Virus record (IMG/VR): IMGVR_UViG_2695420382_000010
Span: 1 to 7,627 of that record
From: a virus
Taxonomy: Duplodnaviria; Heunggongvirae; Uroviricota; Caudoviricetes
DNA: 7,627 bases
Reading direction: 5' to 3' (one strand)
Shown: one piece after another, positions 1 to 7,627 of the stretch
How the letters are laid out: each line of letters opens with the position of its first letter
How positions within the stretch are numbered: position 1 is the first letter of the stretch
The notes under the pieces: generated by a model
What the model saw: only the letters and a program-made list of their open reading frames with translations
Told to the model about the DNA's origin: nothing
Database searches by the model: none
Position numbers and translations under genes: made by a program

Positions 1-225
1 CGCATACTTAAAAGCCCTGCTAATCGGACTGATGTCTGATGCCATTCCGAAAGCACACAAGACCGAAGCAATAAACCTCCAGTCCGTTCTGCTTATCTTC
101 GATTCATGACAGCCAATCATCTTTGCCAGACCGCGCTGGGTAAGCGTTGACAGGTTGATGAGTAAATCTGTTTCTGCGCGATCAACATCGCGCTGTGATA
201 GTTTGCTGTAACTTGTTTGTTCCAT
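1..225 (-). CDS. cII: CII-like transcriptional activator, partial (start codon at 225-223; the gene runs off the left edge of the window)
   Basis: Not in the ORF track because it is open at the window edge. Minus-strand translation from ATG (complement of 223-225) gives MEQTSYSKLSQRDVDRAETDLLINLSTLTQRGLAKMIGCHESKISRTDWRFIASVLCAFGM..., 75 codons with no stop. The pattern resembles lambda CII (helix-turn-helix with ...SQISRW..W...) and the gene sits downstream of cro, nutR and a tR1-like hairpin as in lambda. Confidence 0.6.
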   Translation of the reverse strand, partial: MEQTSYSKLSQRDVDRAETDLLINLSTLTQRGLAKMIGCHESKISRTDWRFIASVLCAFGMASDISPISRAFKYA

Positions 226-234
226 TTCTTACTA
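203..234 (+). promoter_or_regulatory. PRE-like CII-dependent promoter: TTGC-N6-TTGT direct repeat flanking the -35 position, then a 12-nt spacer and the -10-like TTACTA; it would drive antisense-to-cro transcription toward cI
   Basis: TTGC at 203-206, 6-nt spacer, TTGT at 213-216, then 12 nt and TTACTA at 229-234. The architecture matches lambda PRE (TTGC-N6-TTGC), and as in lambda it overlaps the cII start codon on the opposite strand. Confidence 0.4.
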
Positions 235-242
235 TTTCCATA

Positions 243-277
243 GGTAAATAATCACTAATACTCATCTTTCGATGAGT
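243..277 (-). terminator. tR1-like hairpin between nutR and cII (7-bp stem, GAAA loop, A/U-rich tail)
   Basis: Minus-strand RNA reads ACUCAUC-GAAA-GAUGAGU (plus 260-277) followed by AUUAGUGAUUAUUUACC. The position matches lambda tR1. The U-tract is imperfect, so this may be a partial or Rho-assisted terminator. Confidence 0.3.
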
Positions 278-289
278 GCTTAATTAGTT

Positions 290-324
290 ACCGCGTTGTC
301 GGCGGTGCAGATTGATAAAGAGCG
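290..324 (-). promoter_or_regulatory. nutR: boxA plus P22-type boxB hairpin
   Basis: On the minus strand, boxA is CGCTCTTTA (plus 316-324) and boxB is ACCGC-CGACAAC-GCGGT (plus 290-306; 5-bp stem, 7-nt loop). It lies immediately downstream of the cro stop, as lambdoid nutR does. The boxB matches the P22 nutR type as I recall it. Confidence 0.6.
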
Positions 325-334
325 GATCCGCTTA

Positions 335-550
335 TTAAGCGGCTTTGTGTTCAGGCGGGAACACGTCATCAAGACTGACTTTTGCGCCTAACTTGTTTAG
401 GCACGCAACAAGAGCACGGCATGTTTTAAGGTCTGGGAAGCGACGACCAGATTCCCAATGTCCGATAGCTCCCTGTGTGCATCCAACTGCCTTAGCAAGT
501 GTTGTTTGAGAGATATTCAGTGACTCTCGATATTTTCGTAGGTTGCTCAT
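335..550 (-). CDS. cro: Cro-like HTH repressor (71 aa)
   Basis: Track ORF 335..721, trimmed to the internal Met at 550 (MSNLRKYRESLNISQTTLAKAVGCTQGAIGHW...) because a GGAGGG Shine-Dalgarno sits 4 nt upstream and the longer form would run through the operator region and the cI start. It has an XRE-type helix-turn-helix and is divergent from cI across an operator region. Confidence 0.85.
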   Translation of the reverse strand: MSNLRKYRESLNISQTTLAKAVGCTQGAIGHWESGRRFPDLKTCRALVACLNKLGAKVSLDDVFPPEHKAA

Positions 551-661
551 ATGCCCTCCATAGTAACCATGAAACAATAATACGATATGTACTTTTGGAA
601 TGCAAACAAAAAATACATCTTGTGCATGGATGGTTTTAGTACAGAGCGTAATAATAAGGAT
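551..661. promoter_or_regulatory. OR-type divergent control region between cro and cI (operators, PR and presumably PRM)
   Basis: 110-bp AT-rich spacer between divergent cro and cI starts. It contains the 19-mer at 577-595 that is shared (17/19) with the PL region, and an ACAAGATG core at 614-625 that recurs in OL at 2918-2925. Confidence 0.6.
577..605 (-). promoter_or_regulatory. PR-like sigma70 promoter for cro (-35 TTGCAT, 17-bp spacer, -10 TATTAT)
   Basis: On the minus strand, TTGCAT is the complement of 600-605, the spacer is 17 bp, and TATTAT is the complement of 577-582. The predicted leader of about 20 nt carries GGAGGG before the cro ATG. Confidence 0.5.
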
Positions 662-1321
662 ATGAAAATGAAATGGTATGAACTGGCTAGATCCAGAATG
701 AAAGAGCTCGGCATAACTCAAGAGAAGTTAGCTGAAGAGCTTGGTATGACGCAGGGTGGAATTGGTCACTGGTTGCGCGGATCTCGTCATCCATCTCTTG
801 ACGAGATTGGTGTGGTGTTTAAATACCTTGGTATTGATAACGTCTCATTCAACCACGACGGTACATTCTCACCTGTTGGCGAATACTCATCTGCCCCCGT
901 TAAAAAACAATATGAGTACCCTGTTTTTTCTCATGTTCAGGCCGGGATGTTCTCGCCTGAGCTTAGAACCTTTACCAAAGGTGATGCGGAGAGATGGGTA
1001 AGCACAACCAAAAAAGCCAGTGATTCTGCATTCTGGCTTGAGGTTGAAGGTAATTCCATGACCGCGCCAACAGGATCCAAGCCCAGCTTTCCTGACGGAA
1101 TGTTAATTCTCGTTGACCCTGAGCAGGCTGTTGAGCCAGGTGATTTCTGCATAGCCAGACTTGGGGGTGATGAGTTTACCTTCAAGAAACTGATCAGGGA
1201 TAGCGGTCAGGTGTTTTTACAACCACTAAACCCACAGTACCCAATGATCCCATGCAATGAGAGTTGTTCCGTTGTGGGGAAAGTTATCGCTAGCCAGTGG
1301 CCTGAAGAGACGTTTGGGTGA
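662..1321 (+). CDS. cI: CI-type prophage repressor (N-terminal HTH domain plus C-terminal S24/LexA-like autocleavage-dimerisation domain), 219 aa
   Basis: Track ORF 587..1321, trimmed to Met 662 (MKMKWYEL...; Met 668 is an alternative) with AAGGA at 656-660. The C-terminal ~130 aa ([14 protein letters not shown]...[10 protein letters not shown]...[12 protein letters not shown]) match the lambda CI C-terminal domain as I recall it. The N-terminal domain is different and carries the helix-turn-helix [22 protein letters not shown]. Confidence 0.9.
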
Positions 1322-1452
1322 TGGATGGAAAAGTACGCCGGGCGTAGAGTGACCAGCAGATTTAAAGCCGACATTCATTGCATTCAATGCAAAAAGAAAC
1401 TTTATGCACTTTAACGATATAATGACTTACGCCATATATAACGGATTGATAT

Positions 1453-2283
1453 ATGAAACTTAATTTTTACGCCTCCTATCAACAAAACGGTAAGGAACGT
1501 TTTCCTATTGATTTGGTGTCAGGCTTATCCGAACAGGTAATCAAAGCAAAAAACAATGCCTTCGAGATTGATGATTACTTTATATTTGCTCATCACATTA
1601 GCAGAGAATGTTATTTAATAACAAAAACATATGACTCAGACTTGGTTAAAAGGGTCAATAAAACCACGCTCTCAGTCGATGAACTCAAAAACGTATTAGG
1701 CAGTGACGAAACGCTAGCGTTTCCATCATTCCTGTTGATCAAAGATGGCGTCATTGGTTATGCCTGCACTCAGCACGGGCCAAGAGTTCGTGAGCTTGAA
1801 ATTTACTTATCTAATAAATTGAACATAACAAAACCATTCAAGCTATGTTTAGAACCTCTGATGAGAGACGTAACTAGGGATGATGCTCTCGACATGGAGT
1901 TCATCGGTAGAACAACCTTAAGAGTTGAGTCTGGATCCAAGCTTTTGTCTCCTTTGCTGAGAGCTGCCGGGATCGAAACCATCGAAGAAGAGCTTCTTGA
2001 AGGTGTGGAAATAACAATAAAACCAAAAAGAATGAGAAATATCAGCAACATGTCCAAGGAGCTGATTCGTAATGCCGATGATTCTCATAGTGACATACAT
2101 CTTAAAGCGAAGGAGTACGCAGCTGATTTGCTAACTGACTACTACCTTTCAAGCAAGGGGCACATCAGTGCCAACATTTACAAATCGACAAATGAAGAAA
2201 TTGCAGAGGAAATGGAAATTTGCTACATAAGAATGAAAAATGTTATAATGAAAAGTTATAAAGATTTTTGTGAAGACGAGTAA
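1453..2283 (+). CDS. rexA: RexA homologue (abortive-infection/exclusion sensor component), 276 aa
   Basis: Same strand as cI and immediately downstream of it. Its length is close to lambda RexA (279 aa) and it shares blocks recalled from lambda RexA: FPSFL, EPLMR..T.DD, FIGRTT, I.IKPK, YLS.KGH.SA, EIAEEM. Confidence 0.85.
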   Translation: MKLNFYASYQQNGKERFPIDLVSGLSEQVIKAKNNAFEIDDYFIFAHHISRECYLITKTYDSDLVKRVNKTTLSVDELKNVLGSDETLAFPSFLLIKDGVIGYACTQHGPRVRELEIYLSNKLNITKPFKLCLEPLMRDVTRDDALDMEFIGRTTLRVESGSKLLSPLLRAAGIETIEEELLEGVEITIKPKRMRNISNMSKELIRNADDSHSDIHLKAKEYAADLLTDYYLSSKGHISANIYKSTNEEIAEEMEICYIRMKNVIMKSYKDFCEDE

Positions 2284-2313
2284 GAGTGAATACCTAAGGG
2301 TAAGGGAGGGCGT

Positions 2314-2751
2314 ATGAGAGAGCACAAAATCGTTCCCGGCGTATTGCTATTCGCTTTACCAATACTTTTCACTATTGTCGTTTACTGCATTTTCCGTAGC
2401 CTTACCTCAGCAATTTCGTTCACCGAGCACAGAGACGCGCTGGGAGCAGCTATATCTTCATATGCAGGGACCACTATCGCAATACTCATTGCCGCGTTGA
2501 CGTTTGTCATAGGCATCAGAGGAAAAAACATGCAAAAAGTAAAGGCATACGGATATATGACATCTGTCATTATTCTGTATGCACTGACCTTTGCGGAGCT
2601 TGGCATTGTTTTTTTTATGGGGTTATTTTTAATGGCCACAAGCAAGCAACCAATTGCTTTGTTGCCATCCTTATCGATCGGCCTATCAGCTTCATCAATG
2701 ATGCATATAAGCATCATACTTTTCCAACTCCTAAAATTCTCAAATAAATAA
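2314..2751 (+). CDS. rexB: RexB homologue (small polytopic inner-membrane protein partner of RexA), 145 aa
   Basis: GGGAGGG Shine-Dalgarno at 2303-2309. The protein is hydrophobic with about four predicted TM segments and shares blocks recalled from lambda RexB: MPGV, H/EHRD.LGA..SSYAGT.IAILIAALTF, YGYMTSV.I.YAL.F.ELG. It is followed directly by an intrinsic terminator. Confidence 0.85.
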   Translation: MREHKIVPGVLLFALPILFTIVVYCIFRSLTSAISFTEHRDALGAAISSYAGTTIAILIAALTFVIGIRGKNMQKVKAYGYMTSVIILYALTFAELGIVFFMGLFLMATSKQPIALLPSLSIGLSASSMMHISIILFQLLKFSNK

Positions 2752-2753
2752 CG

Positions 2754-2780
2754 ACCCGGCCTCAGCGCCGGGTTTTCTTT
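2754..2780 (+). terminator. tIMM-like Rho-independent terminator ending the cI-rexA-rexB operon
   Basis: GC-rich hairpin ACCCGGC (2754-2760), loop CTCAGC, GCCGGGT (2767-2773), followed by the T-tract TTTTCTTT, starting 3 nt after the rexB stop. Confidence 0.8.
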
Positions 2781-2960
2781 GCCTCTCGAACGCCCACCTA
2801 AAACACATAACAAATTGTATTTATTGAAAAATTGATAGATACAACTTGCTAAACAGTGCAATTCTGATCCCTCACCTACCAAACAATGCACCCCTGCAAA
2901 AAATAAATCCATAAAATACAAGATGGTATAAAAAACCAACAACATTTAGAACATTTTGTA

Positions 2961-2989
2961 TTGACTCAATAAAGTACACATCGTACTAT
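2961..2989 (+). promoter_or_regulatory. PL-like sigma70 promoter (-35 TTGACT, 17-bp spacer, -10 TACTAT) with an overlapping operator
   Basis: TTGACT at 2961-2966 and TACTAT at 2984-2989. The downstream CATCAGCAGGACGCA resembles the lambda PL transcript start. The segment 2971-2989 is 17/19 identical to the PR spacer and -10 segment, suggesting OL1. Confidence 0.55.
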
Positions 2990-3035
2990 TTAGCCATCAG
3001 CAGGACGCAGGAAGCCAAACGGAACAGATTGGCAG

Positions 3036-3069
3036 GCTCTTTAACTTCGATGGGGCGCTGACAAAGCGC
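3036..3069 (+). promoter_or_regulatory. nutL: boxA plus P22-type boxB hairpin
   Basis: boxA GCTCTTTAA at 3036-3044 and boxB GCGC-TGACAAA-GCGC at 3055-3069, lying between PL and the N start. The boxB matches the P22 nutL type as I recall it. Confidence 0.7.
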
Positions 3070-3188
3070 AAACAGATATCAAACGAGATGGGTTTGGCGG
3101 TGATGTGAATTGCAGCTGCAACGACAGCAACCAGAAGATCAGCACCTGGCGCATCACCACCAAAGCCATTTCACATGAGGAAAACATC

Positions 3189-3497
3189 ATGACGGTAATC
3201 GTGTACGGAAAATCAACATTTGCAGGAAATGCCAAAACTCGCCGTCATGAGCGGCGCAGAAAGCTGGCTATCGAGCGTGATGCCATCTGCAACATCATCG
3301 ATTCGATCTTCGGCACAGACAGCGAGGAACCTGTTCAGAAAGACACGAGAAAGCGTTTAAGCCTTTCTGAAAAAGCAATATCACTCGGAAGCCTTCGCTG
3401 CAAGAAGGCAGATGAATACAGTGGAAGTATTTGCCTGCCAAACATAGCCATTTACGCGGCAGGCTACAGGAAATCCAAACAGCTGACAGCAAGATGA
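3189..3497 (+). CDS. N: N-type transcription antiterminator, P22 gene 24-like, 102 aa (arginine-rich motif near the N terminus)
   Basis: Track ORF 3105..3497, trimmed to Met 3189 with GAGGA at 3176-3180. The start MTVIVYGKSTFAGNAKTRRHERRRKLAIERD contains the arginine-rich boxB-binding motif and matches the P22 gp24 N terminus as I recall it. It is the first gene after PL and nutL. Confidence 0.85.
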   Translation: MTVIVYGKSTFAGNAKTRRHERRRKLAIERDAICNIIDSIFGTDSEEPVQKDTRKRLSLSEKAISLGSLRCKKADEYSGSICLPNIAIYAAGYRKSKQLTAR

Positions 3498-3555
3498 CTT
3501 GTGTTGGTCGCCAGAAAATGAAATTAGACAGCAAACCACTTATTTGAGGTGAGAT

Positions 3556-4026
3556 ATGACAAAATCATGGAGCGTACCGTTTCCTGAATCAGAAACTGAA
3601 CATGATGGAATGCCTGTTTTCTGGAGATTCCAGGCGACAGTTGAAGAAGATGGGATAAAAATATTCGCACTTCAATATATAGCTTTTCATCAGACAGAGC
3701 ATTATGCATGGTTGGTTCCTGCGCATTGGATTGTTAATTTTAAACCAGCACCAAATCAGTGGTTACAGGAATGGAAACAAAGGAGAAATAGATATGCAAT
3801 TAAGAAAGTAGCAAAAAATGCAGAAAGATCTTTTGCATTCCCAACGAAGAAACTTGCTATTGAAAGTTTATTGCGTCGAAAAAAATACCATTTGGTGAGG
3901 ATCAAACAAGATTTGGCTGTCGTATCAACTCTTGTCGATGGGATGAAGAATATTGATACATCAACACCAGATATTGAATATAACTTTGGACACAACCAAG
4001 AAACAGAAAATTGGGTATTTTATTAG
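3556..4026 (+). CDS. Hypothetical protein, 156 aa; AT-rich orphan gene in the N-cIII slot
   Basis: Track ORF with GAGGTGA Shine-Dalgarno at about 3546-3552. GC content is about 30-37% against about 50-55% in cI and cIII. It has an aromatic-rich N-terminal half and a basic then acidic C-terminal half. I recognise no family. Confidence 0.7.
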   Translation: MTKSWSVPFPESETEHDGMPVFWRFQATVEEDGIKIFALQYIAFHQTEHYAWLVPAHWIVNFKPAPNQWLQEWKQRRNRYAIKKVAKNAERSFAFPTKKLAIESLLRRKKYHLVRIKQDLAVVSTLVDGMKNIDTSTPDIEYNFGHNQETENWVFY

Positions 4027-4101
4027 TACAAATAAGCACTGTGTATCCATTCCAACGAGTGAATACACGGAGCAATTTAAAGCGTAAATAAGGAGCACAC
4101 C

Positions 4102-4266
4102 ATGCAATATGCCATTGCAGGGTGGCCTGTTGCTGGCTGCCCTTCCGAATCTTTACTTGAACGAATCACCCGTAAATTACGTGACGGATGGAAACGCCTT
4201 ATCGACATACTTAATCAGCCAGGAGTCCCAAAGAATGGATCAAACACTTATGGCTATTCAGACTAA
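4102..4266 (+). CDS. cIII: CIII (inhibitor of FtsH-mediated CII degradation), 54 aa
   Basis: Not in the track because it is under 60 aa. ATG at 4102 with AGGAG at 4091-4095. It translates to MQYAIAGWPVAGCPSESLLERITRKLRDGWKRLIDILNQPGVPKNGSNTYGYSD, which matches lambda CIII as I recall it. Confidence 0.8.
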   Translation: MQYAIAGWPVAGCPSESLLERITRKLRDGWKRLIDILNQPGVPKNGSNTYGYSD

Positions 4267-4348
4267 ATTCACTATCGCCACTTTTATTGGCGATGAAAAG
4301 ATGTTTCGTGAGGCCGTCGAAGCCTACAGAAAATGGAGGTCAAAATGA
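4235..4348 (+). CDS. kil: Kil-like small protein (host cell-division inhibitor family), 37 aa
   Basis: This is the C-terminal part of track ORF 4109..4348, with Met at 4235 (MDQTLMAIQTKFTIATFIGDEKMFREAVEAYRKWRSK) preceded by AGGAG at 4221-4225. It overlaps the cIII 3' end out of frame. The N terminus matches lambda Kil as I recall it. Confidence 0.6.
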   Translation: MDQTLMAIQTKFTIATFIGDEKMFREAVEAYRKWRSK

Positions 4349-4533
4349 TTCCGGTAGAGCTGGCGAAAACTCCAGAGTTAAGTCGATTAAAAAGAGAATA
4401 TCACATTGCTGAGGCTCGTTACTGGCGTAAAGCGGGAGATAAATCAAAGAAACAACTTTGTTTATGGCAGGCACAAAGAGAGCGCATGAATGAGCGCGAG
4501 TTTCTTTCCGTCCCATCCGAATTACCATTCTGA
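4345..4533 (+). CDS. Hypothetical small basic protein, 62 aa
   Basis: Track ORF 4333..4533, trimmed to Met 4345 with GGAGG at 4335-4339. Its ATG overlaps the kil stop (ATGA), which suggests translational coupling. The protein is Arg/Lys-rich: MIPVELAKTPELSRLKREYHIAEARYWRK... Confidence 0.5.
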   Translation: MIPVELAKTPELSRLKREYHIAEARYWRKAGDKSKKQLCLWQAQRERMNEREFLSVPSELPF

Positions 4534-4541
4534 GGCAAATT

Positions 4542-5198
4542 ATGGGAACTGCGACATTAATACTCGGTGAATCTGGTACCGGAAAATCAACCAGTTTAAG
4601 AAACTTACCACCAGAAAAAACATTAATCATACAGTGCATAAACAAACCGCTACCATTCCCATCAAGTGATTGGGTTAAAATAAGCAAGGAAAACAATAAC
4701 GGGAACATATACAGAACAGATAATACTGAAAATATTGTAAGGGCACTAATTAATGCTCCGCATGAAATTGTAGTTATTGATGATTATCAGGCTGTGATGG
4801 TTAACGAACTAATGGGTAAATGCAATGAGAGAGGATATGACAAATTTACCTCGATAGGGAAAAACGCATGGGATGTGTTCAGGGCTGCTGGTGAAGGGGC
4901 AGACACTCGGAGAGTTTATATTCTGGCACACACGCAAACTGATGATTTTGGCTATACACGAATGAAAACCGTCGGAAAACTAGTCGATTCGACACTTGTT
5001 CCTGAAGGTTATTTCACTATCGTGTTAAGAACTCACGTACAGAACGGAAAATACTCATTTTCCACCCAGACAAACGGGAGTGATTGTTGTAAAAGTCCGG
5101 TTGGGATGTTTGATAGTCAGTTTATTGATAATGATTTGTACGAAGTAGATAAAAAAATATGCTCTTACTATGGGTTTGAAAAAAATGAGACGTCTTGA
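4542..5198 (+). CDS. P-loop NTPase, RecA-core-like; putative Sak4-type phage recombination ATPase, 218 aa
   Basis: Walker A GESGTGKST at residues 9-17 and a Walker B-like IVVIDD near residue 77. The size and position, where lambdoid phages carry their recombination module, fit Sak4-family single-strand-annealing ATPases. The family assignment is inferred, not confirmed. Confidence 0.7.
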   Translation: MGTATLILGESGTGKSTSLRNLPPEKTLIIQCINKPLPFPSSDWVKISKENNNGNIYRTDNTENIVRALINAPHEIVVIDDYQAVMVNELMGKCNERGYDKFTSIGKNAWDVFRAAGEGADTRRVYILAHTQTDDFGYTRMKTVGKLVDSTLVPEGYFTIVLRTHVQNGKYSFSTQTNGSDCCKSPVGMFDSQFIDNDLYEVDKKICSYYGFEKNETS

Positions 5199-5790
5199 GG
5201 TATCCGGCGAGAGATTTGGCAATTTAGTTGTTATTGGTGATGCAGGAATGCGTGGTACTCAAAGGTTGGTAAACTGTGTGTGTGACTGCGGAGTAGTTTG
5301 TGTTAAACAGCTTGGCAACCTCCGTTCAGGGCACACAAGAAGTTGTGGTTGCTCACGCTCATCTACAACAAAAGCAAGAAAAAACAAACATGGCATGTAT
5401 GGAACGCCAACATACAAGTCATGGTCTTCAATGTTAACAAGATGCTTCAATGAAAGAAATAGTAAATACAAACACTATGGAGGAAGAGGAATAACTGTTT
5501 GTGAACGGTGGCTGGACTTTAAATTATTTTTCGCTGATATGGGAAAAAGACCAGACGGAACTACATTGGGAAGAATTGATAACAATGGTAATTACGAACC
5601 ATCAAATTGCGAATGGCAGAAAAGTATCGAGCAAGCAAGAAATAAGAGTAATACCGTATTATTTAAATTCAATGGAGTGCTGGCAACAATTTCAGAGCAC
5701 TGCGAAAAAACTGGATTAAACCCAAGCACGGTAAGAAGCAGGATTTACACATATCATTGGTCTGTAGACAAGGCCTTATCAAAAGGATAA
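5185..5790 (+). CDS. Cys-rich putative nucleic-acid-binding / homing-endonuclease-like protein, about 201 aa (start ambiguous: 5170 or 5185)
   Basis: Track ORF 5170..5790. It overlaps the end of the upstream ATPase gene. It has an N-terminal Cys cluster (NCVCDCG...SGHTRSCGC), a central YKSW..M..RC.N....Y..YGGRGI.VCERW block and a GRIDNNGNYEPSNCEW block, which I recall from free-standing phage endonuclease-like genes, and a C-terminal HTH-like segment. Confidence 0.65.
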   Translation: MRRLEVSGERFGNLVVIGDAGMRGTQRLVNCVCDCGVVCVKQLGNLRSGHTRSCGCSRSSTTKARKNKHGMYGTPTYKSWSSMLTRCFNERNSKYKHYGGRGITVCERWLDFKLFFADMGKRPDGTTLGRIDNNGNYEPSNCEWQKSIEQARNKSNTVLFKFNGVLATISEHCEKTGLNPSTVRSRIYTYHWSVDKALSKG

Positions 5791-5794
5791 AAGC

Positions 5795-6382
5795 ATGAGC
5801 AACGTGATTTTTACTTATAACGAAGAAGCAGCACTGACCGCAGGGCAAGGTGGTTTTATTAACGAAACTGGCGCTCATATCATTACCATTACTGAAGCAG
5901 AACTAAAGCAATCAGAGAAAGGAGCCAAATTTATTGAGTTTTCTGGAGAATCCGACGACGGACGTAAAATCCAATATCTTAGCGTTTGTGTTCAGAAAAA
6001 TGACGGAACGGAAAACAAGTTTGGTGCAAACGTCGTTCATGCCATGATGGGGTGTGTTGGGATTAAGCAGTTAACGCAACATATGGTTTCCGCCAGTAAA
6101 TTTGTTGCTCCTGAATTTCATGGAAAGAAAATCGGGTTAGTGCTCCAGAAAGTATTAACCACAAACAAAAAGACTGGCGCAGACAGCTACCAGATGGAAA
6201 TACGCATCCCGTTTATTGCACAAACAGGTCAAACCCTTAAAGAAAAGTCGGAAGGCAAGCAACCAGAAACTATCGCCAACATGGTTGCCAGCCTCAAAGA
6301 TAAAGACAATCGCTCTAAAAACGTAAGCCAGAATCATGCAGATGATTATGGTTACAGCCAGAACGATTACCCTCCTTTCTGA
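5795..6382 (+). CDS. Hypothetical protein with an SSB-like acidic/aromatic C-terminal tail (candidate ssDNA-binding partner of the ATPase), 195 aa
   Basis: AAGGA Shine-Dalgarno about 9 nt upstream. The C terminus ...DDYGYSQNDYPPF resembles the SSB / gp2.5 tail (D-rich, ending in P-F). The body has no recognisable canonical SSB OB-fold signature, so the function is a hypothesis. Confidence 0.6.
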   Translation: MSNVIFTYNEEAALTAGQGGFINETGAHIITITEAELKQSEKGAKFIEFSGESDDGRKIQYLSVCVQKNDGTENKFGANVVHAMMGCVGIKQLTQHMVSASKFVAPEFHGKKIGLVLQKVLTTNKKTGADSYQMEIRIPFIAQTGQTLKEKSEGKQPETIANMVASLKDKDNRSKNVSQNHADDYGYSQNDYPPF

Positions 6383-6405
6383 TTACTGAAAATAAGGCTC
6401 CCATT

Positions 6406-6702
6406 ATGCCAGCGCCTCTGTATGGTGCGGATGACCCGCGCAACTGCTCCGGTAGCTCCAAGGCGGAGGTGCTGGATAAATTCAGGAAAAACTACGACCG
6501 GATAATGTCGCTACCGCAGGAAACGAAAGAGGAAAAGGAATTTCGCCATTGTATATGGCTTGCAGAGAAAGAAGAACGCGAGCGAATTTACCAGACATCA
6601 ATCCGACCATTCCGCAAAGCCACATATACCCACTTCCCTGAATATATCGACCCGCGCCTGCGTAATTACCGCTCACGCTATGGCGCTATCAGTAATGACT
6701 GA
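6406..6702 (+). CDS. Hypothetical protein, 98 aa
   Basis: Track ORF with AAGG about 9 nt upstream, co-directional with the operon. The protein is charged and Arg-rich. Its size and position are compatible with a P22 Abc-type anti-RecBCD protein, but the sequence is not recognised. Confidence 0.55.
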   Translation: MPAPLYGADDPRNCSGSSKAEVLDKFRKNYDRIMSLPQETKEEKEFRHCIWLAEKEERERIYQTSIRPFRKATYTHFPEYIDPRLRNYRSRYGAISND

Positions 6703-6712
6703 GGAATTAACA

Positions 6713-7003
6713 ATGAAAACAATGAAGCTAAACATCGACCTCGGCAAATACGTTATTACCGGAACCAAACACGACCTGATTCTTAGCGAAAGAGGAATTA
6801 TCAAAGAAGGTGAGAATGCAGGGAAAGAAACACTAAGTCGTATCGGTTATTACAGCAAGTTTGAGCATCTGGTTAAAGAGTTATGCAACCGTGAAATCCT
6901 GTTATCTCAGGCGCAGACGCTACAGGATATTCAGCAGCATATCGAAACTTTAGGTGTGTCACTTAGCATGGCCGTTGACCAGTTCGTTGAGAGTAAATCA
7001 TGA
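6713..7003 (+). CDS. Hypothetical protein, 96 aa
   Basis: Trimmed from track ORF 6560..7003 to Met 6713, with GAGGA at 6701-6705 straight after the upstream stop. Sequence [22 protein letters not shown]... Confidence 0.55.
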
Positions 7004-7167
7004 GAGGACTTGCATACAATCCCGGCATTCTTCCGGCAGAAATGATTATTCGCCAGCGCGTAAAGCCAATGCCATCGAGAGAGGAATTGCTTAAGAGAAA
7101 GAGTTTCGGTTCTGTTAATGACAACAAATATCTGAATGCGATGTGGCGCAAAGGAGGCAACCAGTGA
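7000..7167 (+). CDS. Hypothetical small protein, 55 aa
   Basis: Not in the track because it is under 60 aa. Its ATG overlaps the upstream stop (ATGA) and its stop overlaps the downstream GTG start (GTGA). It translates to [55 protein letters not shown]. Support is positional only. Confidence 0.35.
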
Positions 7168-7627
7168 GCAAGATTGACTATCAGGCACTGCGTGCCAAGG
7201 CAGAAAAAGCAACTAAAGGAAGCTACATCGTAGGGCATACATCTGTTAATCGGCACGGCAATTTAACAGGAGTTTTTGTTTGTCAAAAATGGAAAGGAGA
7301 ACCCGGTGGTGTGATTGCGGAATGTCATGTTAACTGCCTGGTTGAAACAGATGTTCAGGCTTATGCAAACGCTGAATTTATTGCTGCTTTTAATCCAAAT
7401 GTTGCGCTGGCACTACTGGATGAACGGGAAAGAAACCTGCAATACATCAAAAGCCGCGATCAGGAGAACGAGGAAATTGCGCTAACGGTAGGGAAGTTGC
7501 GTGTTGAGCTGGAAGCAGCAGAGAACAACCTTATTGATAGTGAATGCCATGTTGCTGAACTGGAAGAAGCGCTACGCGATAAGCAGGCGTTACTTGAAGC
7601 CTCAGAAAAGCGCATAGCAGAACTGGA
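7164..7627 (+). CDS. Coiled-coil protein, possibly Ea22-like, 3' partial (GTG start; open to the end of the window)
   Basis: Strong AAGGAGG Shine-Dalgarno at 7151-7157, 6 nt before GTG 7164. The frame stays open for 154 codons to the window end. The C-terminal part visible is heptad-like and rich in Glu/Leu/Ala (...[43 protein letters not shown]). The N terminus [19 protein letters not shown] resembles Ea22-like prophage proteins as I recall them. Confidence 0.5.

Follow-up and report, generated by a model that had tools for sequence, protein, structure and literature searches.

The complex of the P22 antiterminator N with its boxB RNA has been solved using the peptide NAKTRRHERRRKLAIERDT and the RNA GCGCUGACAAAGCGC (PMC11480772). 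The gp24 of phage L has only its N-terminal 75 amino acids in common with P22 gp24, the boxB sites of the two phages are described as apparently identical, and the two proteins are functionally interchangeable (PMC8022706). From this published description, the gp24 of the P22-like Salmonella phage L can be likened to the protein described below, as a natural N hybrid that has a P22-type N-terminus, P22-type boxB and a different C-terminus. The Escherichia phage Lambda_ev203 (LR597650, Jouyvirus) already combines an N/nut set of the type described here with lambda-type cIII and kil, so that this combination is already known, and our literature search found nothing relevant describing this phage. 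VT2-Sakai (AP000422) has an N with an H-19B/933W-type N-terminus and the matching boxB hairpins in nutL and nutR.

The window, by which we mean the whole stretch of 7,627 nucleotides analysed, very probably covers immunity and the early-left genes of a lambdoid E. coli prophage, written in the direction that is leftward in lambda, and is built from modules, one of them a P22-type N/nut module. With P22-type N and both nut sites beside lambda-type neighbour genes the prophage is an ordinary one, such mixing of modules being well documented already. All close matches to the window are from E. coli. The overall gene order, the cIII thermosensor RNA and the position of rexA and rexB are common to the window and lambda; the N and nut sites of lambda are of another type, its cI N-terminal domain, cro and operators also differ, and its ea10, ral, sieB, gam, bet and exo are absent from the window, where a Sak4/SSB/Abc2 recombination module replaces lambda Red downstream of kil. 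Families were assigned with Pfam, PHROGs, PADLOC and Rfam, and the genes of the region are all intact with plausible starts according to the ORF map and Pfam; ARAGORN found no tRNA in the window. The window ends inside cII on the left and inside an ea22-like gene at its other end, and the prophage to which it belongs may or may not be complete and inducible.

The elements of the antitermination system are as follows.

1..225, minus strand: 5' part of cII (Pfam Phage_CII, 90.1 bits), running off the left end of the window
241..320 (about 80 bp), minus strand: nutR specificity patch, the only part of window 1-1320 that differs from VT2-Sakai
291..305, minus strand: nutR boxB, CCGCCGACAACGCGG, with a hairpin fold, base for base the P22 nutR boxB
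314..324, minus strand: nutR boxA, CGCTCTTTATC, separated from boxB by 8 nt; the P22 sequence at the equivalent position is CGCTCTTTACC
2961..2989, plus strand: pL-like promoter in the OL region (TTGACT, 17 nt, TACTAT), from the promoter scan
3035..3045, plus strand: nutL boxA, GGCTCTTTAAC, with a 9-nt spacer to boxB; the P22 counterpart is CGCTCTTTAAC
3055..3069, plus strand: nutL boxB, GCGCTGACAAAGCGC, a hairpin, base for base the P22 nutL boxB and the RNA of PDB 1A4T
3189..3497, plus strand: N antiterminator, 102 amino acids (Pfam N_peptide PF25694, residues 1-102, 139.8 bits against a cut-off of 27.9)

The layout is that of P22, in which gene 24 encodes N, with the order pL-boxA-boxB-leader-N and cro-boxA-boxB-cII. 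The ORF map, the promoter scan and the alignment with annotated P22 features place nutL between pL and N and nutR between cro and cII, and in the nutL region the P22 alignment sets in at the -10 hexamer of pL and the start of its transcript. A preliminary description had called both boxB sites P22-type, and their identity to the P22 sequences bears this out; it had placed the nutR boxB at 290-306, where the site itself is correct and the coordinates include one extra flanking base on each side. The nutL boxB, which also matches the RNA of the solved complex exactly, has no second match within the window when up to three mismatches are allowed, and its 15-mer folds at -7.1 kcal/mol into a stem of 5 bp that closes a GACAA loop. 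In the nutR 15-mer the program pairs 4 bp only, because the fifth position is C.A. An exact 15-mer match is expected by chance about 1e-5 times per 7.6 kb, and the matches to P22 and to lambda are homologous and not accidental. Each boxB is preceded, 8-9 nt upstream, by a boxA resembling CGCUCUUUA. The first base of the nutL boxA is G and not C, the GCTCTTTA core is intact, and the same leading G occurs in the nutL sites of Lambda_ev203 and VT2-Sakai. Rfam matched the window only at the cIII thermosensor and in two hits at chance level; none of its matches was a boxA/boxB or nut element.

Over its whole length the N protein shares 66.7% identity with P22 gp24. The arginine-rich motif had also been described as P22-type, in agreement with which 40 of residues 1-42 are identical, including NAKTRRHERRRKLAIERD, and residues 14-31, which make up the motif, are identical throughout; over residues 14-32 (NAKTRRHERRRKLAIERDA) the identity to the boxB-binding peptide of the P22 complex is 18/19. 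BLASTP found no match between lambda N and the window N at E <= 0.01, none of the NCBIfam models matches N, cIII or Kil, and a search of PDB sequences with N gave nothing meaningful in a library that omits chains of fewer than 20 residues and hence the 19-residue P22 peptide of 1A4T. Residues 43-102 are about 45% identical to P22 gp24. Both proteins end in the tail ...YAAG(Y/H)RKSKQ(L/I)TAR, and the C-terminal tail ...YAAGYRKSKQLTAR is common to H-19B/933W-type N proteins. The last 22 residues are 86-91% identical to the N of E. coli Stx phages that have a different RNA-binding motif, and the DNA at the 3' end of N shares 80-98% identity with VT2-Sakai. The N of Lambda_ev203 is 93.1% identical over the protein.

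Since P22 has exactly this N motif and these two boxB sequences, a P22-like RNA specificity is to be expected, and with the phage L precedent we regard a P22-like antitermination specificity as a well-founded inference. The C-terminal 60 residues of N have diverged, and for this reason it might instead be proposed that N recognises P22-type boxB and has a functional specificity unlike that of P22 gp24, for example in Nus-factor or RNA polymerase requirements that are adapted to E. coli and not to Salmonella. The low identity of residues 43-102 to gp24 and the Stx-phage character of the last 22 residues and of the 3' DNA speak for this proposal, and host-factor requirements may accordingly differ from those of P22. 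Phage L gp24, however, substitutes for P22 gp24 with an unrelated C-terminus (PMC8022706), and the proposal concerns host factors and not RNA specificity, so that it adds detail to the main explanation without displacing it. We consider it possible, with the balance against it. P22-like recognition of boxB by N remains the preferred reading. "P22-type" is nevertheless a family-level label: with an identity to P22 of only about 74%, the P22-like DNA reflects a long-standing E. coli lineage of such an N and not a recent exchange with P22. In its immunity genes, cIII and kil the window is likewise not of the P22 type, its cIII being 66% identical to P22 C3 as against 98% to lambda cIII.

The two E. 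coli relatives resemble different parts of the window. Lambda_ev203 is 96.6% identical over cII and nutR, 94.7% identical in DNA from the pL leader through nutL and N, and 97.6% identical over the lambda-type cIII and kil; its boxA is GGCTCTTTAAC, as in the window. Its immunity region differs, with a cro annotated as 933W Cro-like, another cI and no rexAB homologues; it retains ea10 and lambda gam-bet-exo, and a sieB-like gene follows N. VT2-Sakai has the same cII, cro, OR and cI as the window, including the lambda-type C-terminal part of cI, at 90% identity over 1-1319; OL and pL are similar up to boxA, and the 3' end of N and the lambda-type cIII and kil are also the same. It has other genes where the window has rexAB, and it retains ea10 and Red. 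In the antitermination cartridge the differences from VT2-Sakai are confined to the nutR patch of about 80 bp and to a segment comprising the nutL boxB, the leader and N codons 1-80. The nutR patch (241..320) has 25-42% identity to VT2-Sakai against 88-100% in its flanks, and in 40-nt bins the cII stretch (1..225), which lies inside the 96.6% match to Lambda_ev203, is 88-100% identical to VT2-Sakai cII. On both sides the alignment breaks off right behind boxA, and in N the boundary is at about codon 81.

Between the two nut sites lies the immunity cassette.

335..550, minus strand: cro, 71 amino acids, helix-turn-helix (Pfam HTH_3)
551..667, no strand assigned: OR region with divergent pR/pRM and operator-like sites such as AGTACATATCGTATT, from sequence matches and the promoter scan
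662..1321, plus strand: cI repressor, start at 662 or 668 (Pfam HTH_3 and Peptidase_S24)
1453..2283, plus strand: RexA homologue, 276 amino acids (Pfam RexA, 156 bits; PADLOC RexA, 385 bits), 41% identical to lambda RexA by BLASTP
2314..2751, plus strand: RexB homologue, 145 amino acids (Pfam RexB, 134 bits; PADLOC RexB), 46% identical to lambda RexB by BLASTP
2753..2780, plus strand: intrinsic-terminator-like hairpin ending the cI-rexAB operon, from the terminator scan

The cro and operators are of the VT2-Sakai type; cro DNA is 92-100% identical to VT2-Sakai in 40-nt bins, and the Cro protein is 100% identical in 80 IMG/VR loci. The operator-like site in OR matches, at 13 of 14 positions, a site that overlaps the pL -10 hexamer, and a promoter-like site was found in the OR region at 606-577; from these sequences we infer the operator assignment. 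The C-terminal domain of cI had been reported as lambda-type, and all 136 of residues 82-217 agree with lambda cI 102-237, the VQAG region at the cleavage site among them; cI is lambda-type from nucleotide 911 on, and the DNA at 911-1322 shares 98.3% identity with that of lambda. Over the N-terminal 81 residues the identity to lambda is 33%, so that neither the DNA-binding domain nor the immunity is of the lambda type. The same fusion occurs in 84 of the 90 loci of this immunity group and in VT2-Sakai as well; it is fixed across the whole group, and its joints are thus not particular to the window. Downstream of cI, in the repressor operon, Pfam and PADLOC predict a RexAB exclusion pair. The terminator-like hairpin that follows is conserved in VT2-Sakai, whose annotation includes a terminator of the pRM transcript there.

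Downstream of N the window returns to lambda.

4036..4337, plus strand: lambda-type block in two pieces, each 97.6% identical (4036-4076 and 4085-4337, corresponding to lambda 34005-34045 and 33228-33480)
4089..4147, plus strand: cIII thermoregulator RNA (Rfam RF01804, 88.5 bits with a gathering score of 50, E = 3.6e-21)
4102..4266, plus strand: cIII, 54 amino acids (Pfam Lambda_CIII, 105 bits)
4235..4348, plus strand: kil, 37 amino acids, as against 47 in lambda Kil (Pfam Lambda_Kil, 76.5 bits)

The suggestion that cIII and kil are lambda-type holds for both: cIII is identical to its lambda counterpart at 53 of 54 positions, and Kil at 32 of its first 34 residues, after which it diverges because the lambda homology stops at 4337, the place where gam would be expected to start. 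The ea10 interval is deleted between 4076 and 4085. Compared segment by segment with lambda and P22, the window matches P22 in N and boxB, with 94.6% identity to P22 nutR DNA at 288-324 and 73.7% identity to P22 DNA at 2989-3314 (pL-nutL-N), and lambda in cIII, kil and the C-terminal part of cI, with neither of the two outcomes that would have contradicted the preliminary description. The ancestry changes relative to lambda and P22 lie at about 325-335, at 911, at 1322, at 2917-2989, at about 3314, at 4036, at 4076/4085 and at 4337. The earlier figure of at least three recombination joints was therefore correct and an undercount.

At a coverage of at least 80%, neither the phage collection nor the complete E. 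coli genomes contained a match to the whole window, and the N-nutL segment was found in 217 of 5,426 complete E. coli genomes. An origin outside E. coli was considered and dropped, as matching of exact proteins led to the contig itself and to prophages nearly identical to it in other samples. A scan for Cro in a contig collection with one genome per species gave only 6 loci, some on obviously mis-binned MAG contigs, and IMG/VR was used instead. Among the 79 scorable IMG/VR loci with the window's cro, the types of N, nutL boxB and nutR boxB agree in every one (51 H-19B/933W, 16 P22 and 12 lambda) and none is mixed; the loci are not independent, many being near-identical prophages, and the covariation counts sequences and not exchange events. 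The agreement points to continued selection for matched parts and gives indirect support to a terminator read-through that would depend on N and be specific for its own nut sites.

These loci also bear on whether the arrangement is real. A single short contig of 7.6 kb from a draft NCBI assembly makes up the whole window, and many E. coli strains carry several lambdoid prophages that share segments, with up to 11 matching places in some genomes, so that a chimera joining reads from at least two lambdoid prophages of one genome at shared repeats has to be considered. The same order is seen, however, in independent assemblies: over 1-6716 the collinear L007 (SRR7500947) shares 98.6% identity with the window; L005, which lies in a contig of 184 kb, reaches 99.8% over 1-3548; and L010 reaches 99% over 1936-6716, with the exception of 3494-4035, where it has different genes. 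The 16 loci of the P22 type moreover have the same cro and cI together with P22-type N and both P22-type boxB, and we regard a chimera as extremely improbable. A decaying cryptic prophage, in which the N and nut parts are relics that no longer work together, is improbable to a lesser degree. The contig is truncated at both ends, the first base of the nutL boxA is non-consensus, Kil is shortened and ea10 is missing, all of which would fit decay. Against it, the genes are intact, the boxA variant and the N at 93% identity occur in a deposited phage genome (Lambda_ev203), RefSeq annotates the 37-amino-acid Kil as Kil in another prophage, and N agrees with both boxB in all scorable loci. We therefore keep to a modular prophage whose N and nut sites are matched.

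By analogy with lambda and P22, the pL and pR transcripts would carry boxA-boxB, the arginine-rich helix of N would bind the GACAA-loop boxB hairpin, and Nus factors assembling at boxA would make RNA polymerase termination-resistant and thereby permit expression of cIII, kil and the recombination and replication genes. The diverged C-terminal 60% of N would be expected to contact the host machinery. The module consists of three physically separate pieces, namely the nutR boxB downstream of cro, the nutL boxB downstream of pL, and N codons 1-80, around a VT2-Sakai-type cassette (cro, OR, cI, OL) whose cI has lambda's C-terminal domain for oligomerisation and self-cleavage and whose cI operon carries divergent rexA and rexB. 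Modules are probably exchanged at conserved linkers, namely boxA next to each boxB and the conserved 3' end of N that closes the N cartridge. The parts appear to be split: the nutR boxB lies on one flank of the immunity cassette, the nutL boxB and N codons 1-80 on the other. That N RNA specificity is swapped as such a split cartridge among the P22, lambda and H-19B/933W types within one immunity group, defined by an identical Cro and a cI with the lambda-type C-terminal domain, with boxA and the 3' end of N as crossover linkers, is a doubtful idea that we advance only tentatively. If it is true, the match in 79 of 79 loci is a natural experiment in the co-selection of a protein-RNA pair 2.7 kb apart. 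The principle is textbook modular phage evolution, and only the fine-scale mapping of boundaries and the population count could be new.

P22-type N, and neither lambda-type nor H-19B-type N, should be able to act on the prophage, and N specificity may be relevant to cross-activation between co-resident prophages, including Stx phages with the same repressor. The locus would be a clean example of a protein-RNA specificity pair that stays matched while the immunity cassette between the RNA sites is swapped; its importance beyond annotation is small.

One further element lies in the N leader.

3085..3172, plus strand: long hairpin between nutL and the ribosome-binding site of N, from fold prediction

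The leader is 122 nt long in the window against 159 nt in P22, and the hairpin may be an RNase III site as in lambda. Folding of 3070-3195 (126 nt) gave -45.9 kcal/mol (z = -6.2), and none of 200 shuffled sequences was as stable; compared with P22, the stem is conserved at its base and variable at its tip.

The window, whose plus strand runs in lambda's leftward direction, is the entire contig CXCV01000163.1 (assembly GCA_001252355.1; locus L009; 7,627 bases). Its features are arranged as follows.

1-225, minus strand: cII, truncated, with nutR next
291-305, minus strand: nutR boxB CCGCCGACAACGCGG
314-324, minus strand: nutR boxA CGCTCTTTATC, 8-nt spacer to boxB
335-550, minus strand: cro, then OR
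662 or 668 to 1321: cI, with two possible starts
1453-2283: RexA homologue
2314-2751: RexB homologue
2753-2780: terminator-like hairpin after the RexB homologue; then OL/pL, nutL and N
3035-3045: nutL boxA GGCTCTTTAAC, 9-nt spacer to boxB
3055-3069, plus strand: nutL boxB GCGCTGACAAAGCGC
3189-3497: N
3556-4026: 156-aa gene with no assigned function (PHROG 1636), directly after N
4102-4266: cIII, overlapping its own thermosensor RNA
4235-4348: kil
After kil: 66-aa gene, Sak4-like ATPase, HNH-like gene, SSB-like gene, abc2
Right end, after abc2: DUF5405, DUF2737, start of an ea22-like gene

Both boxB 15-mers lie where the preliminary description placed them, are the same as the annotated P22 sites, and fold into the expected hairpins; the boxA-boxB spacers of 9 and 8 nt are also those of P22. 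The N protein aligns with P22 gp24 over its full length (66.7% identity), and residues 1-42 agree in 40 of 42 positions, confirming the P22-type arginine-rich motif that had been proposed. Lambda N gave no BLASTP match to the window N at E <= 0.01. N residues 14-31 and the nutL boxB are the peptide and the RNA of the solved P22 N-boxB complex, for which both sequences are given (PMC11480772).

Lambda-type cIII, kil and cI C-terminal part had also been claimed, and this holds: cIII is identical to its lambda counterpart in 53 of 54 residues, Kil in 32 of 34 before diverging, and cI 82-217 in all 136 residues to lambda cI 102-237. In the N-terminal, DNA-binding part of cI, identity to lambda is only 33%. 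The RexA and RexB homologues (1453-2751) occupy the same operon position as in lambda but share just 41% and 46% identity with the lambda proteins. Other prophages with this immunity type, such as L013 (a related prophage locus) and VT2-Sakai (AP000422), lack the rexAB variant. An E. coli FDAARGOS_943 prophage has it (93% DNA identity) behind a genuine lambda cI, and the cro, N and nut sites there are likewise genuinely those of lambda.

An ancestry map was based on segment-wise comparison of the window DNA against lambda and P22, and contained the following stretches.

288-324: P22-like, 94.6%, nutR
911-1322: lambda-like, 98.3%
rexB to OL: weak lambda match, 74%
2989-3314: P22-like, 73.7%, pL start, nutL and N 5' part
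4036-4076 and 4085-4337: lambda-like, 97.6% each; ea10 interval absent in between
6403-6716: P22-like, 87%, abc2

These stretches imply more than three ancestry changes within the span for which "at least three" joints had been predicted; the joints are present, and their number was underestimated. The ea10 interval (lambda 33481-34004) is reduced to 8 bases at 4077-4084. Lambda homology stops at 4337, exactly at the start of lambda gam, leaving a 37-aa Kil, and a Sak4/SSB/Abc2 module occupies the place of lambda gam-bet-exo.

In the lambda-type blocks, identity to lambda is about 98%; in the P22-type block, identity is about 74% to P22 and 94.7% to an E. coli phage. The similarities to lambda and to P22 thus differ in age. 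The joints do not stem from P22 itself and are common to a whole group of prophages. That the mosaic is an assembly chimera is extremely improbable, given that independent assemblies are collinear with the window. Near-identical prophages from other samples include L007, with 98.6% identity to the window over 1-6716, and L005, with 99.8% over 1-3548. The deposited phage Lambda_ev203 (LR597650) resembles the window in cII and nutR (96.6%), nutL-N (94.7% in DNA; 93% in N protein) and lambda-type cIII/kil (97.6%), with a different immunity cassette. Decay of the N/nut module to a non-functional state is unlikely, since every gene is intact and Lambda_ev203 shares both this N and the boxA variant. 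Of 5,426 complete E. coli genomes, 217 carry the N-nutL segment and 633 the left 960 bases of the window, each at a coverage of at least 80%. The mixture of N/nut and lambda-type parts is well-documented lambdoid mosaicism and was already known. Contigs with the window-type E. coli cro also occur in MAGs assigned to Segatella copri and to a "Bacillota bacterium" (L014, L015), probably as mis-binned Enterobacteriaceae prophage fragments.

VT2-Sakai shares cII, cro, OR and cI, including the lambda-type C-terminal part, with the window (90% over 1-1319), but has an H-19B/933W-type N with matching nut sites. Over 1-1320, identity to VT2-Sakai falls only in 241-320 (25-42%), with flanks at 88-100%. 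In the pL-N region the two are similar through the terminator, OL, pL and boxA; the break comes immediately 3' of boxA, and similarity returns from about 3431 (N codon ~81) and continues past the N stop codon. These two breaks suggest that the specificity determinant behaves as a split cartridge, composed of an ~80-bp nutR patch and an ~385-bp stretch with the nutL boxB, the leader and N codons 1-80. Its limits are boxA on either side and the conserved C-terminal tail of N (CLPN..YAAGYRKSKQLTAR), a tail that N proteins with different RNA-binding motifs carry too. We infer that the conserved boxA and N tail were the crossover points.

We scored nutR boxB, N N-terminal type and nutL boxB in 80 IMG/VR loci encoding a 100%-identical Cro, together with the further loci of the comparison. 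All three were scorable in 79 loci, of which 51 were H-19B/933W-type, 16 P22-type, 12 lambda-type and none mixed; many are near-identical prophages, and the counts are of sequences, not of independent exchange events. A cI with the same N-terminal part and the lambda-type C-terminal part occurred in 84 of 90 loci.

In the established model of lambda and P22 antitermination, the arginine-rich helix of N would bind boxB, Nus factors would assemble at boxA, and RNA polymerase would then pass the terminators of both the pL and the pR operon. P22-like RNA specificity is expected of the window N because its motif and both boxB sites are the same as those of P22. Phage L gp24 has only its N-terminal 75 aa in common with P22 gp24, yet the phage L boxB sites were reported as apparently identical and the two gp24s as functionally interchangeable (PMC8022706); it serves as the precedent for the window N. 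The diverged C-terminal part of the window N may change host-factor requirements.

Downstream of nutL and ahead of the N ribosome-binding site, the N leader forms a long hairpin (3085-3172); folding of the 126 nt at 3070-3195 yields -45.9 kcal/mol (z = -6.2). Its basal stem (GAGATGGGTTTGG / CCAAAGCCATTTC) is nearly as in P22, and the inner part is wholly different. The hairpin lies where lambda has an RNase III site and may be its counterpart. L013 (E. coli AR_0058, NZ_CP021689), a sister prophage that shares cro, cI, nutL and N with the window, has a tRNA-like sequence at 8584-8665 in place of the hairpin tip (about window 3103-3154). ARAGORN identified it as an 82-nt tRNA-Pro(tgg), and its RefSeq label is "tRNA-OTHER"; a small extra ORF lies between it and N. 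Neither the window nor any of 15 further P22-type loci has the element.

The slot after N varies among otherwise near-identical prophages: L005 has an Nmad5-domain gene there, and L010 a pair of different small genes; the window's 156-aa gene had no Pfam, PADLOC or NCBIfam match. A 206-aa gene (5170-5790) matching PHROGs HNH endonuclease families lies between the Sak4-like ATPase, whose 3' end it overlaps by 29 nt, and the SSB-like gene. L003 and L005 lack it; their ATPase has 226 aa, and window 4674-5792 is unmatched in them. The gene looks like a homing-endonuclease-type insertion. RefSeq names a similar gene "Nmad5 family".

OR (551-661) and OL (2897-2989) share operator-like sites unlike the operators of lambda and P22; for example, AGTACACATCGTACT overlaps the pL -10 hexamer and AGTACATATCGTATT is at pR. 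In the VT2-Sakai annotation, each side has three operators.

Follow-up and report, generated by a model that had tools for sequence, protein, structure and literature searches.

In phage lambda, CI and Cro bind common operators although lambda Cro differs in fold, and rexA is co-transcribed with cI. Phage 434 has a Cro that is a single repressor-like helical helix-turn-helix (HTH) domain, homologous to the head of the repressor and with a similar recognition helix, and the two 434 proteins compete for one operator set.

A mosaic repressor type is already known from the Shiga-toxin (Stx) phage VT2-Sakai and its relatives, and descriptions of it go back to about 2000. As relayed by PMC10742460, Fattah et al. 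[quoted passage not shown] The same paper reports EMSA in which lambda CI bound VT2-Sa operators with micromolar affinity (PMC10742460). The VT2-Sakai (Sp5) group includes AP005153, Stx2 II, Nil2, 2851, 1717 and YYZ-2008, as well as the non-Stx members vB_EcoP-683R2, phi458, Dewey and Louie; the record of phage Nil2 is cited as 'unpublished' in the literature. Another lambda-related repressor with changed specificity, compared here by description, is that of the O104:H4 Stx2 phage (BAA2326) and of the 'Clade I' Stx phages of Llarena: these CI proteins have about 61% overall identity to lambda CI, combine HTH_3 with Peptidase_S24 and go with a divergent OR (PMC5977221, PMC8951638).

The immunity region and its relatives

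We analysed 7,627 nucleotides of a tailed-phage record (IMGVR_UViG_2695420382_000010), and refer to this whole stretch as the window. With a probability of roughly 0.92, its immunity region (Table 1) is the lysis/lysogeny switch of a lambdoid prophage with immunity of the VT2-Sakai type. In the list of open reading frames, 335-1321 contains cro, the OR intergenic stretch 551-661 and cI, so that an operator region of about 110 bp separates the two divergent genes. The start of cI is ambiguous, with candidate ATG codons at 626, 662 and 668. The layout cI-rexA-rexB-OL-N with a divergent cro is also that of lambda. The rexA-like product is 41% identical to lambda RexA in amino acids, and its gene is 94% identical in nucleotides to that of a prophage in E. 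coli FDAARGOS_943. At the left end, the cII-like gene leaves the window.

Table 1 Predicted features of the immunity region.
Feature	Position	Strand	Details
cII-like activator gene, 5′ part only	1-225	-	PHROG 191 CII-like transcriptional activator, E 2e-28; translation read
cro	335-550	-	71 aa, HTH_3 (XRE-type); ORF; Pfam PF01381 HTH_3 E 4.2e-12
Predicted PR for cro	577-606	-	-35 TTTGCA 606-601, 18-nt spacer, -10 TATTAT 582-577; 9/12 consensus
Predicted operator OR1	578-594		core AATACGATATGTACT, 0 mismatches to ARTAC-N5-GTAYT; overlaps PR -10
Predicted operator OR2	611-627		core AATACATCTTGTGCA, 2 mismatches
Predicted operator OR3	637-653		core AGTACAGAGCGTAAT, 1 mismatch; overlaps predicted PRM -10 (AATAAT, 650-655)
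cI 5′ part: non-lambda HTH_3 DNA-binding domain and first part of linker	662-910	+	Pfam HTH_3 E 8e-11; start 662 or 668
cI 3′ part: lambda-identical end of linker and S24 self-cleaving/oligomerisation domain	911-1321	+	
rexA-like gene	1453-2283	+	Pfam RexA E 1.4e-45
rexB-like gene	2314-2751	+	Pfam RexB E 8e-39; 49% aa identity to lambda RexB
Bidirectional terminator-like hairpin	2753-2774		after rexB-like gene; terminator scan
Predicted operator OL3 (weak)	2914-2930		core AATACAAGATGGTAT, 3 mismatches; least certain of the six
Predicted operator OL2	2947-2963		core AGAACATTTTGTATT, 1 mismatch; overlaps PL -35
Predicted PL driving N	2961-2989	+	TTGACT, 17-nt spacer, TACTAT; consensus scan 9/12
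Predicted operator OL1	2972-2988		core AGTACACATCGTACT, perfect palindrome, 0 mismatches; overlaps PL -10
N gene	3189-3497		Pfam N_peptide E 4.5e-41

Searches with the stretch from cro to the cI NTD returned 64 phage records, including VT2-Sakai, Stx2 II, Nil2, 2851, 1717 and YYZ-2008, and 62 phage records cover at least 80% of 335-1321 with the same junction. We took AP005153 as the group's representative; its cassette aligns to the window in exactly the way that those of the VT2-Sakai records do. The two Cro proteins are identical (71/71 residues), as is the Cro of phi458, while the CI proteins show four substitutions over 217 residues, all outside helices 2 and 3. The window thus shares with the VT2-Sakai group a near-identical CI head and Cro and the same OR/OL operator set, along with the gene order, the junction with a lambda-type CTD and the promoter layout. 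It does not have the features of lambda immunity (imm-lambda): the CI head is only 23% identical to lambda's, Cro scores 5.5 bits against lambda Cro, and the operators are of the type ARTAC-N5-GTAYT.

Within the group, the window carries another nucleotide allele. From cro to the NTD, and in the NTD part of cI itself, it is closest to vB_EcoP-683R2 (99.0% nucleotide identity) and 94.1% identical to VT2-Sakai. Its CTD allele has its closest match in lambda, at 98.3-98.5% identity as against 93.3-93.4% for the VT2-Sakai/AP005153 allele. After cI, the window has rexA and rexB. In AP005153 and Nil2 the ORFs at this place are unrelated, and in 683R2 N follows cI with almost nothing in between. The exact Cro protein is present on at least 1000 contigs and the exact CI protein on 5 public contigs, the latter deposited as 'CI protein [Shigella flexneri]' and also found in E. 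coli. No complete E. coli genome was found with at least 80% of the window.

The repressor gene

The alignment of window 911-1322 with lambda 37637-37226 shows 98.3% identity, with seven mismatches and zero gaps (BLASTN). In a base-by-base comparison, identity to lambda is at random level up to 910 and near-perfect from 911: the similarity in cI DNA is lost within one codon upstream of this position. Nucleotide 911 belongs to the codon of the Tyr in YEYPVF, equivalent to lambda Tyr101 (mature numbering), and from there to the C terminus all 136 of 136 residues are those of lambda CI, whose immunity is shared by HK97, SfI, mEp234 and HK544. The identical stretch includes the end of the linker, the Ala-Gly site, the S24 Ser/Lys dyad and the dimer/tetramer interface, and does not extend beyond the cI stop codon (1322). 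The breakpoint lies inside the 93-131 interdomain linker, 10 residues before the Ala111-Gly112 self-cleavage site of lambda, and the cI of the Stx1 phage AP005153 departs from lambda at the identical position. These alignments support a mosaic cI with a probable crossover in the linker-coding DNA at nucleotide 911. They agree with an earlier note on this DNA, which had described the C-terminal half as lambda-like and suggested a recombination junction in the interdomain linker; a CTD unlike that of lambda would have spoken against that description.

The CTD matches Peptidase_S24 (PF00717, E 6.2e-29) over profile positions 1-116 of 116. With residues numbered from ATG 662, the scissile bond Ala94-Gly95 (VQA94-G95MF) corresponds to lambda Ala111-Gly112, and Ser132 (GNS132M) and Lys175 (FK175K) correspond to the lambda dyad Ser149/Lys192, so that CI has the Ala-Gly bond and the Ser/Lys dyad of the LexA/lambda-CI self-cleaving repressors. 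Because the 136 identical residues include the lambda CI segment that bears this activity, RecA-stimulated autocleavage of CI probably leads to prophage induction here too. Our conclusion on the fold of the CTD is based on its identity to lambda: the single-sequence AF2 model of full-length CI has pLDDT below 50 at residues 68-217, and only its NTD helices were used.

The CI head, as we call the part before YEYPVF, is 83 aa long if translation starts at ATG 662 and 81 aa if it starts at ATG 668. It is identical to the lambda NTD at 19/83 positions (23%), without nucleotide similarity, is 18 residues shorter than lambda's 101 and does not have the N-terminal arm region. The N-terminal 90 aa had been called different from lambda and shorter; difference and shortness hold, the length does not. 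Likewise, what had been described as a different DNA-binding domain is divergent from lambda's but of the same class, being HTH_3 like lambda's own. By its matches among phage records, the NTD is of the VT2-Sakai type. Its AF2 model (pLDDT 80-95) displays four helices, of which helix 2 is QEKLAEEL (18-25) and the recognition helix 3 is QGGIGHWLR (29-37; numbering from ATG 668).

The same CTD-rexA-rexB core is present in the FDAARGOS_943 prophage, where it is accompanied by a lambda-type Cro, the lambda OR, a 237-aa lambda-type CI and the lambda OL. Its match to the window runs from exactly 911 to 2916, ending immediately ahead of OL. The parts that set specificity (cro, OR, NTD and OL) appear as two segments flanking a conserved CTD-rexA-rexB core, and the mosaic is a textbook case of module exchange among lambdoid phages. 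Of the 98 phage records with CTD identity of at least 95%, those inspected had heads of the lambda and VT2-Sakai types and no third type on a lambda-identical CTD. In the band of about 65% CTD identity (TL-2011c, PA8, P13803), relatedness to lambda is spread along the protein rather than forming an identical CTD block.

Cro and the CI head

Both its sequence family and its five-helix, repressor-like fold place Cro with the HTH_3/XRE-type (434-Cro-like) proteins. The AF2 model is all-helical (pLDDT 84; helices 3-11, 15-22, 26-33, 41-54 and 60-63), with helix 2 formed by residues 15-22 and the recognition helix 3 by residues 26-33 (QGAIGHWE). The best Foldseek matches of this model are 28tn (TM 0.84, 50% identity) and the heads of P22 c2 (TM 0.75, 1.2 Å rmsd) and the 434 repressor (1pra, TM 0.65). 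Cro does not belong to the lambda-Cro (alpha+beta) family: Pfam gives HTH families only, the model lacks beta strands, and phmmer yields 5.5 bits (E 2e2) against lambda Cro.

Cro and CI are identical at 22 of 62 aligned residues (35%; 42 bits, pairwise E 6e-11, BLASTP). In the ungapped register, helix 3 is identical at 6/8 positions (QGGIGHWL in CI and QGAIGHWE in Cro) and the remainder at 16/58, and the models of Cro and the CI NTD have the same helix pattern with a three-residue offset. With phmmer scores scaled to a PDB-sized search, Cro gives 30.4 bits on its own CI NTD, 19 on P22 c2, 14 on the 434 repressor and 7.7 on the lambda CI NTD. By these scores, the likeness stands above the HTH_3 background. 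Homology of Cro and the CI head at the level of fold and family is not in doubt.

The earlier note had seen a common helix-turn-helix motif and taken Cro and the repressor to be related. Both 28-residue HTH segments are indeed present, identical at 15/28 positions; both proteins are Pfam HTH_3, Cro superposes on the P22 c2 and 434 heads, and the matching helix patterns are not those of unrelated folds. By these structural matches and textbook knowledge of 434, the pair resembles those of 434 and P22 c2 in having a helical Cro homologous to the repressor head. It differs from them in that the Cro sequence is distant (14-19 bits), the operators are different, and the CTD is lambda's, to which that of P22 c2 is about 47% identical. 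The note's further claim, that Cro and CI read the same half-sites as in 434 or P22 rather than lambda, fits the six predicted sites described below as far as the half-sites go; the contrast was misstated, because lambda Cro and CI also share operators.

Operators and promoters

The window has six predicted ARTAC-N5-GTAYT operators, three in the gap that separates cro from cI (OR) and three ahead of N (OL), whereas lambda has TATCACCGC-type 17-mers. At no more than one mismatch, five matches occur window-wide and four of these are within the two regulatory gaps, which together span 531 bases. As a control, shuffled gaps gave a mean of 0.08 matches, and none of 20000 shuffles reached four. When two mismatches are permitted, the 17 matches in the window are not clearly enriched over the 9.2 ± 3.0 expected, and 2 of 200 whole-window shuffles reach 17: the signal emerges only at one mismatch or fewer combined with location. 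Centre-to-centre spacing is 33 and 26 bp at OR and 25 and 33 bp at OL, compared with 24/23 bp and 24/20 bp in lambda. CI would be expected to bind cooperatively, as its CTD suggests; however, with spacing unlike lambda's and an identical CTD, lambda-style cooperativity between OR1 and OR2 cannot simply be assumed.

In position, the sites agree with the operator annotation of AP005153 and with the VT2-Sa operator oligonucleotides (PMC10742460 supplement), and they pair with the VT2-Sa operators one by one: the half-sites are shared, and what differs is largely the central spacers and the weak OL3. In reverse complement, OR1 matches the published VT2-Sa OR1 AAGTACATATTGTATTT, OR2 matches ATGCACAATGTGTATTT and OR3 matches TATTACGCTCTGTACTG, and the position of OL3 matches that of VT2-Sa OL3 TACAACGCTTTGTATTT. 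The half-sites are kept in AP005153, 683R2 and phi458 while the spacers vary. Annotation and sequence logic together suggest that both CI and Cro bind these operators.

PR is predicted at the place where AP005153 records a 'putative major rightward promoter', and would be the promoter used for cro, as PL would be for N. PRM can be placed provisionally from the sequence and the AP005153 annotation: OR2 adjoins its predicted -35 element and is centred at about -43 from A662.

Origin of the mosaic and of the Cro-CI likeness

We wondered whether the two halves of one ancestral cI could have diverged at unequal rates without any recombination, with the DNA-binding head evolving fast as diversifying selection favoured new immunity, and the CTD constrained. 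Such a history would suit the HTH_3 membership of both NTDs, which at 23% identity conserve ELG..QE..A...GM.Q.G.G, the match to the lambda repressor NTD at E 7e-4, and the graded CTD similarity among phage repressors (100, 81, 65, 61 and 47%). It is nonetheless very improbable: the CTD DNA equals lambda at 98.3% including synonymous sites, where rate differences touching amino-acid replacements would not act, and falls to background within one codon at 911, and the CTD-rexAB core occurs in combination with both types of head and both types of OL. Gradual divergence was rejected as the source of the mosaic on the step in identity at 911. That the lambda-identical segment is an artefact, through contamination with lambda or a cI vector or through chimeric assembly, is hardly conceivable, even though laboratory constructs often carry lambda cI and the segment stops exactly at the stop codon. 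The segment has seven differences from lambda, runs collinearly into rexA/rexB as in the FDAARGOS_943 chromosome, and belongs to a protein present in exact form on five public contigs, with its junction in the 62 phage records mentioned above. The junction recurs in more than 60 independent phage genomes, which makes a chimera at 911 very unlikely, and an assembly artefact was rejected on this ground.

The likeness of Cro and the CI head could also stem from convergence on a shared operator, or from a generic HTH_3 signature, rather than from module-specific paralogy. Identity is concentrated in helix 3, which selection for one half-site would hold alike whatever the ancestry, and HTH_3 consensus positions account for many of the residues in common (Q, LA, G and the G after helix 3). 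We regard this explanation as unlikely, given the Cro scores of 30.4 bits on the head of its own CI, 7.7 on that of lambda and about 20 or less on every solved HTH_3 protein except the near-orthologue 28tn, and given that the alignment is ungapped over 62 residues with the helices in register.

Implications for the lambdoid switch

A crossover in the linker-coding DNA at nucleotide 911 very probably brought a non-lambda cro-OR-NTD cassette together with lambda-type CTD DNA. CI is a two-domain, LexA-like self-cleaving repressor whose HTH_3 head is expected on the six operators, and whose C-terminal half would act as the dimerisation, cooperativity and RecA-stimulated autocleavage domain of lambda. 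Bound at OR and OL, CI would shut PR and PL, and at OR2 it probably stimulates its own promoter PRM. The single-domain Cro would compete for the operators of CI and so flip the switch as in phage 434.

Because CI proteins of the lambda and VT2-Sakai types carry the same dimerisation/cooperativity domain, they might form mixed dimers or oligomers, and because the OR centres are 33/26 bp apart rather than 24/23 bp, cooperativity between OR2 and OR3 may replace that between OR1 and OR2. Both ideas are distinctly unlikely and speculative. If true, mixed oligomers in cells with both prophages would tie together, in stability and in induction, switches that are otherwise independent, and could underlie the 'cross-immunity' between lambda and VT2-Sa that is attributed, at second hand, to Fattah et al. 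2000; OR2-OR3 pairing would keep repressor low, fitting the 'hair-trigger' idea for Stx phages.

The locus has little value as a discovery. Its practical value is for annotation, as a lambdoid prophage of VT2-Sakai immunity with a lambda-allele CI CTD and a divergent RexAB pair. It is a clean example of the modular evolution of lambdoid immunity regions, and the repressor type that it carries controls induction of the medically important Shiga-toxin phages of the VT2-Sakai group.

The lambda-identical half of CI and its junction

The gene content of the window is that of a standard lambdoid early region, as seen in the ORF list, the sequence and family scans. The span 335-1321 takes in cro, OR and cI, with a divergent control region of 110 bp between the two genes; beyond N lie genes for a Sak4-like annealing protein, an HNH protein, an SSB-like protein and Abc2. 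This recombination module (4542-6702) is not lambda Red.

Features of the window, with predicted regulatory sites
Feature	Position	Strand	Remarks
cII-like gene, 5' part only	1-225	minus	PHROG CII-like, 2e-28
Putative nutR hairpin	306-290	minus	ACCGC-CGACAAC-GCGGT
Putative nutR boxA	324-316	minus	CGCTCTTTA
cro	335-550	minus	71 aa
Predicted PR, on OR1	-10 582-577; -35 606-601		Consensus promoter scan
Predicted operator	579-593		≤1 mismatch
Weaker predicted operator	612-626		2 mismatches
cI	ATG 626, 662 or 668, through 1321	plus
Putative PRM	-35 627-632; -10 650-655		-10 AATAAT
Predicted operator	638-652		≤1 mismatch
rexA-like gene	1453-2283		Pfam RexA 1.4e-45
rexB-like gene	2314-2751		Pfam RexB 8e-39
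Terminator-like hairpin	2753-2774		Followed by second control region
Weaker predicted operator	2915-2929		3 mismatches
Predicted operator	2948-2962		≤1 mismatch
Predicted PL, on OL1 and OL2	2961-2966; 2984-2989		TTGACT; TACTAT; consensus promoter scan
Predicted operator	2973-2987		≤1 mismatch
Putative nutL boxA	3036-3044	plus	GCTCTTTAA
Putative nutL boxB hairpin	3055-3069	plus	GCGCTGACAAAGCGC
N	3189-3497		Pfam N_peptide 4.5e-41
Sak4-like ssDNA annealing ATPase	4542-5198		PHROG 2872, 4e-82
HNH-endonuclease-like ORF	5170-5790		Overlaps Sak4-like gene
SSB-like/DUF669 protein	5795-6382
Abc2, P22-type anti-RecBCD protein	6406-6702		Pfam 7e-59

A BLASTN comparison of the window with lambda 34500-39500 returned one strong block, in which window 911-1322 is 98.3% identical to lambda 37637-37226 (7 mismatches, no gaps). 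Base by base, identity to lambda is at background through 910 and near-perfect from 911 onward, where the Tyr codon of YEYPVF starts. The last 136 residues of CI are all identical to those of lambda CI (136/136), and 19 of the 83 residues ahead of the junction, counted from ATG 662, are identical; this part is 18 residues shorter than lambda's 101. The junction matches Tyr101 in mature lambda repressor numbering. As lambda CI comprises an N-terminal domain (1-92) and a linker (93-131) with cleavage at Ala111-Gly112, the junction falls inside the linker, 10 residues ahead of the scissile bond. The cleavage site (A94-G95) and the catalytic S132 and K175 are all present, and the C-terminal half matches Pfam Peptidase_S24 (6e-29).

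The alignment with lambda CI proposed in the earlier note thus bears out its view of a repressor with a lambda-identical C-terminal part, a different and shorter N-terminal part, and a recombination junction in the interdomain linker. Its “different DNA-binding domain” holds for the sequence, which is divergent, but not for the class: the head (the N-terminal DNA-binding domain) is an HTH_3 family member like lambda's.

Where cI starts is ambiguous: both a 231-aa (ATG 626) and a 217-aa (ATG 668) version are in databases, and the best Shine-Dalgarno spacing is that of ATG 668 (AAGGA at 655-659). With the -10-like AATAAT lying 7 nt upstream, ATG 662 suits a leaderless PRM transcript of the lambda kind.

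Cro resembles the CI head

The two 28-mers quoted in the earlier note are present in the sequence and identical at 15/28 positions. BLASTP aligns Cro with CI without gaps (22/62 identical, 42 bits, pairwise E 6e-11); helix 3 is identical at 6/8 positions (QGGIGHWL in CI, QGAIGHWE in Cro) and the other positions at 16/58. Both proteins match Pfam HTH_3 (Cro 4e-12, CI 8e-11). To weigh the Cro-head match against this generic signal, phmmer scores were scaled to PDB search size: Cro scores 30.4 bits with its own CI head, 19 with P22 c2, 14 with the 434 repressor, 7.7 with the lambda CI head and 5.5 with lambda Cro.

Modelled from its single sequence with AF2 (pLDDT 84), Cro displays five helices and no strands. 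The model's top Foldseek match in the PDB is 28tn (50% identity, TM 0.84), followed by the P22 c2 repressor head (TM 0.75, rmsd 1.2 Å), with the 434 repressor head and other XRE domains further down. The CI model is reliable for the head only (pLDDT 80-95), where it displays Cro's helices, displaced three residues. The shared family, the phmmer score and the corresponding helices show Cro and the head to be homologous and make their proposed paralogy probable. With the C-terminal domain lambda-like and the two folds related, the original observation stands.

Entry 28tn, released 2026-03-11 under the name “lambda repressor-like protein from Escherichia coli”, is about 50% identical to Cro (E 4.5e-17). 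This solved protein probably represents the Cro of a related type of prophage immunity and would offer an experimental template for the window's Cro.

Predicted operators and promoters

From an inverted repeat in OR we derived the operator pattern ARTAC-N5-GTAYT. At ≤1 mismatch it has five matches in the window, four of them inside the two regulatory gaps, which together span 531 bases; shuffled gaps gave a mean of 0.08 matches, and 0/20000 shuffles reached four. The two weaker sites fill out two sets of three predicted operators. All six positions agree with the “putative operators” annotated in AP005153, an Stx1 phage of the VT2-Sakai immunity group, and with the VT2-Sakai operator oligonucleotides in the supplement of PMC10742460. 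The half-sites are kept in AP005153, phage vB_EcoP-683R2 (683R2) and the related non-Stx phage phi458, while the central spacers vary.

The putative PRM, with a start near A662, would put the OR2 centre near -43, as in lambda, and we take acidic residues of CI to align with the lambda positive-control positions Glu34 and Asp38. Centre-to-centre spacings are 33 + 26 bp at OR and 25 + 33 bp at OL, unlike those of lambda (24/23 and 24/20) despite the identical CI cooperativity domain. Cro and CI had been proposed to read the same half-sites, as in 434 or P22 rather than lambda. The predicted operators are indeed shared, but lambda Cro and CI likewise share theirs; the true contrast lies in the Cro fold.

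In these putative nut sites, the GACAA loop resembles P22-type boxB; the window's N protein shares just 23.5% identity with lambda N.

Origin of the mosaic

Unequal divergence of the two CI domains without recombination would also leave one half closer to lambda; the abrupt step in DNA identity, from 98% to background, excludes such simple rate differences. Similarity between AP005153 and lambda breaks at the equivalent of 911 as well; the junction in the linker is therefore either ancestral to the family or a reused joint. The E. coli FDAARGOS_943 prophage, of true lambda immunity (66-aa lambda-type Cro, 237-aa lambda-type CI, lambda OL operators), is collinear with the window from the 911 equivalent to 2916, with nucleotide identities of 97.3% in the cI C-terminal domain, 94.3% in rexA and 93.6% in rexB; across OL-nutL (2917-3188) no nucleotide identity between the two was detected. 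This comparison indicates that specificity determinants (cro, OR and head at one flank, OL at the other) were swapped around a conserved CTD-rexA-rexB core, which is the classical modular picture for lambdoid phages.

Within the DNA encoding the C-terminal domain, the few informative sites suggest another exchange, later than the first: 911-999 differs from 683R2 at 0 positions and from lambda at 2, and 1000-1315 differs from lambda at 4 and from 683R2 at 21. In 98 phage records the C-terminal domain reaches at least 95% identity to lambda's, with heads of lambda or VT2-Sakai type among those inspected; remoter ones fall into identity bands of 81, 65, 61 and about 47%, the last including P22 c2.

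The divergent RexA/RexB pair (1453-2751) occupies the interval from cI to OL, just where lambda has its own pair, whose proteins are 41% and 49% identical to it; FDAARGOS_943 carries a matching variant (about 94% DNA identity). Among the VT2-Sakai-group records examined (AP005153, Nil2 and 683R2), rexAB is absent at the corresponding place.

Known relatives and proposed function

In 62 phage records the match to the cro-OR-cI cassette covers at least 80% of the cassette; the part from cro to the head alone matches 64 records, which include VT2-Sakai, AP005153, Stx2 II, Nil2, 2851, 1717 and YYZ-2008 as well as the non-Stx phages 683R2, phi458, Dewey and Louie. AP005153 has an identical Cro and a CI with four differing positions, all outside helices 2 and 3. 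The exact CI is deposited as “CI protein [Shigella flexneri]” and “LexA family transcriptional regulator [E. coli]”, and the exact Cro occurs on at least 1000 contigs. [quoted passage not shown] The VT2-Sakai GenBank annotation calls cI “similar to CI repressor of bacteriophage lambda”; the cro entry there reads “similar to C2 of bacteriophage L”. The mosaic, Cro type and operators have thus all been described earlier, and such a repressor is already known and ordinary among lambdoid phages. The observation is confirmed and its interpretation supported, with corrections to the operator-sharing contrast and the head class.

Klebsiella phage phiKp_30 (LC768498.2, 701-1088; from sewage) carries cro, OR and roughly 20 codons from the start of cI at 96% identity. 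Homology ends near window 728 and a cI annotation is absent, which suggests a derivative that has lost cI and is presumably obligately lytic.

Judged from sequence, the window encodes a two-domain S24 repressor with cleavage site and dyad intact, a Cro of the HTH_3 family that is homologous to the head of this repressor and almost matches it in the recognition helix, and two triplets of shared predicted operators overlapping promoter-like hexamers. By analogy with lambda and 434, CI dimers on OR1/OR2 and OL1/OL2 would repress PR and PL and activate PRM, Cro would bind the same sites with reversed preference, and RecA-stimulated Ala-Gly cleavage would part the head from the C-terminal domain, leading to prophage induction.

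Follow-up and report, generated by a model that had tools for sequence, protein, structure and literature searches.

The sequences shared by the PL and PR regions of the 7,627-nucleotide stretch of DNA analysed here (the window) very probably are parts of OR1-3 and OL1-3, the operators of a lambdoid prophage of the VT2-Sakai (Sp5)/Stx2-II immunity type, and they most likely represent putative binding sites for the repressor and the Cro protein of this prophage. The original prediction had proposed them as candidate operators of this immunity type, which is supported by the data presented below, although such sites are not new, being annotated for VT2-Sakai and for Stx1/Stx2-II phages. It had also stated that neither a clean 17-bp consensus nor a regular spacing could be derived. 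However, the twelve half-sites give W-A-R-T-A-C-A-n, and thus the 17-mer consensus WARTACA-nnn-TGTAYTW with the core TAC-N5-GTA, and the arrangement of the sites is orderly, with centre-to-centre distances of 33 and 26 bp in OR and of 25 and 33 bp in OL.

Putative operators and predicted promoters of the immunity region

In the 7.6 kb of the window, a lambdoid prophage is represented by its immunity and early-left region. The minus strand carries cro (335-550; 71 amino acids, Pfam HTH_3) and the 5' part of a cII-like gene, and cI (668-1321; 217 amino acids, Pfam HTH_3 and Peptidase_S24) is located on the plus strand. Homologues of rexA (1453-2283) and rexB (2314-2751), an intrinsic terminator (2753-2774) and the N gene (3189-3497) follow; cIII, with an Rfam thermoregulator at 4089-4147, is found downstream of N. 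OR (578-653) lies between the divergent cI and cro genes, and OL (2914-2988) upstream of N.

The predicted PR promoter (577-605, minus strand) consists of a -35 hexamer TTGCAT (605-600), a 17-bp spacer and a -10 hexamer TATTAT (582-577); the promoter scan calls the neighbouring register, 606-577, with a spacer of 18 bp. For PL (2961-2989, plus strand), the scan predicts TTGACT (2961-2966) and TACTAT (2984-2989), separated by 17 bp. The intervals homologous to PR and PL in AP000422 are annotated as "putative major rightward promoter" and "putative major leftward promoter", respectively. PRM (627-655, plus strand; -35 TGGATG, 627-632; -10 AATAAT, 650-655) was assigned on the basis of its homologue, annotated in AP000422 and AP005153 as "putative maintenance promoter for cI", and its predicted start approximately coincides with the first ATG at 662. 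PRM is absent from the consensus promoter-scan calls, as would be expected of an activator-dependent promoter.

As claimed by the original prediction, the segment 2971-2989 (AAAGTACACATCGTACTAT) matches the reverse complement of 577-595 (AAAGTACATATCGTATTAT) at 17 of 19 positions, and the two 19-mers cover the spacer and the -10 hexamer of PL and PR, respectively. The lambda-like placement of OL1 and OR1 which it had deduced from this position is borne out, as the 19-mers contain OL1 (2972-2988) and OR1 (578-594). When both intergenic regions (551-667 and 2752-3188) were subjected to dinucleotide-preserving shuffling, a best 19-mer match of at least 17 was obtained in only 1 of 300 shuffles, the mode being 13-14; the observation thus is real, and chance is an unlikely explanation. 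The shared 8-mer ACAAGATG is likewise present at 2918-2925, within the near-palindrome ATAC-N6-GTAT at 2917-2930, and its complement CATCTTGT occurs in OR at 616-623. These cores occupy positions 5-12 of OL3 (2914-2930) and of OR2 (611-627), in the same register on opposite strands. Judging from the length of the motif, about 0.2 copies would be expected on both strands of the window; three were found, one of which, at 5437 within a coding region, is unrelated, and so the 8-mer by itself is weak evidence. Taken alone, this window provides moderately strong support. Among the proposed candidates, OL1, OR1 and parts of OL3 and OR2 hold up, whereas OL2 (2947-2963) and OR3 (637-653) had been missed, the former despite lying, like the other two OL sites, within the segment 2905-2995 that had been pointed out.

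The coordinates of the six putative sites were transferred through alignments to the annotated operators of AP000422 and AP005153, with OR1, OR2, OR3 and OL2 being homologous to "putative operator" features of these records; positions given relative to transcription starts refer to predicted, not mapped, promoter starts. OR1 (578-594; TAATACGATATGTACTT) overlies the spacer and the -10 hexamer of PR, with its centre at approximately -16 of PR. OR2 (611-627; AAATACATCTTGTGCAT) adjoins the predicted -35 hexamer of PRM, its centre falling at about -43 relative to PRM and at about -49 relative to PR. OR3 (637-653; TAGTACAGAGCGTAATA) overlies the spacer and the -10 hexamer of the predicted PRM, with its centre at about -17 of this promoter. 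On the left side, OL1 (2972-2988; AAGTACACATCGTACTA) overlies the spacer and the -10 hexamer of PL (centre at about -16), OL2 (2947-2963; TAGAACATTTTGTATTG) overlaps the first three bases of the PL -35 hexamer (centre at about -41), and the centre of OL3 (2914-2930; AAATACAAGATGGTATA) falls at about -74 of PL. OR1, OR3 and OL1 contain the exact dyad TAC-N5-GTA, while OR2 and OL2 contain the inner dyad ACA-N3-TGT. In each of the 17-bp pseudo-palindromes, the two half-site cores are one helical turn apart. C6 is found in all 12 half-sites, A2 and A5 in 11 of 12 each, and T4 and A7 in 9 of 12 each.

Motif statistics and conservation among related prophages

A half-site matrix was derived from the six annotated sites of VT2-Sakai only, and the window was scanned with it as a symmetric 17-mer. 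The seven highest scores among the 7611 positions were those of OL1 (17.9 bits), OR1 (16.1 bits), OL2 (14.0 bits), OR3 (13.7 bits), a site at 2806-2822 (13.0 bits; see below), OR2 (12.2 bits) and OL3 (8.3 bits), in this order; the next background match scored 6.4 bits. Six sites of at least 12 bits compare with a mean of 0.064 in shuffled windows, and no match of at least 8 bits was found in the window outside the two regulatory regions. In an unbiased scan of the window alone, which covered every 3- and 4-mer dyad with a gap of between 1 and 11 and for which 551-667 (OR) and 2881-3000 (OL), a total of 237 bp, served as test regions, TAC-N5-GTA was the most enriched dyad, all three of its copies in the window being located within the test regions (uncorrected p = 3e-5; about 0.1 after correction for 3520 tests). 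The second dyad, ACA-N3-TGT, present at OR2 and OL2, represents the inner portion of this motif, and the scan did not reveal any other repeated dyad enriched in the OR and OL test regions.

A fourth OR site between OR1 and OR2 was considered as well. The interval contains only a half-site-like AATGCAA (AATACAA in VT2-Sakai); since this half-site coincides with the -35 hexamer of PR and the other arm is unmatched, the candidate was rejected.

Relatives were taken from 80 viral contigs whose encoded cI is identical in its DNA-binding domain, from several named phages, and from a few genome contigs and one E. coli chromosome; the genome-contig scan contributed only four close loci, the other 65 hits being unrelated helix-turn-helix proteins of 30-50% identity, which were left out. 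In a megablast search of phage genomes, the cro-OR-cI segment was 94-99% identical to 64 phage records, including VT2-Sakai, the Stx1 and Stx2-II phages of strain Morioka V526, and phages 1717, 2851, YYZ-2008 and Nil2. Comparison of 32 distinct OR and 35 distinct OL sequences showed the core positions 2-6 and 12-16 of the sites to be variable in 7 of 60 columns, as against 18 of 30 columns for the central positions 7-11 and 64 of 100 non-operator intergenic columns (core versus non-operator, Fisher p = 4e-11, a value qualified by the close relationship of the sequences, due to which the columns are not independent events). Since several core columns overlap promoter hexamers, part of this conservation could be due to promoter function; the half-sites located in promoter spacers or outside of promoters are conserved equally strongly. 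The core columns of OR1 are invariant in the 32 OR variants, OR3 varies at positions 1 and 8 only, and variation in the OL2 core is confined to two columns with one variant each. OL1 invariably reads AAGTACA-nnnn-GTACTA among the relatives, with the centres ACATC, AAATC, ATATC, AACAT, AAATT and AAGTT. Conservation extends to a clade comprising L010, L157 and L158, whose cI and Cro proteins are about 85% and 80% identical to those encoded in the window, with the recognition helices kept. Its intergenic flanks are barely alignable, but the cores and the places of OR1, OR2, OR3, OL2 and OL1 are retained; OL3 is weak in this clade.

OR2 and OR3 are 26 bp apart in all of the about 89 loci compared, whereas OR1-OR2 ranges from 32 to 35 bp, due to an A-run. 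In the 82 loci in which OL was found, OL1-OL2 is 25 bp (26 bp in one case) and OL2-OL3 is 32-34 bp. The distance between OR1 and OL1 among the relatives ranges from 875 to 2448 bp, the OL-OR distance being 2.39 kb in the window.

OL3, a candidate seventh site and alternative readings

The left half-site of OL3 matches the motif well, while the right half-site, degraded by a G at position 13, scores only -0.4 bits. In all of the 34 other OL variants, position 13 of OL3 is T instead of G, and the centres differ (AAAGCGTT, AATATGTT and others), so that the right arm is GTT and the N5 register is kept. The homologous OL3 sites of relatives accordingly read AAATACAAAGCGTTATA, AAATACAATATGTTATA and similar; in E. 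coli PEC41, the closest chromosome, OR is identical to that of the window and OL3 is AAATACAATATGTTATA. Judged from this comparison of sequences, both the ACAAGATG identity and the ATAC-N6-GTAT symmetry are confined to this window, the symmetry being off-register, and because the G at position 13 is peculiar to its OL3, this OL3 probably is a weakened site rather than a better palindrome.

The site at 2806-2822 (CATAACAAATTGTATTT), which ranked fifth in the matrix scan, is located 108 bp upstream of OL3, at about -182 of PL and just past the rexB terminator. Its counterpart scores 9.1 bits in VT2-Sakai, PEC41, 2G7b and L009, is lost in ev207, and is absent from other lineages. An additional role as an auxiliary operator is possible, if uncertain.

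Three other readings of the shared sequences were considered. The match of the 19-mers might reflect the similarity of two strong sigma-70 promoters, perhaps descended from one ancestral copy, and not be read by a repressor at all. The location of both 19-mers on a spacer and a -10 region is in line with this idea, the -10 hexamer accounting for 6 of the 19 bases; however, 12 of the 13 spacer bases match as well, and yet the spacer is not part of the sigma-70 consensus. Besides, the dyad recurs at OR2, OR3, OL2 and OL3, none of which is a spacer-plus--10 segment of PR or PL, and its cores are invariant among the relatives, whereas the -35 hexamer of PR (TTGCAT or TTGTAT) and the spacers between the sites vary. 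Similarity of promoters alone is therefore a highly improbable explanation. Equally little probability is assigned to the suggestion that the true unit is the 14-bp dyad ATAC-N6-GTAT rather than the TAC-N5-GTA 17-mer: although the two 4-bp arms of ATACAAGATGGTAT at 2917-2930 form a perfect dyad, the N6 gap fits none of the five other sites, OR1, OR3 and OL1 are exact N5 dyads, and GTT in place of GGT in all 34 other OL variants preserves the N5 register but removes the N6 dyad.

The dyads might finally be bound by another protein, such as a host nucleoid protein or LexA, with the true cI operators being located elsewhere. The A+T-rich nature of the sites would agree with this, but a pattern search of OR and OL did not reveal any LexA box or any operator pattern of lambda, 434 or P22, and the dyad scan left no further enriched repeated dyad in these regions as a substitute. 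The sites moreover go together with this cI/Cro pair through different flanking modules, as reflected by the variable OR1-OL1 distance, and to our knowledge, every lambdoid phage studied has its cI/Cro operators exactly at such positions. We therefore regard binding of another protein as very unlikely too, and retain the assignment of the six sites as putative operators for cI and Cro.

Repressor, Cro and comparison with known systems

The Cro protein is 100% identical to that of VT2-Sakai. The cI protein differs from VT2-Sakai cI in 5 of 217 residues (D45S, E46D, V59I, W110L and S209G), all outside residues 15-40, and its helix-turn-helix is identical; the identity of Cro and the unchanged helix-turn-helix of cI assign the prophage to the VT2-Sakai/Stx2-II immunity type. 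In AP000422 (VT2-Sakai) and AP005153, three 17-bp "putative operator" features are annotated in OR and three in OL, overlapping the putative PR, PRM and PL promoters. Six homologous 17-bp sites are thus common to the window, VT2-Sakai (Sp5; AP000422) and the Stx1 and Stx2-II phages of E. coli O157:H7 Morioka V526 (AP005153, AP005154); since they are homologous to deposited features, the sites are nothing unusual and, at the level of annotation, not new. Compared with VT2-Sakai, OR3 differs in its first base only, and OR1 (AAATACAATATGTACTT in VT2-Sakai) shows base changes outside the core, as do OR2, OL1 and OL2. OL3 has another centre and carries G at position 13 in the window only. The OR1-OR2 distance in VT2-Sakai is 32 bp instead of 33 bp, and the interval between cI and OL contains unrelated small genes there instead of the rexA and rexB homologues.

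Two previous studies (PMC9803871, PMC10742460) employed the homologous sites as "the six operator sites", and the same 17-mers are listed in Table S1 of PMC10742460, which reported apparent Kd values of 3.7-6.4 uM for lambda CI on the VT2-Sakai sites. In both studies, only lambda CI was tested, and according to both, CI-DNA structures are lacking for these phages. Footprint or reporter work with the cognate cI or Cro was not found in the literature searched, which did not include several key older papers. Phage H-19B was reported to have four OR sites (PMC8065619). A possible identity of its immunity with that of the present prophage was pursued as a lead but dropped, since in the record of VT2-Sakai, H-19B is cited solely with regard to N, not to cI or cro.

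The resemblance to lambda concerns the architecture, with three 17-bp pseudo-palindromes each at OR and OL, O1 located over the -10 region of PR or PL, OR2 at about -43, adjacent to the PRM -35 hexamer, and OR3 overlapping PRM. Residues 82-217 of cI, comprising the hinge and the C-terminal domain, match lambda repressor (3bdn) at all but one position, which presumably corresponds to an engineered mutation of the crystal construct. The N-terminal domain of cI aligns with the DNA-binding domain of lambda repressor; Q44 of lambda is kept, and E19 and E23 align with the acidic helix-2 residues E34 and D38 of lambda. However, the recognition helix of cI differs from that of lambda, GQSGVGALFNG. The lambda repressor possesses an N-terminal arm, formed by residues 1-6; as the alignment starts at residue 9 of cI, corresponding to residue 24 of lambda, there is no room for such an arm. 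The operators of lambda follow the consensus TATCACCGC, with which A2, A5 and C6 of the half-site coincide, but the half-site as a whole is WARTACA in the window and TATCACC in lambda. No TATCACCGCCAGTGGTA-type operator, as would be diagnostic of lambda immunity, was found in OR or OL, and only the hinge and the C-terminal domain of the repressor are those of lambda. The centre-to-centre distances likewise differ from the 24/23 bp and 24/20 bp of the lambda operators.

Unlike lambda Cro, which has another fold, Cro of this prophage is homologous to the repressor DNA-binding domain. It contains a helix-turn-helix, is 35% identical to the N-terminal domain of cI, and has the recognition helix TQGAIGHWESG, which is nearly that of cI; it also weakly matches P22 C2. 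In having an N-terminal repressor domain and a Cro protein which are homologous and carry near-identical recognition helices, the prophage resembles 434 and P22, in which homologous repressor and Cro helix-turn-helix proteins share one set of dyad operators, of 14 bp (ACAA-N6-TTGT) in 434 and of 18 bp in P22. Neither of these two operator patterns was found in the window.

By analogy, a cI dimer would bind to each of the 17-bp sites through its lambda-type helix-turn-helix, and Cro, with nearly the same helix, would recognize the same sites. From their positions, cI bound to OR1, OL1 and OL2 would be predicted to occlude PR and PL: OR1 and OL1 overlie the spacer and -10 region and OL2 overlaps the -35 hexamer of PL, so that their occupancy would block the cro-cII-O-P and N transcripts. 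Occupancy of OR2 by cI, at about -43 of PRM and thus at the activating position of the lambda paradigm, may activate PRM, whereas binding of Cro or of excess cI to OR3 would switch off PRM and hence cI. The C-terminal domain being identical to that of lambda cI, RecA-stimulated self-cleavage, pairwise cooperativity and looping between OL and OR would be expected. The matrix scores suggest an affinity order of OL1 > OR1 > OL2 > OR3 > OR2 > OL3.

The sites that lie close together are OL1 and OL2 (25 bp) and OR2 and OR3 (26 bp), not OR1 and OR2, despite the lambda-type cooperativity domain. Since the spacing is unlike that of lambda and the OR1-OR2 distance varies among relatives with the same DNA-binding domain, lambda-style cooperativity between OR1 and OR2 cannot simply be assumed. 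A lambda cooperativity and looping domain may thus act on differently spaced operators, and because different pairs are close, OR1-OR2 is longer by a full helical turn, and a seventh site may be present, the switch could be wired differently from that of lambda, a tentative proposal which we think is rather unlikely to be correct. In such a circuit, OR1 might act alone, contacts between OR2 and OR3 or between OL and OR might set the level of cI, and the distal site at 2806-2822 might aid looping.

The present analysis goes beyond the existing annotation in stating the consensus explicitly, in supporting the sites by statistics and by evolutionary comparison, and in providing data on spacing, a deviant OL3 and a possible seventh site. 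The consensus, the ranking by matrix score and the natural spacing variants provide a concrete basis for the design of binding experiments. The immunity type is common to VT2-Sakai and many Stx1- and Stx2-converting phages of E. coli O157:H7; contacts between repressor and operators control prophage induction, which in Stx phages means the release of toxin. If the alternative wiring were true, it could be relevant to the ease with which Stx prophages of the Sakai type are induced.

Repressor and predicted operators

The cI gene (668-1321) encodes a natural hybrid protein, in which a distinct N-terminal DNA-binding domain is joined to a lambda-type remainder. The hinge and the C-terminal domain are identical to those of lambda cI, whereas the DNA-binding domain lacks the N-terminal arm of the lambda repressor. 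Two in-frame ATG codons, at 662 and 668, are kept in all relatives. The predicted start of PRM at about 662 would result in a leaderless cI message; the spacing of AAGGA (656-660) fits ATG 668, for longer transcripts.

The arrangement of the predicted operators differs from that of lambda, yet the C-terminal domain of the repressor is lambda's. OR1 and OR2 are 33 bp apart in the window and 32 to 35 bp apart among the relatives (loci L001-L167), the variation in length originating from an A-run at about 605-612, and the OR2-OR3 distance of 26 bp is invariant among the same loci. On the OL side of the window, the distances are 25 bp (OL1-OL2) and 33 bp (OL2-OL3).

A seventh high-scoring match to the operator matrix, CATAACAAATTGTATTT (2806-2822; 13.0 bits), lies directly past the rexB terminator, 108 bp upstream of OL3. 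Its counterpart in VT2-Sakai, the E. coli chromosome PEC41, and the relatives 2G7b and L009 is weaker (9.1 bits); the site is lost in ev207, another relative, and absent from the other lineages compared. This predicted site could be an auxiliary or a vestigial operator.

Rex homologues between cI and OL

Divergent homologues of RexA (1453-2283; Pfam E-value 1e-45) and RexB (2314-2751; E-value 8e-39) are encoded between cI and OL, the place occupied by rexA and rexB in lambda. RexA shares only 41% identity with its lambda counterpart, and 44% with the top phage record. A promoter-like site inside rexA (2220-2249; TTGCTA, 18 bp, TG-TATAAT; 10 of 12 consensus matches) has the same position as lambda PLIT, which drives rexB. 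None of the fetched relatives having this cI carries the Rex homologues; of the 82 relatives whose OL could be placed, 67 have it directly after cI.

Early left region and rarity of the mosaic

The nutL site comprises boxA GCTCTTTAA (3036-3044) and boxB GCGCTGACAAAGCGC (3055-3069). This boxB is of P22 type, and N (3189-3497) has the corresponding arginine-rich motif, GNAKTRRHERRRKLAIERD, likewise of P22 type. VT2-Sakai shares the immunity but has a different N. The N leader contains a long, very stable hairpin (3085-3172; arms at about 3085-3107 and 3150-3172; –45.9 kcal/mol, z = –7.0 for folded 3080-3195), which stops about 16 nt short of the N start codon and is similar to the lambda N-leader stem that RNase III processes. 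Further downstream, a Lambda_thermo element, the cIII thermoregulator (4089-4147; Rfam, 88.5 bits), is located at the start of the cIII gene (4102-4266; 54 aa).

The OL/nutL segment (2760-3190) was not found at ≥99% identity in 5426 complete E. coli genomes, the best being that of strain PEC41 (96.1%), whose OR is identical to that of the window. In the collections searched, this particular mosaic is thus a rare one.

Follow-up and report, generated by a model that had tools for sequence, protein, structure and literature searches.

What takes the place of the Red or Erf recombination functions in this lambdoid prophage, and why are the genes for an ATPase and a single-strand DNA-binding protein (SSB) separated by a gene for a Cys-rich protein? 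We addressed these questions in a 7,627-nucleotide stretch of DNA, referred to here as the window (positions 1 to 7,627 of IMG/VR record IMGVR_UViG_2695420382_000010). An initial annotation of this DNA had proposed that a Sak4-like ATPase and a cognate SSB with a C-terminal tail replace Red/Erf, and that the Cys-rich gene splits the pair.

A Sak4–SSB recombination module of the HK620 type

The locus is the recombination slot in the pL operon of a lambdoid prophage and lies between kil/hkaM and abc2. The genes follow one another in the order cro (on the − strand), cI, rexA, rexB, N, phrog_1636, cIII, kil, an hkaM-like gene, sak4, the Cys-rich gene, ssb, abc2 and a DUF5405 gene. The list of open reading frames (ORFs) confirmed that the ATPase, the Cys-rich protein and the SSB are encoded by three genes on the same strand, and the module is made up as follows:

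4345..4533, + strand: hkaM-like gene (62 aa; PHROG 1723, E = 4.5e-33), at the head of the HK620-type recombination module
4542..5198, + strand: sak4 (218 aa), predicted to encode a core-only RecA-like ATPase and single-strand annealing protein
5185..5790, + strand: Cys-rich gene (201 aa), interpreted as a free-standing mobile gene, HNH homing endonuclease-like
5795..6382, + strand: ssb (195 aa), encoding an HK620-type phage SSB (DUF669-type) with the C-terminal tail NDYPPF
6406..6702, + strand: abc2, anti-RecBCD protein 2 (Pfam PF11043, E = 7e-59; PHROG 656, E = 6e-56), final gene of the module

The ORF list has the Cys-rich gene running from an earlier start codon (5170..5790, +). We rejected this start, as the N termini of homologues and the PGAP calls in identical prophage copies make the ATG at 5185 (MRRL...) the most likely one. 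All three genes are real and conserved rather than chance ORFs, as judged by the number of homologues (2,496 for the ATPase at E ≤ 1e-10 and 4,809 for the Cys-rich protein at E ≤ 1e-5) and, for the SSB, by its match to PHROG 743 'single strand DNA binding protein' (E = 2.9e-66). NCBIfam returned no family for any protein of the module.

Phage HK620 has the same gene order, hkaM-hkaL(sak4)-hkaK(ssb)-hkaJ(abc2), at the same position in its pL operon (Hutinet et al. 2018, PMC5928155; Lopes et al. 2010). The DNA of hkaM, ssb and abc2 is 93–96% identical between HK620 and the window (~93% for hkaM), and the hkaM-like and abc2 genes are collinear with HK620 hkaM and hkaJ, respectively. The module is of the HK620 type, which has already been published and characterised, and is ordinary except for its insert. 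We are highly confident that a lambdoid (HK620/P22-like) prophage has its homologous-recombination module in this region, with the Cys-rich gene as a secondary mobile insert. For recombination biology the module has little import, because the replacement of Red/Erf by Sak4 and a cognate SSB in lambdoid phages has already been published, and has been dissected for HK620.

The 218-aa ATPase, whose sequence in the ORF list carries MGTATLILGESGTGKSTS and EIVVIDDY, has a Walker A motif at residues 9–17 (GESGTGKST) and a Walker B motif at residues 76–81 (IVVIDD). It matched PHROG 2872 'Sak4-like ssDNA annealing protein' over residues 1–216 of 218 (E = 3.7e-82) and HkaL/Sak4 of HK620 with 51% identity by BLASTP (E = 4e-81); its match to Pfam AAA_24 scored 24.1 bits, under the gathering cut-off of 27. 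An AF2 model of the protein (pTM 0.80) had as its best PDB fold match in Foldseek 8rc5, 'RecA-like Sak4 SSAP' (E = 2.5e-6; TM 0.56, full length), with further matches to RadA, RAD51 and RecA, and also to FlaH and CobU, which belong to the same fold class. The 8rc5 protein, a staphylococcal phage Sak4 in complex with SaPI2 Stl, has the same core-only RecA fold and shares 14% sequence identity with the window Sak4. Profile searches of PDB sequences found no meaningful match for Sak4, the Cys-rich family or the SSB, and fold comparison succeeded where these searches did not for Sak4 only. The protein combines several attributes of the Sak4 family, namely profile membership, a neighbouring ssb gene and a RecA/RadB-like fold of core size (about 200–230 aa, free of additional domains) that bears both Walker motifs. 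By profile and modelled fold, the ATPase is unambiguously Sak4, and not a non-RecA P-loop protein, an outcome that the initial annotation had named as one that would refute its proposal.

The 195-aa protein ends in HADDYGYSQNDYPPF and is identical to HK620 HkaK at 191 of 195 positions (98%), including all of the last 15 residues. Its assignment as an SSB follows from this near-identity to an experimentally verified protein; Pfam searches (E ≤ 0.1) gave nothing meaningful, with no DUF669 match. The SSB-like C-terminal tail that had been noticed in the initial annotation is genuine, as NDYPPF is identical to the tail of the HK620 SSB. Together, the PHROG 2872 match, the near-identity of the SSB to its HK620 counterpart and the fold match bear out the proposal that Sak4 and a cognate SSB replace Red/Erf in this prophage.

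In HK620, Sak4 is an ATP-dependent annealase that SSB_HK620 stimulates both in vivo and in vitro. The NDYPPF tail was found by experiment to be required for this stimulation, recombineering was fully stimulated with HK620 Sak4 and SSB alone, and hkaM, an orphan, was not needed; ~80% of sak4 genes adjoin a gene for a distant SSB (Hutinet 2018, PMC5928155). From these proteins, for which the mechanism was shown, we infer how the window module would work, given the 98% and 51% identities of its SSB and Sak4 and the fold match. Sak4 would bind ssDNA and anneal complementary strands in an ATP-dependent manner; the phage SSB would coat ssDNA and would use its six C-terminal residues, NDYPPF, to recruit and stimulate Sak4; and Abc2 would redirect RecBCD, leading to the production of ssDNA ends.

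A divergent sak4 allele within a mosaic segment

The sak4 genes of HK620 and the window encode members of the same PHROG family that share their Walker motifs and N terminus, but they are different alleles. DNA similarity between them is gone beyond the first ~50–130 nt, and the conserved C-terminal tail of HK620 Sak4, NNVHQIKENAA, is replaced by FEKNETS in the window. By blastn, positions 4085–4673 and 5793–6716 of the window matched HK620 at 92.7% and 96.4% identity, with no match between, which leaves one segment:

4674..5792, no strand: mosaic segment foreign to the HK620-type backbone, comprising the 3' four-fifths of sak4 and the Cys-rich gene

When identity was scored per 50 nt, similarity to HK620 decayed from ~4590, and the right joint fell exactly at the start of ssb. 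The segment was carried by 1 of 50,697 phage records and by 3 of 5,426 E. coli genomes. A search for a close DNA source returned only identical copies (Stx2_16002 and the three E. coli genomes), and the nearest diverged relatives were Salmonella-type prophages, with protein identities of 87% for Sak4 and 83% for the Cys-rich protein. The Cys-rich gene would have reached the ancestor of the window together with the foreign sak4 allele. Foreign DNA flanks the insert on the sak4 side only, a pattern that fits co-conversion and, equally, ordinary mosaic recombination. The joints can be explained without an endonuclease, by the mosaic recombination that is ordinary among lambdoid phages and that here would have used conserved sequences, namely the stretch encoding Walker A and the 5' end of ssb.

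The Sak4–SSB pair of the window is a hybrid by descent, in that the closest relatives of its Sak4, which are from Salmonella, pair with an SSB ending in DDDIDF. This natural hybrid of a divergent Sak4 allele and the HK620 SSB occurs in the window prophage, in an Stx2a-converting phage and in a few E. coli strains, and it provides a ready-made test of how specifically the NDYPPF tail interacts with Sak4. In the window, NDYPPF-dependent stimulation of Sak4 by the SSB is assumed.

Distribution of the Cys-rich gene at the sak4–ssb junction

In HK620 and most relatives, the end of sak4 overlaps the start of ssb by 4 nt and no further gene intervenes, whereas in the window the 201-aa Cys-rich gene lies between the two. 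ssb is thus one gene beyond sak4 in the window and directly adjacent to it in insert-free relatives. Compared with 'empty-site' modules that have the 4-nt overlap, the window contains the following:

5174..5782 (approximate), no strand: insertion of 609 bp

The insertion takes the place of the last ~35 nt (~11 codons) of sak4, which code for the tail ...NNxHxIKENAA. The same polymorphism was seen elsewhere, where one locus with the insert (L079) differed from two Salmonella loci without it (L078 and L077) by a clean 609-bp insertion whose flanks were 94.8% and 95.0% identical. No co-conversion tract was seen between L079 and L078.

Modules without the insert are by far the more common. This type of SSB gene was present in 303 of the 5,426 E. 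coli genomes and the segment bearing the Cys-rich gene in only 3, so that the Cys-rich gene is missing from ~99% of the E. coli modules that have this SSB. Its absence from these modules and from HK620 indicates that the gene is dispensable. For this Sak4 subclade, 61 loci from IMG/VR could be assessed; a member of the Cys-rich family occupied the exact sak4–ssb junction in ~15 of them and was absent from 44, and carriers and non-carriers were interleaved over the levels of Sak4 similarity. In one pair of loci (L076 and L022), the flanks were 85% identical, yet the Cys-rich proteins encoded at the same site were just 40% identical; at another locus (L058), an unrelated 550-bp insert occupied the junction. 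Members of the family were present in 856 phage records, covering many hosts and unrelated contexts; examples came from Enterococcus Schiekvirus, from beside terminase and from the interval that separates a PD-(D/E)XK exonuclease from RecT.

The gene shows the sporadic presence and absence at a fixed site between closely related genomes that marks homing genes. A check of co-occurrence, which the initial annotation had called for, found the sak4–ssb partnership to be conserved and the Cys-rich gene to be present in a minority of loci. Judging from these comparisons, the Cys-rich gene is not part of the ancestral module and is a secondary mobile insertion at the sak4–ssb junction; it is probably selfish. 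The split of the pair that was originally noted is real, and its origin would be this insertion.

The Cys-rich protein and its HNH label

Three modules can be distinguished in the Cys-rich protein: a Zn-ribbon/SH3-like one (CxCxC...CGC) at the N terminus, a beta-beta-alpha one bearing R130, N141 and N153 in the centre, and an HTH-like one at the C terminus. R130, N141 and N153, as well as C87 and Y137, were invariant across 121 sequences of the family. By its pattern of conservation, the protein is under selection.

The label 'HNH endonuclease' for this family comes from PHROGs only, and the Pfam HNH models did not match the protein. With D74/H75/N96 of I-HmuI as the reference HNH motif, the general-base His that would stand where beta-1 ends is replaced by Arg130, which is invariant in the 121 family members. 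In this respect the family differs from the HNH/His-Me-finger nucleases (I-HmuI-type HN(H/N); PacI, Hpy99I), which have the general-base His. By contrast, the beta-beta-alpha element, with its invariant Asn/Asn and nearby Cys/His ligands, resembles that of Zn-containing HNH enzymes such as PacI. On these sequence features, the protein is a putative nuclease, and its HNH membership is not established. The matter extends beyond this locus, as the large phage family to which the gene belongs is routinely auto-annotated as 'HNH endonuclease' despite having no catalytic His and no curated HNH match. Another label, 'Nmad5 family nucleotide modification protein', given by PGAP in related prophages, was rejected for the Cys-rich gene; it belongs to a different gene, located after N, and there was no BLASTP similarity between the two.

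Possible explanations for the Cys-rich gene

Free-standing homing endonuclease genes of phage T4 offer a precedent for the position of the Cys-rich gene. In T4, segA adjoins and cleaves uvsX; segG, which lies between genes 32 and 59, adjoins and cleaves gene 32; and mobE lies between nrdA and nrdB (Edgell et al. 2010, PMC2988022). Like these genes, the Cys-rich insertion is intergenic between conserved genes of DNA metabolism, here those for a RecA-like recombinase and an SSB, is sporadic among close relatives, is expressed from the host operon and has flanks that are apparently co-inherited. Unlike them, the Cys-rich family is neither GIY-YIG nor canonical HNH, with Arg in place of the catalytic His. 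Moreover, the T4 genes are those of a T-even phage, whereas the Cys-rich gene is a putative homing gene of a temperate lambdoid prophage.

The Cys-rich gene is read from the same transcript as sak4 and ssb. In the most likely account, its product would belong to an HNH-like (beta-beta-alpha) family and would bind or cleave DNA site-specifically. The gene would spread via double-strand-break repair ('intronless homing'), and the insert would have entered an HK620-type prophage with ~0.5 kb of donor sak4, fitting a co-conversion tract. A more specific proposal, which we put forward tentatively, is that the protein represents a widespread and as yet uncharacterised family of mobile enzymes that act site-specifically on DNA, that have a Zn-ribbon, an HTH module and a beta-beta-alpha core in which an invariant Arg-Asn-Asn triad replaces His-Asn-His, and that home into phage DNA-metabolism junctions, including that between sak4 and ssb, either by non-canonical catalysis or by mobilisation without cleavage of their own. 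In a weaker variant, the Cys-rich protein may modulate Sak4/SSB recombination in a way that favours its own spread.

Slightly less probable than this proposal is that the protein binds DNA without nuclease activity, for example as a regulator or as what is left of a homing endonuclease that has degenerated, and is carried passively by ordinary mosaic recombination. The invariant Arg in place of the canonical general-base His and the lack of a Pfam HNH match would fit this possibility, as would a relative annotated in SEA-PHAGES style as 'helix-turn-helix DNA-binding domain protein', the repetition of the Zn-ribbon and HTH modules in longer family members and the mosaic joints that fall at conserved sequences. 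However, more than 10 residues are invariant in the 121 sequences, which range from ~40 to 100% identity, unlike what is seen in a decaying element. The repeated independent occupation of the junction and the clean presence/absence polymorphisms suggest active site-directed mobility, and the PacI-like beta-beta-alpha element also argues for an enzyme. It appears improbable that the Cys-rich protein is instead a true, non-selfish third component of the module, acting with Sak4 and SSB as a DNA-end-processing nuclease or a DNA-binding loader. The order sak4, Cys-rich gene, ssb, with overlapping or abutting frames, does recur in divergent metagenomic phages (Cys-rich proteins 56–70% identical), and tight gene overlaps are kept in several lineages, as expected of a functional module component. 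The core residues of the protein are strongly conserved, the module is otherwise without a dedicated exonuclease and, in Pseudomonas phage PfAn1, a family member lies between an exonuclease and RecT. Against a third component, the HK620 Sak4 and SSB suffice for full stimulation of recombineering (PMC5928155), the gene is absent from ~3/4 of related loci and nearly all E. coli modules with this SSB, and 95%-identical backgrounds differ solely by its presence. Furthermore, the same junction is held by different lineages of the family and even by an unrelated gene, and the family is also found in contexts without a link to recombination.

We give almost no credence to the rival reading raised in the initial annotation, in which two genes, for Sak4 as the ATPase and for the Cys-rich protein as the nuclease, would together defend against phages by a logic like that of Septu. 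A P-loop ATPase does adjoin a nuclease-labelled protein here, and the prophage has a defence system elsewhere, RexA/RexB. However, PADLOC gave no significant match for the ATPase, the Cys-rich protein or the SSB, the sole match for the ATPase being a 14-bit P-loop match to mad8 (E = 0.0055). The conserved partner of the ATPase is the SSB and not the Cys-rich gene, with sak4 and the Cys-rich gene paired in a minority of loci, and the position is that of an early recombination operon rather than of a moron or a defence island. The likeness to Septu, in which a PtuA ATPase is paired with a PtuB HNH nuclease, is superficial and consists of a P-loop ATPase beside a nuclease-labelled protein; PtuA is a large ABC/AAA_15-type protein, whereas the window ATPase is a 218-aa Sak4. 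With no significant PADLOC match and with the pairing absent from most loci, the proposed defence pair was not borne out. For the preferred reading of a mobile gene at the sak4–ssb junction, the clean pairs of loci with and without the insert provide a tractable case for asking whether the Cys-rich family is an active homing element.

The Sak4–SSB module and its setting

The neighbouring genes mark the window as part of a lambdoid prophage, namely its immunity and early-left region in plus-strand orientation. Its genes, in order, are as follows.

Minus strand, first in window order: Cro-like gene
Following the Cro-like gene: cI (HTH_3 and Peptidase_S24)
1453-2283, plus: rexA (Pfam RexA, E 1.4e-45; PADLOC, E 3.5e-116)
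2314-2751, plus: rexB (Pfam RexB, E 8e-39; PADLOC, E 3e-54)
After rexB: N
3556-4026, plus: 156-aa gene after N (PHROG 1636, function unknown, E 2e-111)
Between the PHROG 1636 gene and sak4: cIII, kil and an hkaM-like gene, in that order
4542-5198, plus: sak4, 218-aa ATPase (LGESGTGKSTS, residues 8-18; EIVVIDDY, residues 75-82)
5185-5790, plus: Cys-rich gene, 201 aa (MRRL...), listed as 5170-5790 with its most likely start at ATG 5185
5795-6382, plus: ssb, 195 aa, C terminus ...HADDYGYSQNDYPPF
6406-6702, plus: abc2, after ssb (Pfam Anti-RecBCD_p2, E 7e-59)
6713-7003, plus: DUF5405 gene, 96 aa (Pfam, E 2e-5; PHROG 154 'replication initiation protein', E 1.6e-32)

The start of the Cys-rich gene was set at 5185 because homologue N termini and PGAP calls in identical prophage copies agree on it; its first 14 nt lie within the end of sak4. 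The list of open reading frames contains the ATPase, Cys-rich and tail-protein genes exactly as the initial annotation had described them, and the surrounding gene order bears out its placement of the locus in the slot that holds gam-bet-exo in lambda and arf-erf-abc1-abc2 in P22.

Consistent with the proposal that the ATPase and the tail protein form a Sak4 plus cognate-SSB system, the ATPase matched PHROG 2872 ('Sak4-like ssDNA annealing protein') along its entire length (E 3.7e-82) and is 51% identical to HkaL, the Sak4 of phage HK620 (E 4e-81). The 195-aa protein matched PHROG 743 ('single strand DNA binding protein', E 3e-66) and is identical to HK620 HkaK at 191 of 195 residues, including all of the last 15. 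A profile search of PDB sequences with the window Sak4 did not reach RecA, as expected of a remote homologue. Its AlphaFold2 model (23 homologues; pLDDT 78, pTM 0.80) has a RecA-like fold, with 8rc5, 'RecA-like Sak4 SSAP', as the best PDB fold match (E 2.5e-6, TM 0.56), followed by FlaH, CobU, RadA, RAD51 and its paralogues, and RecA. Hutinet et al. (2018, PMC5928155) showed ssDNA binding and ATP-dependent annealing by HK620 Sak4, whose recombineering rose about 14-fold with the SSB, mainly through the last six SSB residues, NDYPPF. They also showed HkaK to be a genuine SSB, distantly homologous and assigned to Pfam DUF669, and an ssb of this kind to adjoin as many as 80% of sak4 genes. The Sak4–SSB reading is therefore correct, and the system is one already characterised in HK620. 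A Pfam-A search of the window SSB returned no family at E<=0.1, DUF669 included, at odds with the PGAP label of near-identical proteins, 'DUF669 domain-containing protein'.

Of known systems, the HK620 hkaM-sak4-ssb-abc2 module comes closest, and the window locus belongs to that kind. Its SSB is essentially identical to that of HK620, its Sak4 is a divergent allele, and a gene has been added between the two.

The abortive-infection genes rexA and rexB follow cI immediately, in lambda-like order, although the local cI/cro and N are not those of lambda. The PHROG 1636 gene had no Pfam, NCBIfam or PADLOC match, and in related prophages its slot holds a gene for an 'Nmad5 family putative nucleotide modification protein' or hkaQ instead. 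The DUF5405 gene is absent from HK620 at the corresponding position, and the PHROG 154 label looks doubtful for a 96-aa early-left protein.

The Cys-rich gene is a secondary insertion

In HK620 and the majority of related prophages, no gene separates sak4 from ssb, and the two overlap by 4 nt. DNA identity between the window and HK620 is 92.7% over 4085-4673 and 96.4% over 5793-6716, and the intervening 1,119 bp (4674-5792) has no detectable similarity to HK620. This segment occurs in 1 of 50,697 phage records and in 3 of 5,426 complete E. coli genomes, 303 of which carry the SSB gene type. The phage is the Stx2a-converting Stx2_16002 (LC645439), in which sak4, the Cys-rich gene and ssb (4501-6917) are 99.6% identical to the window over the segment and 95.7% over 2.4 kb. 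In about 90 further Stx-converting phages, the HK620-type module is insert-free.

An insert-carrying Logan contig (L079) and two insert-free Salmonella prophages (L077 and L078) have the order kil-hkaM-sak4-ssb-abc2-YfdP-DUF2303 in common at 95% DNA identity, and differ by a clean 609-bp insertion with the Cys-rich gene in L079. The insertion takes the place of the last ~35 nt of sak4, changing the Sak4 tail from ...YYGFNNTHPIKENAA to ...YYGV in L079 and ...YYGFEKNETS in the window; the tail is kept even in the 51%-identical HK620 protein (...YYGINNVHQIKENAA). The conserved sak4/ssb junction is a candidate recognition site for the mobile gene. Insert-free Sak4s that are 51% identical overall have the C-terminal tail NN(T/V)H(P/Q)IKENAA in common (L078, 1260-1321; locus L001, 3385-3423), and the junction DNA beneath it is conserved as well (AATTAAGGAAAACGCxGCATGAG); with the insertion, this tail is lost (window 5150-5198).

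Among 63 IMG/VR loci encoding the Sak4 subclade of the window, ssb directly follows sak4 in 44, a Cys-rich family member lies exactly between them in about 15, and another kind of insert is present in two. Loci with and without the family member are intermixed across the range of Sak4 similarity. The sak4 loci L076 and L022 have flanks that are 85% identical and Cys-rich genes at this site that are only 40% identical. In L058 (IMG/VR 3300046311_000104, 3684-4232) and also in L075, the junction holds an unrelated ~550-bp insert, comprising an unrelated ~125-aa open reading frame and then a GDGYG-type repeat (GAT/GGC-rich tandem codons), suggesting that this junction is a hot spot for insertions in general.

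Cys-rich family members were found by tblastn in 856 phage records, with hosts including Staphylococcus, Pseudomonas, Vibrio, Bacillus, Mycobacterium and Enterococcus. Their contexts are unrelated: one adjoins the large terminase gene of Ralstonia phage Cimandef, one is in an Enterococcus Schiekvirus, and one (48% over 157 aa) lies between the PD-(D/E)XK exonuclease and RecT annealase genes of Pseudomonas phage PfAn1 (PV364321, 2501-2989), a second, unrelated type of recombination module split by the family. Sporadic presence, repeated occupation of one site and unrelated contexts together form the pattern of a selfish, free-standing mobile gene, inserted secondarily into the module. Direct precedents are known from T4: segA adjoins uvsX and cuts it, and segG, located between genes 32 and 59, cuts gene 32 (PMC2988022).

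The initial annotation had weighed a rival in which the ATPase and the Cys-rich protein form a Septu-like defence pair. PADLOC, which strongly recognised RexA and RexB in the same window as a positive control, matched neither the Cys-rich protein nor the SSB to any model, and gave the ATPase only a 14-bit P-loop match. As the conserved partner of the ATPase is moreover the SSB and not the Cys-rich gene, we rejected this pairing.

The HNH-like Cys-rich protein lacks the canonical His

The Cys-rich protein had no match in Pfam, NCBIfam, PADLOC or PDB sequences, and matched PHROG 'HNH endonuclease' families strongly (E down to 3e-64), always to part of a longer profile. Three modules are seen in its AlphaFold2 model (pLDDT 88.7, pTM 0.51): a beta module with CxCxC...CGC at the N terminus, a central one that combines helices with a beta-beta-alpha element, and an HTH-like one at the C terminus. 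The beta-beta-alpha element (residues 127-153, LGRIDNNGNYEPSNCEW-x5-Q-x2-N) parallels the HN(H/N) motif, but the position of the general-base His, a defining HNH feature, is occupied by Arg130. In 121 family sequences, Arg130, N141, N153, C87 and Y137 are invariant and H69, C106 (Cys or His) and C142 nearly so; the protein is therefore HNH-like and under strong purifying selection, and may act as a nuclease. In behaviour the gene is similar to free-standing homing endonuclease genes; its product does not qualify as a canonical HNH enzyme. A tentative and rather unlikely possibility is that the family constitutes a hitherto uncharacterised class of mobile DNA enzymes built on an Arg-Asn-Asn core and targeting phage recombination-gene junctions.

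Origin of a hybrid Sak4–SSB pair

Up to ~4585, identity to HK620 stays at 96% or more. It decays inside the conserved Walker-A coding region and returns abruptly around the start codon of ssb, another stretch conserved between lineages. The foreign block thus comprises the Cys-rich gene and ~0.5 kb of sak4 from the donor. Double-strand-break repair with co-conversion on the sak4 side would produce such a one-sided block. Mosaic recombination of the ordinary lambdoid kind, acting at short stretches of conserved sequence, is equally compatible; in the L079/L078 pair, no co-conversion-type tract was seen.

By either route, the block leaves the window Sak4 allele paired with the HK620 SSB (NDYPPF tail). 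Its nearest relatives, Salmonella prophage proteins 85-87% identical to it, are paired with an SSB ending in DDDIDF, and stimulation within the hybrid pair is therefore only presumed. The window is nowhere contiguous in complete E. coli genomes (best place 59%; 0 of 3,104 matching records reach 80%), and is therefore a new mosaic assembled from common lambdoid segments. Sak4 and Cys-rich proteins 100% identical to those of the window are encoded in IMG/VR UViG 2698536485_000019.

Follow-up and report, generated by a model that had tools for sequence, protein, structure and literature searches.

The open reading frame lodged between sak4 and ssb in the window (the whole 7,627-nt stretch of prophage DNA analysed here) is probably a free-standing homing-endonuclease-like gene (HEG) coding for a putative nuclease. 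Its product is composed of three modules, namely an N-terminal Cys cluster, a central core and a C-terminal HTH. On the evidence of a structural model, we think it rather likely that the core is a divergent beta-beta-alpha-metal (His-Me finger) domain of the PacI type, devoid of the canonical His. The presence of the gene is sporadic among close relatives with intact empty sites. As phage passengers go it is unremarkable, yet it belongs to a very large family without a Pfam or NCBIfam model (about 112,000 clusters of the core at 50% identity), for which we found no biochemically tested member in the literature. The coordinates of the relevant features are given in table 1.

Table 1. Features of the sak4-ssb region, in window coordinates.
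Feature	Position	Strand	Evidence
sak4 (RecA-like single-strand-annealing ATPase), chimeric allele	4542..5198	+	phrog_2872 E 4e-82, BLASTP vs HK620 Sak4, blastn breakpoints
Block differing from empty-site phages (divergent sak4 3' part and ORF)	4674..5792	+	blastn breakpoints
Homing-endonuclease-like ORF (putative)	5185..5790 (alternative ATG 5170)	+	phrog_374, phrog_3377, AF2 pLDDT 93.8, dN/dS 0.11
N-terminal beta-rich Cys-cluster module, GxRFGxLxV...CxCxCG...SCGC, residues 10-62	5197..5355	+	
Conserved core domain, predicted PacI-like His-Me-finger fold, residues 66-162	5365..5655	+	
Beta-beta-alpha motif TLGRIDNNGNYEPSNCEWQKSIEQARN	5560..5643	+	strands 131-135 and 147-151, helix 152-157 in AF2 model
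C-terminal HTH-like DNA-binding module, residues 165-204	5662..5781	+	weak HTH_23, model helices
ssb (HK620 HkaK type, DUF669), C-terminal NDYPPF tail	5795..6382	+	phrog_743 E 3e-66
abc2 (anti-RecBCD), final gene of the recombination module	6406..6702	+	Pfam PF11043 E 7e-59

The frame extends on the plus strand from 5170 to 5790 (206 aa) and contains a second in-frame ATG at 5185, which gives 201 aa. The latter is the PGAP start in identical prophages, and the N-termini of homologs line up with it. Counted from 5185, the overlap of the ORF with the sak4 stop (TGA, 5196-5198) is 14 nt, and with the 5170 start it is 29 nt; ssb begins at 5795, 4 nt beyond the ORF stop. The overlap with the ATPase stop, the Cys cluster, two conserved blocks and an HTH-like C terminus had been pointed out in the initial annotation, and all are present in the sequence: in the 206-aa numbering, CVCDCG occupies residues 36-41, SCGC 58-61, YGGRGITVCERW (the YGGRGI block) 103-114 and NGNYEPSNCEW 139-149. 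With more than 4800 homologs (top match E 6e-114), a dN/dS of 0.11 against the closest ortholog, indicative of purifying selection, and exactly the same protein annotated in Shigella and E. coli records, the sequence data argue that the ORF is a real gene and not a chance reading frame. No promoter or terminator of its own rose above background (counts did not exceed those of shuffled sequence), and the ORF block carries no signal of foreign base composition. A location inside an intron was considered and rejected: the window has a single Rfam match, to the lambda cIII thermoregulator, and the ORF stands between genes.

The surrounding operon is the lambdoid early-left (pL) recombination module of a prophage. 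In HK620 this module has the gene order kil-hkaM-sak4-ssb-abc2 and includes no nuclease partner gene. The window Sak4 is 51% identical to that of HK620 over the entire protein (BLASTP), and its gene is HK620-like at 4542-4673 and a divergent allele at 4674-5198. The SSB is 98% identical to HK620 HkaK. That the two genes flanking the ORF cooperate had been presumed; for Sak4 and the HK620 SSB such cooperation has been demonstrated experimentally, and the NDYPPF tail of HK620-type SSB stimulates Sak4 (PMC5928155).

Empty sites, in which sak4 directly adjoins ssb, are found in HK620, in TL-2011a and in about 280 phage records, and among complete E. coli genomes the empty junction outnumbers the occupied one by 181 to 3. 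The proposal that the gene invades a phage operon is thus supported, and in place of a gene fixed in all relatives and lacking a nuclease fold we find abundant empty alleles and a predicted nuclease fold. On a neighbour-joining tree of Sak4 the distribution is patchy, with empty sisters such as L017 beside the window, L006 and L007, and L021 beside L018 and L019. A near-isogenic empty site is provided by FDAARGOS_943, and in one E. coli strain the ORF is split by an IS3 element. Eight loci (L006, L007, L011, L013, L014, L018, L019 and L023) carry the gene in the same position and orientation. Its overlap with the sak4 stop measures 4-14 nt, and in most of them it also overlaps or abuts ssb; close relatives down to 57% identity retain the position and the 14-nt overlap. 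In L032 and L033 this site is taken by further lineages of the family (35-43% identity), and in L060 such a lineage lies on the opposite, upstream side of sak4. The ORF and Sak4 diverge roughly together (86/82%, 82/70% and 64/61%); L014 is incongruent, its Sak4 being 48% and its ORF 58% identical to those of the window. Hundreds of phages also have family members in unrelated gene neighbourhoods that lack sak4, and the wider family spans 1096 phage records from a broad set of hosts, where it is often multicopy and adjoins DNA polymerase or ligase genes.

Comparison with gene-less relatives defines the junctions of the block. Homology to HK620 and TL-2011a ends at 4673 or 4665 and restarts at 5793, and the restart lies at 5793 in FDAARGOS_943 and at 5792 in L017. 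These junctions do not enclose a clean insertion: compared with HK620, 1119 bp have been replaced, including the divergent 3' three-quarters of sak4, and ordinary mosaic recombination could therefore explain the difference. The near-identical segment common to carriers actually extends from about 4600 to 5792 (1.2 kb). Three prophage backgrounds share it at 99.66% identity, against 96-97.5% for their flanks (Fisher p 9e-10). This points to lateral spread of the block independently of its flanks, a pattern that ordinary recombination could also produce. The free-standing HEGs SegF, SegG and MobE of T-even phages show co-conversion of flanking markers. As with the ORF, these are optional genes between conserved genes, with neighbouring sequence replaced where they are present, and the ORF block shares with them one sharp junction, the other being determined by homology. 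Their nuclease families, GIY-YIG and canonical HNH, differ from that of the ORF. Another free-standing homing endonuclease, F-CphI of a cyanophage, was weighed for comparison and discarded; it has an Endo VII motif and is a member of another family.

Profile searches, which had been suggested as a check on the endonuclease assignment, gave a divided answer. The ORF matches phrog_374 (E 3e-64) and phrog_3377 (E 2e-49), both labelled "HNH endonuclease" in PHROGs, whereas the HNH profiles examined (PF01844, PF13392 and others) match neither the window protein nor 40 close homologs nor 8 distant phage members. Scans of the ORF with Pfam, NCBIfam and PADLOC returned no family, the only Pfam match being a weak HTH_23, and nothing relevant to it was retrieved from PDB sequences by phmmer or by hmmsearch with the family profile. 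In Bastille gp072, a family member, a weak HNH_3 match (E 0.059, below the Pfam threshold) falls exactly over the motif.

The N-terminal Cys cluster is presumably a Zn-binding DNA-recognition module; in other family members it occurs in two to three repeats or is missing. The C-terminal module coincides with the HTH_23 match (residues 172-192, E 0.037, under the gathering score), which recurs in 5/40 family members, and with model helices at 174-181, 185-194 and 199-204. Some distant members (muut gp217, VR26, SRT6 gp136) have an AP2-like C-terminus in place of the HTH. Between these modules, the AF2 model of the ORF protein (pLDDT 93.8) contains the beta-hairpin and alpha-helix of a beta-beta-alpha-metal core at residues 131-157. 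Proteins with two to four tandem cores exist in the family. A link of the N-terminal module with the Zn-finger DNA-binding domains (CapR/DUF723) found in T5orf172 HEGs was also considered; a weak CapR match (E 0.0012) came from one family member and none from 10 further members.

The canonical catalytic His of HNH enzymes is absent from the ORF core. Its general-base position, at the end of strand 1, is occupied by Arg135 (5572-5574), and Tyr142 (5593-5595) lies in the loop seven residues further on. Arg is found at position 135 in 97% of 459 aligned domains, and across 461 domains conservation reaches 97% for R135, 93% for Y142 (Phe in 7%), 98% for N146, 97% for N158, 92% for Q155 and 89% for H74. 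Both the structural Asn before strand 2 (N146) and a metal-binding-type Asn in the helix (N158) are therefore present and conserved. The position preceding Arg135 is Gly134 in the window clade, and D (57%), E (12%) or G (15%) family-wide. Of the core Cys, only C92 and C147 are conserved, with C111 at 85%; the Cys cluster belongs to the separate N-terminal module. The conserved residues of the core family point to the rare chemistry of the PacI type, in which Arg and Tyr stand in for His.

PacI, an HNH restriction enzyme of His-Me group 20, is the sole clear structural relative of the predicted core in the PDB. It is a documented HNH enzyme without the catalytic His, a loop Tyr being used instead (PMC5714182, PMC4081073), and its catalytic residues, as given by secondary sources, are Arg93, Tyr100 and His42 (PMC13139853). 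The predicted ORF core appears similar in overall fold, and the spacing of seven residues between Arg93 and Tyr100 equals that of R135 and Y142, an equivalence by spacing and not by residue-level superposition. His74 lies 61 residues before R135, and PacI His42 51 before Arg93. In contrast, the two Cys4 Zn sites flanking the PacI active site are lacking in the ORF core, the Asp metal ligand beside the PacI Arg corresponds to Gly134 in the ORF clade, and sequence similarity between the two is not detectable with phmmer or with family-profile hmmsearch against the PDB. PacI, with 142 aa, is also a homodimeric restriction enzyme with an 8-bp site, whereas the ORF product is a phage protein that combines three modules, additional DNA-binding domains among them, and is distributed in the manner of homing endonucleases.

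A further relationship emerges with the IPA-HNH homing-endonuclease genes of vibriophage ICP1, gp59, gp115/116 and gp209 (Barth, Dunham and Seed 2023, PMC10448857 / PMC10055350). The ORF family aligns with gp59 over 111 columns (hhalign probability 90.7%, E 1.2e-6); the cores are homologous, and both are too divergent for Pfam HNH_3. Like the ORF, the IPA-HNH genes are free-standing, variably present and adjoin replication or recombination genes, and their C-terminal AP2-like domain recurs in the distant ORF-family members muut gp217 and SRT6 gp136. The ORF itself differs in having an HTH instead of AP2 and an additional N-terminal Cys-cluster module; gp59 has a Lys (LDKD) at the position of the ORF-family Arg, and identity is low, with a BLASTP patch of 37 residues only. 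Cleavage or homing by any member of either family was not found in the literature. Taken with the PHROGs label, the predicted beta-beta-alpha core and the structural resemblance to PacI, this homology upholds the endonuclease-like architecture put forward in the initial annotation. The HNH_3 type (I-HmuI, I-BasI and the T4 Mob proteins; Pfam PF13392) is similarly modular, with separate DNA-binding modules, and free-standing between phage genes. Its layout, which we take from the I-HmuI sequence to be xDH/RxDxNxxNNxxxNLRW...N, resembles LGRIDNNGNYEPSNCEW...N of the ORF. It differs in its catalytic His, replaced by Arg in 97% of ORF-family domains, and in lacking an extra helical region of ~60 residues (W85...YGGRGI.VC..W..F..F..DMG) which precedes the motif in the ORF.

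As a HEG, the ORF would be expressed during lytic growth only, from the N-antiterminated pL transcript, with its translation coupled to that of sak4. The Cys-cluster module, probably holding Zn, and the C-terminal HTH would recognise DNA; Arg135 would fill the canonical His position, Tyr142 would serve as base or nucleophile, possibly with help from His74, and Asn158 would bind the metal. In co-resident or co-infecting phages devoid of the gene, the sak4-ssb region would be nicked or cut by the protein, after which repair on the gene-carrying template would transfer the gene along with neighbouring sak4 sequence. Carriers would be immune, their site being altered by the insertion, by the divergent sak4 3' end, or by both.

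Against the HEG reading stand the missing canonical His, the lack of a matching sequence model in Pfam, NCBIfam or the PDB, the missing PacI-like Cys4 Zn sites, Gly134 where the usual metal ligand is Asp or Glu, and Phe at position 142 in 7% of domains. In an alternative scenario, which we consider unlikely though worth weighing, the protein is a nuclease-dead relic that only binds DNA, as a regulator or an inert passenger, and the block was moved by ordinary homologous or mosaic recombination. The exchange of the catalytic His for Arg and of the usual metal-ligand Asp for Gly134 in the window clade would agree with this, as would the absence of an HNH profile match, and dead DNA-binding His-Me fingers are documented in Smad MH1 and Enpp, where catalysis was lost and DNA binding kept (PMC5714182). 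Nevertheless, R135, N146 and N158 at 97-98% and Y142 at 93% over 461 domains, with the PacI Arg/Tyr spacing preserved, speak against a relic. As to the metal ligand, I-PpoI and the Serratia nuclease are examples of active His-Me enzymes with a single-Asn metal site. The tandem repetition of the core in many proteins does resemble DNA-binding repeats, and two to four cores in a row would fit a pure DNA-binding domain as well; yet the family is distributed as HEGs are, and no other nuclease domain was detected in its proteins, including those built of two cores alone. The edges of the block, at gene borders or conserved patches, are those of classical lambdoid mosaicism.

The fixed position of the gene and its rough co-divergence with Sak4 also fit a vertically inherited component of the module. 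The ORF would then be a working third partner of Sak4 and SSB, a nuclease or DNA-binding factor making or processing ends or nicks, comparable to Exo, which partners Red-beta. If so, Sak4 recombinases would gain a nuclease partner, of which none is known so far, and the HK620 module indeed has no gene for one. We regard this as improbable. The ORF is dispensable, given that HK620 Sak4 and SSB work without it (PMC5928155), and it is missing from most Sak4 loci, sister lineages among them. Strong purifying selection is in keeping with a working component, but the IS3 element splits the ORF in one E. coli strain. Similarly, the position and orientation shared by the eight loci listed above, and the rough co-divergence (86/82%, 82/70%, 64/61%), have to be set against the upstream location in L060 and the occurrence of family members, across hundreds of phages, in unrelated surroundings free of sak4. 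A more specific version, in which a His-less nickase dependent on Tyr and Arg and coupled to sak4 supplies ssDNA ends or nicks for Sak4-SSB annealing, so that position and co-divergence reflect function, is in our view just as doubtful.

The homing-endonuclease-like interpretation, which we favor, lends itself to experiment: this copy resides in E. coli lambdoid phages beside the characterised Sak4-SSB pair of HK620, and HK620 is a natural empty site, so that cleavage assays, target mapping and homing crosses should be straightforward. In addition, the ORF marks a recombination boundary inside sak4, in agreement with the suggestion that the genetic exchange between phages, Stx-converting phages included, is bounded by nuclease genes.

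The window belongs to a lambdoid prophage and covers its immunity and early-left region. The early-left genes lie on the + strand (table below), and the gene order matches that of phage HK620. HK620 Sak4 is a RecA-like annealing protein which the adjoining SSB stimulates through its NDYPPF tail (PMC5928155); the SSB of the window is 98% identical to that of HK620, and its C-terminus is NDYPPF.

Annotated features of the window, in map order
Feature	Coordinates	Strand	Remarks
cI repressor	587-1321		
RexA	1453-2283		
RexB	2314-2751		
N-like gene and phrog_1636 gene			between RexB and the cIII thermoregulator RNA
cIII thermoregulator RNA	4089-4147		Rfam RF01804, 88.5 bits; at cIII gene start; followed by cIII and kil
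hkaM-like gene	4333-4533		
sak4	4542-5198	+	
ORF	5170/5185-5790	+	
ssb	5795-6382	+	
abc2	6406-6702	+	

Sequence comparison indicates that the ORF between sak4 and ssb is a real gene under constraint: it has >4800 homologs (best E 6e-114), its dN/dS against the closest ortholog is 0.11 (pN 0.094, pS 0.53), and records from Shigella and E. coli contain the identical protein, labelled "hypothetical" or, in the case of UniRef, "HNH endonuclease". The features described in the initial annotation were recovered. Both candidate starts (ATG 5170 and ATG 5185) are present, the second being the start position of homologs and identical to the PGAP start, and the sak4 stop (5196-5198) falls within the ORF, giving the overlap with the upstream ATPase gene. 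In 206-aa numbering, the N-terminal Cys cluster comprises CVCDCG (residues 36-41) and SCGC (58-61), the blocks YGGRGITVCERW and NGNYEPSNCEW lie at 103-114 and 139-149, and the HTH-like C terminus is a three-helix region with a weak HTH_23 match. At 90% identity the ORF clusters with 218-aa Sak4 proteins, to which it is unrelated in sequence, probably an artefact of clustering via overlapping or fused gene calls.

The initial annotation proposed that prophages lacking the gene would define the boundaries of an insertion. Empty alleles and boundaries were indeed found, but they delimit a replacement. Among phage records, the whole sak4-ORF-ssb region is matched only by Stx2a phage Stx2_16002; in HK620, HK629, TL-2011a and many Stx phages both flanks match with ~576 bases missing, and in HK620 sak4 and ssb overlap by ATGA. 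Homology between the window and HK620 stops at 4673, past the sak4 Walker A region, and restarts at 5793, 2 nt 5' of the ssb ATG. A simple insertion relative to HK620 is ruled out, since homology already ends within sak4; the Sak4 of the window is thus a chimera with an HK620-like head, 51% identical to HK620 Sak4 across its whole length. The same right-hand boundary was seen against TL-2011a, a more distant relative (L017) and the prophage of E. coli FDAARGOS_943, the last a near-isogenic empty site whose right flank is 99.2% identical to the window (5793-7627). Among 5426 complete E. coli genomes, the contiguous HK620-type junction occurs in 181 and the block of divergent sak4 3' part plus ORF in three. 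Across three prophage backgrounds the segment ~4600-5792 is 99.66% identical while the flanks differ by 2.5-3.7% (4 mismatches in 1193 bases versus 41 in 1105; Fisher p 9e-10). In one of the three block-carrying genomes, E. coli SCPM-O-B-7615 (NZ_CP144926.1; locus L005, 3783-4996), an IS3-family element interrupts the ORF after ~residue 80, flanking sak4 and ssb being intact.

Loci with an ORF 57-82% identical to that of the window were retrieved by protein (L006, L007, L011, L013, L014) or via a viral-contig scan (L018, L019, L023). In all eight, the gene follows directly on one for a Sak4 homolog, with 4-14 nt of overlap at the sak4 stop, and in most an SSB-like gene comes immediately after it. 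The insertion point is always just past a conserved YYG/FYG near the Sak4 C-terminus. Among 80 viral-contig Sak4 loci, a family member occupies the junction only in L018, L019 and L023 (59-62%), L032 (43%) and L033 (35%); most have none, including L017, sister to the window's lineage, and L021, sister to L018/L019. Between L014 and the window, Sak4 is 48% and the ORF 58% identical. A Glaesserella parasuis prophage (L060) has an empty sak4-ssb junction and a family member (1893-2504) directly 5' of sak4, with an ATGA overlap; this 203-aa protein, "AP endonuclease" at NCBI, has the same three modules, with LDRID versus LGRID. The core is present in 1096 phage records, with hosts including Staphylococcus, Bacillus, Vibrio, Pseudomonas and Mycobacterium, commonly in several copies and beside DNA polymerase, ligase or dUTPase genes. 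L013 also carries a canonical HNH_3 (PF13392) gene (6504-7175) 1.9 kb downstream of sak4-ORF-ssb, and thus two HNH-type genes in one early region. A "DNA polymerase I" CDS of Salmonella phage SE40 (L104, 2558-3916) gives a weak, poorly aligned core match (32% over residues 86-190) and a weak VRR_NUC match; related records read "intein-containing DNA polymerase".

The HMM search suggested for the nuclease family gave a divided answer: the ORF protein has no counterpart among Pfam, NCBIfam, PADLOC or PDB sequence models, but it does match two PHROGs "HNH endonuclease" families (phrog_374, 3e-64; phrog_3377, 2e-49). An alignment of 40 homologs separates three modules, namely an N-terminal unit (GxRFGxLxV...CxCxCG...SCGC; missing in some members, two- or threefold in others), a core (residues ~70-160) and an HTH tail, in whose place distant phage members carry an AP2-like one. 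Invariant in the core are W85, R91, C92, Y103, G104, R106, G107, V110, W114, F117, F120, R135, Y142, N146 and N158. Confident AlphaFold2 models (pLDDT 93.8 full length, 88 core alone) predict a beta-beta-alpha motif of strand 131-135, loop, strand 147-151 and helix 152-157; a Foldseek fold search returned no matches. With 112,299 cluster representatives at E<=1e-3 (82,825 at E<=1e-10), the core family is very large; many of its proteins contain 2-4 cores in tandem, and in these no further nuclease domain is recognisable. Some proteins, as seen in the metagenomic set P0121, P0123, P0138 and P0152, reach 834 aa and consist of 2-4 tandem cores or entire Zn-module/core/HTH units, with no other Pfam domain; their architecture may reflect pseudo-dimeric nucleases, DNA-binding arrays or the fusion of gene calls.

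The stretch LGRIDNNGNYEPSNCEW...Q..N matches the motif layout of HNH_3, with Arg at the general-base His position. PacI is the well-known exception among His-Me fingers, using a loop Tyr in place of the general-base His (PMC5714182, PMC4081073); Arg93, Tyr100 and His42 are its reported catalytic residues (PMC13139853). Arg135 and Tyr142 share the seven-residue spacing of PacI Arg93/Tyr100. Among 461 non-identical core domains, conservation reaches 97% for R135, 93% for Y142 (Phe in the remainder), 98% for N146, 97% for N158, 92% for Q155 and 89% for H74. Two features speak against a PacI-like active site: the core is devoid of Cys4 zinc sites, and in the window's clade Gly precedes the Arg, where 69% of family domains have Asp or Glu. 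The core is also homologous to gp59 of vibriophage ICP1 (hhalign probability 90.7%, E 1e-6), an "IPA-HNH" gene classed as an atypical HNH homing-endonuclease gene too divergent for Pfam HNH_3, the homing of this class being unverified by the authors' own statement (Barth, Dunham and Seed; PMC10448857 / PMC10055350).

The best-supported reading, which we consider reasonably probable, makes the ORF a free-standing homing-endonuclease-like gene whose class is His-less and PacI-like/IPA-HNH-related. In its favor are the nuclease-type fold with its conserved Arg/Tyr/Asn constellation, the modular DNA-binding domains, the abundant empty sites, the patchy and partly incongruent phylogenetic distribution, the repeated presence of different family lineages at the same junction and the near-identical block in diverged backgrounds. 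The missing catalytic His, Gly134 and the tandem-repeat architectures of the family would also suit a nuclease-dead DNA-binding relic moved by ordinary mosaic recombination, an explanation we hold to be unlikely. Less probable still is a functional partnership with Sak4-SSB: co-divergence, the overlap with sak4 and a position that stays conserved speak for it, but the ORF is dispensable and its family is found in many unrelated contexts.

No promoter or terminator signal of the ORF's own was found, and from its pL operon position the product should be made during lytic growth only, which would coincide with the supply of target lambdoid genomes, co-infecting or co-induced. The right edge of the block is razor-sharp at the ssb start and the left lies in conserved sak4 sequence, which would fit either insertion into a target site that lies across or close to the sak4|ssb junction and is thereby lost, or a co-conversion that took in sak4 sequence. 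Phage free-standing homing-endonuclease genes, atypical HNH proteins and the PHROG annotation are already known. We found no description of a three-module subfamily bound to the sak4|ssb junction, of a PacI-like Arg/Tyr signature across a >100,000-cluster family lacking a Pfam model, or of a chimeric sak4; with HK620 as a natural empty site, E. coli offers a system for testing all three.

Elsewhere in the window, RexA-/RexB-like exclusion genes (1453-2751) follow cI as in lambda, where the closest ORF-carrying prophages, RMDEC465 and UTAK-1, have other genes. The abc2 region (6400-6700) is 78-81% identical to prophages whose ssb is 96-99.8% identical, with 48 mismatches in 6500-6599; the divergence marks a second mosaic breakpoint just 3' of ssb. 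Finally, a 147-aa ORF (6560-7003) matches DUF5405/phrog_154 from residue 52 onward only, and the true start of this gene is probably near 6712, past abc2.

Follow-up and report, generated by a model that had tools for sequence, protein, structure and literature searches.

Abc2 and two small coupled genes of the DUF5405 and DUF2737 families at the distal end of a lambdoid Rec module

Three small open reading frames (ORFs) follow the recombination genes in the stretch of viral DNA analysed here (7627 nt, hereafter the window). Do they form a set directed against the host RecBCD enzyme, as abc1 and abc2 of phage P22 do? A sequence-only reading had proposed all three as anti-RecBCD or anti-defence candidates on the basis of their position and size. 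The anti-RecBCD proposal held for ORF1, which we identify as Abc2, but not for ORF2 and ORF3, which lacked similarity to Abc1 and Gam and were placed in two other families.

Gene order and coding status

Immunity and early-left genes of an E. coli lambdoid phage or prophage make up the window. A cro-like gene on the minus strand is followed by cI, rexA, rexB, the N protein gene, cIII, kil, a small HkaM-like ORF, the genes for Sak4, an HNH endonuclease and a phage SSB, the trio ORF1-ORF2-ORF3, and an Ead/Ea22-like gene; cI, rexAB, N, cIII, kil, Sak4 and SSB lie on the plus strand. The window is mosaic, with the best single phage record covering at most approximately half of it, and a search of complete E. 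coli genomes found its exact gene combination in none of them. RefSeq names encountered for the trio's genes in the E. coli genome search were 'phage anti-RecBCD protein', 'DUF5405 family protein' and 'DUF2737 family protein'. The features from the recombinase gene onwards were as follows.

4542–5198, plus strand: Sak4-like single-stranded DNA annealing protein, the recombinase of the Rec module (phrog_2872, E = 3.7e-82)
5170–5790, plus strand: HNH endonuclease, inserted between Sak4 and SSB (phrog_374, E = 3.4e-64)
5795–6382, plus strand: phage SSB of the HK620 HkaK type, filling the slot of P22 abc1 (phrog_743, E = 2.9e-66; HK620 layout; PMC5928155)
6406–6702, plus strand: ORF1, identified as Abc2 (PF11043, phrog_656, PDB 8B1T, identity to P22 Abc2)
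6701–6705, plus strand: Shine-Dalgarno motif GAGGA, overlapping the abc2 stop codon, 7 nt upstream of the ORF2 ATG
6713–7003, plus strand: ORF2, assigned to the DUF5405 / phage P2 Orf83 family (96 aa, or 93 aa if the start is at 6722), an optional cassette between abc2 and the DUF2737 gene
7000–7167, plus strand: ORF3, assigned to DUF2737, homologue of P22 orf56 and HK620 HkaI (PF10930, phrog_1117)
7147–7190, plus strand: mosaic junction comprising the last six ORF3 codons (RKGGNQ, stop), GGAGG and the GTG start of the Ead/Ea22-like gene, identical to the 3' end of HK446 gp27 (Oad2)
7164–7627, plus strand: 5' part of the Ead/Ea22-like gene, which runs past the window end (PF13935, E = 1.1e-34)

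The Sak4-like gene also matched Pfam AAA_24, weakly and below the cut-off (24.1 versus 27 bits). Its 3' end is overlapped by the start of the HNH endonuclease gene over 29 nt.

The three ORFs are tightly packed on the plus strand and encode 98, 96 and 55 aa, as the sequence-only reading had described; both the ORF list and our reading of the sequence agree with its coordinates and junctions. In the ORF list, ORF2 is contained in a longer ORF starting with TTG (6560–7003), of which it forms the inner portion from an ATG onwards. Between the stop codon of ORF1 (TGA, 6700–6702) and the ATG of ORF2 (6713–6715) lie 10 nt of spacer, ORF2 and ORF3 share an ATGA (7000–7003), and the end of ORF3 carries a GGAGG (7153–7157) followed by a GTGA (7164–7167), the GTG of which starts the Ead/Ea22-like gene. 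As most ORF2 homologues begin with 'MKL', which corresponds to a second ATG at 6722, ORF2 could start there; the Shine-Dalgarno spacing favours 6713.

A scan of positions 6200–7627 revealed neither a terminator-like site on the plus strand nor a plus-strand promoter between the genes of the trio. The single promoter-like site was weak and located at 7263–7290, that is, 3' of all three ORFs. This arrangement fits a single polycistronic transcript carrying ORF1, ORF2 and ORF3.

Comparison with diverged homologues yielded dN/dS ratios of 0.15–0.20, indicating purifying selection on all three ORFs: 0.15 for ORF1 (reference P22 abc2), 0.20 for ORF2 (reference a Salmonella homologue) and 0.20 for ORF3 (reference P22 orf56, dS 1.3). 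Together with the family matches and the recurring junction spacings, these ratios identify the three ORFs as real coding genes, beyond what chance would give. One could still suppose that ORF2, ORF3 or both are spurious and that abc2 and the ea genes are separated by non-coding DNA, considering that the ORFs are short and that the structural model of ORF3 had a pLDDT of 63. Against this stand the dN/dS of 0.20 relative to homologues with dS > 1, strong Pfam and PHROG matches with hundreds of homologues, the confident fold of ORF2 and the conservation of the start-stop overlaps; sequence evolution already refutes the supposition, which we regard as extremely improbable.

ORF1 and its Rec module

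ORF1 matched the Pfam family Anti-RecBCD_p2 (PF11043) with 196.4 bits (cut-off 25; E = 7e-59), residues 1–98 being aligned to profile positions 1–97 of 97. It also matched phrog_656, 'abc2 anti-RecBCD' (E = 5.6e-56), the Abc2 chain of PDB entries 8B1T/8B1U (E = 7.9e-54) and P22 Abc2, to which it is 89% identical over the full length (E = 5e-65). By these matches, ORF1 is Abc2, anti-RecBCD protein 2. Pro68 is present in ORF1 and was invariant across 130 distinct Abc2 sequences from related loci. In P22 Abc2, the P68A substitution abolished co-purification with host PpiB, and Pro68 sits in the isomerase active site in the structure (PMC9836394).

In the presence of P22 Abc2, RecBCD mostly keeps its helicase activity and loses its response to Chi, and Abc2 has been proposed to hijack RecBCD as a resection nuclease for the phage annealing protein (PMC9836394). 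Judging from the 89% identity, the ORF1 allele would be expected to bind RecC and to change, in the same way, both how RecBCD responds to Chi and the polarity of its nuclease.

Phages bearing Abc2 are typically without an exonuclease of their own (PMC9836394). The module in the window, consisting of Sak4, SSB and Abc2 with the intervening HNH gene, agrees with this exonuclease-free pattern, and no Exo or YqaJ homologue was found in the window among the Pfam and PHROG profile matches. The arrangement itself has been published for phage HK620, in which it reads HkaM-Sak4(HkaL)-SSB(HkaK)-Abc2(HkaJ)-HkaI (Hutinet et al. 2018, PMC5928155), and a catalogue covering 325 lambdoid phages lists it among its Rec module types (PMC12315714). 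The expectation that a phage with a Sak4-type system would want to modulate RecBCD thus has a published counterpart (PMC5928155). The parallel drawn earlier between this position and that of P22 abc1 and abc2 needs amending: ORF1 does occupy the place of abc2, but the slot of abc1 is filled by the SSB gene, and P22 abc1 is located upstream of abc2, whereas ORF2 and ORF3 are located downstream. Abc2 in an HK620-type module is already known, having been described structurally, biochemically and comparatively.

We propose that the stretch holding the trio would comprise the part of the Rec module furthest from the promoter of the early-left (PL) operon, followed by the first accessory 'ea' genes. 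By homology to P22 Abc2, the ORF1 product would bind the Chi-recognition domains of host RecC and engage PpiB via Pro68. RecBCD bound in this manner would be blind to Chi and would resect ends for the phage recombinase rather than destroy phage DNA. The recombinase receiving the resected ends would presumably be Sak4 with its cognate SSB. Against such a direct hand-off from Abc2 to Sak4, oligonucleotide recombineering by HK620 Sak4 was not stimulated by abc2 (PMC5928155).

ORF2, ORF3 and their neighbours

ORF2 matched the Pfam family DUF5405 (PF17399; 25.4 bits, cut-off 21.6) and phrog_154 (E = 1.6e-32), and was 33–40% identical to Orf83 homologues of P2-like phages (tblastn). The record of phage Sf6 itself describes the ORF2 homologue as 'similar to phage P2 gene Orf83'. 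We accordingly identify ORF2 as a member of the DUF5405 / P2 Orf83 family. An AlphaFold2 model built with 27 homologues (pLDDT 89.9) contained four beta-strands followed by a helical hairpin. In a Foldseek search against BFVD, this model matched only uncharacterised phage proteins of approximately 85–105 aa, including DUF5405 models at TM scores of 0.76–0.83, from phages of Salmonella, Morganella, Providencia, Bacillus, Lactobacillus and Cellulophaga. No solved structure matched the model, and searches by sequence found no relatives of known structure for ORF2 or ORF3. A profile search recovered 953 clusters at E ≤ 1e-3, nearly all of them stand-alone proteins of equal size, so that DUF5405 amounts to approximately 950 clusters at 50% identity from very different phages. 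The invariant residues of ORF2 (I, G, Y, V, T, L, E, G, Y, E, L and I) are not catalytic-looking, and the same is true of those of ORF3.

ORF3 matched DUF2737 (PF10930; 101.8 bits, cut-off 25) and phrog_1117 (E = 1.4e-37), and was 73% identical to P22 orf56, which in P22 follows abc2 after a 10-nt spacer. It is also a homologue of HkaI of HK620, and the record of HK446 notes similarity of its counterpart to HK97 gp38. These matches identify ORF3 as a member of the DUF2737 / P22 orf56 family. The 55-aa product is basic (pI 10.7), and its model, of low confidence (pLDDT 63, pTM 0.23), shows three short helices. P22 orf56 has never been given an anti-RecBCD role. Literature searches returned no paper naming DUF2737 or DUF5405, and those combining orf56 with abc2 or orf83 with phage P2 returned nothing functional. 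NCBIfam and PADLOC scans gave no match for any of the three ORFs.

The sequence-only reading had suggested comparing the products with Abc1, Abc2 and Gam. BLASTP and profile comparisons linked ORF1 to Abc2 but neither ORF2 nor ORF3 to Abc1 or Gam. ORF2 was rejected as Abc1 (BLASTP against P22 Abc1, E = 2.9; hhalign of the 27-sequence profile against Abc1, probability 0.07%) and as Gam (no match to Pfam Gam or GamL; BLASTP against lambda Gam, E = 1.4 over eight residues). BLASTP of ORF3 against P22 Abc1 and lambda Gam gave no match.

The DUF5405 family carries another functional label. 'Replication initiation protein' is attached to phrog_154, to HK446 gp29 and Sf6 gp24 in their RefSeq re-annotations and to the phiKT protein H6VU99, and the P2-like homologue adjoins replication gene A. 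However, ORF2 has no recognisable initiator domain or fold, and the lambdoid homologues are found in the PL accessory region among changing neighbours rather than in the replication module. A role of ORF2 in replication initiation is therefore highly unlikely in our judgement, and the label now spreading through RefSeq for DUF5405 looks unfounded and is probably wrong.

Next, we assessed the linkage of the three genes across viral loci. The samples were the nearest relatives of each query and included many near-identical prophages, so that the counts overstate independence, beginning with the 71 of the 80 IMG/VR loci closest to ORF3 in which abc2 was located directly upstream or separated by one DUF5405 gene. 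The 10-nt spacer between abc2 and the DUF2737 gene was found in 59 of these 71 loci and an ORF2-type DUF5405 insert in 11–12. Among the 158 Abc2-centred loci with enough flank, the DUF2737 gene adjoined abc2 in 132 and followed a DUF5405 gene in 22 (together 154 of 158); a DUF5405 gene and then another gene were found in three, and neither family in one. [quoted passage not shown] The linkage holds whether Erf, Erf with Abc1, or Sak4 with SSB precedes it, and adjacency is kept although the allele types of Abc2 and DUF2737 are reshuffled.

ORF2 was located exactly between abc2 and the DUF2737 gene in all 80 loci closest to it, and is absent from most abc2 loci. In phages without ORF2, the Shine-Dalgarno spacer distal to abc2 serves the DUF2737 gene (junction alignment of HK620, P22 and HK446). 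Aligned at this junction, ORF2 is a precise insertion at the DUF2737 ATG, which takes over the spacer and supplies the ATGA overlap; the gene would thus be a cassette inserted exactly at the ORF3 start codon that reuses the existing ribosome-binding site. Other DUF5405 homologues occupy variable spots on the stretch from the Rec module to int, where their neighbours change; in Klebsiella prophages, for example, the gene follows GamL-RecT-Gp157. The family extends to P2-like and N4-like phages.

DUF2737 was likewise detected without Abc2: after a module of RecT, a Gp157-like protein and a 104-aa protein in nine of the 80 loci closest to ORF3, after RecT and an exonuclease in a Cronobacter phage and, as a distant homologue, among the small early genes of a virulent Serratia phage. 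The RecT-type modules and the Serratia phage rule out DUF2737 as an obligate partner of Abc2. Because DUF2737 occurs without Abc2, its linkage to abc2 may be mere conserved synteny.

These data bear on the idea that all three products act together against RecBCD, with ORF2 or ORF3 as an analogue of Abc1 or as a direct RecBCD ligand alongside Abc2. The presence of DUF2737 near abc2 in 154 of 158 loci and in P22, its persistence through allele reshuffling and the translational coupling of the genes are what such a set would show, and a stabilising partner is conceivable since Abc2 could not be purified on its own (PMC9836394). On the other hand, cloned abc2 alone sufficed for RecC binding and changed RecBCD activity (PMC9836394), ORF2 and ORF3 resemble none of Abc1, Gam and Abc2, both families are present in phages without Abc2, and ORF2 is missing from most abc2 loci. 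We consider a three-protein anti-RecBCD set unlikely.

The genes further downstream offer a different context. HK446 gp27 is Oad2, which inhibits the P2 OLD defence nuclease directly, and gp33, located upstream, is the OLD trigger; the authors of the preprint in question regarded the surroundings of the recombination locus as an anti-defence hotspot (bioRxiv 10.64898/2026.07.10.737580). In their HK446 library screen against OLD, gp27 only was recovered and not gp28 or gp29, and their 'Rec locus' construct did not contain gp29 and gp28 (10.64898/2026.07.10.737580). The identity of the RKGGNQ codons and the GTG region of the window to the 3' end of gp27 indicates that ORF3 was joined directly to the Ead/Ea22-like gene at a shared mosaic junction. 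ORF3 was rejected as an Oad2/EaE-like anti-OLD protein, as only the terminal RKGGNQ, encoded by this junction, is common to them; the Ead-like gene at 7164 was rejected as an Oad2 homologue for want of similarity to HK446 gp27.

ORF2 and ORF3 could then belong to the mosaic 'ea' region as genes that serve anti-defence or host takeover in their own right, comparable to Oad2 and without a mechanistic link to Abc2, their adjacency reflecting conserved lambdoid gene order. The variable placement of DUF5405 and its occurrence in P2-like and N4-like phages, the presence of DUF2737 after four different Rec module types, the mapping of both Oad2 and the OLD trigger Gp33 to this region and the mosaic joint within the 3' end of ORF3 all argue for this. 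The tight adjacency of abc2 and DUF2737, the recovery of gp27 only in the OLD screen and the lack of a match to known anti-defence families among the libraries searched, including PADLOC (which covers defence systems only), argue against it. We see this as a serious possibility, falling somewhat short of an even chance.

Our preferred reading, which we hold with high confidence, builds on the observed family memberships, gene order, junctions, purifying selection and linkage statistics. In this reading, an HK620-type Rec module of a lambdoid PL operon ends with Abc2, and ORF2 and ORF3 are selected, co-transcribed and coupled genes, likely for small binding proteins directed at the host or its defences. 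We infer that ORF2 and ORF3 most likely act early in infection as binding proteins against host or defence factors. Because ORF3 ends four different Rec module types, it is possibly linked to recombination or to the conflict with RecBCD. An anti-defence role of ORF2 and ORF3 is plausible given that Oad2 is the next gene downstream in HK446. A bolder version, which we rate as unlikely, would make DUF2737 an unrecognised component of lambdoid Rec modules, either a small basic, partly disordered peptide at the interface of RecBCD and recombination or a shield against sensors of RecBCD tampering (OLD, retrons, Gabija), and DUF5405 a second, portable early inhibitor that lambdoid, P2-like and N4-like phages alike employ against a conserved host factor.

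For the most part the stretch is ordinary, comprising a known Abc2 and two catalogued DUF families. DUF2737 and DUF5405 are widespread, and their position between a RecBCD hijacker and the Oad2 region makes them cheap candidates for screens of anti-defence or recombination-accessory functions.

Comparison with known systems

The published prototype of this module type is HK620, which shares with the window the order Sak4, SSB, Abc2 and DUF2737. The window differs from it by the addition of two genes: that for the HNH endonuclease between Sak4 and SSB and, separating abc2 from the HkaI homologue, the DUF5405 gene ORF2.

Like ORF1, P22 Abc2 is encoded where the Rec module of the PL operon ends, with a DUF2737 gene downstream, which follows directly in P22 and after ORF2 in the window. 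The two proteins differ in length (97 aa in P22 versus 98 aa) by one inserted residue near position 79, in addition to 10 substitutions. P22 Abc2 works beside Erf and Abc1, whereas Abc2 of the window is accompanied by Sak4 and SSB. P22 Abc1 (94 aa) is near ORF2 in size and is encoded in a similar operon region, but neither ORF2 nor ORF3 resembled it in sequence or profile comparisons.

The ORF2 homologue Orf83 of P2 is of the same size (approximately 90 aa) and is also a stand-alone protein. In P2-like phages, its gene belongs to an early operon, beside that of the TraR/DksA-like Orf82 and replication gene A, whereas ORF2 is located in a lambdoid PL operon after abc2. In phage lambda, orf60a-orf63-orf61 (DUF1317, DUF1382) are positional analogues of the trio, being three small overlapping ORFs between exo and ea22; no sequence similarity was detected between ORF2 and orf60a, or between ORF3 and orf60a, orf63 or orf61.

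The closest counterparts of the trio as a whole are found in HK446 (gp30-gp29-gp28) and Sf6 (genes 25-24-23), where abc2, DUF5405 and DUF2737 follow in the same order as in the window, with approximately 94–96% DNA identity and the same junctions. Upstream of the trio, both phages carry Erf-type recombinases in contrast to the Sak4 of the window. Downstream, Oad2 (gp27) follows DUF2737 in HK446, whereas the window is without Oad2 and ORF3 is joined straight to the Ead/Ea22-like gene.

Transcript context and the 3' end of ORF3

The window, an immunity and early-left region, carries the following features in addition to ORF1 (Abc2), ORF2 (DUF5405) and ORF3 (DUF2737).

587-1321: cI repressor gene
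1453-2283: RexA homologue (Pfam, E 1e-45; PADLOC RexA)
2314-2751: RexB homologue (Pfam, E 8e-39; PADLOC RexB)
3105-3497, start probably near 3186: N antiterminator (phrog_271, E 4e-41)
3556-4026: 156-aa ORF between N and cIII (phrog_1636 end to end, E 2e-111)
4102-4266: cIII, 5' of Sak4
4235-4348: kil, 5' of Sak4
4333-4533: 66-aa ORF, 5' of Sak4 (phrog_1723, labelled 'recombinase')
5170-5790: HNH endonuclease gene between Sak4 and its cognate SSB (phrog_374, E 3e-64)
7147-7190: ORF3/Ead-Ea22 junction (DNA identity with 6300-6345 of the HK446 locus L001)

The N antiterminator places ORF1-ORF3 in the N-antiterminated PL transcript. Its arginine-rich motif is GNAKTRRHERRRKLAIER, which is similar to the P22 gp24 type.

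At the far end of the three ORFs, the final six codons of ORF3 (RKGGNQ, followed by the stop), the GGAGG and the GTG start of Ead/Ea22 are identical in DNA sequence to the 3' end of HK446 gp27 (the anti-OLD protein Oad2), whereas DUF2737 alleles with other genes next downstream end in RSGKK. Judged from these termini, the 3' end of ORF3 contains a mosaic recombination joint, and Oad2 is missing from the window's phage.

Variation in the Rec module

The HNH gene shares 29 nt with the 3' end of Sak4. As the Sak4-HNH-SSB layout was present in only one of the 80 related loci in the DUF2737-centred set, it suggests a recent homing-type insertion.

Some prophages possess an alternative Rec module 5' of DUF2737 or DUF5405 (about 1970-3990 in L025, L029, L047 and six similar loci; 3033-4981 in the Klebsiella locus L167). 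It opens with a 103-aa protein and continues with RecT, a Sipho_Gp157-like protein and a product roughly 100 aa long; in L167, the first-position gene matches Pfam GamL. Judged by eye, and from a weak Pfam Sigma70_r4_2 match on a protein in the Abc1 position, the product of roughly 100 aa resembles a small helix-turn-helix protein of the Myb/SANT or sigma70 region 4 kind, as does P22 Abc1.

Accessory genes, labels and comparison with known phages

The label 'replication initiation protein' of phrog_154 was carried onto DUF5405 proteins via PHROG-based re-annotation, including RefSeq records NC_019714 (HK446 gp29) and NC_005344 (Sf6 gp24); our analysis found no support for this name.

The N-cIII interval is a frequent site of exclusion or accessory genes in lambdoid phages. 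The 156-aa ORF located there had zero matches in Pfam, NCBIfam and PADLOC.

The slot of the 66-aa ORF is occupied by hkaM in HK620 and by the OLD trigger gp33 in HK446, yet gp33 and the 66-aa ORF differ in sequence. In the immunity region, the order is the same as in lambda, where rexA and rexB follow cI.
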